Source: Bugula neritina
Taxonomy: Eukaryota > Animalia > Bryozoa
DNA: 64,000 bases
Direction of reading: 5' to 3'
Assembly: GCA_964035545.1 (NCBI GenBank)
Contig: OZ037769.1
Span: forward strand, 5,127,929-5,191,928
Below, in pieces: positions 1-64,000 of the stretch. The notes under the pieces were generated by a model. The model made no database searches and was not told where the DNA came from. It was given only the letters and a program-made list of their open reading frames with translations. A program made the position numbers and the translations under genes. How positions within the stretch are numbered: position 1 is the stretch's first letter; each line of letters starts with the position of its first letter.

Positions 1-159
1 TGATATAACATATACTGTGATATAATATGTACTATGACATCATATTATATACTATACACCACCAATTACATTATGCTATAGTAGGCAGTGACAGACTGCC
101 AAATTATTAAAAGACCAGCCAAAAAACATGATGTTTAATAATGCCTGATTCAACAATAC

Positions 160-3100
160 CTCTCACAGCAGAATCTCTACCAGTAGTTTTCCTCTCTTTT
201 TCTTCAACTCCAATGTTATGGTCTACATTACCCACAATCCTGTGCAAATCTTTGCTGACACTACCTAGTAAAGTCTTTAGACTGCTTGCCTCTTCCTAGA
301 GCAGATAAAACCATCTATGACCTACACCTTGCGCTAGAGAACTGCAGTTTAGACCAGGCAAATCACACATTTACTAGAGACTTATGAATAAAAGTAAACT
401 AAAACATATTTTCTACTTGATTAAAGGGTAACACATTTAGGGTATAGTGAAGAAGATAATCGTCAGATATGTAGCACAGCAACTGAAAAATGGAGAGATA
501 TATTTGCAACAAATCTCTTTGTATGACTGCTTAGAACGTTTATGCCTTTCTTAACACGACTTATTGAGTGTGAAAGCGAGTCCCCCAAACCAGTACACAA
601 CTACACACCTACATTTCCCCCCTAAGACTGGTTAGTAATGCCTGCAGAAGCATCACAGGACGTGACATAATCAACATGACCTGCTCAATATATGTTTTAT
701 AAAATAGAAATATTTAGTACAATGTTTCACTAGACAGTAGAGAGATATCAAGCAATGACATGTTGGCAGAGTAACTTACATGTTTTCTATCCCTCTCAGT
801 GCGGGCACCCTGTAACTTCTCATTCAATAGACTCTGTTCTGACGTTAGCTTCTTCACAGCTTCTTCGCTAGACTCAAGTTTCTTAGTCAGGGACTCTACA
901 AGCAATCAAAAAAAAGTCTTGAAAATCTTTAATTAACTGCAGCATTTGACAGGTTGAGAGAAAAACCGACTAATTCAAACATGAATGTACCAACAAGTAT
1001 GGCTGACAAGCTGCCTATTTTCTATTTCCTCTGAGTAGACAATTTCAAAGGCCAAAACCACCAACTGCTGGTTTATCTATTCAACTGCAGGAAGTATGGA
1101 GAGCATTCACAGGCCAACTATGATACTACAATGAATAAAATCAGTTTATTCAGTAAATTCCTTTATAACTCGGATAATTTTACATTCGCACCATTTTGGA
1201 CGAGCAGAGTTTTCATTTCCTGTTCTACTCTAAGTCTATTCTCTTCACTGTGATCCAGTCGACTCATGACCTTGTCCAACTCTAGTACCGCCCCCTTGAA
1301 CATCACCACACCCTCGGCATTGAGGGAGTTGTCCGCATTTTCTGCTGACTCACCTTCCGTGTTGTCTGCCTTCTGCTTGCCGCGATTTCCTGCAACAATA
1401 TGCTGCCTAAGACTTTCAACTAACAGAAATATGCTGCCTAAGACTTTCAACTAACAGAAATATGCTGCCTAAGACTTTCAACTAACAGAAATATGCTGCC
1501 TAAGACTTTCAACTAACAGAAATATGCTGCCTAAAGCTTTTAATCAACAGAAATATGCTGCCTAAGGTTTTCAACACGAATGAAGATAAGATCAAAAGAC
1601 AAAAATTGGTTACAAACTAACAAATGAATAGAATTATAGCAGATATTTACAATATGAATTGCAAAGTCAGTGAAATTAATTTAGATGGTGAAACTAACAG
1701 GCAATTGGAAAATTGAAAGTAACTCAATTTCTTTGAAGCAATAAGTAAACACGTTGGAGATATTCAATAGCAGAGAAGCAAACCTTTGGCCAGCTCAACA
1801 ATGTCAAGGTCAACTTCAGTCTTGGCTTCAGTGACGGCATTTTCTGGTTGATCCGTTAATTTCCTGTACAGAATGACATTGTCTCTACCCTGAGGCGTCT
1901 TGAACTTCTGCACCAGCTCTCGCATCTGCATAATTTATATATATTTATATATGTATATATCAAGTGACATGGGGCAGCCGTGGTCTAGGGCATTTGCCTA
2001 GTAAGCACAAAGTCATGGGTTCGAGCCCCGACAAAGGCCATTGATGATGTTGAGAAGAGCATCCAGTCATAATTGCTCCTGTGCCACATCTGAATAAGTC
2101 CTTAGCCCGATTTAACAAAAAAATCCCTTCCATCAGGGGTTCTCACAGGGATGCTGACTATAAATTTGCGTGCGTTTATATCATAGAGAAAAGGTACAGA
2201 AAAACACACCACAGAACAAAAAGCATAGACAAAAGAATGTAGAGACTAATAAGTGCCAACATATACATGAAACATGCTAATAAAGTGGAATTGGCACAAC
2301 AAACTGATTGAATAAAAACGGCTCCACCTGGTGGAATCTTACCTGAGACCGGGAAACCTGTAGCCCCAGAGTGAAGAACATCTCCTCCAGATCCTTGTCT
2401 ACGATGTAACCAGTGTGAGTCGTATCATAGTACACAAACGCAAGGAGTGTTGCCTTATCTACTGTCACCATTTTACCAACACTCTCTGCATCTTCTTTCT
2501 ACACGAGTGGAAGAATGGAGCCAACAAGTAATGGAATTGCGTCCAAGGAATAGCGGTGCATTAAAATTAAATATGAAGTAAATTTCCCATGAAGGTTGTT
2601 CCAAAAACATGCAACTCTTAGCTATAACTCATTCAAGAGGGATTCCAATATATTGAGACAAATCAGCTCCAACACAAACATCGAAATATCTTTCATTATT
2701 TCAGGTATTAGCAAGCAAGTATAACAGTTATTTTAGCTGTGGTAAGTTTAAATCACTATTATGTTAAACGTAATGTTAGGACCAACTCATAAAAATAATT
2801 ACTGCTACAAAGAAATAAATGCAGCAAGAGTTAAAATTCCACCACAGCAAATACTCTGAACAATATCATCGCAAATTAGTGATTTCTCTAAAAGTATTAG
2901 AAATTAAAATTATCACAGACTCACCTTTCTAGATAACTTCTCAGTTCGTTCAGTCATGCTGCTGCTGAGACTCGACCTGTCATCTTCGTCGTCTGCTTCC
3001 ATCTTCTTCCTTTTCTTTGTCTACAAGAAGGAGAGGATATTAGGAGAGGATACTAGGAGAGGATACTAGAAGAGGATACTATAAGAGGATATTAAAAGAG

Positions 3101-6100
3101 GATACTAGAAGAGGATACTAGAAGAAGATACTATAAGAGGATATTAGAAGAGGATACTAGAAGAGGATACTAGGAGAGGATACTATAAGAGGATACTAGA
3201 AGAAGATACTAGAAGAGGATACTAGAAGAGGATACTATAAGAGGATATAGAAAAGGATACTAGGAGAGGATACAATAAGAGGATATTAGAAGAGGGTACT
3301 AGGAGAGGATATAAGAAGAGGATACCAGGAGAGGATACTAACCTCAGGCTCTATAGACTGGTCAAGTTCACTCTTATTACTCCCACCAGTTTTCTCAGTT
3401 TTGGAATCTTCCACAGTTGATCCTTTCTTGTCTTCTTCAGATTCTGTTGCGTTGCTCTCTGACTTCAGTTCAGCCTGGCAGAGTAAAGGTATGAGATAGA
3501 GTAATGCATAGTAATTCGCTAGTTTCTTTTTACAAAATCTGCTATGAAATATCATGAGATTCCTAAATCATATAATTCTGCAGAAGTATTGGCAATTGGA
3601 ACTTCCACTCAATGCTAAAGAGCAGTCAGTAGTGAATGATTGACCCAGAAAGTTAGGGTTGAATCAAATCAGGTAACAGAAGTATTGTATGAAATGCCAA
3701 AGAATAAAGTATGGCCTGTTTGAAAACTACAAGAAATTTCAAAAAAGTAATTTCATAATGCCTTCCCTACTAATAGGGAAGAAATCGAAGAATGTGAGCT
3801 ATTCCCTGGTTTTACCATTTGGATGTTAAGGATTGGAAACAGTAGAAATATGTTTAAAAATGAAATTACTTTGGGATTACTAATTTTCCAATAGAACTTT
3901 ATTTAATACAAGAAACTTTGAAATAGCCAAGTTAGTTAGGGGAGCTTGTATGAATCACAATCAACAAGTAGCTAGAATAGGCACACAACTCCAGTGTAAC
4001 CTGATAGATCTTGGCTGCCTACTTCCAATGTTCATAAACACCCTATTTGAGTCTTCGGATAGGGTGGCCTAGAAGATATGAAAACAGCAAGAGAAGACAA
4101 CTACCTTTGCACTATCTTTAACTTCAGCTTTTTTAGAGGCTTCTAGTTTCTTTGCCATCTGCTCGGTTTTCAGCTTCTTGTAGATGGTGAAGCCGAAGTC
4201 CCTCATCAACATTTCGTTGAATGACTCGGCAAAAAGAGACACCTGCAACATTTAGTTAGAGACCATCAGTCTTATGAGCTAGCAACATTGAATACAATAT
4301 AGTATTTACTACTTCAACTTCTGTACAACACCTCTCTTAGCACTGCGAGTTGGTAACATCTAATATAATTATAGTAAACTATTTCAATTTCTATATACCA
4401 ACTTTCTTAGCGCTACAAGGTGGTAACATTTTATATAATATTTACTACTTCAATTTCTGTACAACACCTCTCTTAGCCGTGTGACCCACCTCAAAGGAAT
4501 GCTCTTTGTTGTCCTCGGGTCTATAGTCCAACAATAGACTGAGACTCATGACAGAACAATCAAACTTCCCATTCTTAGCTGATCTACAAAGAGAACACAA
4601 CTCCATGGTTACATATATATATGTATATTGTAATTATGCAAATTCAAAACCAATAATGCTTTGGGTGAAGTAAGTGCTTAAAATATGCTTTTGAGGAGTG
4701 AAAATATAATAGTATGGGAAAAGCTGAGTTGAGTTAACAAAGGTATAGACCAGGGCTGTCCACATTTATGTGGCCCTCGAAGGCATAAAAGATAAAATTA
4801 TTTTTCACAGTATACATGAGATAGAATGAAAAATCACATTTAAATGTCTTATTTATATACATGCTACAAAACATGCAGCCTGCAGAAATTTTTGAGACTT
4901 CATTGTGTAATGATTCATAAGAATTTGGACTAAAGTAATTTAAAAGTTACTAATGCTGTGGCCCTCAGCTCAAGCTAAAGCTTACAATGCGGCCCTCACC
5001 ACCTGTATATTCCCTTTCAGTGACCCTTGGTCTGAAAAGGTTGGACACCCCTGGTATAGACCAACAGGCAGCCAAAGTGCTAAACTCTGTAGTGGAGAGA
5101 TAAAAACATCAGAGTATGAAAATGTAGACACTGATGACTAAGTGAGAGGGGACAATTCTATATATGACTAAGAGAGAGGGGACAATACTACGTATAACTA
5201 AGAGAGGGGACAATCCTACATCTGACTTTAAAGAGAGGAAAACCTGTTGGGGTGAACCAAGATGGTTGGCTCGGGAGGGAAGACGTAACACCGCTCAAGA
5301 CGCGCTCTCAACCTCTCCAAGTCTTTAGCTCTCTTTTCTTTTTCCTCTTTAGTTAACTCTGGAGCTTTTTCCTATCAAATTAGTGAAACAGATATTTTAT
5401 CCTGCGTATCAAACAAAAATTAAAGTTAGTAATCAATATTTAACCTAACAAACACCACCAATAAAAGAACTTAATCAATCAATTATCAAAAGAAAATGAT
5501 AAATTTGCAGTTTACAGCTTGTACTGGTTACCAAACAAGAAAAATCACTCATATGTACCACCAAGTGGTGCCTTACCAAAGAGCTACAAAACTCTGACAT
5601 GATACAGTAAGACACATACCTCAGGTTTGTCCGGCTTGGCAGCCCCAGGTGTGCTTGCCTTGGCAGCCCCAGGTGTGCTTGCCTTGGCAGCCTGTTCTTC
5701 ATCAGCCTTCTTTTCCTCTGTAACTATTGACTCATTGCTAGCTGCTTTGTCACCGTCCCCTTCCTTCTTTGCCGTTTCCATAGTAATCTCTGTAGATTTT
5801 TTGTCGTCTACGGGGTCAGCAGTAAGAGCAGGTTCCCCTGTCTCCTCCAGCTTTTCATCTTCTTCCATTTCATTCTTCAACGCTTTTGATAGCTTCAGCT
5901 GTAGCTGGGATTTAAGACCCTTGCAAGAGATACCACGAGCCTCCAGCTCTGTCCTCAATGCAATCACCTGAGAGCAATCAGCAACAGGTTCTATGACACT
6001 CTACGACATTCTATGACACATGACATTCTATGACACTGGCACTCCATGACACTTGGCACTCTATGACACATAGCATTCTGTGACACTTGACATTTTGTGA

Positions 6101-9100
6101 CACATGGCATTCTATGACACATGTCATCATATGAAACCTGGCATCCTGTGACACATGACACTTTAGGACACATGACACTATGTGACACAATATTTCATGG
6201 CATTGCGACATTTGACAGCCTATGACACATGACATCACATGGCACCCTGTCTCAAATGACATTATCTGACAGTGAAATACATAAAATTCCATCACCTATG
6301 ACATCCTGTGACACAACGCATTTTACTACACTCTGATATGCAGCGCACACACACTAACAAGTAGAGTTTTGTAAAGCTATGTTTTAGTATGAGCTTCAAT
6401 TAGCTTAATAAACCGGTAGAGATAGGCAGGTATAGCATACGCAATTACATAATTTAGTATGCAAGCAAATTTCTAGCAAGATGTTGAGCCGTAGGCTTCT
6501 TGACCAACTACCAGTCCACACTCTAAGCACCAAGAAAAATATGCTTGCAAACTGTCCCAATTAGAAAAAACAACAGAACAACATGCAAGAAGGGACTTAT
6601 AGAAGTTTGAAATCTCTCAGCTACGGGACTTCTGTTTTAGAATATGTGTCAGAGAAAATTCACTGTCATAAAAAATCACCAGGAGTGGTTGAAATTCGAA
6701 ATAAGGGCATATAATTAATTGATAATCATGCATTAGTAGCCATAAGAAACCTGTACGATTAAGTAGGTGCATGAAACCGAATCTAGCGAGAATGGAAAGT
6801 CATCAACCTCTGTAATAGAGTTAACATGATTGCTAATGTGTAAATAATCACAAACTAAGCATATAAACAGGCTACTACTGCATAAACGTTACCTTCATGG
6901 TCTTTGGGTCGAGTTTTGACCAATGACTTGGCTCCACTTTGGCCAGTTCTTCAGTCCCTTCACCACCTTCCACTGTCACATCCATTTCTTCATCTGCTTT
7001 TTCCTCCGTTGACTCATTCACACTATCGTCAGCATTAGCAGAGGTATTCAGTGTGTTTTTCTCCTCGGACACTGAATTCTTGTTGCCTGGTTTATCGTCC
7101 TTACATGCTGCCTCTCCAGAAATAGCAGCGGCATCCTACAGAATGGGGATGAAAGATTAATAAATGCATTTACCTATCGGTTAAACTAAATTAAAAAGCA
7201 AATGACAATCATATTGCACTAAAAGCAGAGGTGTGTTAGGTGCCATCTGTACTGGCAGCAGTGAAAAATATATGAGTGGTCTTTAATTTTAGGAATTGTC
7301 CTCCCATAATGTCGGTGAACTAAGCTCAGTATGGAAGTGTCCCTCACTCAATCTAAAATGCAAAACTAACACAAAACTGGATGGAAGACGCCTCACTCAA
7401 CTGTTAACAAAGTCTGAAAATTAAAAGCTCAATCAATAATAAAAATCAGTGCCTGTGACTGGCAGGTCTGTGGCATCTGGTTGCGGGAGGGGGCGGCAGC
7501 CGTCTCGTCTTTTCTAGGCTGCTCCTCTTTCGGAGTAACTTTGAGTAAAAGACTACGTTTATAAGCAGCTTGCAATGCCAGATAATCCATCATAGCTGGA
7601 ACAACACTCCAAATATCAGGAAGAAACATGACTACATGCTCTGTGTGCTCGGCAATTGTCTTCCCTTTGTGCACTTCTTCAGCTCGCAGGTAACTTATGT
7701 CAACAAACCTATACCTGTGTGCAATAACCGCACGGAAACAATAACACTAGGTTAGAATAGTATACATCCAGTACATAGAACATCAGGAAGCCCGTGTGTT
7801 ATAAATCAACAGTGCACAGAAAAACTGCATAGCTGAACAAATAATGTTAGATATATTCTCTACAGAGAAAAGGCACATCAGAGAGTTCATATATAAGATA
7901 CATTGAGAGTGAAAAGCCTGATTTACAAACGTACCACTGAGTGCAAGCAGAGAGGTCTATGGCAGTGAGAGCCTTAGTGGTGCGTATAGCTGTGTTGATG
8001 AGCACCCTCGGGTCATTCACTGGATCCGCCCCGTCCAAACTCGGGCTCCACGGGCCTCCAATAGCCAGTGGTTCATTCTTAGCCCTCATTCCTACTAGAA
8101 AATGAAGCAGCCTTGTGGGGTGTATAAAATCTCCTTCTCTCCCATCCTCGGCCAAAGAGCAGCACTGTTTGTAGATTTCATCAATCGAAGGTTGAGCTAA
8201 CAACATTACCTGAAGAGAAGAACAGGTACTTCAATGAGATAGATGTCAACAGGTGTCAGTGTAAATACAAGTGCATACAGGAGACAAACACAGAGGAAGT
8301 GAGCGGAGCTGAGAGTTTAGTACTCCATGCCTGATGGTATAGCTGGCAAGTTTGTCGACCATGTGTATGTATTTGTATCATTAGTAAGATCATATGTATG
8401 TAACTTTAACAAGTTCTTATATGCTATTACAGTGTTTAGCCTACAGTTGTGTAAGTTACAAGCTTCGCAATAACAATTTATATCACAAAGTACCAAAATA
8501 AACCAACAAATAGCTTTTGACAATTTATTAAACAAACAGATTTAAACGTTACTTGATTAAAATACAAATGAAATCAATCTAATTTCATACTCACAGTAAT
8601 TCCCTAAATGTATTTAACAACTTAAACTCGCGCAAGTTTATAGTCCCTATCCTTGTAAGAAACCCCTGGAGGAAAGGGTTTTTAAAAGCATGTAAGGACT
8701 TATTCATATGTGGCACAGGAGCAATGTTGTACAGGAGCAATTATGACAGAATGCTCTTCCCAACATCACCAATGGCTTTTACTGGGGTCCGAACCCATGA
8801 CTTCACAACTTCCAAACAACCCCCCCCCCCACCAAACCACCATTAATCATGCAGTTACAGACGCCAGCTCACCTTAGCCGAGTACCTGTAATCAGCATCG
8901 GGAGGGTCCACTGTATCGGGGAACGGTTCCAGTGGATCCACATCTCTGTGACAGATGTGGAACTTGGTGGCTGCCCCGAGACGCAGTCGTGAGTGAAGGG
9001 AGAAGCCGGTAGCCCAGTCCAGAGAGAGATGGAAGAAGTCACTAGGGATGTACATGTTGCTGTAACGCTTGCTGATGTCCAGCACTGTACAGCTCCGACT

Positions 9101-11798
9101 GCAACAGACACACCGACACAGGCTTGTAATAAGAAATACTTTCTAATGAGTTAGGATGGACCAGAAAACTGCACGGGAATCAGATTACAGATGAAGATTC
9201 TAAAATAGTTCATGCAAGTCATCAAAAGGAATATCTATGACTTAACAAATTAATATTTACACTCGACTTGGGTGTGTAGAATAAATATTTTACATCACAT
9301 GACTAAAGTGGCTGGCGAGCAGATCTGTGTCAAGGGCAATTTCAATATGATGCCTCAATAACGTTATTCCAATCAACATCCAAATTTCCAATACACTTTA
9401 TTAATTTTTCAATACCAAAATATCAGGTTCCAGAGCGCGTTGATTGATTAAAAAAACACAAGTATTACTGGATGATAACACTATAAACAAACAGCAAAGC
9501 TCTATGACAATTATATCTTCACAAACAGAACATATGATTAAATTCTTACGTGTCAAAAGACAGGGGAGAAATGTTGACGCTGTAGCGAGAAGTTGTGCGC
9601 CTTTTAGGACTTCTACTTCGGCTTTTAGCTTTAGGCGATCGTGATCTTCGTCTAGGAGGTGGAGATCTAGAACGCTTCCTCGGAGGGGGTGAACGCTGTC
9701 GCTCACTCGTGCGCTCATTTCTCCGGTCGTCTCGCCTATCTCTTTGGTCAAAACGACTAGAGGCAGACAGCAAATAAACAAGCAATTATTCTAACCGTGT
9801 TTTCTTTATGTCAACATGTAGCGTGTTGGATTACCCAGTAGCCCTGTGGTGTAATTGGTTAGCGCGCCTGCTTGCTAGCCGGAAGTCCGTGGTTCAAGCC
9901 CCAGTAGGCACAATTATATTACAAGCTATTTCGGCCCTTAGTGAAGTGTGTAGTATTTTTGGTATTAAAAACTTATTAAAATTAAGTTAACGAAGCCAAT
10001 TTTACCAATATGTGAAAAAATAACCTGAAAACTATTAATTTTATATAGAACTATTCAATATATTCTATCCACAATAAACCAACAACATCGAGACCAACCT
10101 CGATCGACTACCACCACTAGAAAGACCGTCGGACCGTGAAGGCGCCATGACGGTTTTCTGCATCAGTTTGGGAATAGTTGAGGAAGGTGTTGAGCTGTAA
10201 GCGGGTCGGGATGGCTGCTGCGGTTGATGTGCAGCCAGGTGGTGCATCTGAATCTGTCCCATACCTGAAGTAGAACAAAGATTGTATAACCAGCACGTAG
10301 GAGTCCACAGAAATTAAACCCTGCCTGAGATAAAAGTTGATCATGATGCAGAACCACATACTGATTAGTTACAACAAAATGATTTTACTGATGATTTATT
10401 ACATTCACATTTTATGTATGCTACTCAAAAGGTTTTCAAACATAATGTCTTTCAAAGTTTTATTGGCTAAACCCATATGCACCAGCTACTTCTTTCAGTG
10501 TAGCCTGTAGACATTGCTAGAACCATGAAATTAAAACCAATGAAAGCAATAAAACTAAAATGTTCAAATATTTGACACTAAATGTTGAGAGAAGGCATTG
10601 AAGGTCATACTTGGTGAAATAAACTCACCTTGGCTGTGCACAGGGGTGATGGATTGCGCAGACAGCTGAGCTTGCTGCAAGGCGGTCAGCTGCTGCACAG
10701 CAGACACCTGTTGAAAGATTTGTTGTGGGACGTGTGAGGGCTGTGCAGTGTTGGGGAGCAGCTAAAATTAAAAGGTACTAAAGCTATTTCATATAAATAA
10801 TTACTATACAAGATAAAGGTGCAGAACATTTGATAATAATTAACTATAACCAAAATATACTAACATGTTGGGTCATAAATACTTTTATTAGATATAACAC
10901 GCAGACACCACGCTCTACCAGTTTGAAAGTATACCTGTATTCGGGTGGCGTTCCATTTGAAAGGCATGTTAGCATTATAAGAAGCTTCAACCAGCACACG
11001 ATCACCCAACTTAGGAACACCTCCTTTGCACACACTATAAATGAGAATATAAAGTCCTGTGTCAGATTACATGCAAGATCAACATGCAAGACCAGCATTA
11101 ACTAGTCTAAATGGAAGGAAAATATCACATTGTGAAAGACAAAAAAGTGAATATTTAAGAAAGTCTGCTAAAATGTGCTTTTGATAAAATTAGAACTCAG
11201 ACTGGCATTCACCTGGTTTGAAAAAATACGTCCTCATCCACAAACCCAAAGTTGTCGCCGACTTTAGTAATAGTGCCCGTGAAAACCCTTGGCTTGTTTG
11301 TAGCGTTTGCAGCAGTTTGCTGTAAAAGTAGTAGCACATAATTTATTATTACAGCATGACATCATCAGTCCTTCAAATGTTAAAATTCAAATGGCAAACA
11401 TTTTAATTTTAATACTTAATGAATCAGAAGCAGGACCTGTGTAACTGCTTACAACAACTATAAAAACTACATTTTCTTAGTCTAAAATGTTTTTAGCACT
11501 AAAATCTAAGGACAAAATCAAGTACAAAACTACTATTAGATTGATATGCAAAGGAGTATTGAAACATATAAATCACCTGTCCAAGTGTTTGCGCAGCCGA
11601 ATAGGGGTTCGTGGTAGCAAAACCATATCCAGTGGCACTTGCCCCTAATATAAAAGCAAACTTAATCACCTCAAAACTGATGCTAAAAATCTTGCATACT
11701 ACACAAATGTCAAAAGTAGAATAAATTAGCCTGAGTATATGCATACCTGTTTGCCTAGCCCATGGAGGATTACCACCCGCTCCACCGCCGAAATTCAT
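160..11798 (-). CDS. CCAR1: Cell division cycle and apoptosis regulator 1 (CCAR1/CARP-1 family), multi-exon; 3' end may continue beyond the window start
   Basis: N-terminus MNFGGGAGGNPPWARQ; S1-like domain (RVFTGTITKVGDNFGFVDEDVFFQ..KLGDRVLVEASYNANMPFKWNATRIQ; exons 11213-11319, 10935-11034); RS-rich exon ~9550-9756; DBC1 domain (VLDISKRYSNMYIPSDFF ~8873-9099; LAIGGPWSPSLDGADP ~7936-8208); SAP domain (LRTELEARGISCKGLKSQL ~5620-5967); LLDYRPEDNKEHSFE|VSLFAESFNEMLMRDFG (~4490-4583, ~4095-4242); EF-hand-like LLAFVYYDTTHTGYI (~2343-2500); coiled-coil exons ~1193-1420, 780-895, 160-295. GT-AG boundaries with consistent phases were checked for the first and last exons. Confidence 0.93.
1404..1575. 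repeat. 31-bp tandem repeat (~5 copies) at a CCAR1 intron/exon junction
   Basis: Unit TGCTGCCTAAGACTTTCAACTAACAGAAATA is repeated and degrades toward 1575. Confidence 0.9.
1971..2180 (+). mobile_element. tRNA-derived SINE copy
   Basis: GGGGCAGCCGTGGTCTAG A-box-like head, GGTTCGAGCCC B box, central GAAGAGCATCCAGTCATAA block and tail shared with five or more other copies in the window. Confidence 0.85.
3030..3340. repeat. ~13-bp purine-rich minisatellite (GAGGATACTAGAA)n in a CCAR1 intron
   Basis: More than 20 degenerate tandem units are visible. Confidence 0.9.
4751..5053. mobile_element. Non-autonomous hAT (Charlie-like) MITE
   Basis: Termini CAGGGCTGTCCA...TTGGACACCCCTG; perfect 8-bp TSD GTATAGAC at 4743-4750 and 5054-5061. 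Confidence 0.88.
5990..6320. repeat. Degenerate TGACACA-core minisatellite in a CCAR1 intron
   Basis: Repeated (CTA/TG)TGACACA(TG) units; these create the spurious Cys/His-rich ORFs 5991-6295. Confidence 0.85.
8625..8845 (-). mobile_element. tRNA-derived SINE copy
   Basis: Reverse complement of the family at 1971-2180, with a small internal duplication (ACAGGAGCAAT x2). Confidence 0.8.
9817..9935 (+). mobile_element. Truncated TRIM-like element: 107-bp LTR-like unit with an internal tRNA-like cassette, followed by a PBS-like site (Helenus-like)
   Basis: TGTAG...TTACA ends (9817-9923); tRNA-like segment 9841-9910 with A box TGGTGTAATTGG and B box GGTTCAAGCCC; followed by AGCTATTTCGGC. The 19-mer TATTACAAGCTATTTCGGC is identical to the LTR end plus PBS of the element at 42734-42752. 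No second LTR is seen. Confidence 0.6.
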
Positions 11799-12039
11799 AT
11801 TTCAGTAGTGAGCAGCGGGAAAATTTCAGTGCTTTTAATTTACTAAAATATATAAGAATATAGCAACTGAAATTAATCACTAGAGAAATGAACTCTGTAG
11901 TAACTATCAATTATTTTTACTACAAATGAAGTCAACTACAAAAGTTATTCCCTTTATGTTTAATCTGTTCATTTGATACCAGAACAGGTTAAATAATGAG
12001 TTATAAAGAGGCACTTTGAAATAATTGGAAAAAGCAAAA

Positions 12040-12730
12040 TAATTAGTCTCTGAGTCTAGACTTAGGATTCTCTAAGAGTCATACTCATAGTGATACTTAT
12101 AGTTATACTTATATTGAAAACCATAATCAGTCTAAAAGTTGAAGTAAATCTAATCTCAGACTGAGAGTGAGACTGAAAGACTAAAATCAGTAAAATGAGA
12201 TTAAGACTAAAACTAAAAGCAAGACGTACAGTTACACTTAGTTTTACAGTTACTCTTACACGTAGAGTTAGACTCAGTCTCACTAACAGTAACAGCAACG
12301 CCAGCAGTAAGTGTAACTCTAAGACTAAGAGTAAGAGTCAGACTCATAGTCACTGAGTGTATATAATTATAAGTATTAGTATAACTATAGCCATATGTAT
12401 AACTATGAGTAATGTTATAAGTATCACTATAACATTAAACTACAATTACAACATCAATATGAATATCAATATGAACTCAATATGATTATAATAATTATAA
12501 TCACTATAACTGTATAAGTATAATTATTAATGAATATTTAATTATTATTTTAATTTATATTTATATTAATATTATATTTATAAAACTACGAATTATCAAA
12601 ATGGGAGTCAAAAATTGCATATAACTTATGAGCTCAGTTTATAAAGATTAATTATTAGCATTGCCATTAGCATTACTATTAGTAATACTAATAGTATTAC
12701 TATTAGTACTATTACTATTAGTATTAGCTT
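12040..12730. repeat. Low-complexity 3/6-bp periodic tract (AGT/ACT/AAT-based)
   Basis: Runs such as AGTAATACTAATAGTATTACTATTAGT lie between the putative promoter and the CCAR1 ATG. Confidence 0.75.
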
Positions 12731-12760
12731 CGAGTTCAACTAACTTTAATCTTAAACAAA

Positions 12761-12772
12761 ACCGCCATGTTG
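12761..12772 (-). promoter_or_regulatory. YY1-type initiator motif in the probable CCAR1 promoter
   Basis: Minus strand reads CAACATGGCGGT, matching the YY1 AANATGGCG consensus, ~1 kb upstream of the CCAR1 ATG and in the same orientation. Confidence 0.4.
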
Positions 12773-13223
12773 CAATATAGCATTTGGTTTTCTAGTTTCG
12801 GCAAATTTTATTCGTGAATTATTCTATATTTCACAGAATACAAAAGAAGAGAGTATGGTTTTTAACGGAACTAAAACGGATGCAAAACAGTCACTTGAAC
12901 AAAAACAGCTCACTTTTACCTCGCAGCTTGATGCGAAAAGCTCAGAGGAAGACAACTCTAAGATTTAAATTGTCATTTATTGCATTGATTTAGATTTTAG
13001 TGGCTATGGCAGCAATATAGAGTCTGTATAGTCATAATGTGAACAACTAGTAATAGTATATTATAGGCATTAAATTGAATGAATAAAACCAGTTGTCTGG
13101 CTAGGTTTGTCTAAAAATATTATTCAAAATCGTTACAATATAGGAGCATATAACATAAGATAGAGTCAGTCTATTAAACCTGTATTAATGACCTTTCCAT
13201 ACTGCTAGCAAATTTATGAACAT

Positions 13224-13450
<227 letters not shown>

Positions 13451-14785
13451 ATAAACAATTTGGTTTTGTGAGTATTTCTGTTGAATTAGCCAGTGTTAAA
13501 ATTACAGTGATCAACTCAATTGATTAGTATATTGAAATAGGAAACAATAGATTTAATTAAAACATAAAACTGTGTAGCACAGCTGTAATCAAAAGGGCAA
13601 TGAAGTTTTTGATAACTTTACCACACAGAGGTTATGGTTACCTGAGAAGAGATTGTTCAATATCATAAAACATTTTAATTTTTGCTGTGCTTAAACATTT
13701 GCTCGAATGTTTTAGTTTGAGCTAGTTTTGCTACTGTGTTTGACACTCCTTTTGAGCTATGACAATTTAAACTTGGATGATGATAAAATCTTTATAGCAC
13801 GAATTTATATCTATAAATATCTGAGAGCTTTTCACTGGTCAAATGATAAAATACAATTCCTATGACCACTTCCATAAAAGCCAAAACTATTACAAACCTT
13901 GCTTATGTTTGTTCACTTAATCTTTAGAATTCACACTTCAAGTATAAAACATCCATTGTTATAATTCACTGGATTTGTTAAATGTTATTATTATTAAAGT
14001 TACTAATCTAACTTCTACTCAGTATTTATGCAACAGGCTTTGTGAGTGTCTATGCAGAATATTTTAATAGTAAATTAGTTCATAGTGAAAAAGAAATCAG
14101 AAATAATACTTTATAGTTAATGAAAGGAACTGAAGAATATGATATTAATCGAATAATAATATTAATAATAATATTCACACATCATTTGAAACTGGCCATC
14201 TTGCGATGAATCTTCGCCAAAATGTTAATGATTCACATCTACCTGCCAGGTGAGATAAAAGCTAACATCTTTTTCATAGGAATTTGTTAATTTAGTATAC
14301 ATGTGGCTTAATTGCCTTGTTACTGGATAGCACGCTGTGGTATTACAAAGAAGTAACTGTATGAATTACATATTATGTGATCATCCAACTATCTGTAGGT
14401 CTAGCTTATATCACATCTTGAAACTTGTATCTACATTACAATGTTTTTGAAGGTAGAAAATTAGTGCTTTTTATTTATTTTAATTGTTATTATTTCACTG
14501 ATTTCTCTTTATGTTGTTACAGGTAAGCGGTCATTTTGTTTAAAGTTGTATTCTAGCCTAAAATTTCATATGGTATTACTTACTAACTAAATGTTTGCTT
14601 TCTGACTTACTAACTATAAACAAATACTATAAGAATAACCTAGATACATATGCATAGGTATTTGAGACATTGGTTTTGGCTATTAGTTGCTCTGTTGTCT
14701 TTGTAGGGGTTCGTTTAGCTCCCCAAAGGAGCGAACAGAAAGTGCAAACAGCTGGCTACGCTTTCCGACTCGACGACAGGAAGCG

Positions 14786-16903
14786 ATGCAGTTTGCTAGT
14801 TTGAGCGCAACTCCACATGACCTCTACAACTCCGCAATAAGTCTGCATCGGCATTCGCCTTCAACCTCATATCTTGACCTCTCATCTGTGTTACCTCATC
14901 ATGATGCAATCGATCATTTCATCACAACAACAGAAAACTCTAGATTTGAGAAAAAAATTGACCTAGTTCCAGACAAAGATGGCATTGTTTCCCACGACTG
15001 CTCGAGCGGAACCTGTGAGCGCATTTCTATTAGCGTCAGCGGCCTGCTTTATGAGACACAAATAGGAACGCTGAACAGGTTTCCAAACACATTACTTGGA
15101 AATCCTCTTAAAAGACGTGAGTTTTGGGACGCGAAAAGAAAATGCTATGTTTTCGACACCCACCCGCCAATGTTTAATTACATTTTGTATTATTACCAAA
15201 GCGGAGGAAAACTGATTCGCCCCGAGGACATACCGGAAGATATATTTTTAGAAGATACTGCATTCTATGAACTTGGAGACGACACTATCGCCGAATACAA
15301 ATGGCGGACTGGCTTCCTACCAGAGCCTGACATGATTCTTCCGGAAGTAATGTGGAAAAGAAAATTGTGGCAACTTTTAGAATATCCTAGCAGCAGTACA
15401 TTGGCTAAAGTAGTTGGAATTATCTCTCTTGGAATTATTTTAATTTCCATAGTAAATTTCTGCTTAGAAAGCATTCCATCATTTGAGAAACAGCTTTGTA
15501 TTAATGATACTGACTCTGCTTTCACCAATGAAGATGGAGAAGTTGTGATGCTAGAGAAGCAGAACTATGGCAGTGTTTTCTTTGTAATAGAATGCGTCTG
15601 CGCCTTCTGGTTTACTCTAGAGGTAATCTTACGGTTCATTTCTTGTCCGGTCAAAAAGCAATATCTCAAAAACTTGATGAACCTCTTTGACATCTCAGCC
15701 ATTGTACCGTTTTATGTAATAACATTATTTGTGGTCAGCACTGGAACTTGTGACCACTCGAAGAGATCAAGCATATCAATTGTTTTTCTTCGAGTTCTGC
15801 GCTTGTTTCGAGCATTCAGAATATTTAAACTAACTAAGCATTCTCGTGGCATGCAAATTCTGGGTCTTACAATTAAGCAGAGCTTAAAGGAGTTATCTCT
15901 CTTCGCTATATTTCTTGGAATAGCCATCATCTTCTTCTCGGCGTCAGTATACTATGCAGATTTGTGGGACACTCAATCGGCAAACATTGCTAGCATTCCT
16001 GATGGGTTCTGGTGGGCTATTGTAACTATGTGTACAGTTGGGTGAGTACGATGAAACTAACTTACTAGTTAGCACAAGGTGCTTCCAGTTAAGTACTTAC
16101 TTTTGTCATACTCAACTTTCTCTTGAAGGTTTGTAGCATAGTACATGATCATAATAATCGAAATGACTTCAAGCATTTACATTATAAAAGAGTGTTTTTT
16201 GGTAGACTTTTCACTTTGAAAAAATACTAAATAGAAAAGTGTATATGATGCACATAGCACTTGATCTCTAAAGCTTTGACATTACTTGTAATGAGCATAA
16301 ACGGACAAAACAAACTGATTACAGTAGCCAAATGTTGACACTGTAATAGATATGTGCGTTTTAACTCACAACTACAGGTCACAAATTTTGTTGCTTTGCA
16401 AAAATATAATTGCTTTACAGATCTGTGTCCTAGGTGTAGTCGTGAAATGTGAACAATTCAAAGCCTGTGTTTAGTTGGCAATCACACCTTTCTAACTCTT
16501 TACAAAAATATTTAATAAAACCTCCTTGCATGCAGGCATCTATTATGTGCTCTATTACAGTGTGCCACAATACTCTATAGTGTTGGATTGTGCAGCCCAT
16601 TGCTATGCATTGTAATTCGAGTTGTAAATGTGATGCAGGTATGGTGATAAAGTTCCAAGTGGAATACTCGGGAAGTTAGTAGGATCTGTATGCGTTGTGT
16701 CAGGAGTTATAACTATCGCTCTACTCGTGCCGGTAGTTGTGTCCAACTTCTCAACATATTACAGTCACGATCCACCCAAGACGTCTAAAGTGTGTATTGT
16801 CGACTCAGATGGAAATATAAAATCAGTATCTGTCAACCATGTTAAAGTGGAAAAGGAGAAATCGCCTAAAGAGACTAGTCCTAATGGATGTGTTCTTTCC
16901 TGA
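14786..16903 (+). CDS. KCNA: Voltage-gated potassium channel alpha subunit, Shaker/Kv1 family (divergent)
   Basis: Exons 14786-16041 and 16639-16903 (GG|gtgagt...tgcag|G TAT GGT GAT rebuilds TVGYGD). T1 domain with Kv1-type ILYYYQSGG; S4 [27 protein letters not shown]; pore [19 protein letters not shown]; S6 [16 protein letters not shown]. An acceptor at 14706 implies an upstream exon, so the true start could lie further 5'. Confidence 0.93.
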
Positions 16904-18489
16904 TTTAGCCGGCTAAAACCGTTTTAGCCTTTGGCACTTTTTACACATGTTTGTTTAAATGTGTGTCAAAGAAAATATGTTTTTATATAAAAGATACAAA
17001 AGCCTTAAAGCGATCTATACAAATCTAGGGACCAACAGTCGACTTTTGATGGTTTGTTTTGATTAAGCAATGCATGGTTGGAAATCACAATATTTAATTT
17101 GATTGGCCAGTTCCAAATTTAGTTTTTTGCAAGCGTATTACAGTAGCTGTGACTCTCCTAACACATTTGTTGAGAGCATATTATTATACAATATTATATG
17201 TTTACATTGCTTGTTTGCTTACCTGTTTTAAGGACATAAGCTCTGAAAGGTGCAAGCACAGCAAGCTTTGCTCTTTCGTGAATTTTTTTGTACTGTGCTT
17301 ATTATTGATGGTATGATAGATGTCACATTCACTTTAGCATCATAGACCATGTCAAACTATTTCAAGTGAATTATTTTGTATCCTCATTACTGACAAATAA
17401 ATATGCAATCTAGGCCCAGAAACATTGACTTCAACATTTTACTTGCTTCTTGATGATGATACAATGTGAGTATAGTGAAAATCCATTAAAAAAATATATT
17501 TCAATTTTTACTATAATTTTTATAGCAACCAGTGACCACAACCCAGTTCAAAGATGTCGACAAAATTTCTTGATATATTCTAAAAACATTATTTAAAATA
17601 TAACAAAAGTTATAAAGCCTAACATATACAACTCAGATCTTATGGTCCTAGTAACAAATGTGGTGAATATTAGAGAGAACAAAACTCCATATAATTATTA
17701 AATAAACACATTATAATAATCGTGTCTAAGATTAATTAGGTTATTAGTTATACTAGTAGCAATGTTAAAAGTTACAACAAACTATGTTACATAAAAAAGA
17801 AAAAGTTGAGTCAGATTATATGATATAAGTAGTAATGGTTCAAAGTATTGTAATGAGAATAGCAATTATTATTGGGTTGCATAATTACTGTATTAACAAA
17901 CTACATAGTAGGTTGCATAAAATGAGTTGTGCTACCTTGAATTTGCTACTTAGCGTGAGCAATGTAAAGACAATTCTTGATAATAAACTTTGAAAAGCTT
18001 ATAGGATCGCATATCTACAAGGAAGAACAACTTCTAAAAATTACATAAAACATGTTATTTTAAAAAGTGTCTCAAACATTTTTTGAGTGCGGTATTGGTC
18101 CCAGCTGTTGAAAGTATAATGCTTCATGTGTTTTGAAACAAAATTATTTGAAATATAATTAAAGCTATAATATATACAACTTTTTTTATTATGCATTTGT
18201 ATATTTGTATAATATCATTAATGTTATTTCATAATGTGTTTTTTTATTTTATTGTCAATTCTTGAAACTTGAAACTTCACAAGCACTGTAGCTCGCACAT
18301 ATAAGAGTAACTACATGTGTTGTACTTCCAATCAATACAAAATTGTTGTAATATTACAATTAATGAAAAAATAATTTCATATAATATAAACAGTTGCATT
18401 ATTTACTCGATAAATATCAATTTTTATAGCGAAAACTCAAGTTTTGTATTAATTTTGCATTTTTAAGAGTCTACATTGAGATATGCATC

Positions 18490-18708
18490 TGAGGCCTATA
18501 GGGGTTAGATCATTTGGCTTAGTGAACACTAAATCGTAGGGTTTTAACCCCAGTAAGGTCATAGGTGATGTTAGGAAGAGCATCCAGTCATAACTTGTCT
18601 CTGTGCCTTATAGTCATATATAAATAAATCATTAGCCTGCTTAAAAAACTCTTTTCCACCAGGAATTTCTCACAGGGATGGTGAATATAAACTTGCATGA
18701 GTTTTATG
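18490..18708 (+). mobile_element. tRNA-derived SINE copy
   Basis: Contains GGTGATGTTAGGAAGAGCATCCAGTCATAA and the family tail TTCTCACAGGGATGGTGA. Confidence 0.8.
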
Positions 18709-19689
18709 TTGAAATATGCATATGGTTAAAGTATCTTAGACTGGTACATTAAGATTTTATAATTCAAGTAATATGTTTGCAGTTGTAAGGTAGAATTGAA
18801 TGCTAATGTAGTTATGTTATGTTATAATTACCCTATCAGTTTATTGAAGCTCATTGTAGACAAGAGCATAGAAATAAACCTTCTCGTGTGTATATTTCAC
18901 TAAAATGAAACTAAATATATACATTAAATATTATTATGTTTATGTCCTAAACCAAAGGCTGGAAATTTTATTCATGCAAATTTGCTTTTTTATATATAAT
19001 TATATTTTTGAATGACTTGTGTTAGCAGCGCATGGTATACCAATGCTTCTCCTGTGATATATTCCATATGAAGATACTATGTGCTTTGCAATACATTAGC
19101 GATTAGAGTATAACATTATTGAGGTTGCTGCAAGTATTTTATAGACTTGAAACACACACCAGCTAAGATGTTTTGGTTAATGCTGATTGTGGCCATGTGC
19201 ATTTCCATAGCTATAAACAGCACCCTTTTTACTGTTTTGAAATATAGTGACGAATACTACTAATATACTAGTTATAGTTTAGCTAGGGAATTAATTGGAA
19301 CTTTTTGAGTAATACTGAAAAGGGATTAGGCATCAAATACAGAGATGAAAGCAATATGACCTAGATTTAAGATCCTGGATTTGAAACAAGTCAATACGGG
19401 TACTCAAATAATATGCTACTGCCCCACTATTAACAAATAGCAATTAACATGCTTCTGCGTTAGTGAGTGTAGATCTATTAAATGTCCCGAGAGAGCTTTG
19501 TCTATTGGACTGCACTCGATATGAGTCATATGACCTACAAATTAAGATACAACCGCAGGCTGAACGGTTTATAAACCCTGTGTTATTAGTCTATACAAAG
19601 AAGGCGTGCTTAGTCAATAAAGAAGGTCGTCTGGCTTTAGTCAGTTCATTGAGAAATTACGCTGAGTTAGAGGATTGTTGGCATTGAAT

Positions 19690-21016
19690 ATGAATGCAGC
19701 TTATTTAAAACTTATTGGCCTGCTTTCAGGACTGGCAGTAGTTTCGGTATTCAGCTCAGCTTCAGGTAAGTTTGCATTTCAATCCACAAGGTCAAGTGGC
19801 ACTTGTGTCTTGTCTTTTAATCACTACGACTATCAGCTAGTATCACTGAGTATCAGTAGCCGTAGGCCTATGTCTTACTCTTAGTCTATTAATTGATTAT
19901 CGAATAACTATTCGTAGAATAGATATACTGTAGAGAACGGTAGATGGCTCTTAAAGTTATGGTTAAGATTTTGCTATCATTACACTTTACAGTGCTTCTA
20001 ATTTTTATGCATGATATCAAGAGCCAAATCACAACAGCAAGTGAGCAACATCAATTCAAACTCACTGCCATATGCTATACATTCGTTTTAACTGAAACAT
20101 AGCTTTTTCTGTGCCCACATTTCTAAAATATGTGGATAAAGAATATAATTCTATAACTTTCTTGTTACAGTTTCTGCAGAGTTGATTGTTGAAACACAAA
20201 TAACAATCAAGTGTAAGCTTGAAAACGGCAGCAGTATTCAAACATGCACCTACAAAGAAGATTCGCCTTACCATTGCTGCTTTCTTATGGGAGATTCCTC
20301 CGAGACTTCATCTTGTTTCCCTGAGGCAGAAAACTGCTCTACTGTGGGTTTCACGGAAGTTGAACCATTTAGCAGACAAGTGGCTACATTTCCAGTAACA
20401 GTTTCGACTACTAGAGGCCAAAGTAGCTCAATTGAAAGTCAAACTACTCCCTCTAGTGGCAAAAAGTAAAATATCTGCATTACTCATATCTCTATTGTAA
20501 TTGTCGAAAGAAGTTGTGTTTCCAATAAATATGGGAGCCCACATTATTAAGTTATAGTTCTACTCGTGTAATAATTTTATGCTAATTGAACCTGTCAAGC
20601 TACGTTGAATAAAACTTATGTAGCTTAAAATTATTTTTTTTCGTCTTAAAGTAGGTAACACTTTTCATGAGTTAGATTAAACAATACTCGGACTTTGATT
20701 AGTTGTACTTGTTTACTTTATACTTATTTTTTAGTTTGAAGCTTACTTATTTTATTACCCAGCATGTTTCAACTGGGAAAAATATTTCAACTGATAATTT
20801 ACTGGTATTTGTTAAACTAGACTCACAATTGTCAGCCAAATTGCTTATAATTCAGATGTTTTGTAGTTAATTGAAACTAATGTCTAACACTTGCTCATTG
20901 CTTTATTAACTGTACTTGTATCATAATATTCCTGTATCAATTTGTTATTTTTTAGATCCGCTACAGTAGTACCTGTTCTGGTAATGGCAGCCATTCTCAT
21001 GGCGGTATTTGGATAA
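19690..21016 (+). CDS. Small secreted, probably GPI-anchored cysteine-rich protein (143 aa), unknown family
   Basis: Exons 19690-19765, 20171-20465, 20956-21016 with GT-AG ends and matching phases (76+295+61=432 nt). Hydrophobic signal peptide, 6-Cys domain, Ser/Thr-rich stalk, C-terminal hydrophobic tail SATVVPVLVMAAILMAVFG-stop; AATAAA at ~21240. Confidence 0.72.
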
Positions 21017-24000
21017 GGGAATCATGTCCCCGGTGATATCCCTTAGCATGTTGCATGTAGCCGTTTACTGCCATACTTGGTTATAAGAATATATTATGAA
21101 GTTGTGAAGATAATATTGACGCTTGTTTAGGTTTAGTGCAGCATTAATTTTGCTTATTTTGTTGGAAATGTATGAATTATAGATGTACAATCAAGGGAGA
21201 TAACTCGTTATAGTGGCAACTTTTTAATCTATACTGTGCAATAAAAATATACTTACTTATAAAAACTCAACTAAGAATTTTTACTACTATATCATACTTT
21301 GAGTTATCAATCATAAAATTTAAAGGATGATGATAACAATATATTGGGTTCAAACAATCATTTATATAACATGCATATAATATATAGTATCACAAATCTG
21401 AATAATTCAAAGAAATTTAAAAAGCAAAGAAAGTTAATTCTCCTATTTATCTATCAGTCCCTTAATGCCAAGCATGCAAATAATATACTTGGTCCACCAA
21501 GTACAAACGCATATACTGCTAATGTATATAAATACTATAAAAATATAATATTAGTATAATGATTAAAAAAGTTGTTGTCAGACATGAATTTTAACACCAC
21601 TGCAGTTCATAGTGAGATGACATTTCAACATATTATAAAATAGCTATATCCATTATACTGCAGTATGATACTTTATATTAGAGTGCATTGCATTTTGATA
21701 TCTGCATATATTATTTGAGCATGTAGTTCAATGTGATAACTTAATTAACTACATATGCATATTGTCAGATCAGAGATTACACAGTACTTTATATTTTGCA
21801 GAGTAGATACTGCACAGCAACTTGATGTATTTACAGAATGATATGCTAATAGTGATTATGATTGGAGCTAATGGTTTGAATATATGGGCATAGCTTAAAA
21901 GTTTTAGTGAAACAGTGGAGAAGAAACTCAAACTTTATCATGGCCTTGCAAAAATAATTTACTAGGGTAGACTCCAGCATGGCTTTGCAAAATAATTTAC
22001 CAGGTATATAGAAATAGTTTTCTACGTAGCAAATACTTATTTTATTGACGAAAAAGGAAACGATAAAACGGTTGCACCCTCATTAGGAGGGTTGCATCCT
22101 TATAAGGACCGACATCAAGATGGAGAAAATGCTTATTTTATGAGATCGGAAATGTTAAGACAGTTGCATCTTCATTAAGATCTACATTAAGACTGAAAAT
22201 TATTTGCTAATGTAAATAATAGAAATATCAAATAGCCTCATTGCTATGAAGCTTGCAAGAACTGTGGGAATATTTTCAATGATAGTTAGAATTAGAATTT
22301 CTATTAGTTATGTTATAAGTTGTTAAGCTGAAGTGTTAATATATGTATCATTATTCTCAGAAAAGTTCTTTAAAAAAGCTATATTCTTGATAGAAGGCAT
22401 GATTATACATATACTGTCCTTTGTGTTTAATTCTTACTTCTGTACTTTACAAGTTATGTCTCTGAGATATTCTGTCAGGTCAAATATGGCTTTGGCGATG
22501 CTAAGGTTTGTTTGAGATTTCCAGTAAGATGGCTGCTGCAACAGGTTGATGCAATTATAAATTCTTATGTCTGCTCCACCACAGTATGTAGACTACAGTT
22601 TATCTACAACATTCAAGGAAGAATATAAAGTACATTCAAAAGTTATATGATGCATGAGACCCAGTAATTGAGTGAAGTTAAAAGTTCAAATGTACAAGTT
22701 TCGAGTAATAGTGGGGGTGCCAACATGCAAAAATGGGCGGGTGGAGCACATTAATACTAACCTTTGTTGCTATATATCACTGCAAAGCTAACATTCTACT
22801 GATCTCAGATCTGCAAGTACCTTTTTTGTATCTGGGGGGGTTCTCTCGTGAGAGGGGTGGATATACAGGGGTTCAGCATTTTTCAAGGGGGGACTATGGA
22901 ACTCTAAATATTTAATTTTTTGAGTAGTTTAAGTTTGACATTAAAAATATTTTCAAGGAATGTTGTACACATATGAAACTTTCTCTAACAAAAGTTTTGA
23001 CCAAAAATAAAAAAGTGGGCGGAGCCTATAATATTACAAACTACGAAACATTCACATAAACCACAGGATTTCATCATCAGGCGCTTGCATGTGCATGCTT
23101 TACTCTTGCAGCCTGCTTTTTTGTATTTACATGTTGTTAAAATCACATCTGCATTGCTCTCAAAATCATATTTTATTGGAGTCAAGCTAGTATCTCAACC
23201 ATGGTCAAAAATTGGCTGATGAAGTAAAATAGGTGTTAAAGCAAGTTGCCAAAGTGTAACTTGATAGTTGGCTCGTTTCACGTGATATTCTAGGGAATTC
23301 CTGCTAGGTGGTAGCTGGGCTTCACTGGAGACATTTTTTAAAGCCAATATTTTATATCTTGCTTCAGTGATATCATCATAGGCACCGTATAGGTTGGAGA
23401 CAAATCGTTCACACTCTAAGTATGTTTCATCTGATAATGGGGACCAATCATCAGAACCTAAAGACAGATTATAGCTTCCCTTTTCAAGTACCTCTAAAGC
23501 ACGCTTTTTAGATATTCGGAAGATAGAACTTACTGAGTCTCAACCTGTAAGTGCATGGAGTGATAACAGATTCTTGAGAACTTTTTGTGGAATTTTTTCG
23601 GCTAATTCAGAAAGAGATATATATCTTCTGTGACTCCCCATTCCAACAAAGATTACTACATCTTTATTAGCCTGCTCAGTTAAAACATTACTAAGATGAT
23701 GTTAAGCGCAATAATAGCAACATCGGTATCTACTGATCTCATTACTACCAAATCGTAATCACTCAGTGCATCAGCTGCGTGAAGGATTAATCTCGTGTCT
23801 GCTTCATAATGATTGGATTTCAATTTGTTACAATTGTAACGATAATGGTTTTACAGAACACAGACTTCTTTAGCGCTGCAAACTAAAAATGTACCAGCTG
23901 GAATTTTCTCAATATGTCTACTCCACACCTTCACTATGTAATCTACCAACTCATTTTTGTTGTGAATATTGCTCAGAAAAGCACTCCAGTTTTTAGGAAC

Positions 24001-24982
24001 AGGCACGTTGTCATGAATAATGGAAATAGGGCACATCTGTTGGGCACCCCGTCTAATACGCTCTTGTGCTTTAATTGATGTTTCAGAATACACGTCAAAC
24101 ACTACATCAACCCTTGTATATCTTTTGCCACATTCAAGAAATACTTCCAACATCTTCAGAGCGTAGTTATAAAAAGTGCCTGATGTTTTTGTCGAGTGAA
24201 GTATGCACATACCATCAATAATGATCGATTTGTTAGTGGACAGTTGACTATCATCATTGGAGACCCTGTTTCCAAGATATTTCTGTTCCAAAATATGCAT
24301 TAGTTGCGATTTGCATATTTTTTGCATCTGTCCGTTTTCAGTAAATAGAGCAAGAGGAATGGGACCAATTTCTTTCTCTAGAACTGTATGCAAATCTACT
24401 TCTCGGCTTTTGGCACTTATGAGAAGTTTAGCAAATGATATTTTAGGAACATTTGGTTTAATGGCCGGTTGAAGTGATTTAGCCACAAAGTCAAAGGAAG
24501 GGATTTTAAGGGTGACACGACATTTTGAAGATGACAATTGGAAAACACCTATTTGGAAAATGGACAATTAGAAAATGGACAATTGGAAAATAAACATTTG
24601 GAAAATGAAAAATATTCAACATGGTCTAGTCCTGAGGGGTTGTCCGGCATCTGGCTTTAAAAAAAAATATATAATGGTCAAATCAGTTATAGGCTATCAT
24701 GGAAGTAAAATTGGTTACGAGTAGTTCTTGTTGAGAAACAATCATGCGATGCTATCGCTAATCACATTCATGACAATCACGTGACAATATGCTAACTAAT
24801 TGCTTTACTAGAATCGCTGTATACTTGTTTACTCTCTCTTCCGTTTTATATTATACAAAACCATCACGCTGTTTTTCATTCTAATAAATATTTTATTATC
24901 AATTAATTAAATCAGTCAGTCAGTTTGCTCGATAAGTTAAATCAGCAATCAATAACGTATTTCATAATAAATACTATACACA

Positions 24983-27900
24983 ATGGCCACACATTCAACA
25001 GGTTATGGGCCCAGTGGCTTCAAACACAGGCTTCTCTTTGATGGTGATTCAAACAATTTCTCAATTTGGGAAACAAGATTCACTTCATACTTGTACACAC
25101 AAGATGAAGGAGTACACACCGCACTTCTACCCAAAGAAGAAGGAGAAGATAACGCTGCTGACTTCAACAAAAAGAATAAGCGAGCTTACGCAGAGCTTGT
25201 ACAAGTTTTAGACGAAAAGTCTCTTCAACTTGTGATGAGAGATGCCAAAGACGATGGAAGAAAAGCATTCAAAATCCTAAAAGAACACTATGCAAGTACA
25301 CAAAAGCCTAGAGTATTAACTCTTTATGAACAACTAACAACTGTAAAAATGAATGATACAGAAGACATTACAGATTACCTGATTCGTGCTGAGAACTACT
25401 CAGCAGGCCTCAAGTCTGCTGGAGAAAATATTAGTGACAATTTGGTGATCGCAATGATTATGAAAGGATTACCAACATCCTACCAGCCTTTTGTTGTAGT
25501 ACATACGCAACTTGACAAAAACCAAACCCTATCAGAGTTCAAAGCAGCTCTAACCAACTTTGACCTTACTGAGTCGGCAAGGTGCTCTCAATCTACAGCC
25601 ATGGTATTTAAAGGAAGAGACAATTTCAAACCCACTAGCAAACGTGATAAACAGTGCACTGCTTGTGGTAAAAGCAATCATTCTACAACAGATTGTTACT
25701 CAAAGCACAAACTATTTTGTAACTACTGCAAGAAAGCTGGACATATCGAATCAGTTTGCAGGACAAAGAAGAAGACAAGTAAAACTGAAATTTCATCGGC
25801 AAATGCCACATATGCCTTCACTGTAAATACATCAAACCAATGCAACATAGCCACACAAAATAAATCTCAAGGAGGACAGTTGCTTATGGTGGACTGCAGA
25901 GCGACAAGTCATTTGGTGAACAATGAGAACAACTTCATTAGTTTTGATAAGAGCTTCACGCCTGAGAACCACTACATAGAGATGGCAGATGGTCGCAAAA
26001 CAAACAAGCTGGCTGTAGCCAAAGGTACAGCACAGTTTACTATTACTGATGACAACAATATGGAGCAGCAGATTTATCTAAAAGACGCTTTGCTAGCACC
26101 AACAATACCAACAAGCCTATTTTCAGTCCACGCCGCCACACAAAAAGGGGCAAAAGTACATTTCTCTAGAGAGAAAAATATACTGACAGTCGACAGGACA
26201 ACTTTTCCAATTATGCCCAAAGGCAGATTGTACTTCCTCAAGACAACCCATACAGGTGACTCAATGAACACCGCAAAATCGTTGCCCGATTGGCACAGGG
26301 CACTAGGTCACATGAACACCAATGACATAATTGAGCTGGAGAAAGTGACAACAGGTATGACCATAACTGGAGCAAAATTAAAAATTGCATGCAAGACATG
26401 TGACGAAAGTAAAATCACCAAACAACCTCACAAACAAGACGATAAACCTGAACTAGCTACACAGCCTCTACAACGTGTACACTCTGACTTATGTGGACCC
26501 ATCACACCAACTGCTAGAGGAGGACAAAACTACATAATAAACTTCATAGATGAATTTTCCAGTATGTTGTTCACCTACAATATACGCCACAAAAGTGATG
26601 CCACCACTGCACTTAAGCAATTCATTGCAGATGTGGCACCTATAGGAAATGTGAAGGAGATCCATACTGACAACGGCATGGAGTACCTTGGACAGCCATT
26701 TGAAGCCGTGCTACGCGAGAAGGGAATCAAACACACCACTACAGCACCCTACTCATCCTACCAGAATGGTAAATCAGAGAGGACTTGGCGCACCATAATG
26801 GACACAGCACGATGCCTACTCAAAGATTCAAATCACCCCAAGACTTTCTGGAGTTTTGCCGCTGACCATGCCAAGTACCTAAGAAACCGAAGCTACCAGA
26901 GACGGACGGGAAAGACAGCTTATGAGTTATTCACAGGCACGCTACCCGACATGAGGAAAATTTACAATTTTGGATCCCAATGCACATTCTACTCAGAGGG
27001 AAATAAGTTAAAACTCAGTGACCGCGGACAAAGCGGCATATATCTTGGTGTCAACACAAAGGCCCAAGGCTACCTTATACTTACCCCTAATCAGAAAATT
27101 GTTACATCCAGAAATGTCATACCACAAATATGCGGAAATGACGCAATGAACGTCATGCCACAAGGACCCGCACAAAACAGCAGAAATGGTACCCAGAATA
27201 CCATGCCACAAGAACCTGCACAAATATGCGGAAATGACGCAATGAACGTCATACCACAAGGACCCGCACAAAACAGCAGAAATGGTACTCAGAATACCAT
27301 GCCACAAGAACCTGCACAAATATGCGGAAATGACGCAATGAACGTCATGCCACAAGGACCCGCACAAAACAGCAGAAATGGTACCCAGAATACCATGCCA
27401 CAAGAACCTGCACAAACATGCGGAAATGACGCAATGAACGTCATGCCACAAGGACCCGCACTAAACAGCAGAAATGGTACTCAGAATACCATACCACAAG
27501 AACCTGCACCAGATCCGGCAAAGGCCACCAACCAACCTGGACCACGTAAATCAGAACGGAAACGAAAGCCTCCTACATACCTACAGGACTATGACATAGA
27601 AGACACTGACTATGCTTGCTCACTGATGGCAAACATACCACAGTCCTACCAAAAAGCTGTAAATTCAAAAGATAAAGAAGCCTGGAAGAAAGCCATGGAC
27701 AAGGAAATAAACACCCTACGTAATTCAAACACCTGGTCTATCCAGCCGCTACCTGAAGACAGGACAGAGACCAAGGGCAGATGGGTTTATACCCTCAAAC
27801 AGGGAAAAACGCCAGGTGAAACTCAACATAAAGCTAGATATGTAGCAAAAGGATTTTCACAAATACAAGGAGTTGACTATGAAGAAACTTACAGTCCAAC

Positions 27901-29185
27901 CACCAGATTCACATCGATCAGATTGCTGTTACAGAAAGCAGCAAATGAAAACATGAAAATACATCAACTAGATGTTAAAGGAGCGTACCTAAACGCACCA
28001 ATCGATAAGGAAATTTATCTACAACAGCCTGAAGGGTACGAAGAAACCAACAAACAAGGGAAGCTTTCTTGTCGTCTCAACAAATCCATTTATGGCCTCA
28101 AGCAAAGCGGACGCAATTGGCACCAAACACTGACCACTTTCCTCAAGGAGCAAGGCTTCACACCTGGTGCTGGAGACCCTTGTCTATACTCAAAAGAGGA
28201 CCCTTCAGATAAATCAGCCAACATCATCATTCTTTTCTGGGTTGATGACATCCTTCTCTGCTGCCGAGACGAGAACAGAATCACACAAACCAAATCTATG
28301 ATGCAACAAAAATTCAACATGGATGATAGAGGAGAATTAAGCTGGTTCCTGGGGATAGACTTCAGGAGACATGAGGACCAGTACACTATGTCACAGGAGC
28401 GCTACATAGACACGCTGCTGAACACCTACAATATGGCAGATTGCAACCCTGTATATACTCCTGCTGAAAAGGACTTACAACTAGAAAAAGCAACAGACGA
28501 CGAATATGAGCAATCAAAGGACTACCCCTACAGACAAGTTATAGGTTCTCTCATATACCTAATGACCGCCACACGTCCAGACCTAGCATGGATCATTAGG
28601 AAGCTCTCCCAACACTTAGAAAGACCTGGACCTGCACATATTGCTGCCTTGAAACGGCTGCTACGATACCTTAACGGTACAAAAGGATTCAATCTAAGAT
28701 TCACTCCCAATCAACAAGAACTAGTGGGCTATGTGGATGCAGATTGGGGCGGAGAAACCTCTACACGAAGATCAACAACAGGATATGTATTCACACTGGG
28801 TGGAGCCCCTATAAGTTGGAACAGCCGACGACAACCCACAGTGGCCTTATCATCATGTGAGGCCGAATACATGGCATTAGCCGAAGCTACAAAGGAGATG
28901 CTATTCCTACAGACTTTGTGCAAAACATTCAAGATGAAACAGCCTAACCCTAACACACTTTTCACTGACAACCTTGGAGCCATTGCCCTCACCAAGGGAC
29001 AACCATACTCACACCAGAGGAGCAAACACATTGACATTAGATTTCACTTTGTCAGAGAGCAAACCACCATAGCGTACCAACACATCAGAGGAGCAGAAAA
29101 CCCTGCCGATGTCATGACTAAGAGCTTGCCTAAAACCAATCACAGAATTGCACTGGAGCTACTAGCTATCGAATCACATGCTTGA
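24983..29185 (+). CDS. Copia Gag-Pol polyprotein (Gag with 2 CCHC knuckles, protease, integrase, RT, RNase H)
   Basis: Uninterrupted 1400-aa ORF in Copia order: WHRALGH..CKTC, VHSDLCGP/HTDNGMEY/GKSER integrase, LDVKGAYL/SIYGLKQSGRNW/WVDD RT, YVDADWG/SSCEAEY/KHIDIRFHFVRE RNase H. Confidence 0.96.
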   Translation: MATHSTGYGPSGFKHRLLFDGDSNNFSIWETRFTSYLYTQDEGVHTALLPKEEGEDNAADFNKKNKRAYAELVQVLDEKSLQLVMRDAKDDGRKAFKILKEHYASTQKPRVLTLYEQLTTVKMNDTEDITDYLIRAENYSAGLKSAGENISDNLVIAMIMKGLPTSYQPFVVVHTQLDKNQTLSEFKAALTNFDLTESARCSQSTAMVFKGRDNFKPTSKRDKQCTACGKSNHSTTDCYSKHKLFCNYCKKAGHIESVCRTKKKTSKTEISSANATYAFTVNTSNQCNIATQNKSQGGQLLMVDCRATSHLVNNENNFISFDKSFTPENHYIEMADGRKTNKLAVAKGTAQFTITDDNNMEQQIYLKDALLAPTIPTSLFSVHAATQKGAKVHFSREKNILTVDRTTFPIMPKGRLYFLKTTHTGDSMNTAKSLPDWHRALGHMNTNDIIELEKVTTGMTITGAKLKIACKTCDESKITKQPHKQDDKPELATQPLQRVHSDLCGPITPTARGGQNYIINFIDEFSSMLFTYNIRHKSDATTALKQFIADVAPIGNVKEIHTDNGMEYLGQPFEAVLREKGIKHTTTAPYSSYQNGKSERTWRTIMDTARCLLKDSNHPKTFWSFAADHAKYLRNRSYQRRTGKTAYELFTGTLPDMRKIYNFGSQCTFYSEGNKLKLSDRGQSGIYLGVNTKAQGYLILTPNQKIVTSRNVIPQICGNDAMNVMPQGPAQNSRNGTQNTMPQEPAQICGNDAMNVIPQGPAQNSRNGTQNTMPQEPAQICGNDAMNVMPQGPAQNSRNGTQNTMPQEPAQTCGNDAMNVMPQGPALNSRNGTQNTIPQEPAPDPAKATNQPGPRKSERKRKPPTYLQDYDIEDTDYACSLMANIPQSYQKAVNSKDKEAWKKAMDKEINTLRNSNTWSIQPLPEDRTETKGRWVYTLKQGKTPGETQHKARYVAKGFSQIQGVDYEETYSPTTRFTSIRLLLQKAANENMKIHQLDVKGAYLNAPIDKEIYLQQPEGYEETNKQGKLSCRLNKSIYGLKQSGRNWHQTLTTFLKEQGFTPGAGDPCLYSKEDPSDKSANIIILFWVDDILLCCRDENRITQTKSMMQQKFNMDDRGELSWFLGIDFRRHEDQYTMSQERYIDTLLNTYNMADCNPVYTPAEKDLQLEKATDDEYEQSKDYPYRQVIGSLIYLMTATRPDLAWIIRKLSQHLERPGPAHIAALKRLLRYLNGTKGFNLRFTPNQQELVGYVDADWGGETSTRRSTTGYVFTLGGAPISWNSRRQPTVALSSCEAEYMALAEATKEMLFLQTLCKTFKMKQPNPNTLFTDNLGAIALTKGQPYSHQRSKHIDIRFHFVREQTTIAYQHIRGAENPADVMTKSLPKTNHRIALELLAIESHA
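27125..27508 (+). repeat. In-frame 96-bp (32-aa) tandem repeat x4 in the Copia IN-RT linker
   Basis: QICGNDAMNVMPQGPAQNSRNGTQNTMPQEPA repeated four times; starts at 27125 and 27221 are 96 bp apart. Confidence 0.95.
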
Positions 29186-32100
29186 GGGGGTGTGTTGAGA
29201 AACAATCATGCGATGCTATCGCTAATCACATTCATGACAATCACGTGACAATATGCTAACTAATTGCTTTACTAGAATCGCTGTATACTTGTTTACTCTC
29301 TCTTCCGTTTTATATTATACAAAACCATCACGCTGTTTTTCATTCTAATAAATATTTTATTATCAATTAATTAAATCAGTCAGTCAGTTTGCTCGATAAG
29401 TTAAATCAGCAATCAATAACGTATTTCATAATAAATACTATACACAATGGCCACACATTCAACAGTTCTAATTTAAAATTGTTCACATTTACAAAATGCT
29501 TTTTGAACGCGACCAGATACTAAAAGCCCCCTCTGGACTAGGCCATGTTGAATATTCTTCATTTTCCAAATGTCTATTTTCCAATTGTCCATTTTCTAAT
29601 TGTCCATTTTCTAAATAGGTGTTTTCCAATTGTCATTTTCGGAATGTCGCGGATTCATTTTAAGCCGGTGAATAACAGTGTAAAATGGTTTTATTGCATT
29701 CAAAAGTCTATCTTGAATAAACTTTTGAGCCGTTTCTGCTCCCTGAGCCATAGCGGTCACTATTGACCAGGAGGTCTCAGCATCGGGACTTACTCCAGTA
29801 GCAATATTAATAAGTTCAGTTAAATTATTGCTAAACAACTTAACATCAAACTGCTGTAATGTAAAAAGAGTTGCTGGTCTATCAATCTCATCCTTCATAG
29901 TTGTAATGATTGTCTTTCTTGTGTAGTGTTGATGACTGTGAGGCTATTTGGCAAAAATCCTTTTGCAAAGAAAGCAGTTGGGCTCTGATATGACTAGTTA
30001 AGAACCATTTTGTCCGAGCTTCTTCATGGTTGCTAATGCCAATAATACCTCCAGATGTTTTACTGTCTCGGTTCAAAGTTTGCTGCAAGACCTGATCTGG
30101 AGCCATACCTGCAAGTTTTTTCCTGTCCTTTTTACGGTGAATGAACCCTTTGCAAACATTCCATTAACTTCTGGAGCAGATTCAGGCAAATTTAGCATAT
30201 CAATAAGGTATATAGGCAGTCACCTTGAGTAGTTTGTGCGATCATACACAAAAAATACTGGTAGCATTGCCTGCATACTGTCCAAATATAATTGCCAGTT
30301 GCCACTATGCTCAGCTCGAATAAATCCCAACATGGCTTCTACTGCATGAAGGTAAGAATTCCAGAACATTGAAAGGTTAGATTTTAATTTAGTATCAGAA
30401 TCAAACTTTTTTATAGCAGTAGCAACTTTATCTGCGACAGTGGTCCATTCACGTAAGTTATCACCAATAGAAATATTATGATAATCTAATGGGTCAAACT
30501 GATCATTTTCTTGAAGCCATTCCGAAAGAGATTTTAGTTTCTGTCTTGATATTGCCTCATACAAAATCTTGTGTGCCCATACACCTCTGTTATAATGCTT
30601 ACCACATAGCACCTGTTTCACTGTAACTTCAGAATATATATCCCTGTGCACAAAAACTTGGGCGAGGCCGCTTGATTTTACCATTTTGCCAAGCGCTGCC
30701 ATGTAATTCATCAAGATATGAAAACCGCCCATTCGAATTATTGTGTTTGAAAATTCAGTTGGTTTGTTCCATTGAATCTCTTTGGCAATCTTGTAGATAG
30801 CTTGGTCAAATGTAATTATTGAATGTTTCTGATTTAAAACTTCAATAGTTTTCTTTAGCTGCAGAAGAATTGTATAAATTGTTGATGGATCTGTTGATGG
30901 TGCATTAATCATTGGGCAATACCCAATGACTGATCTTTTATTATCTTCTGTGGCAACCAAATTTGTTACGTTAAAGCTACTCCAGCTGGGGCAGTTATGT
31001 GTAGAAGGATTTATATCCAATTGAAATAGTTTGATTGGGGCAAGTCTTGCCAATAGCCATGCTGTATTTAGATTACATGAATCCTCAAGTGACTTTTTCA
31101 TATTCAGCAATGTCTCTTGACTAAGTTTTGTGATAAAATATGATTTTGAGAGCAATGCAGATGTGATTTTAACAGTGGTCTGTTAATTATTGCTGACACT
31201 CAATTTATACAGTAAATATTGAATATTAATAGTATTGATTGTAATCAATTATTCAAAATGAGTCAATAAGCTAATATAAATACACTAAGAATACATTTTT
31301 ATCATGCTGATGTTGTTCCTATCAGCAAAGAGCAATATTATTGGGTAGAAATGCAATAATTTATAACGGAGGAGATAACTCCCGTTTTATGTTTTTTATT
31401 TGTCATGGTTGGGAAAGAAGTTATATAGTTCAGAATGTAATGAAAACTGGAGAGCATTATTAGAACACAATAGAGTGTTTTCATACCAAAAATCAACATT
31501 CTAAATGCTAGAACAAAAAAGTAGCAGTTTAGAGAATATCCGGTATATGCAAAAAAGTAGTTTGTAATATTATAGGCTCCGCCCACTTTTTTATTTTTGG
31601 TCAAAACTTTTGTTAGAGAAAGTTTCATATGTGTACAACATTCCTTGAAAATATTTTTAATGTCAAACTTAAACTACTCAAAAAATTAAATATTTAGAGT
31701 TCCATAGTCCCCCCTTGAAAAATGCTGAACCCCTGTATATCCACCCCTCTCACGAGAGAACCCCCCCAGATACAAAAAAGGTGCTCGCAGATCTGAGATC
31801 AGTAGAATGTTAGCTTTGCAGTGATATATAGCAACAAAGGTTAGTATTGATGTGCTCCACCCGCCCATTTTTGCATGTTGGCACCCCCACTATAAGTTGA
31901 ATATTTGGTCTTGCATAGAAATTGCTTAATGCATTAATTAATATATATGACACATGGTTTATAGCTTATTTAGATAACACAAATAGTATTATTTAGTAGT
32001 GTGGCTTTTAGATATAAGTAATTGTGTGTTAGGATAGCACCACATGCCATGATCACGTGTTGAAATTTGTAATATTGACTTAAAGTAAAACACTAATTGA

Positions 32101-32839
32101 TGAACAGATGGGAATGAATAAAAAGCTGAAACATATAACAGATGCTGTTCATAAATAGAGTACACATATGTATATGTGTAAATATTTGTTTACATCAACA
32201 TATAGATGATATAATGTTTTAAATGCTTAATAAATTATTTGACATTGATCAGCCCGTTACAAAGGTCAACACGTGAGCACCGGGTGATACATTTTATCAT
32301 ATTATAGTTTTAAAGTTATTCTTTAGATTAAGGATTGCTGTACAATTAATGATGATATAGCCTACAATATACAAAAGATGAGCCAACAATAATAGATCCT
32401 TCTTACGTCAATCCCTATCTTGGCTGTAAAGCTGCCAACATACCTAACCAAGTTCTACGTCAGTCTGCCGCCGGTTTTCATTGGCCAGTTGTTGCCGGTA
32501 TCCTTAAAATCTGAACCATTGCCAAGAAGATTTAGTATAAAAGAAGCCGGGTTTCTGAAAAATAGGAGTAGGATGGAAAATGGAGAAAGATGTATGGATG
32601 AACGATAAACGAAGAATGAAGATATTATAGAAGATAAAGGCAGCTAAAGACAATTGGAGCATAGGAAATATAGCAGCAGTAACAATTATATTAAGTATTA
32701 GAAGGAACGGCAAGAAAAGCTGACTGATTGATACGAATGTACTGATAATATAGACTGGTTACAGTAAGTAATGTTACAACTTTATGTTTAAGGATATCTT
32801 AACCTCTTTTACTATTTGAACTAACAAGTGTATTAGTTT

Positions 32840-33200
32840 TCTTTTAAAGGCAGCACAAACTTGTTTGAGGAAATTTTGTTTGAATTGATCTATTAATTTT
32901 TTTTTAAGCAGCATAAATTATTTGAAGAGAAATTGTTGATTTGATTTATTGATTTTGAAACAGCATAAGTTTATTTGAAGAAATTAATATTTGAATTAGA
33001 AATTTTATTTTAAAGCCGCATAAATTTATATTTGAATTGAGAAATTTATTTCTAGTCTACACAAATTTAATATTGGAGAAATATTTAAATTTTAAAGCTG
33101 CACAAATTTATATTTGAGAAAATATTTGAATTTTAAAGCTGCACAAATTTATATTGAAGAATTTATTTCAAGGCTGCATGAGTTTATGTTGAAGCAAATA
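32840..33200. repeat. Degenerate ~36-45-bp AT-rich tandem repeat
   Basis: Recurrent TTTAAAGCTGCACAAATTTATATTTGA-like units; the Gypsy element is inserted at the end of the array. Confidence 0.7.
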
Positions 33201-33536
33201 TTGTAGTGAGGACGTAATACGCGCGTCCCCCAAACCCCTTCAGCCTATCGGAGTGCGTCACGTGATAACCCTCAGCGAGTAGTAGTTTATCAGTAGAGAG
33301 AGCGTACTAACTAAGTGAAGATGTAGTTTCTAATCTGCGTACTTTTTGTATCTTTCTATATACTTAGTAGCGAATAAACTTTGTAAACTCTTACTTAAAT
33401 ACTTTATTGATGTGGATAAATAGACTATAATTACAAGCTAGGAACCCACGCATAGTAATTACACGAATTACTACAGTGGTGGCAGCAGTGGGATTTCTAG
33501 CTACTATATAAGGACAATAAGAAGTATTAGAACATC

Positions 33537-36500
33537 ATGGACGAGAGTGTAACTTCAATGGAAGAAGGTGAGCGAAACATTATTATAGGCCCTCTCGGAG
33601 CTGGAGAGGAGGTATATAGGAATACATTGGAGGTTCCCGTGTTGTTGTTCGAGGATGTTGAACAGTTCATCCAAGAGTTCCGTGAAGTTGCAGCCATTAC
33701 AAGATGGCCGCCAAGAGTAACTCTTACGAAATTGCGGATGGCACTGACGGAAGAAGCCAAGCCGTACGGGTGGAAGCCTAGCGTAAACGGGATCATTGCT
33801 ACACTACGGGCCCGTTTTGGCATGCCCGTTGCCGTCGCCAAGTCCAGGCTGCGAGGATTACTCCGCAAGACATGTACACCGCTTCCTCACCACGCCACTC
33901 TGGTGCAGAGACTGGCACGGACCGCGTATAGCGATCTGCCAGAAACACACAGCCGGCACTATACATTCGAAGCTTTTGTACAGTCCCTCAACTCTTTGGA
34001 CTTCCACCACCAGTTACAAGCCAAGGGAGTAACCACGATCGAGGCTGCAATCCAAGAGAACAAGGCCTACGCTGGAGCCGAGCGACTCTATAAGACGGAA
34101 GAGGCCACTCCCCGGACCTCTAGGGAACCAGACCATCCGGTCCGCATAGCTGCCGCGACCATTGAACCCCCCATAGAGATGGAGATGGGCCGCTTGATGA
34201 CTAAACTGGGACAATTGGTAGCGACGATAACATACAACCACTCAAGGAAAAGTAAGAGGCCGGCCACAAAGCCCCCCAGACCTATGATGCAACGCTGGGA
34301 AAGCGGCAACCAGGGGCACCGCCGCTCAAGCGGCCCACGATTCAAACGGCAGCAGAAACCACAACCTCCCCGGAGACCTCCAGAGCTCCGCGGGCCCAAA
34401 CCGAGAGGAAAACGGGGTGGATGTCGCCAGGAGCCCGTACGGGCCCAGCGGCACGCCCCCCGTCAATGGCAAACACCTCGCCGAACCAGCCAACCGGGTC
34501 GACCACGAGACCCCTTCTCTCTGCCTCTCACCAACCGCTTCGGTCCGTTGCCAGTAATGGAGCAGACCAGCGAGGCCCCTCAGGGCATCGGGGAGGATCA
34601 AAACACCCCCCCCCCGCAAGGAAACTCTCACCGGCCCCGCAAACCGCGGAACAAACGGGCGCAGCCCCGTTCGGCCGAGACCGAGCACGCTGGGGGAGTA
34701 CGGGTACAACCTCACGGAGGCAGCTACTTCTTGCCAGGGAAGGTGGCCGGTAAAGCTGTCACCTTCCTGTTAGACTCCGGGTGTACCACTAATCTCCTCA
34801 GCCGTCGGGTCTTCGACACCCTCCCTCTCAAGGAGAGGGGAGCCTTAGCTCCCTATACCGGGGAACCGGGCACCCTAGCTGACGGGTCACGGATTCCTTT
34901 CTACGGTATCATAGAATTGACTGGGCGCGTCCGCGACCAGGCCATTCAGGAAACCTTCGTCATCAGCCCACTTGAGGAAGATGCCATACTGGGGATGCTG
35001 TTCTTGAAGAGACACGGGTGCCATATCGACTTTAGCAAGTCAGCCATGCTAATGGGCGGCAAAGAGCTCACCTGTGTCGACAAGTTCGGTCGTCCCCTAG
35101 CGGGAGGTGTGCAGGTAGTACGGAACTGTACTATACCCGGCCGCTCCCGGGCTACTGTTCACTGCAGAGTGAACAATAGCCAACTCTCGGGGTTAGGGGT
35201 TGTCGAAGGTGCGCACACTAGAATCCAACTCGCCAGCAGTCTTAACCGGCTGACTGACCGAGGAGAGATCTTGGTGCAGTGTGTCAACCCCTTCTCCGAA
35301 GCGGTACAATTACCGTCAGGATCCATGCTGGGTCGCTTCCACTCCATCCAGGAGGAGGATATAGGGCCGTCGCTGGGAGCTGCGACGGAAGGTCCCCAAC
35401 AGAGCCCGTCAGTTAGGCGGGGGACCGTCCCACCACACGTCAAAGAGCTATACCAGGCAGCGTGTGACGGCTGCACGGGCAACGTGGAACGCCAGACCAT
35501 GGCTCAGTTGCTACGTGATTATAGCGACGTGTTCAGCAGTGGAGACCATGACGTCGGCCTGACCACGGCCGTCCGTCATGAGATACCGCTAGCTGCAGGG
35601 ACTACCCCTATTCGACAGCCCACTAGGAGGCTGGGACCCGAGAAGGAAAAGGAGGTCAGCCAACAAGTCCGGGATCTTTTGGACCGCGGCCTCATCGAGC
35701 CAGCACATAGTGCGTGGAGTTCGCCGGTCGTTCTGGTCCGAAAGAAAGACGGCAGTTGGCGGTTCTGTGTGGATTATCGCAAGCTCAATAGCGTGACCAT
35801 ACAGGACGCCTACCCCTTACCCAGGATCGACGAATCTCTGGACGCCTTAGCTGGCAGCAAGTACTTCAGTACGCTAGACTTGTTGAGCGGCTATTGGCAG
35901 GTCCCCCTCAGCCCAGACGCCCAGGAGAAGGCGGCGTTCATCACGCGGGACGGCTTATGGAAGTGGAAGGTCCTCCCCTTCGGACTGACTTCTGCCCCCG
36001 CCACGTTCCAGCGGCTCATGGAACAGGTCCTCAGTGGACTCCACTGGAAGACACTGCTAGTATACCTCGACGACGTCATCGTGATCTCCCCAGACTTTCA
36101 GACACACGTCAGCCGTCTGCGGGAGGTCTTCGATCGACTCCGAGGCGCCAATCTGAAGCTCAAACCCTCCAAGTGCGCTCTCTTGCAGCCAGAGGTGAAG
36201 TACCTGGGGCACGTCGTCGGCCGTCACGGTGTGGCGACGGATCCTGAAAAGGTACGAGCTATAGAAGATTGGGTAACCCCCCAGGATTTGACCGGACTAT
36301 GGGCTTTCCTGGGGCTGGTAGGGTATTACAGGCAATACATACCAGACTTTGCGGGGGTAGCGCAGCCATTAAACCGGCTCACCGCAAAGGGGGTGACCTG
36401 GCAGTGGACTCCCGTCGAACAGAGAGCGTTCGACTGTCTCAAAGGCCGCCTGCTGGAGGCCCCTATCCTGGCCTATCCAGACCCTGCCCTGGAGTACATC

Positions 36501-38997
36501 CTCGATACTGACGCCAGTGACCAAAATGTCGGCGCTGTGCTGTCCCAGGTGCAGGAGGGCCGCGAAGTAGTCGTGGCCTATTACAGTAAGTCTCTCTCAC
36601 CCACTGAACGAAATTACTGCACTACCCGAAAGGAATTACTGGCAGTAATCAAGTCAGTGAAGCATTTCAGACCTTATCTATACGGCAGGAAGTTCCGCTT
36701 GCAGACCGACCACGCCTCCTTGATTTGGTTATGCAAGAGAGCAGAACCGTCCAGCCAAGTCGCCCGATGGCTCGAGGTCCTGGCCGAGTTCTCTTACCGG
36801 ATCGAACACCGACCCGGTAAGAAACACGGCAATGCTGATGGACTGAGCCGGCGACCGGACGAGGGGTGTAAACAGTGCCTCAACATCGAGAAGAGGGATG
36901 GGGGTCCTCCAAAATCCGAGTTGAGAGCACTGAATCACTCTGAAACGGAGTATGACTGGGACCAGGGTCAACTCCTACAGAAGGCCGCTACGCCCCCGGA
37001 GGCTATCCAACGCCTCCGTGCCAATCCTGTCTTGGCTGATAACGTTAGGGAGCTACGAAGACTCCAGGAGGACCTCCCTGGAGTGGTAGCCGACGTATAT
37101 CATGCCAAAAAGGAGGGGCGACGACCCAGTGAAGAACAACTGCGACAGAGATGCACCGAGTTACGGTCGTACTGTCAACGTTGGGACTCCCTGCGGATTG
37201 GGCCAGATGGTCTGCTGACCATCACAGTGGCCGCTCACAACAACCAGTACGGCAGGAAGAGGGTGATCTGCCCAGCCGCCATACGCCGTGAGTTAGTATG
37301 GGACACCCACAAACAGGCCCACGCCGGGGTAAGCAGGGTGCTCTCCAAGTTACAACTCCGGTGGTACTGGCCCGGCATGGAGCGTGAGGTGCGGCGTAGA
37401 GTCAAACAATGCGAAATCTGCCAGGCCAGCAAGCATGGCCGTCTCCCTGGCGAAGCGGGACGGCGTAGGCTATATGCTGGGAGGCCGTGGCAGGTGGTAG
37501 CTATCGACCTAGTCGGACCCATGCCCGTCACCCCCAGAGGAAACAGTTGGATCCTAGTATTAACCGACCACTTTACACGGTGGGCGGACGCCCTGGCTAT
37601 TCCAGATGCGTCCGCCCCCACGGTGGCCAGGGTGCTAGACCAAAATGTATTCTGCTATCTTGGACTACCTGAGCAAATACATTCGGACCAGGGGGCTCAA
37701 TTCCAGTCCCAACTGTTGAGCGACCTCTGCCGCCTCTGGGGAGTAAACCAAAGCAGGACCACCCCGTACCATCCTCAGGGCAACGGGGTGGTGGAACGCA
37801 ACAACCGCATGTTGGGCGATGCACTGCGCAGTCTGCTCCTCGGCCGGAGTCAGGAGGAGTGAGATACGGTACTGCCGCAAGTCATGCGGGCCTACCGTAG
37901 TACACCACACACCAGTACGGGGGAAACCCCTAACCTCCTGATGCTCGGTCGAGAGACGCGAGTGCCTGACCACCTCACATACCACATCCCAGAGCAAGAC
38001 TATACCATCCACGAATATGCCAGTAAATTGATAGAGGACCTGAGGGCCGCACACGAAATACTGCGGGCGAAGCAGTGGCAGGTACGGCAGGAGGACTCTC
38101 AGGAACCACCCCTCTATCAAACTGGGGACTGGGTGTGGATGGTCAACTACCGTAGGCGTCGAGGACAAGCGGCTAAACTCCAGCCTAAGTTTGTGGGACC
38201 CTACGTAGTAGTTGAGGCTATGCCCAACCATACGTACAAGTTGGAGCGATCTGGACAGGTCTCTGTCCAGAACGAAGCCCGCTTGAAACCGTATTGGGCT
38301 AGCCCAGGAGCAGCAGGAGCAGCCCCCCCCGTTGTTGGAGCCCAGGAGGCAGACAGTAACGCGCGGGCGGCAACGGCATGGACCAGAATACGAAGTGGTT
38401 GTGCCGCGGGGAGAGGACTTGGTGAGGCAGGAGACGCCACTCCCACCAACGGAAGTGCGCCCACCGCCCCCAGTGCCAAGTCTACTCCCACCACTTCCGG
38501 ATCCGCATCCGCGTCCGGAAGTGCAAAACCCCCCCGTGGGAGGGGCTCCATCTGGAGACAACAGCGGAGAGGGAAACACCACCACCAACGGCGGGCCAGA
38601 AACACCACAGGTGGAGCAAAATAGCCCACCAGTGAGTACACCGCCCCAACCAACAGCTATAACCCCCTCTCCAGTTGATACGTCACCTCCCCTGGAACGG
38701 GGACAGCGTACTAGACAACCCCCAGCATACCTTAAAGACTTCATATGTGACCGTGTTACAAACGGCAGTTATGAAAGTCTAGCTGGGCGCCGTACGGAAG
38801 GACTGGCAACAAAGCGTGGGAGTTGTGAACACCACGGAAATCTCAACTTTTGCGAAGGCGGAGTAGTAAACAAAACTACTACGCCCGGGGCAAATAGTTC
38901 CAGCCGTGCGCAACAACCACGCTGCCCAGTCTTTTCGTACGCTGACGTTGTCAAGGGCAGACGCATTCAAACTCAATCCACGGACATCCAAGCTTGA
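33537..38997 (+). pseudogene. Gypsy Gag-Pol (PR-RT-RNase H-IN) with a nonsense codon and a frameshift in the integrase C-terminal part
   Basis: LLDSGCTTN protease, WRFCVDYRKLN/YLDD RT, DTDAS RNase H, HKQAH..CEIC and IDLVGP/HSDQG/GVVER integrase. TGA at 37860-37862 sits where EEWD is expected and the frame continues (37884 ORF is in frame); a shift in the C-run at ~38323-38329 leads into the 38332-38997 frame. Confidence 0.93.
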
Positions 38998-39287
38998 ACG
39001 CTGAGTATGATTACAAATACCGGGTTCTCAGGTAAGCTTGCTCTGAGCTAACATTTCCACTCATGGAAACCAATCTACCATCAGTCAGTTCTGATTTAAT
39101 CGCCTTGATTGAATCACAACTACTGGGGACTGAGTCCTACGTGAAAGGCGACGAGAACATAAAGATGGCCGGCGATCTACTAGATCTGGAGCTTGACACT
39201 ATGTCTCTCTGTCAGTCTACACGACACGACTCAGTCCCTCGAGTGCTATCCGAAAAGATGTATGACTCCTAGACTAGTAACAGTCGG

Positions 39288-40151
39288 TTGTCATCAGAAT
39301 TATGGTGTAAAGATCACATTCGATCTAACAGTAATTCTGCTCTTTTAGATACCGCTCTCTCTCCTCTCTCTGGTGACATGCCGTCACTAGAAATGGCTTG
39401 GAACGAGGAACCCGTTCCCACTACTCTTCCGGAGGCACTCTTACAGCAGTCATGCTGGGTTACACCAGATACAGAAACACTGATACGAGAACACAAGGGA
39501 GACGACCAATGCACCACCTGCCGTTTATGCCAGCTTCACTTCACTACTCCACGAAGACTTCGAGTTCACATTCCCCAACATTATTTCACCACCTTTTGTC
39601 CCTGTGGTGAATATAGTTACCACAGGGACTACATCCTCCGTCACCAGCGAACTATGGGATGCCATGTTGAACACCTTTTCGAAGTCGACGAACCCTCCTT
39701 TCCACAATTCCTTAATCTCATCCGACCATTCATATCAGACCCAGCTCGCTATGAACGGCTGCGTCAGGAATTCCCCGCACCCAGGACCATCACACAAGGA
39801 CCCTGCCCTAAACCACCCGGATATAGGAAACCACACGTACCCCGTCCCTCACCCCCCGCACGCACAGTGCCCCGCCCCGACTCTATACCCAGAGTCGTGT
39901 TACGGCGCATCGATATACCACAGCGATGGCGTCCCTCTCCCCCTGTCTCTCCAAGGCCTTCTCGTAAACGGCGTTGGCCATCTTCGTCCCCCAACCGACA
40001 CTCTGCCCCTGCCCGGAATCTAGGCGAGGCAGAAGAGCGGATACGAGAATTAGAGAAGGAGGTGCAAAGACTGACACCGAGAATCTCCGCCGCCGCATCA
40101 GAACTCCGGGCCCTCTCTGCCTCTGTAGCCCGAATGAAAGGAAGCGCTTGA
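39288..40151 (+). CDS. Retrotransposon accessory ORF: two C2H2-like zinc fingers, Pro/Arg-rich linker, basic NLS-like patch, C-terminal coiled coil
   Basis: CRLCQLHFTTPRRLRVHIPQH and CPCGEYSYHRDYILRHQRTMGCH; RPSRKRR; LGEAEERIRELEKEVQRL..ELRALSASVARM. Lies between pol and the 3' LTR. The true start probably comes from splicing into the acceptor at 39348. Confidence 0.72.
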   Translation: MSSELWCKDHIRSNSNSALLDTALSPLSGDMPSLEMAWNEEPVPTTLPEALLQQSCWVTPDTETLIREHKGDDQCTTCRLCQLHFTTPRRLRVHIPQHYFTTFCPCGEYSYHRDYILRHQRTMGCHVEHLFEVDEPSFPQFLNLIRPFISDPARYERLRQEFPAPRTITQGPCPKPPGYRKPHVPRPSPPARTVPRPDSIPRVVLRRIDIPQRWRPSPPVSPRPSRKRRWPSSSPNRHSAPARNLGEAEERIRELEKEVQRLTPRISAAASELRALSASVARMKGSA

Positions 40152-41646
40152 AGACGATATCCCCCAAACTCCCTACCCGTGATGGTACTGCAGGTGGTGC
40201 CCCATCCCGAACCCTTCTCACGCCCGGTGCTCACAAACAATTACTCAGTGTGACAATATTATAGTAACCTACCAGTATACAGCTCTACCTCTATAGACTA
40301 TTCCCTTACAAGTGCCTCCTGCCGGTGTCATTGTGTATTTACTGTTATATATTTTTTTTATATATATATGTTTTTCTTATTACTGTACATAGCCATGTTC
40401 TTTCTTTTATGTGCCACACGCTCTCTCAGTTTTTTTAGTTTTATAACGTTTATGTCTGAATTAATTGTATCTGTGTTATCAGAAAGTAGGGCTTTCTGCT
40501 GGGGGGGGGGGGGCGGTGTAGTGAGGACGTAATACGCGCGTCCCCCAAACCCCTTCAGCCTATCGGAGTGCGTCACGTGATAACCCTCAGCGAGTAGTAG
40601 TTTATCAGTAGAGAGAGCGTACTAACTAAGTGAAGATGTAGTTTCTAATCTGCGTACTTTTTGTATCTTTCTATATACTTAGTAGCGAATAAACTTTGTA
40701 AACTCTTACTTAAATACTTTATTGATGTGGATAAATAGACTATAATTACAAGCTAGGAACCCACGCATAGTAATTACACGAATTACTACAATATTTTAAC
40801 ATTGATGTTCTGACTGCAATTCTCATTGTGTATTTAATTTGTATAACTTTCTATCCCAATTGTGACTTATCTATTTATGTTTGCTAGTATAACACAGCAA
40901 GATTTCAAAGGATCGCTAAGACAATCTTTGTTTTGGTTTGGTTCATTCTTGTAACATTTTTGTTATTGTGATTTGCTTGCTTTGTTATTATCATCAAATA
41001 GATATACATATTATACAACACATATATATTATAATTTCAATTCTTCTGGGGGATCAAATCCCAAATTTGTCTCACAGAATATTAACCTGAGTGCTAACCA
41101 TTACACAATATACGTAGAACCGCACATACACATTACTACATGATTTCCAAACCATAATATTTGTCGAGCAAAGATAACTCTTATCTTTGATTATCAACTG
41201 CAAATTATTTAGAAATTTTGAAGCTAAAAGCCAATAAATAACTTCGCTTCATTTTAACTGACCAATCTGACTAAATTAGAAGTTCAATTTAAATTGATTC
41301 AAAACTAATATTTAATTATTTAATATAAATTATAAATTACAAAATATAAATTTATTTCAAATTTTTGTTCGACAATATCAAGACAGCGTGATCAGTTATA
41401 ATTTAGAGTTATTATCCCATGCTGCCATTTAAAACTTTGACGACAGAACGCAAATTTGATTCGTTTTCTAATGAGCTGTTCAGTATCGCCAAACGAATCA
41501 CTGTACGTTACAAAGCTCTGGTCATGTAGTTGCACGTGGTTTGCAATAACACTATTGAGCTGTGTATCGTAATATTATATGGCAGCAGTGATTGGTTGAT
41601 AATAAGTGAACTGTTGTTATGATTTGCTCTTTCCGAAACTTCTACA

Positions 41647-41657
41647 TGGCGGGAAAA
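41647..41657 (+). promoter_or_regulatory. E2F site in the probable CDC45 promoter
   Basis: TGGCGGGAAAA (TTTTCCCGCCA), inverted CCAAT at ~41592 and a GTAAGT donor at 41702. CDC45 is an established E2F target in animals. Confidence 0.55.
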
Positions 41658-41789
41658 TAATCTTTCCATGTATTTCCATTGTACCTCTGTGGTATTTTGA
41701 TGTAAGTATAATTATTTGCTAACTCAATCATTGTCAGCAGTCGTAGAGCAATCAAATTTGTTGGACTCGGTAAAAAATAATTGAAATTT

Positions 41790-42470
41790 ATTACTAATAC
41801 TGATTATTGTACTTATTGTAATTGGTAAATTGAATTGTGATGCTAATGATAATTGATTAATATTATTGATAAATCATAAAATGATAAATAATAATATAAT
41901 TATTTATAATACTGATAGTGATACTCTATGAGTCTACGTCTACTAGTACTACTAGTACTAGTACTAGTACTAGTGATACTACTACTAGTGCTAGTAGTAG
42001 CTCTACTACTCTATTACTACTAGTACTATTAGTATTAGTATTAACTATTACATTTACTAGAGTGATTCTTATAGTTATACTAATGCAAATATTAAGTCTA
42101 AGACTAAGAGTAAGTAAAATCATAATCATAATGATAATCATAATCATGGTAATAATGTTTAGGCTAATACTAATAGTAATACTAATACAGTAATACAGTA
42201 TTACTAATAATTATAATAATAGTAAAACTAATACTAATAGTAATACTAATAGTAAATCACTAAATGTAATGGTTTAGTGATCGTAATACTAAAGGTAACA
42301 GTAGTAAATTGAATTGATTGAGTGAACAATACTCATAGCTTTAAGTAATTGCTGATAAAATTTAATAATGTTAATAGTAAATCACTTTAATTAAATGCCC
42401 AATGCTCATAACTGCAACTGCAAGTAATTGATCAAATCTAATTGCTGATAAAATTGAGTACTATAATTAA
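41790..42470. repeat. Low-complexity 3/6-bp periodic tract ((ACTAGT)n, (AATACT)n)
   Basis: Read directly; explains the ORFs at 41918-42193. Confidence 0.8.
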
Positions 42471-42771
42471 ATTCAATGAATAAATAGCATGTATTATAAT
42501 TATAAATATTTACTCTTCTAATTTGTTATTGTACCTGTAATGTGCATGACATTGCATCATGCAGTTGTGTAACTGTTTTGTAAATATTATTATAGTTGTG
42601 TGGTTTTCCTTTATGTCCTAAATCCCCTTTATCTTTGTGGTTTATATATATGTTGTCTGTCTTAGAAATGTGTTTGTAGTGATTAGTTGTGCTTTCCAAA
42701 TAAAGATATTTCAGTGAACTTTAAGTATAATACTATTACAAGCTATTTCGGCGTTTATCAGTGGTAGAAAT

Positions 42772-43539
42772 ATGGCAGTCAGGGTGTCGGATCTAGTGAA
42801 AAATTATGAGGACAGTTCGGTTAATGGAGACTTTACTGAGTGGTGTGAGAAGCTGGAGCTAGTAGCAAAGTTGCAGAAAGTAGAAGATTTTGCATCGTTT
42901 CTGCCATTATTCTTGGCAGGTCCAGCATTTACTGTGTATAAACAGTTTTCAGAGGATGTTAAATCAGACTTTCCGAAGTTAAAGGCTGAGCTGATGACGT
43001 CATTCTGTGAGAGCAGTTACAGTGCTTACGATCAACTTAGATCAAGAAGTCTAAAAGAAGGTGAAGCTGTAGATGTCTATGTAGCTGACTTGAGAAGGCT
43101 AGTAACACTGATAGGTCAGAAAACTCCTGAGCCTTTACTGAAATGTGCATTTATTGCTGGTTTGCCAGTAGATGTTGCTACACAAATAAAATCTGTCGCT
43201 GCTGTTGAAAAGTTGAGCTTAGAAGAGTTAGTTGGTAGAGCTAGGATAATGTTATCAACAGCAACTGTAGACACTTTGACACCCTGTGCTGCTGGTAGGA
43301 ATGTTACTAGAAAGTGTTTTAAATGTTTTTCACCACACCATTCACCTTGGAACTGTAACACTGAGAAAAGTCAAAATGGGAACATGAATGCTAATCGAAA
43401 TGCCAATAATCATCAACAGTACAGAAGATGGAGCATTCAGTGCTATACTTGTCAGGCTTGGGGGCATATTAGTAGGAATTGCCCACAGGGAAATGGCGGT
43501 GGGGCAGTGTCAGCACCGGATGCTCACCCCAACAACTAA
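42772..43539 (+). CDS. Gag with two CCHC zinc knuckles
   Basis: 255-aa ORF from an ATG just after the PBS; CFKCFSPHHSPWNC and CYTCQAWGHISRNC. Confidence 0.88.
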   Translation: MAVRVSDLVKNYEDSSVNGDFTEWCEKLELVAKLQKVEDFASFLPLFLAGPAFTVYKQFSEDVKSDFPKLKAELMTSFCESSYSAYDQLRSRSLKEGEAVDVYVADLRRLVTLIGQKTPEPLLKCAFIAGLPVDVATQIKSVAAVEKLSLEELVGRARIMLSTATVDTLTPCAAGRNVTRKCFKCFSPHHSPWNCNTEKSQNGNMNANRNANNHQQYRRWSIQCYTCQAWGHISRNCPQGNGGGAVSAPDAHPNN

Positions 43540-46437
43540 ATTACAATGCGGTGCTACCACTAATAACTTTAAATGTAAACGGTGTGAGTATAAAAGCACT
43601 AGTAGATAGTGGTTGTGAACAATCAGTAGTTTTAGAAAGATTTTGTAATCAAATAGGTGTTGCACCATGTGGTCCTGAACAGAGGGTTTTAATGCTAAAT
43701 GGACAAATAACTAAATGTAGGGGTGAAGCTCAATTAGCAGTGCAGGTTAGGAATCGTCGTCTCTCTGTAAAATGTTTAATAGCTCCAATGTTAGTAGGTG
43801 GTTGCTCTTTAATTTTGGGAATGGATGCTATTAGTAAGTTAGGTGGTGTGACAATTACTAGGAATAAGCAAGTGATGTTTCCTGCAGTTGAACCAACAAC
43901 AGAAGTAGGTAAAGTTAGTGCTGTTAGTGTAGGTGTAGGAGTAGATAGATTTGATAAGACATTAACTAGTGATAGTAAAGGTGAACTTTTTGTTAGTGAC
44001 ATTGACTTTAATGCTAAATTTGATGGTAAAAAATGGACAGTGAGGTGGAAATGGGAGAATGGTGAGCCGATATTACAGAATCAATGTGGTCAGTATGCTG
44101 TAAAAGACAAATTCAAACAGAGTTACCATGAGGAGATTCAGCAATGGATTAATGATGGATGGCTACAATTGTATGACAATAAATTGCATGGTACAGTCAC
44201 TGGAATTGTACCATTGATGGCTGCTGCCCAGCCAAATAAACCAACCCAGGTCCGACCTGTTATGGATTATAGTAGAGAACTCAACAAATACATCTACAAT
44301 AAGCCCAGTGGTGACACTGCCATTTGTCAGGATAAATTGAGGAAATGGAGGTTACTTGGTGACAACGCCAGTTTGCTGGATCTAAGAAAAGCTTTCTTAC
44401 AACTTCATGTGGATAGTGATTTGCAAAGGTTCCAAGCTGTACGGTATGAGGGTAAGATCTATGTAATGACTAGGTTAGGTTTTGGTTTAAATGTGGCACC
44501 TAAAATCATGTCAAAAGTTTTATCTACAGTCCTGGCTCAAGATGACACTATACGCAAAGGTACTGATAGTTATATAGATGACATTATAGTTGATGAGACT
44601 GTTGTTTCGGTAGAAGTAGTTCGAAATCATTTGTTGAAGTTTGGTTTGGTAACTGAAGAACCAGAGAAACTGAGTAATGCTAGAGTTTTAGGGCTAAGGG
44701 TTAGAGAGGAGTGGAGAGGTGGCATGTCATGTTATAGCTGGCAGCGTGATGGTGAGCTCCCATCTCTTGAGTCAAATAGCAACATAAGCAAGCGAGAGCT
44801 GTTTTTCGGTGTGTGGTAAACTGACTGGACATTTTCCTGTAGCAGGGTGGCTTAGGGTAGCATGCAGTTTTATGAAAAGGTTAACGCAATCAGATATGTG
44901 GGATAGTGCTGTGTCTGACCATGTCCAAAAAATGTTGTTAGAGACATTAGATAGAGTTGCAAAATCTGATCCTGTGAAAGGAAAGTGGCATGTGGCCAAT
45001 ACTGATACAGGCACTGTATGGTGTGATGCAAGCAGTTTGGCAATAGGGGTGTCTGTGCAAATAGATGGCCAGATAGTGGAGGATGCTTCGTGGATGAGAA
45101 AACCCGATGATTGCACCCACATCAATGTAGCAGAGTTAGAAGCTGTTAATGGCTGTTCATGCCATTAAAAGTTAATGGCATGAATGAGATGATTGTGAAA
45201 CGTAGGTTAGGTGTTATAGCAGAACTGATAGAAGAGTACAAGCTGTCATTAAAAATACATTTAGTGAAATCAGCTGAGAATTGGGCAGATGCTCTGACAC
45301 GAGTGAGTTCAGCATGGCTTAGTAAGCGAATAACCTGTGCAAGTGTAGGTGTGGCAACTCCTGATGTAGCTGACCTGAAGGATGAAATAGCCAAGCTGCA
45401 TGGAATGCATCATTTGGGCAATGAAAGAACATTTTATTTAGCTAAATGTAAATTCGGAGGAGGCATAGACAAGGAGTTAGTTGAAAGAGTAGTTAAAGAA
45501 TGTGCTGTGTGTAGGAGCATTGACCCTTCTCCAGTGCAGTGGGAAAGAGGAGTTCTGGAGGTCAATGAGAATTGGTATAGGCTGGCAATGAATGTGAGTC
45601 ATTATAATTGTGTACCATACTTGACTTATCGACTGTGGTCCAAGTAGATTCGCTGTGTGGATAAAGTTGCAGAATGAGACTGCTGACTCTGTGGTAAATC
45701 AGCTACTAAAGGTGTTTCAGCAGCGTGGTCCACTGACAGAGTTACTGTCAGACAACGGACCGTGTTTCAGAAGTGACAGATTGGAACAGCTACTTAGGCA
45801 GTGGGATGTACAGCACATATTTAGCTGTGCTTATAGAGCATCTGGGAAAGGTGTCATAGAGTGCAATCACAGGACTATAAAAAGAATGGCAGCTCGAACT
45901 AGATCTTCAATAGAAAATACGGTAATTTGGTACAACAACACCCCAAATAGTAACAATGTAGTACCCTCACAAAGTTTATACAGCTATGATGTAAAGCTGC
46001 CTAAAGTATCACCATCAACAATAGGCAAGCCCACAGACATTACAAAAAACCCCTACAATGTAGGAGACAAAGTTTATGTAAAATCTGTGAATTCTAAATG
46101 CACAACTGCATGGCCACAGGGCATGATTACCAGGGTTGTGTCGAACACTGCGGTGATGGTAGATGGTATGACACGACATATAAGTGATGTCCGACTGGCT
46201 AATACAGGGAACAGGGAAAGTGGTGACATTTCGTCCAGTACAAAACAGCAACCTCAGGTACATGGAGACATTGAAATTAACCTGAGGTCAGATAATGCTG
46301 ATGAGGATGCAGATGCAAATAGAGTTGTGGATGGTGAAAATGTTGAGGAAGGTGAAAGTGTAGACGAAGTGATTGACCGACCAGTGAGAGATAGACGGCC
46401 ACCTAGGTGGTTAGCAGACTTTTATGTAGATGACTAA
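43479..46437 (+). pseudogene. Pol (PR-RT-RNase H-IN) with frameshifts and an RNase H deletion
   Basis: Overlaps gag in the -1 frame with a GGGAAAT slippery-like site at ~43488; ALVDSGC, LDLRKAFLQ, YIDD, WCDAS, HINVAELEAV, H-H-C-C and LLSDNGPCF motifs spread over four ORF fragments. Confidence 0.9.
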
Positions 46438-46929
46438 ACGTTTTTCTTTTTTGTTTTATTATATATCTGTTTGATCTGATAAGATCAGGGGGAAATGTAA
46501 TGTGCATGACATTGCATCATGCAGTTGTGTAACTGTTTTGTAAATATTATTGTAGTTGTGTGGTTTTCCTTTATGTCCTAAATCCCCTTTATCTTTGTGG
46601 TTTATATATATGTTGTCTGTCTTAGAAATGTGTTTGTAGTGATTAGTTGTGCTTTCCAAATAAAGATATTTCAGTAAACTTTAAGTATAATACTATTACA
46701 GTACCCAATTTGTAACCAACCGTTGGTATAATCAACTGTGTAATATCAAACTGTTGGTGAGTTGATAATTTTTGTTTATTGGTTGTTATTTCGACTTCAA
46801 ATGAAACCCACACATCTTCATTTTTGCAGGTCTCGTGGTGCTTTATTCTACAAATTATAATACAGACTAACCTGTGCTGATAAAACAAACGTTGCACTTG
46901 CTATAAGTTTCAAGAAATTAGCTTCCATT

Positions 46930-48960
46930 ATGGTGTTTACCAAAGACTTTGTCAGGGACTTCTATAAAGTTATCCAAAAAGATGTATGTATCAATAAAAC
47001 GTTATTTTATATGTTATGACTCATCTGTTGTAAAACATATTCTATGTTAAATAACATTTCATGCTTCGCATTATGAGATCTTGTTTCATTATAATGTTAC
47101 CTAGTGTGTGCCATGATGGTTAGTATGTTGTAGTAGTTGGATATTATATATCAATTTTTTGTATTTTAAAAAATATTTATACAAGAAACACATTAAATTA
47201 AGCCAAATTTTTGTTCGGACAATTTTCAAAGTAAAATCAATTTGATCAAATTTTACTCCAAAAAGTTTTCAGTTTGAATTTTTCGTAATAAAATTAATAT
47301 TCAATCATGAAAATTTTAACTTGATTTCTTATTAGATATGTATTCATTATATTTGTATTATTTTATCTATTGTATGCATTTGTGTCTTTATAGAGAGTAT
47401 TAGTCCTAGTGAATCATGATGTAGATGCAATATGTGCTGCCAAAATAATACAGGTGAGGCATCATGTTTTTATTAGGTTCATCTTATGCTCACTCTGTAG
47501 CGCTGTATTCTAGCACTACACTGAGTACTAGTACTCGTACATTGGCTGGGAACTAATACTAAGCTGCTCTCAGTTATACCTAAATGGGCCATTTTACGTA
47601 ATTTAGTACACACTGGAAATCTCTAGTGTTTAGCTATTTTTCACAATTTAGCTGCTAATGAACATGGGTTTTGCCTAAAACTAGTAAAAATATCAATAAA
47701 TACACCTAAATAATCAAGGCTCTTCTTAATTTTGCTTGATTTCCTATGTTTTTCCTATTTATTTAGCTAATTCTGATTGCCGAGCGTTACGGTTATTTCG
47801 TAACAGTCCGCAATCAGAATTAGCTAAATAAATAGGAAAAACATGGGAAATCAAGGTTCTTCTTAAAATTAAGAAGAACCTTGATTATTTAGGTGTATTT
47901 ATTGATATTTTACTAGTTTTGGGCAAAAACCCATGTTCATTAGCAGCTAAATTGTGAAAAATAGCTAATAACTGGAGATTTCCAGTGTGTACTAAATTAA
48001 GTAAAAAGACCCAGATCAAGTGCCTGCTATGCCGCTCATATATTTACTACAGTTTACCACTTGATAAATGTGTTCATCCAAAGCCATAAGAATCTTGTTG
48101 TACTAGTGGCATAACACATTAACGAAACAGAATAATGATAATTTATATATTAGAAGCATCACAATCTTACCAAAGATGCCGAAAACAAATGTTGAAATAC
48201 TTATACTGGCAAGACTAAATATCGCCCAGCACCACTGGCAGTCGTTACCAACTCAATAATATTGTATACTACCAGTATTAGATGCCTAGCCAATGAAGAT
48301 CAACATATTTGTCAGATTTTAAATATTGCGTACGATTTTTAGCCACTAAAATATTTTGCCCGTTTCTGAATTTTTGCAATGCCATATCTGCGAAGAGTTG
48401 TATACATCAGTATGGAAACGTCTTATTGGTTTTAAGTCTGCATGGTTTAGTAGCTAATATATATATTAATCAAAGAAAGATTTTCCTGTAACTTTTTATG
48501 ACTCTCGGTCTATAAAAATATCCTCATACCTTTTTTAAAATATTGTTTTATATAATGCCGGATTATACTAAATGAATACATTCAAGTGTTCAAATGCTTT
48601 GAAGTAGTGATCTGATTTGTAAGTATATAATTGATGTAAGTTTTTCGTTAGATTTAATTCTTTTATAGTATAGCATAACATTGCCTGCTGGTTTCTCGAG
48701 AGTTTATTCAGTGCGGATGTATGACTTGTTTGCAGTGCCTGTTTACATGGGACAATGTAGTACACTCTATAGTGCCAGTGGATGGGAAGGAAGAAATAGA
48801 AGCTGCGTACATGGAGCATGTAGAAGGGGTCAGCAATCTCTACTATGTTATATGTTATATATTATATAATATGAGTATATCTATCTTATTGTATGCAGTA
48901 TACTATATATACTATTATATACTATATCTATGCTATTAGTCTATTATATATCATTATGTG

Positions 48961-48998
<38 letters not shown>

Positions 48999-51900
48999 TA
49001 TTTTATGCAGTATACTATATCTATGCTATTATAATATATAATAGTATATTATCTATACTAATGTATGTAATGCAGAGTTTTTGTTATGGACTCCCTTTAA
49101 GTATAGATGTGCCTTCATCGTCCAGTGTTAGTTAAATTTGTTTTAAATGGGTTTCTTAATAAATATGGCTCCATTATTCTTTTGTATAAGTTGATAATTT
49201 AGAATTTCCAGTTCGCAATGTTTGCTCTTTTTGCTTTAGCTATTTATTGAAAGATAAAAAGTTTTGCCGATTCGATTTTAACCTATTGTGTTTTTGATGT
49301 TCATCTTTTACCTGCTGAAGTTTGCAAAATATAATCAAAATGTATGTGTGGATTCATAAGTAAAGTTAATAATTTATTCTACCTTTGTAGGTGAAGTATG
49401 TGCTCTTTCTAAACTGTGGGGGCTGTCTAGACTTGGTAGATATACTACAGCCAGATCCTGAAATAGTCTTCTTCATACTAGACAGGTAAGTTAACATCCT
49501 GGTATATGTATTATACTGTGTATATTACTATATATTACTATACACTAGTATATGCATTATACTGTGTATATTACTATATGTTACTATACACTAGTATATG
49601 TATTATACCGTGTATATTACTATATATTACTATACACTAGTATATGCATTATACTGTGTATATTACTATATATTACTATACACTAGTATATGCATTATAC
49701 TGTGTATATTACTATATGTTACTATACACTAGTATATGTATTATACCGTGTATATTACTATATATTACTATACACTAGTATATGTATTATACTGTGTATA
49801 TTACTATATATTACTATACACTAGTATATGTATTATACTGTGTATATTACTATATATTACTATACACTAGTATATGTATTATACTGTGTATATTACTATA
49901 TGTTACTATACACTAGTATATGTATTGTACTGTGTATATTACTATATGTTACTATACTCTAGTATATGTATTATACTGTGTATATTACTATATGTTACTA
50001 TACACTAGTATATGTATTATACTGTGTATATTACTATATGTTACTATACACTAGTATATGTATTATACTGTGTATATTACTATATGTTACTATACACTAG
50101 TATATGCATTATACTGTGTATATTACTATATGTTACTATACACTAGTATATGTATTATACTGTGTATATTACTATATGTTACTATACGCTAGTATATGTA
50201 TTGTACTGTGTATATTACTATATATTACTATACGCTAGTATATGCATTATACTGTGTATATTACTATATGTTACTATACACTAGTATATGTATTGTACTG
50301 TGTATATTACTATATATTACTATACACTAGTATATTATGTATTATACTGTGTATATTTAATAAATTCATATTAATGAAAGGCACTTGTAGCAGTGAATGA
50401 AAATGCTTGCTGCTGGTGTGAATTCTTTTAATTGAAAATGCTGTCAATACGAACCTATTTCCTTCATTTACTCGAAATTTCACTTAGCTAATAAAATCAT
50501 TCTGTAATACCAAGATAATGTCACATTTAGCTGAAACTAACTTGGTCATTTTACTTAATTTAGTACACACTGCATATCTCTAGTTTTTAGCTATTTTTTA
50601 CAGTTAAGCTACTAATATATATAGTTTCTTGCACAAAACTGATAAAATAATGACAGCTAAATAAGCTAGGTTTTTTCTAATTTTGCTTGATTTCCTATGT
50701 TTTATCCTATTTTCTTAGTAACTTTGGTTGTTCGGGCTCGATGAAAAAAGCATTACGCCCTCACACTCAAATTACTAAATGCAAGAAACTATATGCATTA
50801 GTGGCTAAACTGTGAAACCGCTAAAAACTAGAGATACGCAGTGTGTACCAAATTAGGTAAAATGACACAACTCGTCTTTTTATGGGATTTTATCTGCAAT
50901 TCTACCTGCCATTTAGTAGGTTAATAGAATTCACGTTTGAGGCTGACAAATTGTGTATTATTGATATACTCAACGAGTTCTCCATTCACTCTGTTACTAT
51001 ACATAAATGTAGCCATCGACCTATCAGTGTAGAGAACATATACAATGCTGTGCAGACGAGAATAGTGTTACGACAAGAAGAAGTTGACCAAGATATACCT
51101 GACTATGAAGATGTGTTCAGAGATGATGAGGTAAACTTCAACAACATTCTAGTGTATATTCATATACTAATATCTCTCTCCTAGTAATAGTGTCTTTCTC
51201 CTTATAATAGTATCACTATACTTGTACTACTTTCTCTTAGTATTAGTATCACTATACTTGTACTACTATGACTATCACTATACTTATACTAGTATCACTC
51301 TACTTATACTAGTATCACTATACTTGTACTGATGAATGTCGTAATACTACTCTATATCTATGTTAACAATATTCTACTCCTTTGTGCTAGCAATATTTTT
51401 GTGTTTTGTTTCGATATTGACAGAGCATAATTGTACTAGTCATAACTTTTACTCGTGTCAGTGACTGTGATTTACTTGTGTTACTCAACAGTCTGAATCT
51501 GAGGGAGATGACTCCGATATCGATGAAGATAGCAGGAAAAGACAGAGATTTGATGCCAAGTATTTGGAAAAACGCCAAGAAAAGCGGGCCTGGAATGATA
51601 ATAGGTACAGTGTTTCTTATTGGATGCATATGTTGGTTTTTATTCTTCGGGCAAGTCTAATACAATGTCAGTATTTTGAAGTGCATCTTTTACTTTGTCA
51701 TGTTAATTGTGAAAACATTCTTTTGTATCTTAATGACTTTCAATTCTATTTACGATGCAATTAACAGGAAATGGAGCAATTGTAATAAAATACCTTTTAT
51801 ACATTTTTATAAATTAAACCTGATACCAAATTCTACCATAATCTACTATCTTCTAAACTGCATCCACTTCAACAGCATATTTCTATATATAAATATTTTA

Positions 51901-54900
51901 CGGTCTTGTATTTTGGCAGAATTGAAGTACTTAGTAAATACATGTCCACCTGTCACACGGGTGCCTCGTCGGCCCTCACTATGTATACTATAGCTTTCAC
52001 CATGAGCGAGGATACAGTAGAGATGCTATGGTATGAAACCACCATTATTATAATAATCATTAGGCTGTTGTGTAGTTGGTTGTAAGAATTTACTTTATTA
52101 CTGAACAGAGTTTACGATGCCAACTACTTTTTTTAGTTTGTACTAGCAATTCTGTAATCTTTGTTTTGTCACTGCAAATGATTTTCAGCTCAATTCTGAA
52201 CTAACTACTGGGTTGTAGACACTAGTTTGATCAATGCTCTGGTTTTAGTGTGTAGAATATTCATGGTGTTATAATAGTTATTATTAATTGTCATTGGTAG
52301 CAATTAGAATAGCTATGTTGAAGTATAGTTAATTAAACAAAGCTGATTAATGGGATTATCATAATTAGGTTAAAATAATTATTAATAATCATAATGCGTA
52401 ATTTAAGTTACTTGACTGGAATGAATAGTGGCATTATTATAACTACTAATTAATGCTAAAATACCTCACAAATGATATTTTGTTGAAAGGTGGTCTTTTA
52501 ATGGCATATTATTTTGGAGATGTAGCGAAATAGCGAGTATATAGTATCACCATACCAGGTTTTACTTTACAGGTGGGCCATTATAGGTGTTACGTCACAG
52601 TTTATTTTCACCCGAGTTGATCACGACCATTACTTTGATAATGTGGTGGCTCTTCAAGACCACGTCAGTAGAGTCTCCAAAAGGTCTATATATATAGTTA
52701 CGGTAGTTTTATTACTCTTGATAGTGATGCTAATATTATTGGTGCTAGTCTTGGTACACACCCATTTTAAATAATTATTGTTATTACTCTGCCCATGTAT
52801 ACGTTTAATTTAGATGAAATATTTTAATTACTTGTTACAGAATTGAAGGTTTGAACACAATTTATTGACTGACACTATTAAAATTGTGTCAAAATGGTGC
52901 ATGCCTATGCAGATTCTATCTGAGACTTGTTTCTTGTACTTTTTAACAATTGTAACTTGCTTAGAAGTTTTATTTTCATCCTAATTTCCTCAACTTCCCC
53001 GCTCTATTCCCTTTCTCGTTGTGCTGCAGGTACGACGACATTGATGTCGAGTACTCAATGAGTAGTTTGCGCTTGTCGTTCGAAAATGACATCATGGCCG
53101 ACCTGTATCGACATTGGAACCTGTACGACAGTCTCAGCCACTCCCTCTACACTGCTACACAGTTTAAAATATGGAGTCTCAAAGGAAAAAGCAGATTTCA
53201 CGAGTTTCTGGCTGTCATGGGGTGAGCGAGATTATTTTGTATGCGTGGCTGAAATCGGTTTCATATTGACCTGATTAGCAGCTGGATTAACAACCACTAG
53301 TTCTAGTTATATTCTATTATAGTTTTATGATGCAGTAATGCATGTTCAGAGTTGTTTTTTCATTGTTGCGTTAAATTAGAACTATATATTATATTATAAA
53401 AGAACTCACACGAAATTTCCCTGTGAGAAATTCTGATGGAAAGGGTTTTTGTTGAAGCGGGCTAAGGACTTATTCATATGAGGCACAGGAGTAATTATGA
53501 CTGGATGCTCTTCCTACCATCACCTATGGCTTTTGTCCGAGCTCGAACCAATAACCTCGTGTTTACTAGGCAACCGCTCTAACCCCTAGACAACGGCTGC
53601 CCCTTAAATTAGAATTATATTATACACACCAATAAAAAAGCCCTTCTTAAGCATATCTTCCTTATGGACAACTATCAGTTTTTACTTTTAATATAACCAG
53701 TTCTCTGCGACTTGTAGGTTGCCATTGACGCAATGTAAACAAAAGTTCAGTAGTATGGAGCCGGCGTTACGTAATAACTTGAAGTCACTCATTGGAGATC
53801 ACAGTGATAAATTCAACTTGGACCAGAACAACATATTTATACCGACGTTTGTTGCGAGTATGGGGTATAGAAGTAAGATCTCCGCTGTAGACTGTGCTCT
53901 AGTGTGCGCTGCCATGTTGGAGAATTGTGTAAGTTCACACATTTATATGTACTTTTGAATTTATTTCGAAGTCATATAGTGCCTGTCATTGTTTCAATTA
54001 GAATAGAGTTACGTTATATATTCTGCAATCAATAAAGATTGGAAAAATGTAATAAATACATTTACAGTATATTTATGCCTTAAACAATTGCCCCATGAAA
54101 TAGGTTATTTGTGGAACTAATTTATATTTATATAGAATGTATGTTGAAATTGAAAAATGTATTTATGCTTTAATAATGTACCCGGTAAACAGTTTCCCCA
54201 TGGAATATGTTATCTGATACTAATTTCCTTATAAATTGAGTAACTATACACCTGTCAGGTAATATAACAAGTTATTATTGGTTGTAAGGTGGTTGTCTTT
54301 CATTGATAGTGACATTGTTTTACATTTGCTCATGGATACTTGCTTAATACAGTGTATTGAAATAGTTTTACTATCACAGCTATAAAATCTGTTGATGAAT
54401 CATAAGGCGATACTGAGTAAATTTAGGAGTTGTTTACTATTGATTGATCATCTCCATCAATAATGGTACTGCCAACTTTTCATCATATTTTTGTATAATT
54501 TTAGTGTGAAATAGACACCATGGAAAAGTTTCACCGAGCTTCTGATGTACTAAACAGGTGAGACTATTTTAGTTATTGAATGTTTGGGATATTTGTTATA
54601 TAGGCCTACGTATAATACCAACCAATACTTTAGTATTGCTCGAGATGCAAAATTTGAAAGTTAATCTTTTTTAAAACCTCTATTCAAAATATGTTCAATT
54701 GTAGAAGTTTTTTGTATTTAAGTTGTTTTTTGACTTGTTCAGGGAATGTTGGGTTACTTTTCTAATATATGAGAATGGCTGCTTTTGTATAGTTTCAAAT
54801 GTCTGTAATGCATGCCTTCGTGTATGGAATGCGTCTTTATAATATTGTCTTACTGCCACCTCTTGACATAGTTTTGACTTGACTTACCAAATCTAGTAAA

Positions 54901-57900
54901 ATAGACTGTGAGAAGACTTAATATCCTCTTCTAATATTGTTATACTTTATTTTTTAGTAGCATGTTTTTACAATAGTGTAGGGAGCAGCTGTGGTCTAGG
55001 GGTTCGAGTGTTTGCCCAATAAGCACGGAGCCATGAACCTTAGTAAAGGCTATTAGTGATGATAGGAAGAGCATACAGTCATAATTGCGTCCATGCTGCA
55101 TTTGAATAAGTCCTTAGACCGAATTAAAAAAACCCCTTCCATCAAGGGTTTTCTCACAGGGGTGGTGACTGTAGACTTGTGTGAGTGAGTTTTTATGTTC
55201 AAACGCCAGTGTATGCTATAATAGTAGCATATCGCTGTCTTCTTCAGGGGAGATCAGGCAGTATTTGACAGAGACGTGAGTCAGGCCATCAAACTCCAGT
55301 CTATCATCATGTCGCAGGTGCAGTTTCTGCTCAGCACTAACGCCATTACACCGGCTCACTACTTCCTCTACGCCATCATATCGGAGGTAATCTTCTTCAC
55401 GTTGAGATAGTTTACGTTTTATTGGTTTTTTCCTTTTATGGTGTTAGTTTTTTGATTGGAAATTGTTTTCTTTTCAAGATTACATGAACCTAGACTTTGT
55501 CTTATGCTAGTTTTTTCATCAAATATCATATAGTATCTTCAAATATATTTCAGGGCTCACCCGAATCTATATATTTTCGATCTCCAATTCTTCTAGAAAG
55601 ATTAGCTCACTTTACCCTGGAGGCTTTCATAGCTAGTGACGTACGTATTTGTAATGTCACCCATATTTGACGAGCTTGCATGTGTTTATAGTTGCTATCC
55701 ATGTTAGAACCACCAAAAATGACTTTTTCAGTGTGTTAAAGACTTGTTTTCTATTGTGGAATGCCCCTGGTTATATAATTGCATTACTATATCAAGTTAC
55801 GGATTGCACAGTTAAACCTGTTCTATCCATCATCGTTAACATACTTGCCTTATAGAAATGCAGTGCTAAACGTAAAGAGCTACCTCTGATTTTAATCTGC
55901 CCTCTCAGCTTGAAGTCGGGCAAATCCATAGTTGTGGGAATTCCTCCTATAGACACCATTAAAAGTGATAACTGTAGAAAGTAAGTAAAGCTTTCTACTT
56001 CTTGTAATGGTGAGTTACTAGAAATATGGCAGGTTTGGGGCAGTAAGATTTTAATAGGAATAGCTGTATACAGATTTCATCATGGCTGTTGTAACATGAA
56101 ACTCAAAGAACCATCTCGTGGTGAAAGAAATCTCAAAGCCCATTGTAATGTTCCAGTAATCTTTTTCTTTAACATTTCTTGATGTTAAGACGTATCTTGC
56201 TCATCTAAAAGGAGGTATTTTCTTGACTTGTTTATTTCTATAGTCTTTTTGTAGACCGCTGTTATGATTTATAGGTTCTATTATGTACCGCAAACATCAA
56301 CAACTGTATTTTTTCTCAACGATCATTTGAAGTAATATCATGGTATAGGCTACATTCTGGAATGCAAAAGGCTTACTAAATGTTAGTTTCACTCTCAATA
56401 TCTTCTAATGAACTCAGCTGACTGGGTCTATATATCTGTAACCTTGCCACAGTAAGCGTAAAGTGTCGTCAGAAACAATGGAATATTCGGATTAAAAGCA
56501 CAATTTTAGTTTTTTTGAATTATCTGTCAAGTGATTTCAGAAATTTTCACAGCAAGCAATTTAGCAAATCAGTAGGTTACAATACATGGTATTTGGAAGT
56601 TATTGACACCAGATGTGGTCATTTAGTCACTACTAAGTATGCTTGTGGCATCGACTCAACAAGTCTCTCAAAGTACTTGGGTGTAATGCTTTTTATCCAA
56701 ACATGTTTCAGGATTTTTTCAAATAGTCCGAAATTAGTAACAGATCATTTTAGCACTTGAAAATTTATGATTCCTGAAGATTATTAGAATTAATTTTGCT
56801 TTATTTCTCATGTTTTTTCTTAATTATTCAGCTACTTTTGGTTGCAGACCGTTACAGTATTTTCGTAATGGTCCGCACTCCTAATAAGCTAAACATATAA
56901 GATAAAACATGAGAAATCAAGCAAAATTAAGAAGAGCCCTAATTGTTTCGGTGTATTTATTGTTGCTTTATTAGTTTTGGGCAAAAAGCCATGTTCATTA
57001 CCATCTAAGTTGTGAAAAATAGCTAAAAAATGGAGATTTCAGTGTGTACTAAATTAAGTAAAATGACCCGCATGCAATTCTAAAACTGTGTTCAGTCATG
57101 GTCAAGTTGGTTGTGATATTTTAGTTTTAGATATTTAATACTAAATGTGTTGTGTAATTAGACAGTCCTGTTTTGAGTAGTTTTTACACGACCCAGTCTT
57201 TTGTTGATATTGCGTGCAGTAGACTAATTTCATTTGTTTTTGTAGCATTTTTGGGGAGGTGTTCAAACAAGTCCGAGAGAATGTTCAGTGTCGAACCAAT
57301 CACAACTCTTTTGACAGCCACGGTAAGTCATGATTTATAGTCTAGCCATTTGATATGCTGTGTACTGGGGAGAAAATGTGAGTTTGTTGCATTGAATGTC
57401 ACCAGTATCAACAGATGTTCTTCTGAATTGCAGCAGTTTGTGTCTCTAAGCTGAACCAGCAATTGAGATGAATGCCAGAAATTTAATTTTCAGTTCTGAA
57501 AATGTTGACTATATTGCATGAAATTTTCATATAAATTAACTGTTCTTTTATCATGAAACATTGGTTTGATCGGAAAATGATCAATGATACACAACATAAA
57601 AGTTAAAAAATTTCCAAATTTGTTTGCTTAAACTGCCAAAAAAACCCTGGTAGGTATAAAAATTTATTTTAACGAAAGGACTTTTTTGTATGGCATCTGT
57701 AACTTGCACTTACAACGGGCCTTGTCAAGAAATATGCTTGTTCCCTGCAAGTTTGCATCCCTCAAATGCTCAACTAATCGTTATGGATAGGTGTGTAACT
57801 ACTGTATTTGTAATATTGAAAAATATCACTCACAGTAATATTTGTAAGATTGAAAAAATATCACTCACAGTAGGTGCAATGTTGAATATGTAAGTGGAAA

Positions 57901-58054
57901 CTGTAGGGCCTAGAGCCTGCTACTGTCCACCATTTGCTCAATTACTTTGGCTGGAACCGAGAAACTTTAGCTGTCGAATGTCTTTGCAGTTATAGAACTG
58001 ATGAGGGAAGACCAGGAGCAGTTTCTGGAAGGCCTTCTGGACGTGTTGAGTTGA
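46930..58054 (+). CDS. CDC45: DNA replication initiation factor CDC45 (CMG helicase subunit), 15 coding exons
   Basis: Exons (approx.): 46930-46983 MVFTKDFVRDFYKVIQKD; 47394-47453 RVLVLVNHDVDAICAAKIIQ; 48736-48828; 49391-49485 FLNCGGCLDLVDILQP..FFILDS; 51013-51130 HRPISVENIYN; 51492-51604; 51920-52030; 52573-52683 WAIIGVTSQ; 53030-53221 LYRHWNLYDSL; 53718-53928; 54505-54557; 55248-55386; 55554-55640; 55855-55980; 57246-57322; 57990-58054 VIELMREDQEQFLEGLLDVLS-stop. Motifs are collinear with metazoan CDC45. Confidence 0.95.
47586..48012. mobile_element. Palindromic (hairpin) MITE in a CDC45 intron
   Basis: ~200-bp arms GGGCCATTTTACGTAATTTAGTACACACTGGA... and ...TCCAGTGTGTACTAAATTAAGTAAAAAGACCC around a very short spacer. 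Confidence 0.85.
48962..48997. repeat. (TA)n microsatellite in an AT-rich low-complexity intron tract
   Basis: Read directly. Confidence 0.9.
49503..50355. repeat. 46-bp minisatellite, ~18 copies, in a CDC45 intron
   Basis: Unit TATATGYATTATACTGTGTATATTACTATATRTTACTATACACTAG. Confidence 0.95.
50543..50868. mobile_element. Second copy of the palindromic MITE family
   Basis: GGTCATTTTACTTAATTTAGTACACACTGC...GCAGTGTGTACCAAATTAGGTAAAATGAC inverted ends. Confidence 0.8.
53400..53603 (-). mobile_element. tRNA-derived SINE copy
   Basis: Near full-length reverse complement of the family (...TTATGACTGGATGCTCTTCC...CTCGAACC...CGGCTGCCCC). Confidence 0.85.
54980..55195 (+). mobile_element. tRNA-derived SINE copy
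   Basis: GGAGCAGCTGTGGTCTAG head, AGGAAGAGCATACAGTCATAA core and family tail. Confidence 0.82.
56790..57069. mobile_element. Partial third copy of the palindromic MITE family
   Basis: Ends in CAGTGTGTACTAAATTAAGTAAAATGACCC; left arm truncated. Confidence 0.75.
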
Positions 58055-60679
58055 GCAAACTATTGGATTGGGGCTTCAACAGTTCTCTGATTTTATCGCT
58101 GCTTTAATATAGATATTACTCTTATGTTTTTTATGTGATGATTTATTTATAAACCGTATGTTAATAGAGTATTTAGTAAGTGAAGCTCTTACACTTTATG
58201 TGAATGGCTCAAATTTGATACGAAATTAGTAATTGCGCTATTTGTAGTGAAGAAATTAGTAAATATTGATTTTAATACTTTTATTTTCTTTTATTTGATA
58301 ATGTCCTGTTTTAAAAATCTTAAATTTTCAGATAAAAAGTCATTTTTAGTAAAATTCTGATGATTTATCAATTTAGTTATATGTTGTAAATATCAATGAA
58401 ATAAATTATTTATTTTAAATCTTAATTCAACAACTTTAAGATTTAAATGGAAAAGATGACCATTTATGTATTTACATTTAACTTGTGATGCAAATATTTT
58501 TAACGAATAGGTTAGGGGAATGGCTTTTATAGAATCAGAGAATGACACTATGATAATTCTTATAATTTAATCTATGCTAACTCATTTCTCATGCATTTTG
58601 TAGCCTGTTGATGAATTGTAGGCGCACACTATATATTTTGTATATATCATGAAAGTTGAGCATTTTTAACTACTTGGACACTAACAACCACCTTTAGTTG
58701 GGAGAGACCAGCGCTTTTATTCAGCAATATAAGAATGCAAATTTATTTTTTATGATATAATAATAATACAACAATTAAATATTAGCATTTTCAGGTATAG
58801 GGTGATAACCTAGCGCAAATAATCAAGTTGAGAATACCACAATAATTGTGCTTAACATACTGCAGATTTTATAAATGGGTTTCACTTTATGATAATAATA
58901 TTACTTTGTAGTAAACTCAACAATTAACAAAAAATAATATTTATTACATTATCCTATGAGTGAACGAATTGATTTTGAGGCTTGAGGCTTCATCACTTCA
59001 AGTCTGTAAAAATTATAACAGCTAAGGACCAAATGGAAACAAAGTTGTAGTTACGATAATAAACCAACGTATATCTGTTAAAACCCACCAGGAAGAAAGC
59101 AGGGACTACCAAACCCTAAGTATGTCAATCTATTAGCCACATGTTTTCCTAATATTTTTTCAGTAAGAAATATAAATTTACACTGCAAGGATTAACGGCA
59201 CTAGTCCATGATTTATTGCCTTTTTTTACTTATATATACAGTTTCAATTTTGATCCAGCTCCAGTCATGTCTATCTAAATAGGTGAGATCCTGAAGCTAC
59301 AGAATAATTATGACATTGACAAAATTAATGATGATACTTAAGGATTCAAAATATATAAGTATACGGTAACAAATGTTCAAAAACTGTGATTCAGCTTAGC
59401 GTTGCCGATTGTGAGGTAAATGCTTTAGAGTTCATTAATTATAAGAACTAAATTATTTTTGCAGAGTTGTCTTTTCTAACCAATAATGGCATTCAATATC
59501 CTCTGGTAACTGAATAAACAGATTCCTGGGTGTTTCTGTAGTTTCAGATAATAAATAGATTATGGTTCTATTTTTATACCACCATAATATAATAAAATCT
59601 GTGCTGTTCAATTTTTTTCAAAAATGCAACATCTTGCAATGGCTGCAGTTATCCTTGAAAGCTATTTAAGATGAAGGTTACCCTTCCTGCTATAAATTTA
59701 CTGGTCAGTTAATATTATCTTATAGTACCTGCGGCAACATGCTAGAAATATTTTATTTTACTGGGGCGCATATTGTATGCTACCTATATAATAACATTCT
59801 GCATTCTAATGGACAACAATTTCAATCGTACACCAAGTTCTGTTGCTATGTAAATGACGTTACTGATAAAAAACACTGACCAATAGGAATTATGGTACAC
59901 TGATATTTATATGCATGTCGCACTTCACGGTTACCATGCAGTAATTGGAATATAGCAAAACTGTTGTCTTACTGATATGGCTGGTATTTGAAACTGATAC
60001 TGTTTTTTGAAAGCTGTAGCTTAGGTTCCACTTTAAACTGTTGAGTGAGTATAATTTTAGTAAACTCATTAAATTTTTAGTTATTTCAGTCTAATTTTGT
60101 AAGGTTATAAACAATATTGTCTGTTGAAATATATGCTTATAGCATAAACTAATATAGTTTGGCTCCACCTTGCTTTTACTAAGCTAATGTAATATCATAA
60201 GCTACATTAACTCGGGCAGTGGTTAATTGTTTTTCTAGACATGTGGTTGTTACAGGATCAAGATTGTGTAGATTATCAACAAGTACCATACAAAAGAATT
60301 ACTGAAATGACAAATCTAAAAATAATCACTTAGGCATGCGTATCAACTTCATGTATCATTGGTTTGCTGGATTCAGATGATGGCAATACATCTCTAGGGA
60401 TTGTTGGCTGAACTGTGATACACTCTATACATGATGGTGAAGTGTCAGATACAACGAAGCAAGGAGTCTCTCCTCATCTTATGCGCTGGGGTTTGTGTTT
60501 GGGTGGTCTTGAGTCTGTACATATTACACCTGTCACCTGCTGCAGACAAGCCACAGTTCTTTGTTGACAGGTTAGTTAGGTGCTAGCTTTCTAGTACTTT
60601 TCTACTATATCTCTTGACATGTCGAAAAGTTTTCAAGCTGATACTATGAATCTTTTTATAATTTAGTTGTATGTTAACT

Positions 60680-60870
60680 GATTCTAGTGTGTTTAGCTTA
60701 GTAAACATCAAGTTACTGGTTCTATCCCCAAAAGGCCATAGGTGATGTTAGGAAGGACATCCAGTCATAACTACTCTTGTGCTTCATATGAATAAGTCCT
60801 TAGCCAGATTAAAAAACTCCTTTCTATCAGGGGTTTCTCACAGGGATAGTAACTGTAAACTAGTGTGAGT
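60680..60870 (+). mobile_element. tRNA-derived SINE copy
   Basis: GGTGATGTTAGGAAGGACATCCAGTCATAA core and family tail. Confidence 0.8.
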
Positions 60871-62485
60871 TGTACATCGACATAATAGTGTTACCATGTT
60901 GAAAAGACTTTAACCACTAGCTATAAACTAATATAAACACAGGACTAAGTGCTAATTGATTTACCAATCTTTAGATATTATAACGTTCATGAAATATTAT
61001 TGCCCAATAATGACAATTTACAGTGAGTAACATGTTCGTAGCTGTGAAGTAAAAGTTTGAAGCAAAATGGCAATAGCTTCTGAAAAAAATTCCCGACTCA
61101 TATGTTTAGTAATAATTGACAAACTTGGTAACCAACTATTGCCAAATTATTTCACAAAATAATATATACAATATATACATCTGTCAGTATATGAAAACTC
61201 AGGCTATAGTGTACAGTTTGTAGTTAATTGAGTATAACTACATCAACAGTGTGATTCATGAAATAGCAATGTTGTTGCCATGGCATATGAATATTTGTCT
61301 AGTATATTAAGGGGGAGGGAGAGTGTCACCCCTTCTCCATTTTAGCAATGCTTTGTTAAAAACTATGCTATGCTGAAGTTTGCAGTTGTAGTAAAACTTC
61401 ATCAAGTAAAATCTCTATTTCTTATTAGTAAACGAATTTGTTTGCATTTGTGTTAAGTCACTCTTGCTCTTATCAGATGATAAGCTTTAGTAATATGTGA
61501 GATTAAAATAAAGTTTTCTCGCTACACAGTTCTAGAAAATACTCTATGTATTATGATAATGAAAGTATGTTCCTAACTTTTATACCACGGAACAGCTAAG
61601 AGCAAACATTGACAGCTTTGTTTTGGGCTGTTGGTTCATTAAGAGCACTTTCAGATGAGCCCCGCAGTAGGCTACGAGTAGAGAATCCGAAAGAGCCTTG
61701 AATGTTTATATAAGTCATATCTTTCCTTGCAAGTGGTCAACTTATAGCTATGCTATCTAGTAGCTAGTAAGGATTTAACCTCGTACCTCATAATGTACTC
61801 AAAACTACGCAAATTGCTGAATTTATTAACATATGTCAGTTTTAGTCAGATTTACTAGCTTTATTTACATACAAATATATAACTAATTTACCAGCATATT
61901 TGCATATACATATATACATATGTATAGCATGAAGCAGAACTAATAAAACTGCTTAAAAGTGCGAAAATCCCGTCAGTGCACTGCACATAGCCAGCAGAAG
62001 TTGAACTTGACTGGCCAATTGTATTTGCTGTTAGCTTTACTATTAGATCATATATTGAAATCTTATTGCTATTCACAATAATGTGCAATTAATTGATCAT
62101 GGAATAAATAAGTAAAACTAAAACAATAAATAGTAATCGACAAATTGGATCCCAAAATTGCAGAAGGATTTCACAGCCTTTGCTTAGAATAAAATTGCAC
62201 AAAATTTAGCCTTAGTTTTGGAAGCTTTTGAGAGCGTTTGTTTAGAGATCCCTCTGTGTGACCTCCAGCATAAGTTCGCGAGGCAGTATGCATTTCTATA
62301 ATCAGATCGTGGCCTAAGGACAGATCTTATATACACTTGGTGAATAGAATTTCACTTTCAGCTATAGAATGAATTGGGGCTTGTAATTATAAAGCTATAA
62401 ATAAAATAATGTATTAGCAATAAGAAAGATAAACAAAGCCTTTCCTAGTTTCAAGATTAACATTTATTTTATAACCTCACCACCT

Positions 62486-62486
<1 letters not shown>

Positions 62487-62572
<86 letters not shown>
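62487..62572. repeat. (TA)n microsatellite
   Basis: Read directly. Confidence 0.97.
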
Positions 62573-62579
<7 letters not shown>

Positions 62580-64000
62580 AAAGCTCTTAAATTCACTTTG
62601 TTAAAAGTTTGAAACTCATTAAAAACAGCTTACGATTAGAGAGGTATATTACAGTGGATTACTGAGTGCCTAAACATTGCTCTATAATGCTAGCTCAGTT
62701 GGAGGTGATTAACAGTTTCCTCAAACAGGGTTATCCTATTGCTGGATGGCGACCATATTGTAAACCCACTCAGTATAATAAATTAACTCTTTTTCTAACA
62801 AAATATATGATTAGTTTGATTAATTGGTTGCAGTAATTGAGGGATAATATGCATTCTTATATAACACCCCTGAAACTGCCACTGTTAAAACTGCAATTTT
62901 TTTGATCTATTATAATTGTTGTTGGTTAACGGAGATGAAATTTTTGCTCCTTTGTTTTAAATAAAGTACATATAATGTCTCCAGTCCTGTGAAAACGCAT
63001 GCATTGGGCTTTAAGTGCTGTGTCTCTCACCTTGCTGCCAAAATGGAGATATACACAAGGTTAGATGCCCGTCTTGACCTTACCAATGACTCCTTTGCAA
63101 GGTTTGAACCAATGACTTTGCTCTTGCTAAGCTATCCCAATGGCCACACTATAGCATAGCTGCAAGAGCAAATATGTAAACCTATGCATTTATGATTTTT
63201 GTTAAGGATTACCATGATTTCCGTAAAAAATCTAGTAATTAATCTTTGTCATTTGAGAAATGTAGCTTACTCAAGTTTCAATATTATAGATATATACCTT
63301 AAACCCTTGAAACTATATTTGTGATATGCAACACGATCTTCATGTAAGTTACCTATATGCCACTTATCACTGTATCCACCATTACTTAGATAAATAACAT
63401 TTAGGTAAACAACATGATTCAAAGTTATCTTCCTTTATGTATAGCAGCAGTTATGTAGTATTAACAAAACTACAATCCTAAAACAATTTTACACACGTAA
63501 GCACCCAAGCACACACCTTTAAATTCTGATTTGCTATTGTGTATAATTGGAAGATATAGTTATAGCAAGAACAAAATACCACAATATCTACTTTTAAATA
63601 TAGTGGTGGAGAAGTTTTGTATTCATTGGCTACTTGGCGTTATTTCTCTTTATTTTCTGTTTTTAGGTTTCAAAGAGGAAGCATATTTTATGACCAGTCT
63701 ACAGCCTCAAAGAAACACAATGCTACGTCACATAACAAACACAAGGCTACGTCACACAACAAACACAAGGCTACAAAACCCCCACTTAAGTCCATATTCA
63801 CCCATCAGAAAAATATTAATGACTTGACTAAATCCTCCAAGTATAGACTTATCACGGAACTTAAGTCTAATCTAAGTGCTCCTGGTAATAGACAGAGCTC
63901 ATGTTTTTATTTTTATATTAATGCAGGTTTTTCTCTGTCACGTGTCTGCAAGTTTCTTTCTGTCATGTGTCTGCAAGACATTATGGCATACATTTTATAG

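Follow-up and report, generated by a model that had tools for sequence, protein, structure and literature searches.

A tRNA-like miniature LTR element of the bryozoan Bugula neritina and the Gypsy-like families that share its primer-binding site

We analyzed a 64,000-nucleotide stretch of Bugula neritina contig OZ037769.1 (the window; positions are counted from its first letter). In a host gene on the minus strand, exons at 7429-8203 encode a DBC1 domain, and a SAP domain is encoded at 5584-5964. CCAR1, which the original prediction named as the setting of the unit studied here, is a plausible identification. That prediction described a 107-nt TGTA...TACA unit with a tRNA-like core. Direct reading of the window confirmed its coordinates: TGTAG opens the unit at 9817 and TACA closes it at 9923. 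A coding LTR retrotransposon 33 kb away, here called Gypsy-1, carries the same PBS. The features of both elements are listed in Table 1.

Table 1. Features of the truncated miniature LTR element (TRIM) and of Gypsy-1 in the window
Feature	Positions	Strand	Evidence
5′ LTR of truncated TRIM copy, TGTAG...TTACA, 107 nt	9817..9923	+	~80% identity to LTRs of full genomic copies
tRNA-like core of LTR: A box, degenerate anticodon arm, B box	9840..9912	+	family covariance model, 79 bits
Primer-binding site (PBS) AGCTATTTCGGC	9924..9935	+	reverse complement of tRNA-Phe(GAA) nt 1-12
TRIM internal-region remnant, ~20 nt	9936..9955	+	alignment with 18 full copies; homology stops at ~9955
TSD GTACC of Gypsy-1 copy, left side	42531..42535	+	same 5 nt at 46701-46705
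5′ LTR of Gypsy-1, TGTAATG...TATTACA	42536..42740	+	205-nt direct repeat, 99% identical to 46496-46700
PBS AGCTATTTCGGC of Gypsy-1	42741..42752	+	identical to TRIM PBS
gag: Retrotrans_gag and CCHC zinc knuckle	42772..43539	+	Pfam
pol: protease, RT, DUF7047, integrase	43476..46435	+	frame map, Pfam
Polypurine tract (PPT) AAGATCAGGGGGAAA of Gypsy-1	46481..46495	+	read directly
3′ LTR of Gypsy-1	46496..46700	+	99% identical to 5′ LTR
TSD GTACC, right side	46701..46705	+	matches left side

The core of the window copy was weak as a tRNA. Its Rfam tRNA score was 14.7 bits, below the 29-bit threshold, and ARAGORN detected no tRNA in it; the family model recognized it clearly (Table 1). When run over the 64-kb window, the family covariance model found no second copy, which agreed with the earlier statement that the unit is not the common repeat of this window. 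BLAST found no second LTR or remaining TRIM pieces elsewhere in the window, and no PPT, 3′ LTR or checkable TSD was found at the window copy. The stretch 9817-9955 is very probably a dead, truncated copy (5′ LTR, PBS and ~20 nt) of a ~330-bp non-coding TRIM of the Helenus type, the class with which the original prediction had suggested comparing it.

A 19/19 match between the end of the unit and positions 42734-42752 had also been reported, and it is real. The 19-mer TATTACAAGCTATTTCGGC has two exact sites in the window, 9917-9935 and 42734-42752, and no further site was found there at up to three mismatches. A chance origin was ruled out, as only 0.02 matches were expected. The exactness is specific to this copy. 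The TATTACA end was seen in 0 of 67 other copies, among which the LTR ends TTTTACA (43 copies) and TTTTTCA (11 copies) were found. With the majority end TTTTACA, only 17 contiguous bases (TTACA and the PBS) are common to the TRIM and Gypsy-1. The remainder of the two LTRs is unrelated, as claimed; BLAST gave only a 22-nt match between them.

The genome search suggested by the original prediction returned a multi-copy family with two LTRs, PBS, PPT and tandem arrays, rather than a single copy or units with SINE-like tails only. In the 216-Mb genome, a 144-nt query yielded 368 candidates at first look and 51 matches with a score. The genomic copy used as the reference lies in L020, and 67 copies with an exact PBS made up the structural sample. 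The family layout was a 105-nt LTR, the PBS, an internal region of ~115 nt, a PPT and the second LTR, ~330 bp in total. At most loci, the second LTR was found ~225 nt downstream. Two LTRs with clean ends were present in 56 of the 67 sampled copies, and these two-LTR copies were 262-347 nt long, mostly ~330 nt. The PPT AGAGAACTGGGTGGGA or a close variant preceded most 3′ LTRs. TSDs matched at 5/5 positions in 23 of the 56 copies and at 4/5 in 11, whereas shuffled pairings predicted 0.5 perfect 5-bp TSDs. Integration of the TRIM yields 5-bp duplications. LTR pairs within a copy were up to 100% identical, and solo LTRs with TSDs (5/5 at L018) were also present. The PBS was exact in ~16 of 19 aligned copies (judged by eye) despite an overall likeness of ~80%. 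The TRIM has no coding capacity, so its copying and insertion must use the proteins of coding LTR retrotransposons.

The element at 42536-46700 has LTRs with a TSD, gag and pol, and it was assigned, at the level of the superfamily, to Ty3/Gypsy, whose pol runs from protease through RT and RNase H to integrase. Pfam detected Retrotrans_gag and zf-CCHC, an aspartyl protease and rve. RVT_1 was below threshold in the window copy and above it in the relative L193, in which an RNase H-like domain was also found. The pol of the window copy contains three frame changes, near 44.8, 45.16 and 45.63 kb; gag and the pol start were open in nine Gypsy-1 siblings, as far as they were read. The LTR-PBS junction was read in 15 siblings or related copies, and 12 of these had the PBS; of the PPT, CAGGGGGAAA also occurred at two sibling 3′ ends. 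One sibling was flanked by the 5-bp TSD AGTTA. The TSDs of the TRIM and Gypsy-1 (GTACC in the window) therefore have the same length, as had been anticipated.

Five tRNA-Phe(GAA) genes of this genome begin with GCCGAAATAGCT. The PBS is complementary to nt 1-12 of this tRNA at 12 of 12 positions, and the match runs from the LTR edge to the first base of the mature tRNA. The PBS always stands directly behind an LTR ending in CA, and similarity ends after 12 nt. The sequence CAAGCTATTTCGGC had 103 genomic occurrences versus 0 for the reversed control. One relative from a metagenome shows 45-53% protein identity; its LTRs are unrelated, its PBS is identical, and it has a 5-bp TSD. A metagenome scan with a 15-mer gave at least 120 matches; among the matches listed, all but one resembled chance hits in unrelated, mostly high-GC contigs. 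Some contigs were labelled 'human gut metagenome'; none was regarded as human, nothing matched them, and they were set aside.

The best match to the PBS 12-mer within the LTR had 4-6 mismatches, no better than in shuffles. Both Tf1-type self-priming and priming by the LTR's own tRNA-like part were excluded, since the LTR has no complementarity to the PBS. The most likely primer of the first strand would be a tRNA-Phe 5′ fragment released by a cut behind U12. The second strand would then end by run-off where the tRNA begins, which may be why the PBS is exactly 12 nt long. If tRNA-Phe is the primer, first-strand strong-stop DNA would be joined to GCCGAAAUAGCU.

Sister LTRs kept more of the tRNA likeness than the window copy did. 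Many of them passed the Rfam tRNA threshold, with 30-45 bits over the full model, and ARAGORN called them as Cys-GCA or as tRNAs whose anticodon loop has 6 nt. The tRNA-like segment aligned across LTRs was 73 nt long. A single cloverleaf model fitted 133 LTRs, with 84.7% of cells paired. Compensatory changes occurred at the subfamily level (for example, UA in 65 and CG in 32 at one anticodon-stem pair); this covariation is of modest strength and in part mirrors subfamily descent. The A and B boxes are both intact, and the distance between them is correct. T runs of at least four were located at the two LTR ends in 48 of 50 cases in 26 young copies, whereas shuffles of these copies predicted ~37 scattered runs. 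From these sequence features, Pol III drive of the TRIM is a reasonable inference. The LTR would divide into a U3 formed by the 23-nt left tip (TGTAGTG...ACCCAGTG), an R with the Pol III promoter formed by a near-complete tRNA-like cloverleaf with A and B boxes, and a terminator with U5 formed by a T4-5 run followed by ACA. The T4 run that ends the 5′ LTR should halt Pol III ahead of the PBS. Full-length TRIM RNA therefore requires read-through.

That the unit represents a tRNA pseudogene or a tRNA-derived SINE, with an incidental 19-nt match, is very unlikely. Such an origin would fit the A and B boxes of the tRNA-like head, the numerous unpaired units in the genome, and one unit without LTR tips (L004:800-871). 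However, two-LTR copies with PBS, PPT and 5-bp TSDs predominated in the sample, the unpaired units that were inspected were solo LTRs with both tips and TSDs, and the PBS was conserved well above the background level. On this structure, paired LTRs or solo LTRs with tips and TSDs, both the SINE and the pseudogene were rejected for the unit. Genome-wide, an exact PBS followed 24 of 413 exact anticodon-arm motifs, and the U3 word ACCCAG lay upstream of 201 of the 413; there is a residual chance that a SINE with the same head makes up part of these units. The original prediction took the shared LTR tip and PBS to identify Gypsy-1 as the helper. Gypsy-1 stands as a candidate, but it was not singled out. 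Four or more coding LTR-retrotransposon families of this genome (Gypsy-1, Gypsy-2, A and B) have the 12-nt PBS behind their LTR, and gag-like ORFs follow it in Gypsy-2, A and B. The neighbour 33 kb away is thus just one possible helper. That Gypsy-1 is the autonomous helper, recognizable by tip and PBS, is possible: it shares with the TRIM the PBS, the TSD length, TGTA...TACA ends and recent activity, its LTRs are young by their identity, gag and the pol start are open in its siblings, and the 5′ tips are similar (TGTAATGT in Gypsy-1, TGTAGTGT in the TRIM). Against this, the usual TRIM tip TTTTACA is one mismatch from TATTACA of Gypsy-1 and also one from TTTAACA of a family B copy. The PPTs of the TRIM and Gypsy-1 differ. 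Internal homology of the TRIM beyond the PBS was not above shuffles, either in the 60 nt after the PBS (all families) or in the 60 nt before the 3′ LTR (Gypsy-1). The sole recombinant seen joined a Gypsy-2 LTR, not that of Gypsy-1, to TRIM internal sequence. We infer that the helper is one or more Gypsy-like families sharing the PBS and the 5-bp TSD, with the family of 42536-46700 a good candidate but not the sole one.

Two further alternatives concern the primer and the tRNA-like core. The 12-nt site could be a PBS used by another RNA, with the tRNA-Phe match a relic. No enzyme step known to leave a 3′-OH at U12 is shown, and a limited full-text search found no precedent for priming from a tRNA 5′ end. 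We nevertheless consider another primer improbable, given the exact span of the 12/12 match, the lack of any LTR sequence able to self-prime, and the persistence of the PBS in at least five families with unrelated LTRs as well as in a relative with ~50% protein identity. The core, for its part, might not be a Pol III promoter, or not only that. TRIM RNA would then come from Pol II or from read-through, and the anticodon arm would form a hairpin whose self-complementary TTGCAA loop serves dimerisation or packaging into helper particles. Conservation within the LTR peaks at the arm GCTTGCAAGC (0.95 versus a mean of 0.84), and the loop hexamer TTGCAA was kept in 103 of 133 LTRs versus 89 of 133 for the B-box GGTTC. 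That this palindrome is more conserved than the A and B boxes hints at a role other than, or beside, the promoter. The loop is one base shorter than that of a tRNA, and this loss is what makes it palindromic; the T run of the 5′ LTR is also awkward for Pol III. Yet the boxes are intact at the right spacing, T runs are purged from the body, with those at the LTR ends fixed, as expected of a Pol III unit, and Pol III transcripts have been reported for the related class Cassandra (PMC10886601). We consider this alternative, in which the core is not, or not only, a Pol III promoter, unlikely.

Taken together, a tentative picture can be drawn, which we regard as possible. The TRIM, at least four coding families and the ~50%-identity relative in another organism may all prime reverse transcription with nt 1-12 of tRNA-Phe. 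A cut in the D stem would release this primer as a 5′ fragment, whose own 5′ end sets the PBS length by run-off. What the TRIM has kept would be just the PBS, its LTR tips and a tRNA-like Pol III unit, whose loop could also act as a signal for dimerisation or packaging.

Only in 2024 were TRIMs with Pol III-type LTRs given a name, and few of their helpers are known. The Bugula TRIM adds a host group absent from the published Helenus list and breaks the published 4-bp TSD rule for animal Helenus. A primer site that pairs with a tRNA 5′ end ties it to a set of coding elements. If true, tRNA 5′-end priming would widen the known starts of LTR-element DNA synthesis, and the dinucleotide CA directly before the complement of tRNA nt 1-12 would be a simple tag for such elements and their parasites in other genomes. 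Annotation pipelines would miscall hundreds of the TRIM LTRs as tRNA genes or pseudogenes.

Helenus (TRIMp3) was named by Kojima in 2024, with published lengths of 311-1263 bp (PMC10886601). The features that define it are all present in the Bugula family: paired short LTRs, a non-coding interior, a tRNA-derived LTR with A and B boxes, a tRNA-complementary PBS, a PPT and a fixed TSD. The Bugula TRIM is likewise non-coding, its ~330 bp fall inside the published range, and it forms solo LTRs and tandem arrays. As in other animal Helenus, a Gypsy-type helper is suggested by the shared PBS. The published Helenus-1_SyJa/SyUm LTRs also share the arm GCTTGCAAGCC with it. Helenus is known from six animal phyla, and Bryozoa is not among them (PMC10886601). 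Published animal Helenus have 4-bp TSDs, with 5 bp in fungal and plant families, and their PBSs match the 3′ ends of tRNAs for Lys, Leu, Trp, Arg, His, Ile, Pro, Glu and Ser (PMC10886601). In contrast, the Bugula TRIM has a 5-bp TSD and a PBS pairing with the 5′ end of tRNA-Phe, an unusual form in which neither the 3′ end nor the anticodon loop of the tRNA is matched. The PBS 12-mer was not found in the sequence file of PMC10886601, in which a match split by a line break could escape.

Cassandra and Ajax are similar in that TRIM LTRs embed a small-RNA gene with an internal Pol III promoter, but their LTRs are derived from 5S rRNA, whereas that of Bugula is tRNA-like. SINE2 elements also have a tRNA-like head with A and B boxes and are short, non-coding and abundant; they differ in having no LTRs, PBS, PPT or fixed 5-bp TSD and in depending on LINEs. 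In Tf1/sushi elements, the PBS pairs with the 5′ end of the element's own transcript (11 nt in Tf1), which is cut to give the primer. The Bugula system resembles them in using a short RNA 5′ end that needs a cut, and they are a possible model for the cleavage step. The difference is that the TRIM LTR has no PBS complement and the partner is a host tRNA. In copia and Ty5 of the Copia superfamily, the PBS is complementary to the anticodon-stem region of tRNA-iMet (PMC10886601). In the Bugula elements, whose gene order is of the Gypsy type, pairing would involve the 12 nt at the extreme 5′ end of tRNA-Phe. The likeness to this half-tRNA priming is that the primer would be a cleaved 5′ portion of a tRNA and not its 3′ CCA end.

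The TGTA...TACA unit of the original prediction was present in the window, as was its 19/19 match to the LTR end and primer-binding site (PBS) of a Gypsy-like element, Gypsy-1. The 19-mer TATTACAAGCTATTTCGGC, which joins LTR tip and PBS, was seen again at 42734-42752; with up to three mismatches allowed, it had exactly two sites in the window (0.02 expected). Homology to full copies of the family ended at about 9955, and a search for a further piece in the 64 kb found none. The window copy is an old fragment, with about 80% identity to other copies. It lies just upstream of an open stretch (9401-9781) on the same, minus strand as the CCAR1/DBC1-family gene. The features are collected in the table.

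Features of the window and other LTR-retrotransposon families of the genome that carry the same PBS
Feature	Position or loci	Strand	Description
CCAR1/DBC1-family gene, exons	5584-8203	minus	DBC1 domain 7429-7671 and 7847-8203; SAP domain 5584-5964
TRIM, 5' LTR unit	9817-9923		TGTAG start to TTACA end; read directly
TRIM, PBS	9924-9935		AGCTATTTCGGC, after the LTR; read directly
Voltage-gated potassium channel gene	14687-16045	plus	one long exon; 452-aa ORF with BTB_2 (T1) and ion-transport domains
Gypsy-1	42536-46700		205-nt LTRs, 99% identical; TSD GTACC; polypurine tract AAGATCAGGGGGAAA
Gypsy-2			LTR TGTAATGTTTG...CAACACAACA; same PBS after the LTR
Family A	L058, L069, L083, L106, L107, L060, L110		LTR of about 410 nt, TGTGGGCT...GGTAACA; same PBS
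Family B	L061, L084, L087, L088		LTR TGTGAGTTG...TTAACA; same PBS

The 216-Mb assembly was searched with a 144-nt query; 368 candidates were listed at first look, and 51 matches were scored. At most loci, the first match ran through the LTR and the PBS and about 20 nt beyond, and the second, about 225 nt downstream, was confined to the LTR. The 18 aligned loci had one layout, in which a 105-nt LTR (TGTAGTG...TTTTACA) is followed by AGCTATTTCGGC, then by a non-coding stretch of about 115 nt, and then by AGAGAACTGGGTGGGA and a second LTR. Copies were sampled a second time with the PBS word alone as the criterion. This word, CAAGCTATTTCGGC, occurred 103 times in the genome (reversed control, 0); 97 instances were read, and 67 of them belonged to this element. 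Two LTRs with clean ends were found in 56 of the 67 copies, and the LTR pairs were up to 100% identical. Target-site duplications (TSDs) matched at 5/5 positions in 23 copies and at 4/5 in 11, whereas shuffled flanks gave 0.5 perfect ones. Further units, encountered by chance in the flanking sequence, were solo LTRs that retained both tips and had TSDs (5/5 at L018). Tandem arrays of the form LTR-internal-LTR-internal-LTR were also present. These results supported the prediction that the unit is a TRIM, and the TSD, at 5 bp, has the same length as that of Gypsy-1. Some compound loci contained three to four LTR units in tandem or mixed orientation (L005:1273-1806, L105:619-1374 and L026:1203-1866).

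The predicted tRNA-like cassette was confirmed in the family. Many sister LTRs exceeded the Rfam tRNA threshold over the whole model (30-45 bits), and ARAGORN called tRNAs with a 6-nt anticodon loop in sister LTRs, Cys-GCA in one element. The core of the window copy is decayed; it scored 14.7 bits, below the 29-bit threshold, and had no ARAGORN call. A family covariance model built from 13 LTRs matched 133 LTRs in the loci examined and had a single match in the window (9840-9912, 79 bits). In the 133-LTR alignment, 84.7% of cells pair. Changes between subfamilies were compensatory, one anticodon-stem pair being UA in 65, CG in 32 and UG in 17. The pairing signal exceeded all 500 shuffles and slid controls, but it is modest and partly reflects shared descent. 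The TRIM LTR is tRNA-derived.

The anticodon arm GCTTGCAAGC (window 9866-9880; e.g., L021:1520-1590) was the most conserved LTR stretch, ahead of the A and B boxes. Its loop, TTGCAA, is self-complementary and has 6 nt, one fewer than a tRNA loop. It was retained more often than the B-box core, in 103 of the 133 LTRs, and its shape recalls retroviral kissing-loop dimerisation sites. A set of 26 young copies contained 50 runs of at least four T, of which 48 were located at the two LTR 3' ends; shuffles gave about 37 scattered runs. This layout would fit a unit that Pol III transcribes up to a stop at the LTR end. The TRIM may be a Pol III template, and the T-run at the 5' LTR end would then require read-through of the 5' LTR.

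The anticodon-arm motif TGCTTGCAAGCCNGAGG had 413 exact occurrences in the genome and 905 with at most one mismatch (control, 0). As 86 of the 133 sampled LTRs matched at one mismatch, the total is roughly 1,400 LTR units. Among the 413 exact motifs, 201 were preceded by the U3 word ACCCAG at the right distance, and only 24 had an exact PBS after them; in the sample, ACCCAG preceded 34 of 51. Much of the shortfall is explained by old copies, by solo LTRs and by a TGTTG-tipped subfamily; the remaining units could belong to a SINE sharing the head. One tRNA-like unit (L004:800-871) matched the family model at 61 bits and had neither LTR tips nor the ACCCAG word. It may represent a much older LTR or a member of a same-head SINE.

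The primer site is complementary to the 5' end of a tRNA. The first bases of five tRNA-Phe(GAA) genes of the genome are GCCGAAATAGCT, whose reverse complement is exactly the PBS; pairing extends from the base after the terminal CA of the LTR to the first base of the tRNA. The base after the 12-nt PBS varies by family: C in the TRIM, A or G in Gypsy-like elements, and A or T in others. Sequence able to pair with the PBS was sought and found in none of the LTRs, which ruled out self-priming of the Tf1 type as well as a primer role for the tRNA-like part of the LTR. A metagenome contig (ERZ1740065 NODE_11436, L193:908-5048) contains a 4141-bp relative of Gypsy-1 with 45-53% protein identity. It has unrelated LTRs (176-177 nt, 97% alike) and a 5-bp TSD, GAGTC. 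Directly after ...CTACA it has the identical 12-nt PBS (1084-1095), indicating that the PBS was conserved across organisms while everything around it changed. The primer would be a tRNA-Phe 5' fragment cut after U12, and run-off of second-strand synthesis at the tRNA 5' end would set the PBS at 12 nt. Limited literature searches found no description of tRNA 5'-end priming of this kind; among the known exceptions, copia and Ty5 use a primer from the anticodon region and Tf1 primes itself.

Gypsy-1 encodes gag with a CCHC knuckle, protease, RT and integrase, in that order. Three frame changes interrupt pol in the window copy, and the spacing of LTR starts is 3960, against about 4060 in the siblings, a difference of about 100 bp. 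A tandem array with a 46-nt period and about 24 units (49361-50488) lies 3 kb downstream of this Gypsy-1 copy. There are about 13-16 siblings of about 4.27 kb each. Nine of these have gag and the beginning of pol open over the sequence examined, and a sibling TSD, AGTTA, is also 5 bp. Gypsy-1 is therefore a credible source of proteins for the TRIM.

The prediction that LTR tip and PBS identify Gypsy-1 as the helper was only partly supported. Its shared PBS and 5-bp TSDs stand, but Gypsy-2, family A and family B carry the PBS too. Families A and B have unrelated LTRs, with the PBS placed directly after ...ACA; the gag-like ORF that follows in each shows distant similarity to Gypsy-1 gag. Gypsy-2 DNA aligns with the Gypsy-1 gag start. 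Another locus, L100, has the same PBS directly after ...ACA in an unrelated LTR, and no gag match was found there. The LTR tip was TTTTACA in 43 of the 67 TRIM copies, TTTTTCA in 11 and TATTACA in none; two bases of the 19/19 match are thus due to a substitution private to the window copy. Over the last 14 LTR nt, a family B copy matched the TRIM at 10 positions and Gypsy-1 at 9 (read directly); by this measure, the family B copy is as close as Gypsy-1. Beyond the PBS, over 60 nt downstream of it in each PBS-sharing family and over the 60 nt preceding the 3' LTR in Gypsy-1, similarity to the TRIM was not significant for any family. At L089 and L090 (G000:C5, near 8.19 and 8.36 Mb), a Gypsy-2 5' LTR and PBS are joined to the first 90 nt or so of the TRIM internal region. 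They represent one recombinant locus in two segmental duplicates, and template switching between co-packaged RNAs would give such a junction. The helper is thus narrowed down to the elements that share this PBS and have 5-bp TSDs, and no single family among them is identified.

The proposed comparison with Helenus agreed in structure and differed in TSD length and in the predicted primer. The TRIM has every structural feature that defines Helenus (PMC10886601). Its TSD is 5 bp, whereas that of published animal Helenus is 4 bp, and its predicted primer is the 5' end of tRNA-Phe, whereas theirs are the 3' ends of other tRNAs (PMC10886601). The text and sequence file of that paper contain neither the PBS 12-mer nor the word Phe. 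The Helenus-1 LTRs of two cynipid wasps share the anticodon-arm word GCTTGCAAGCC with the TRIM.
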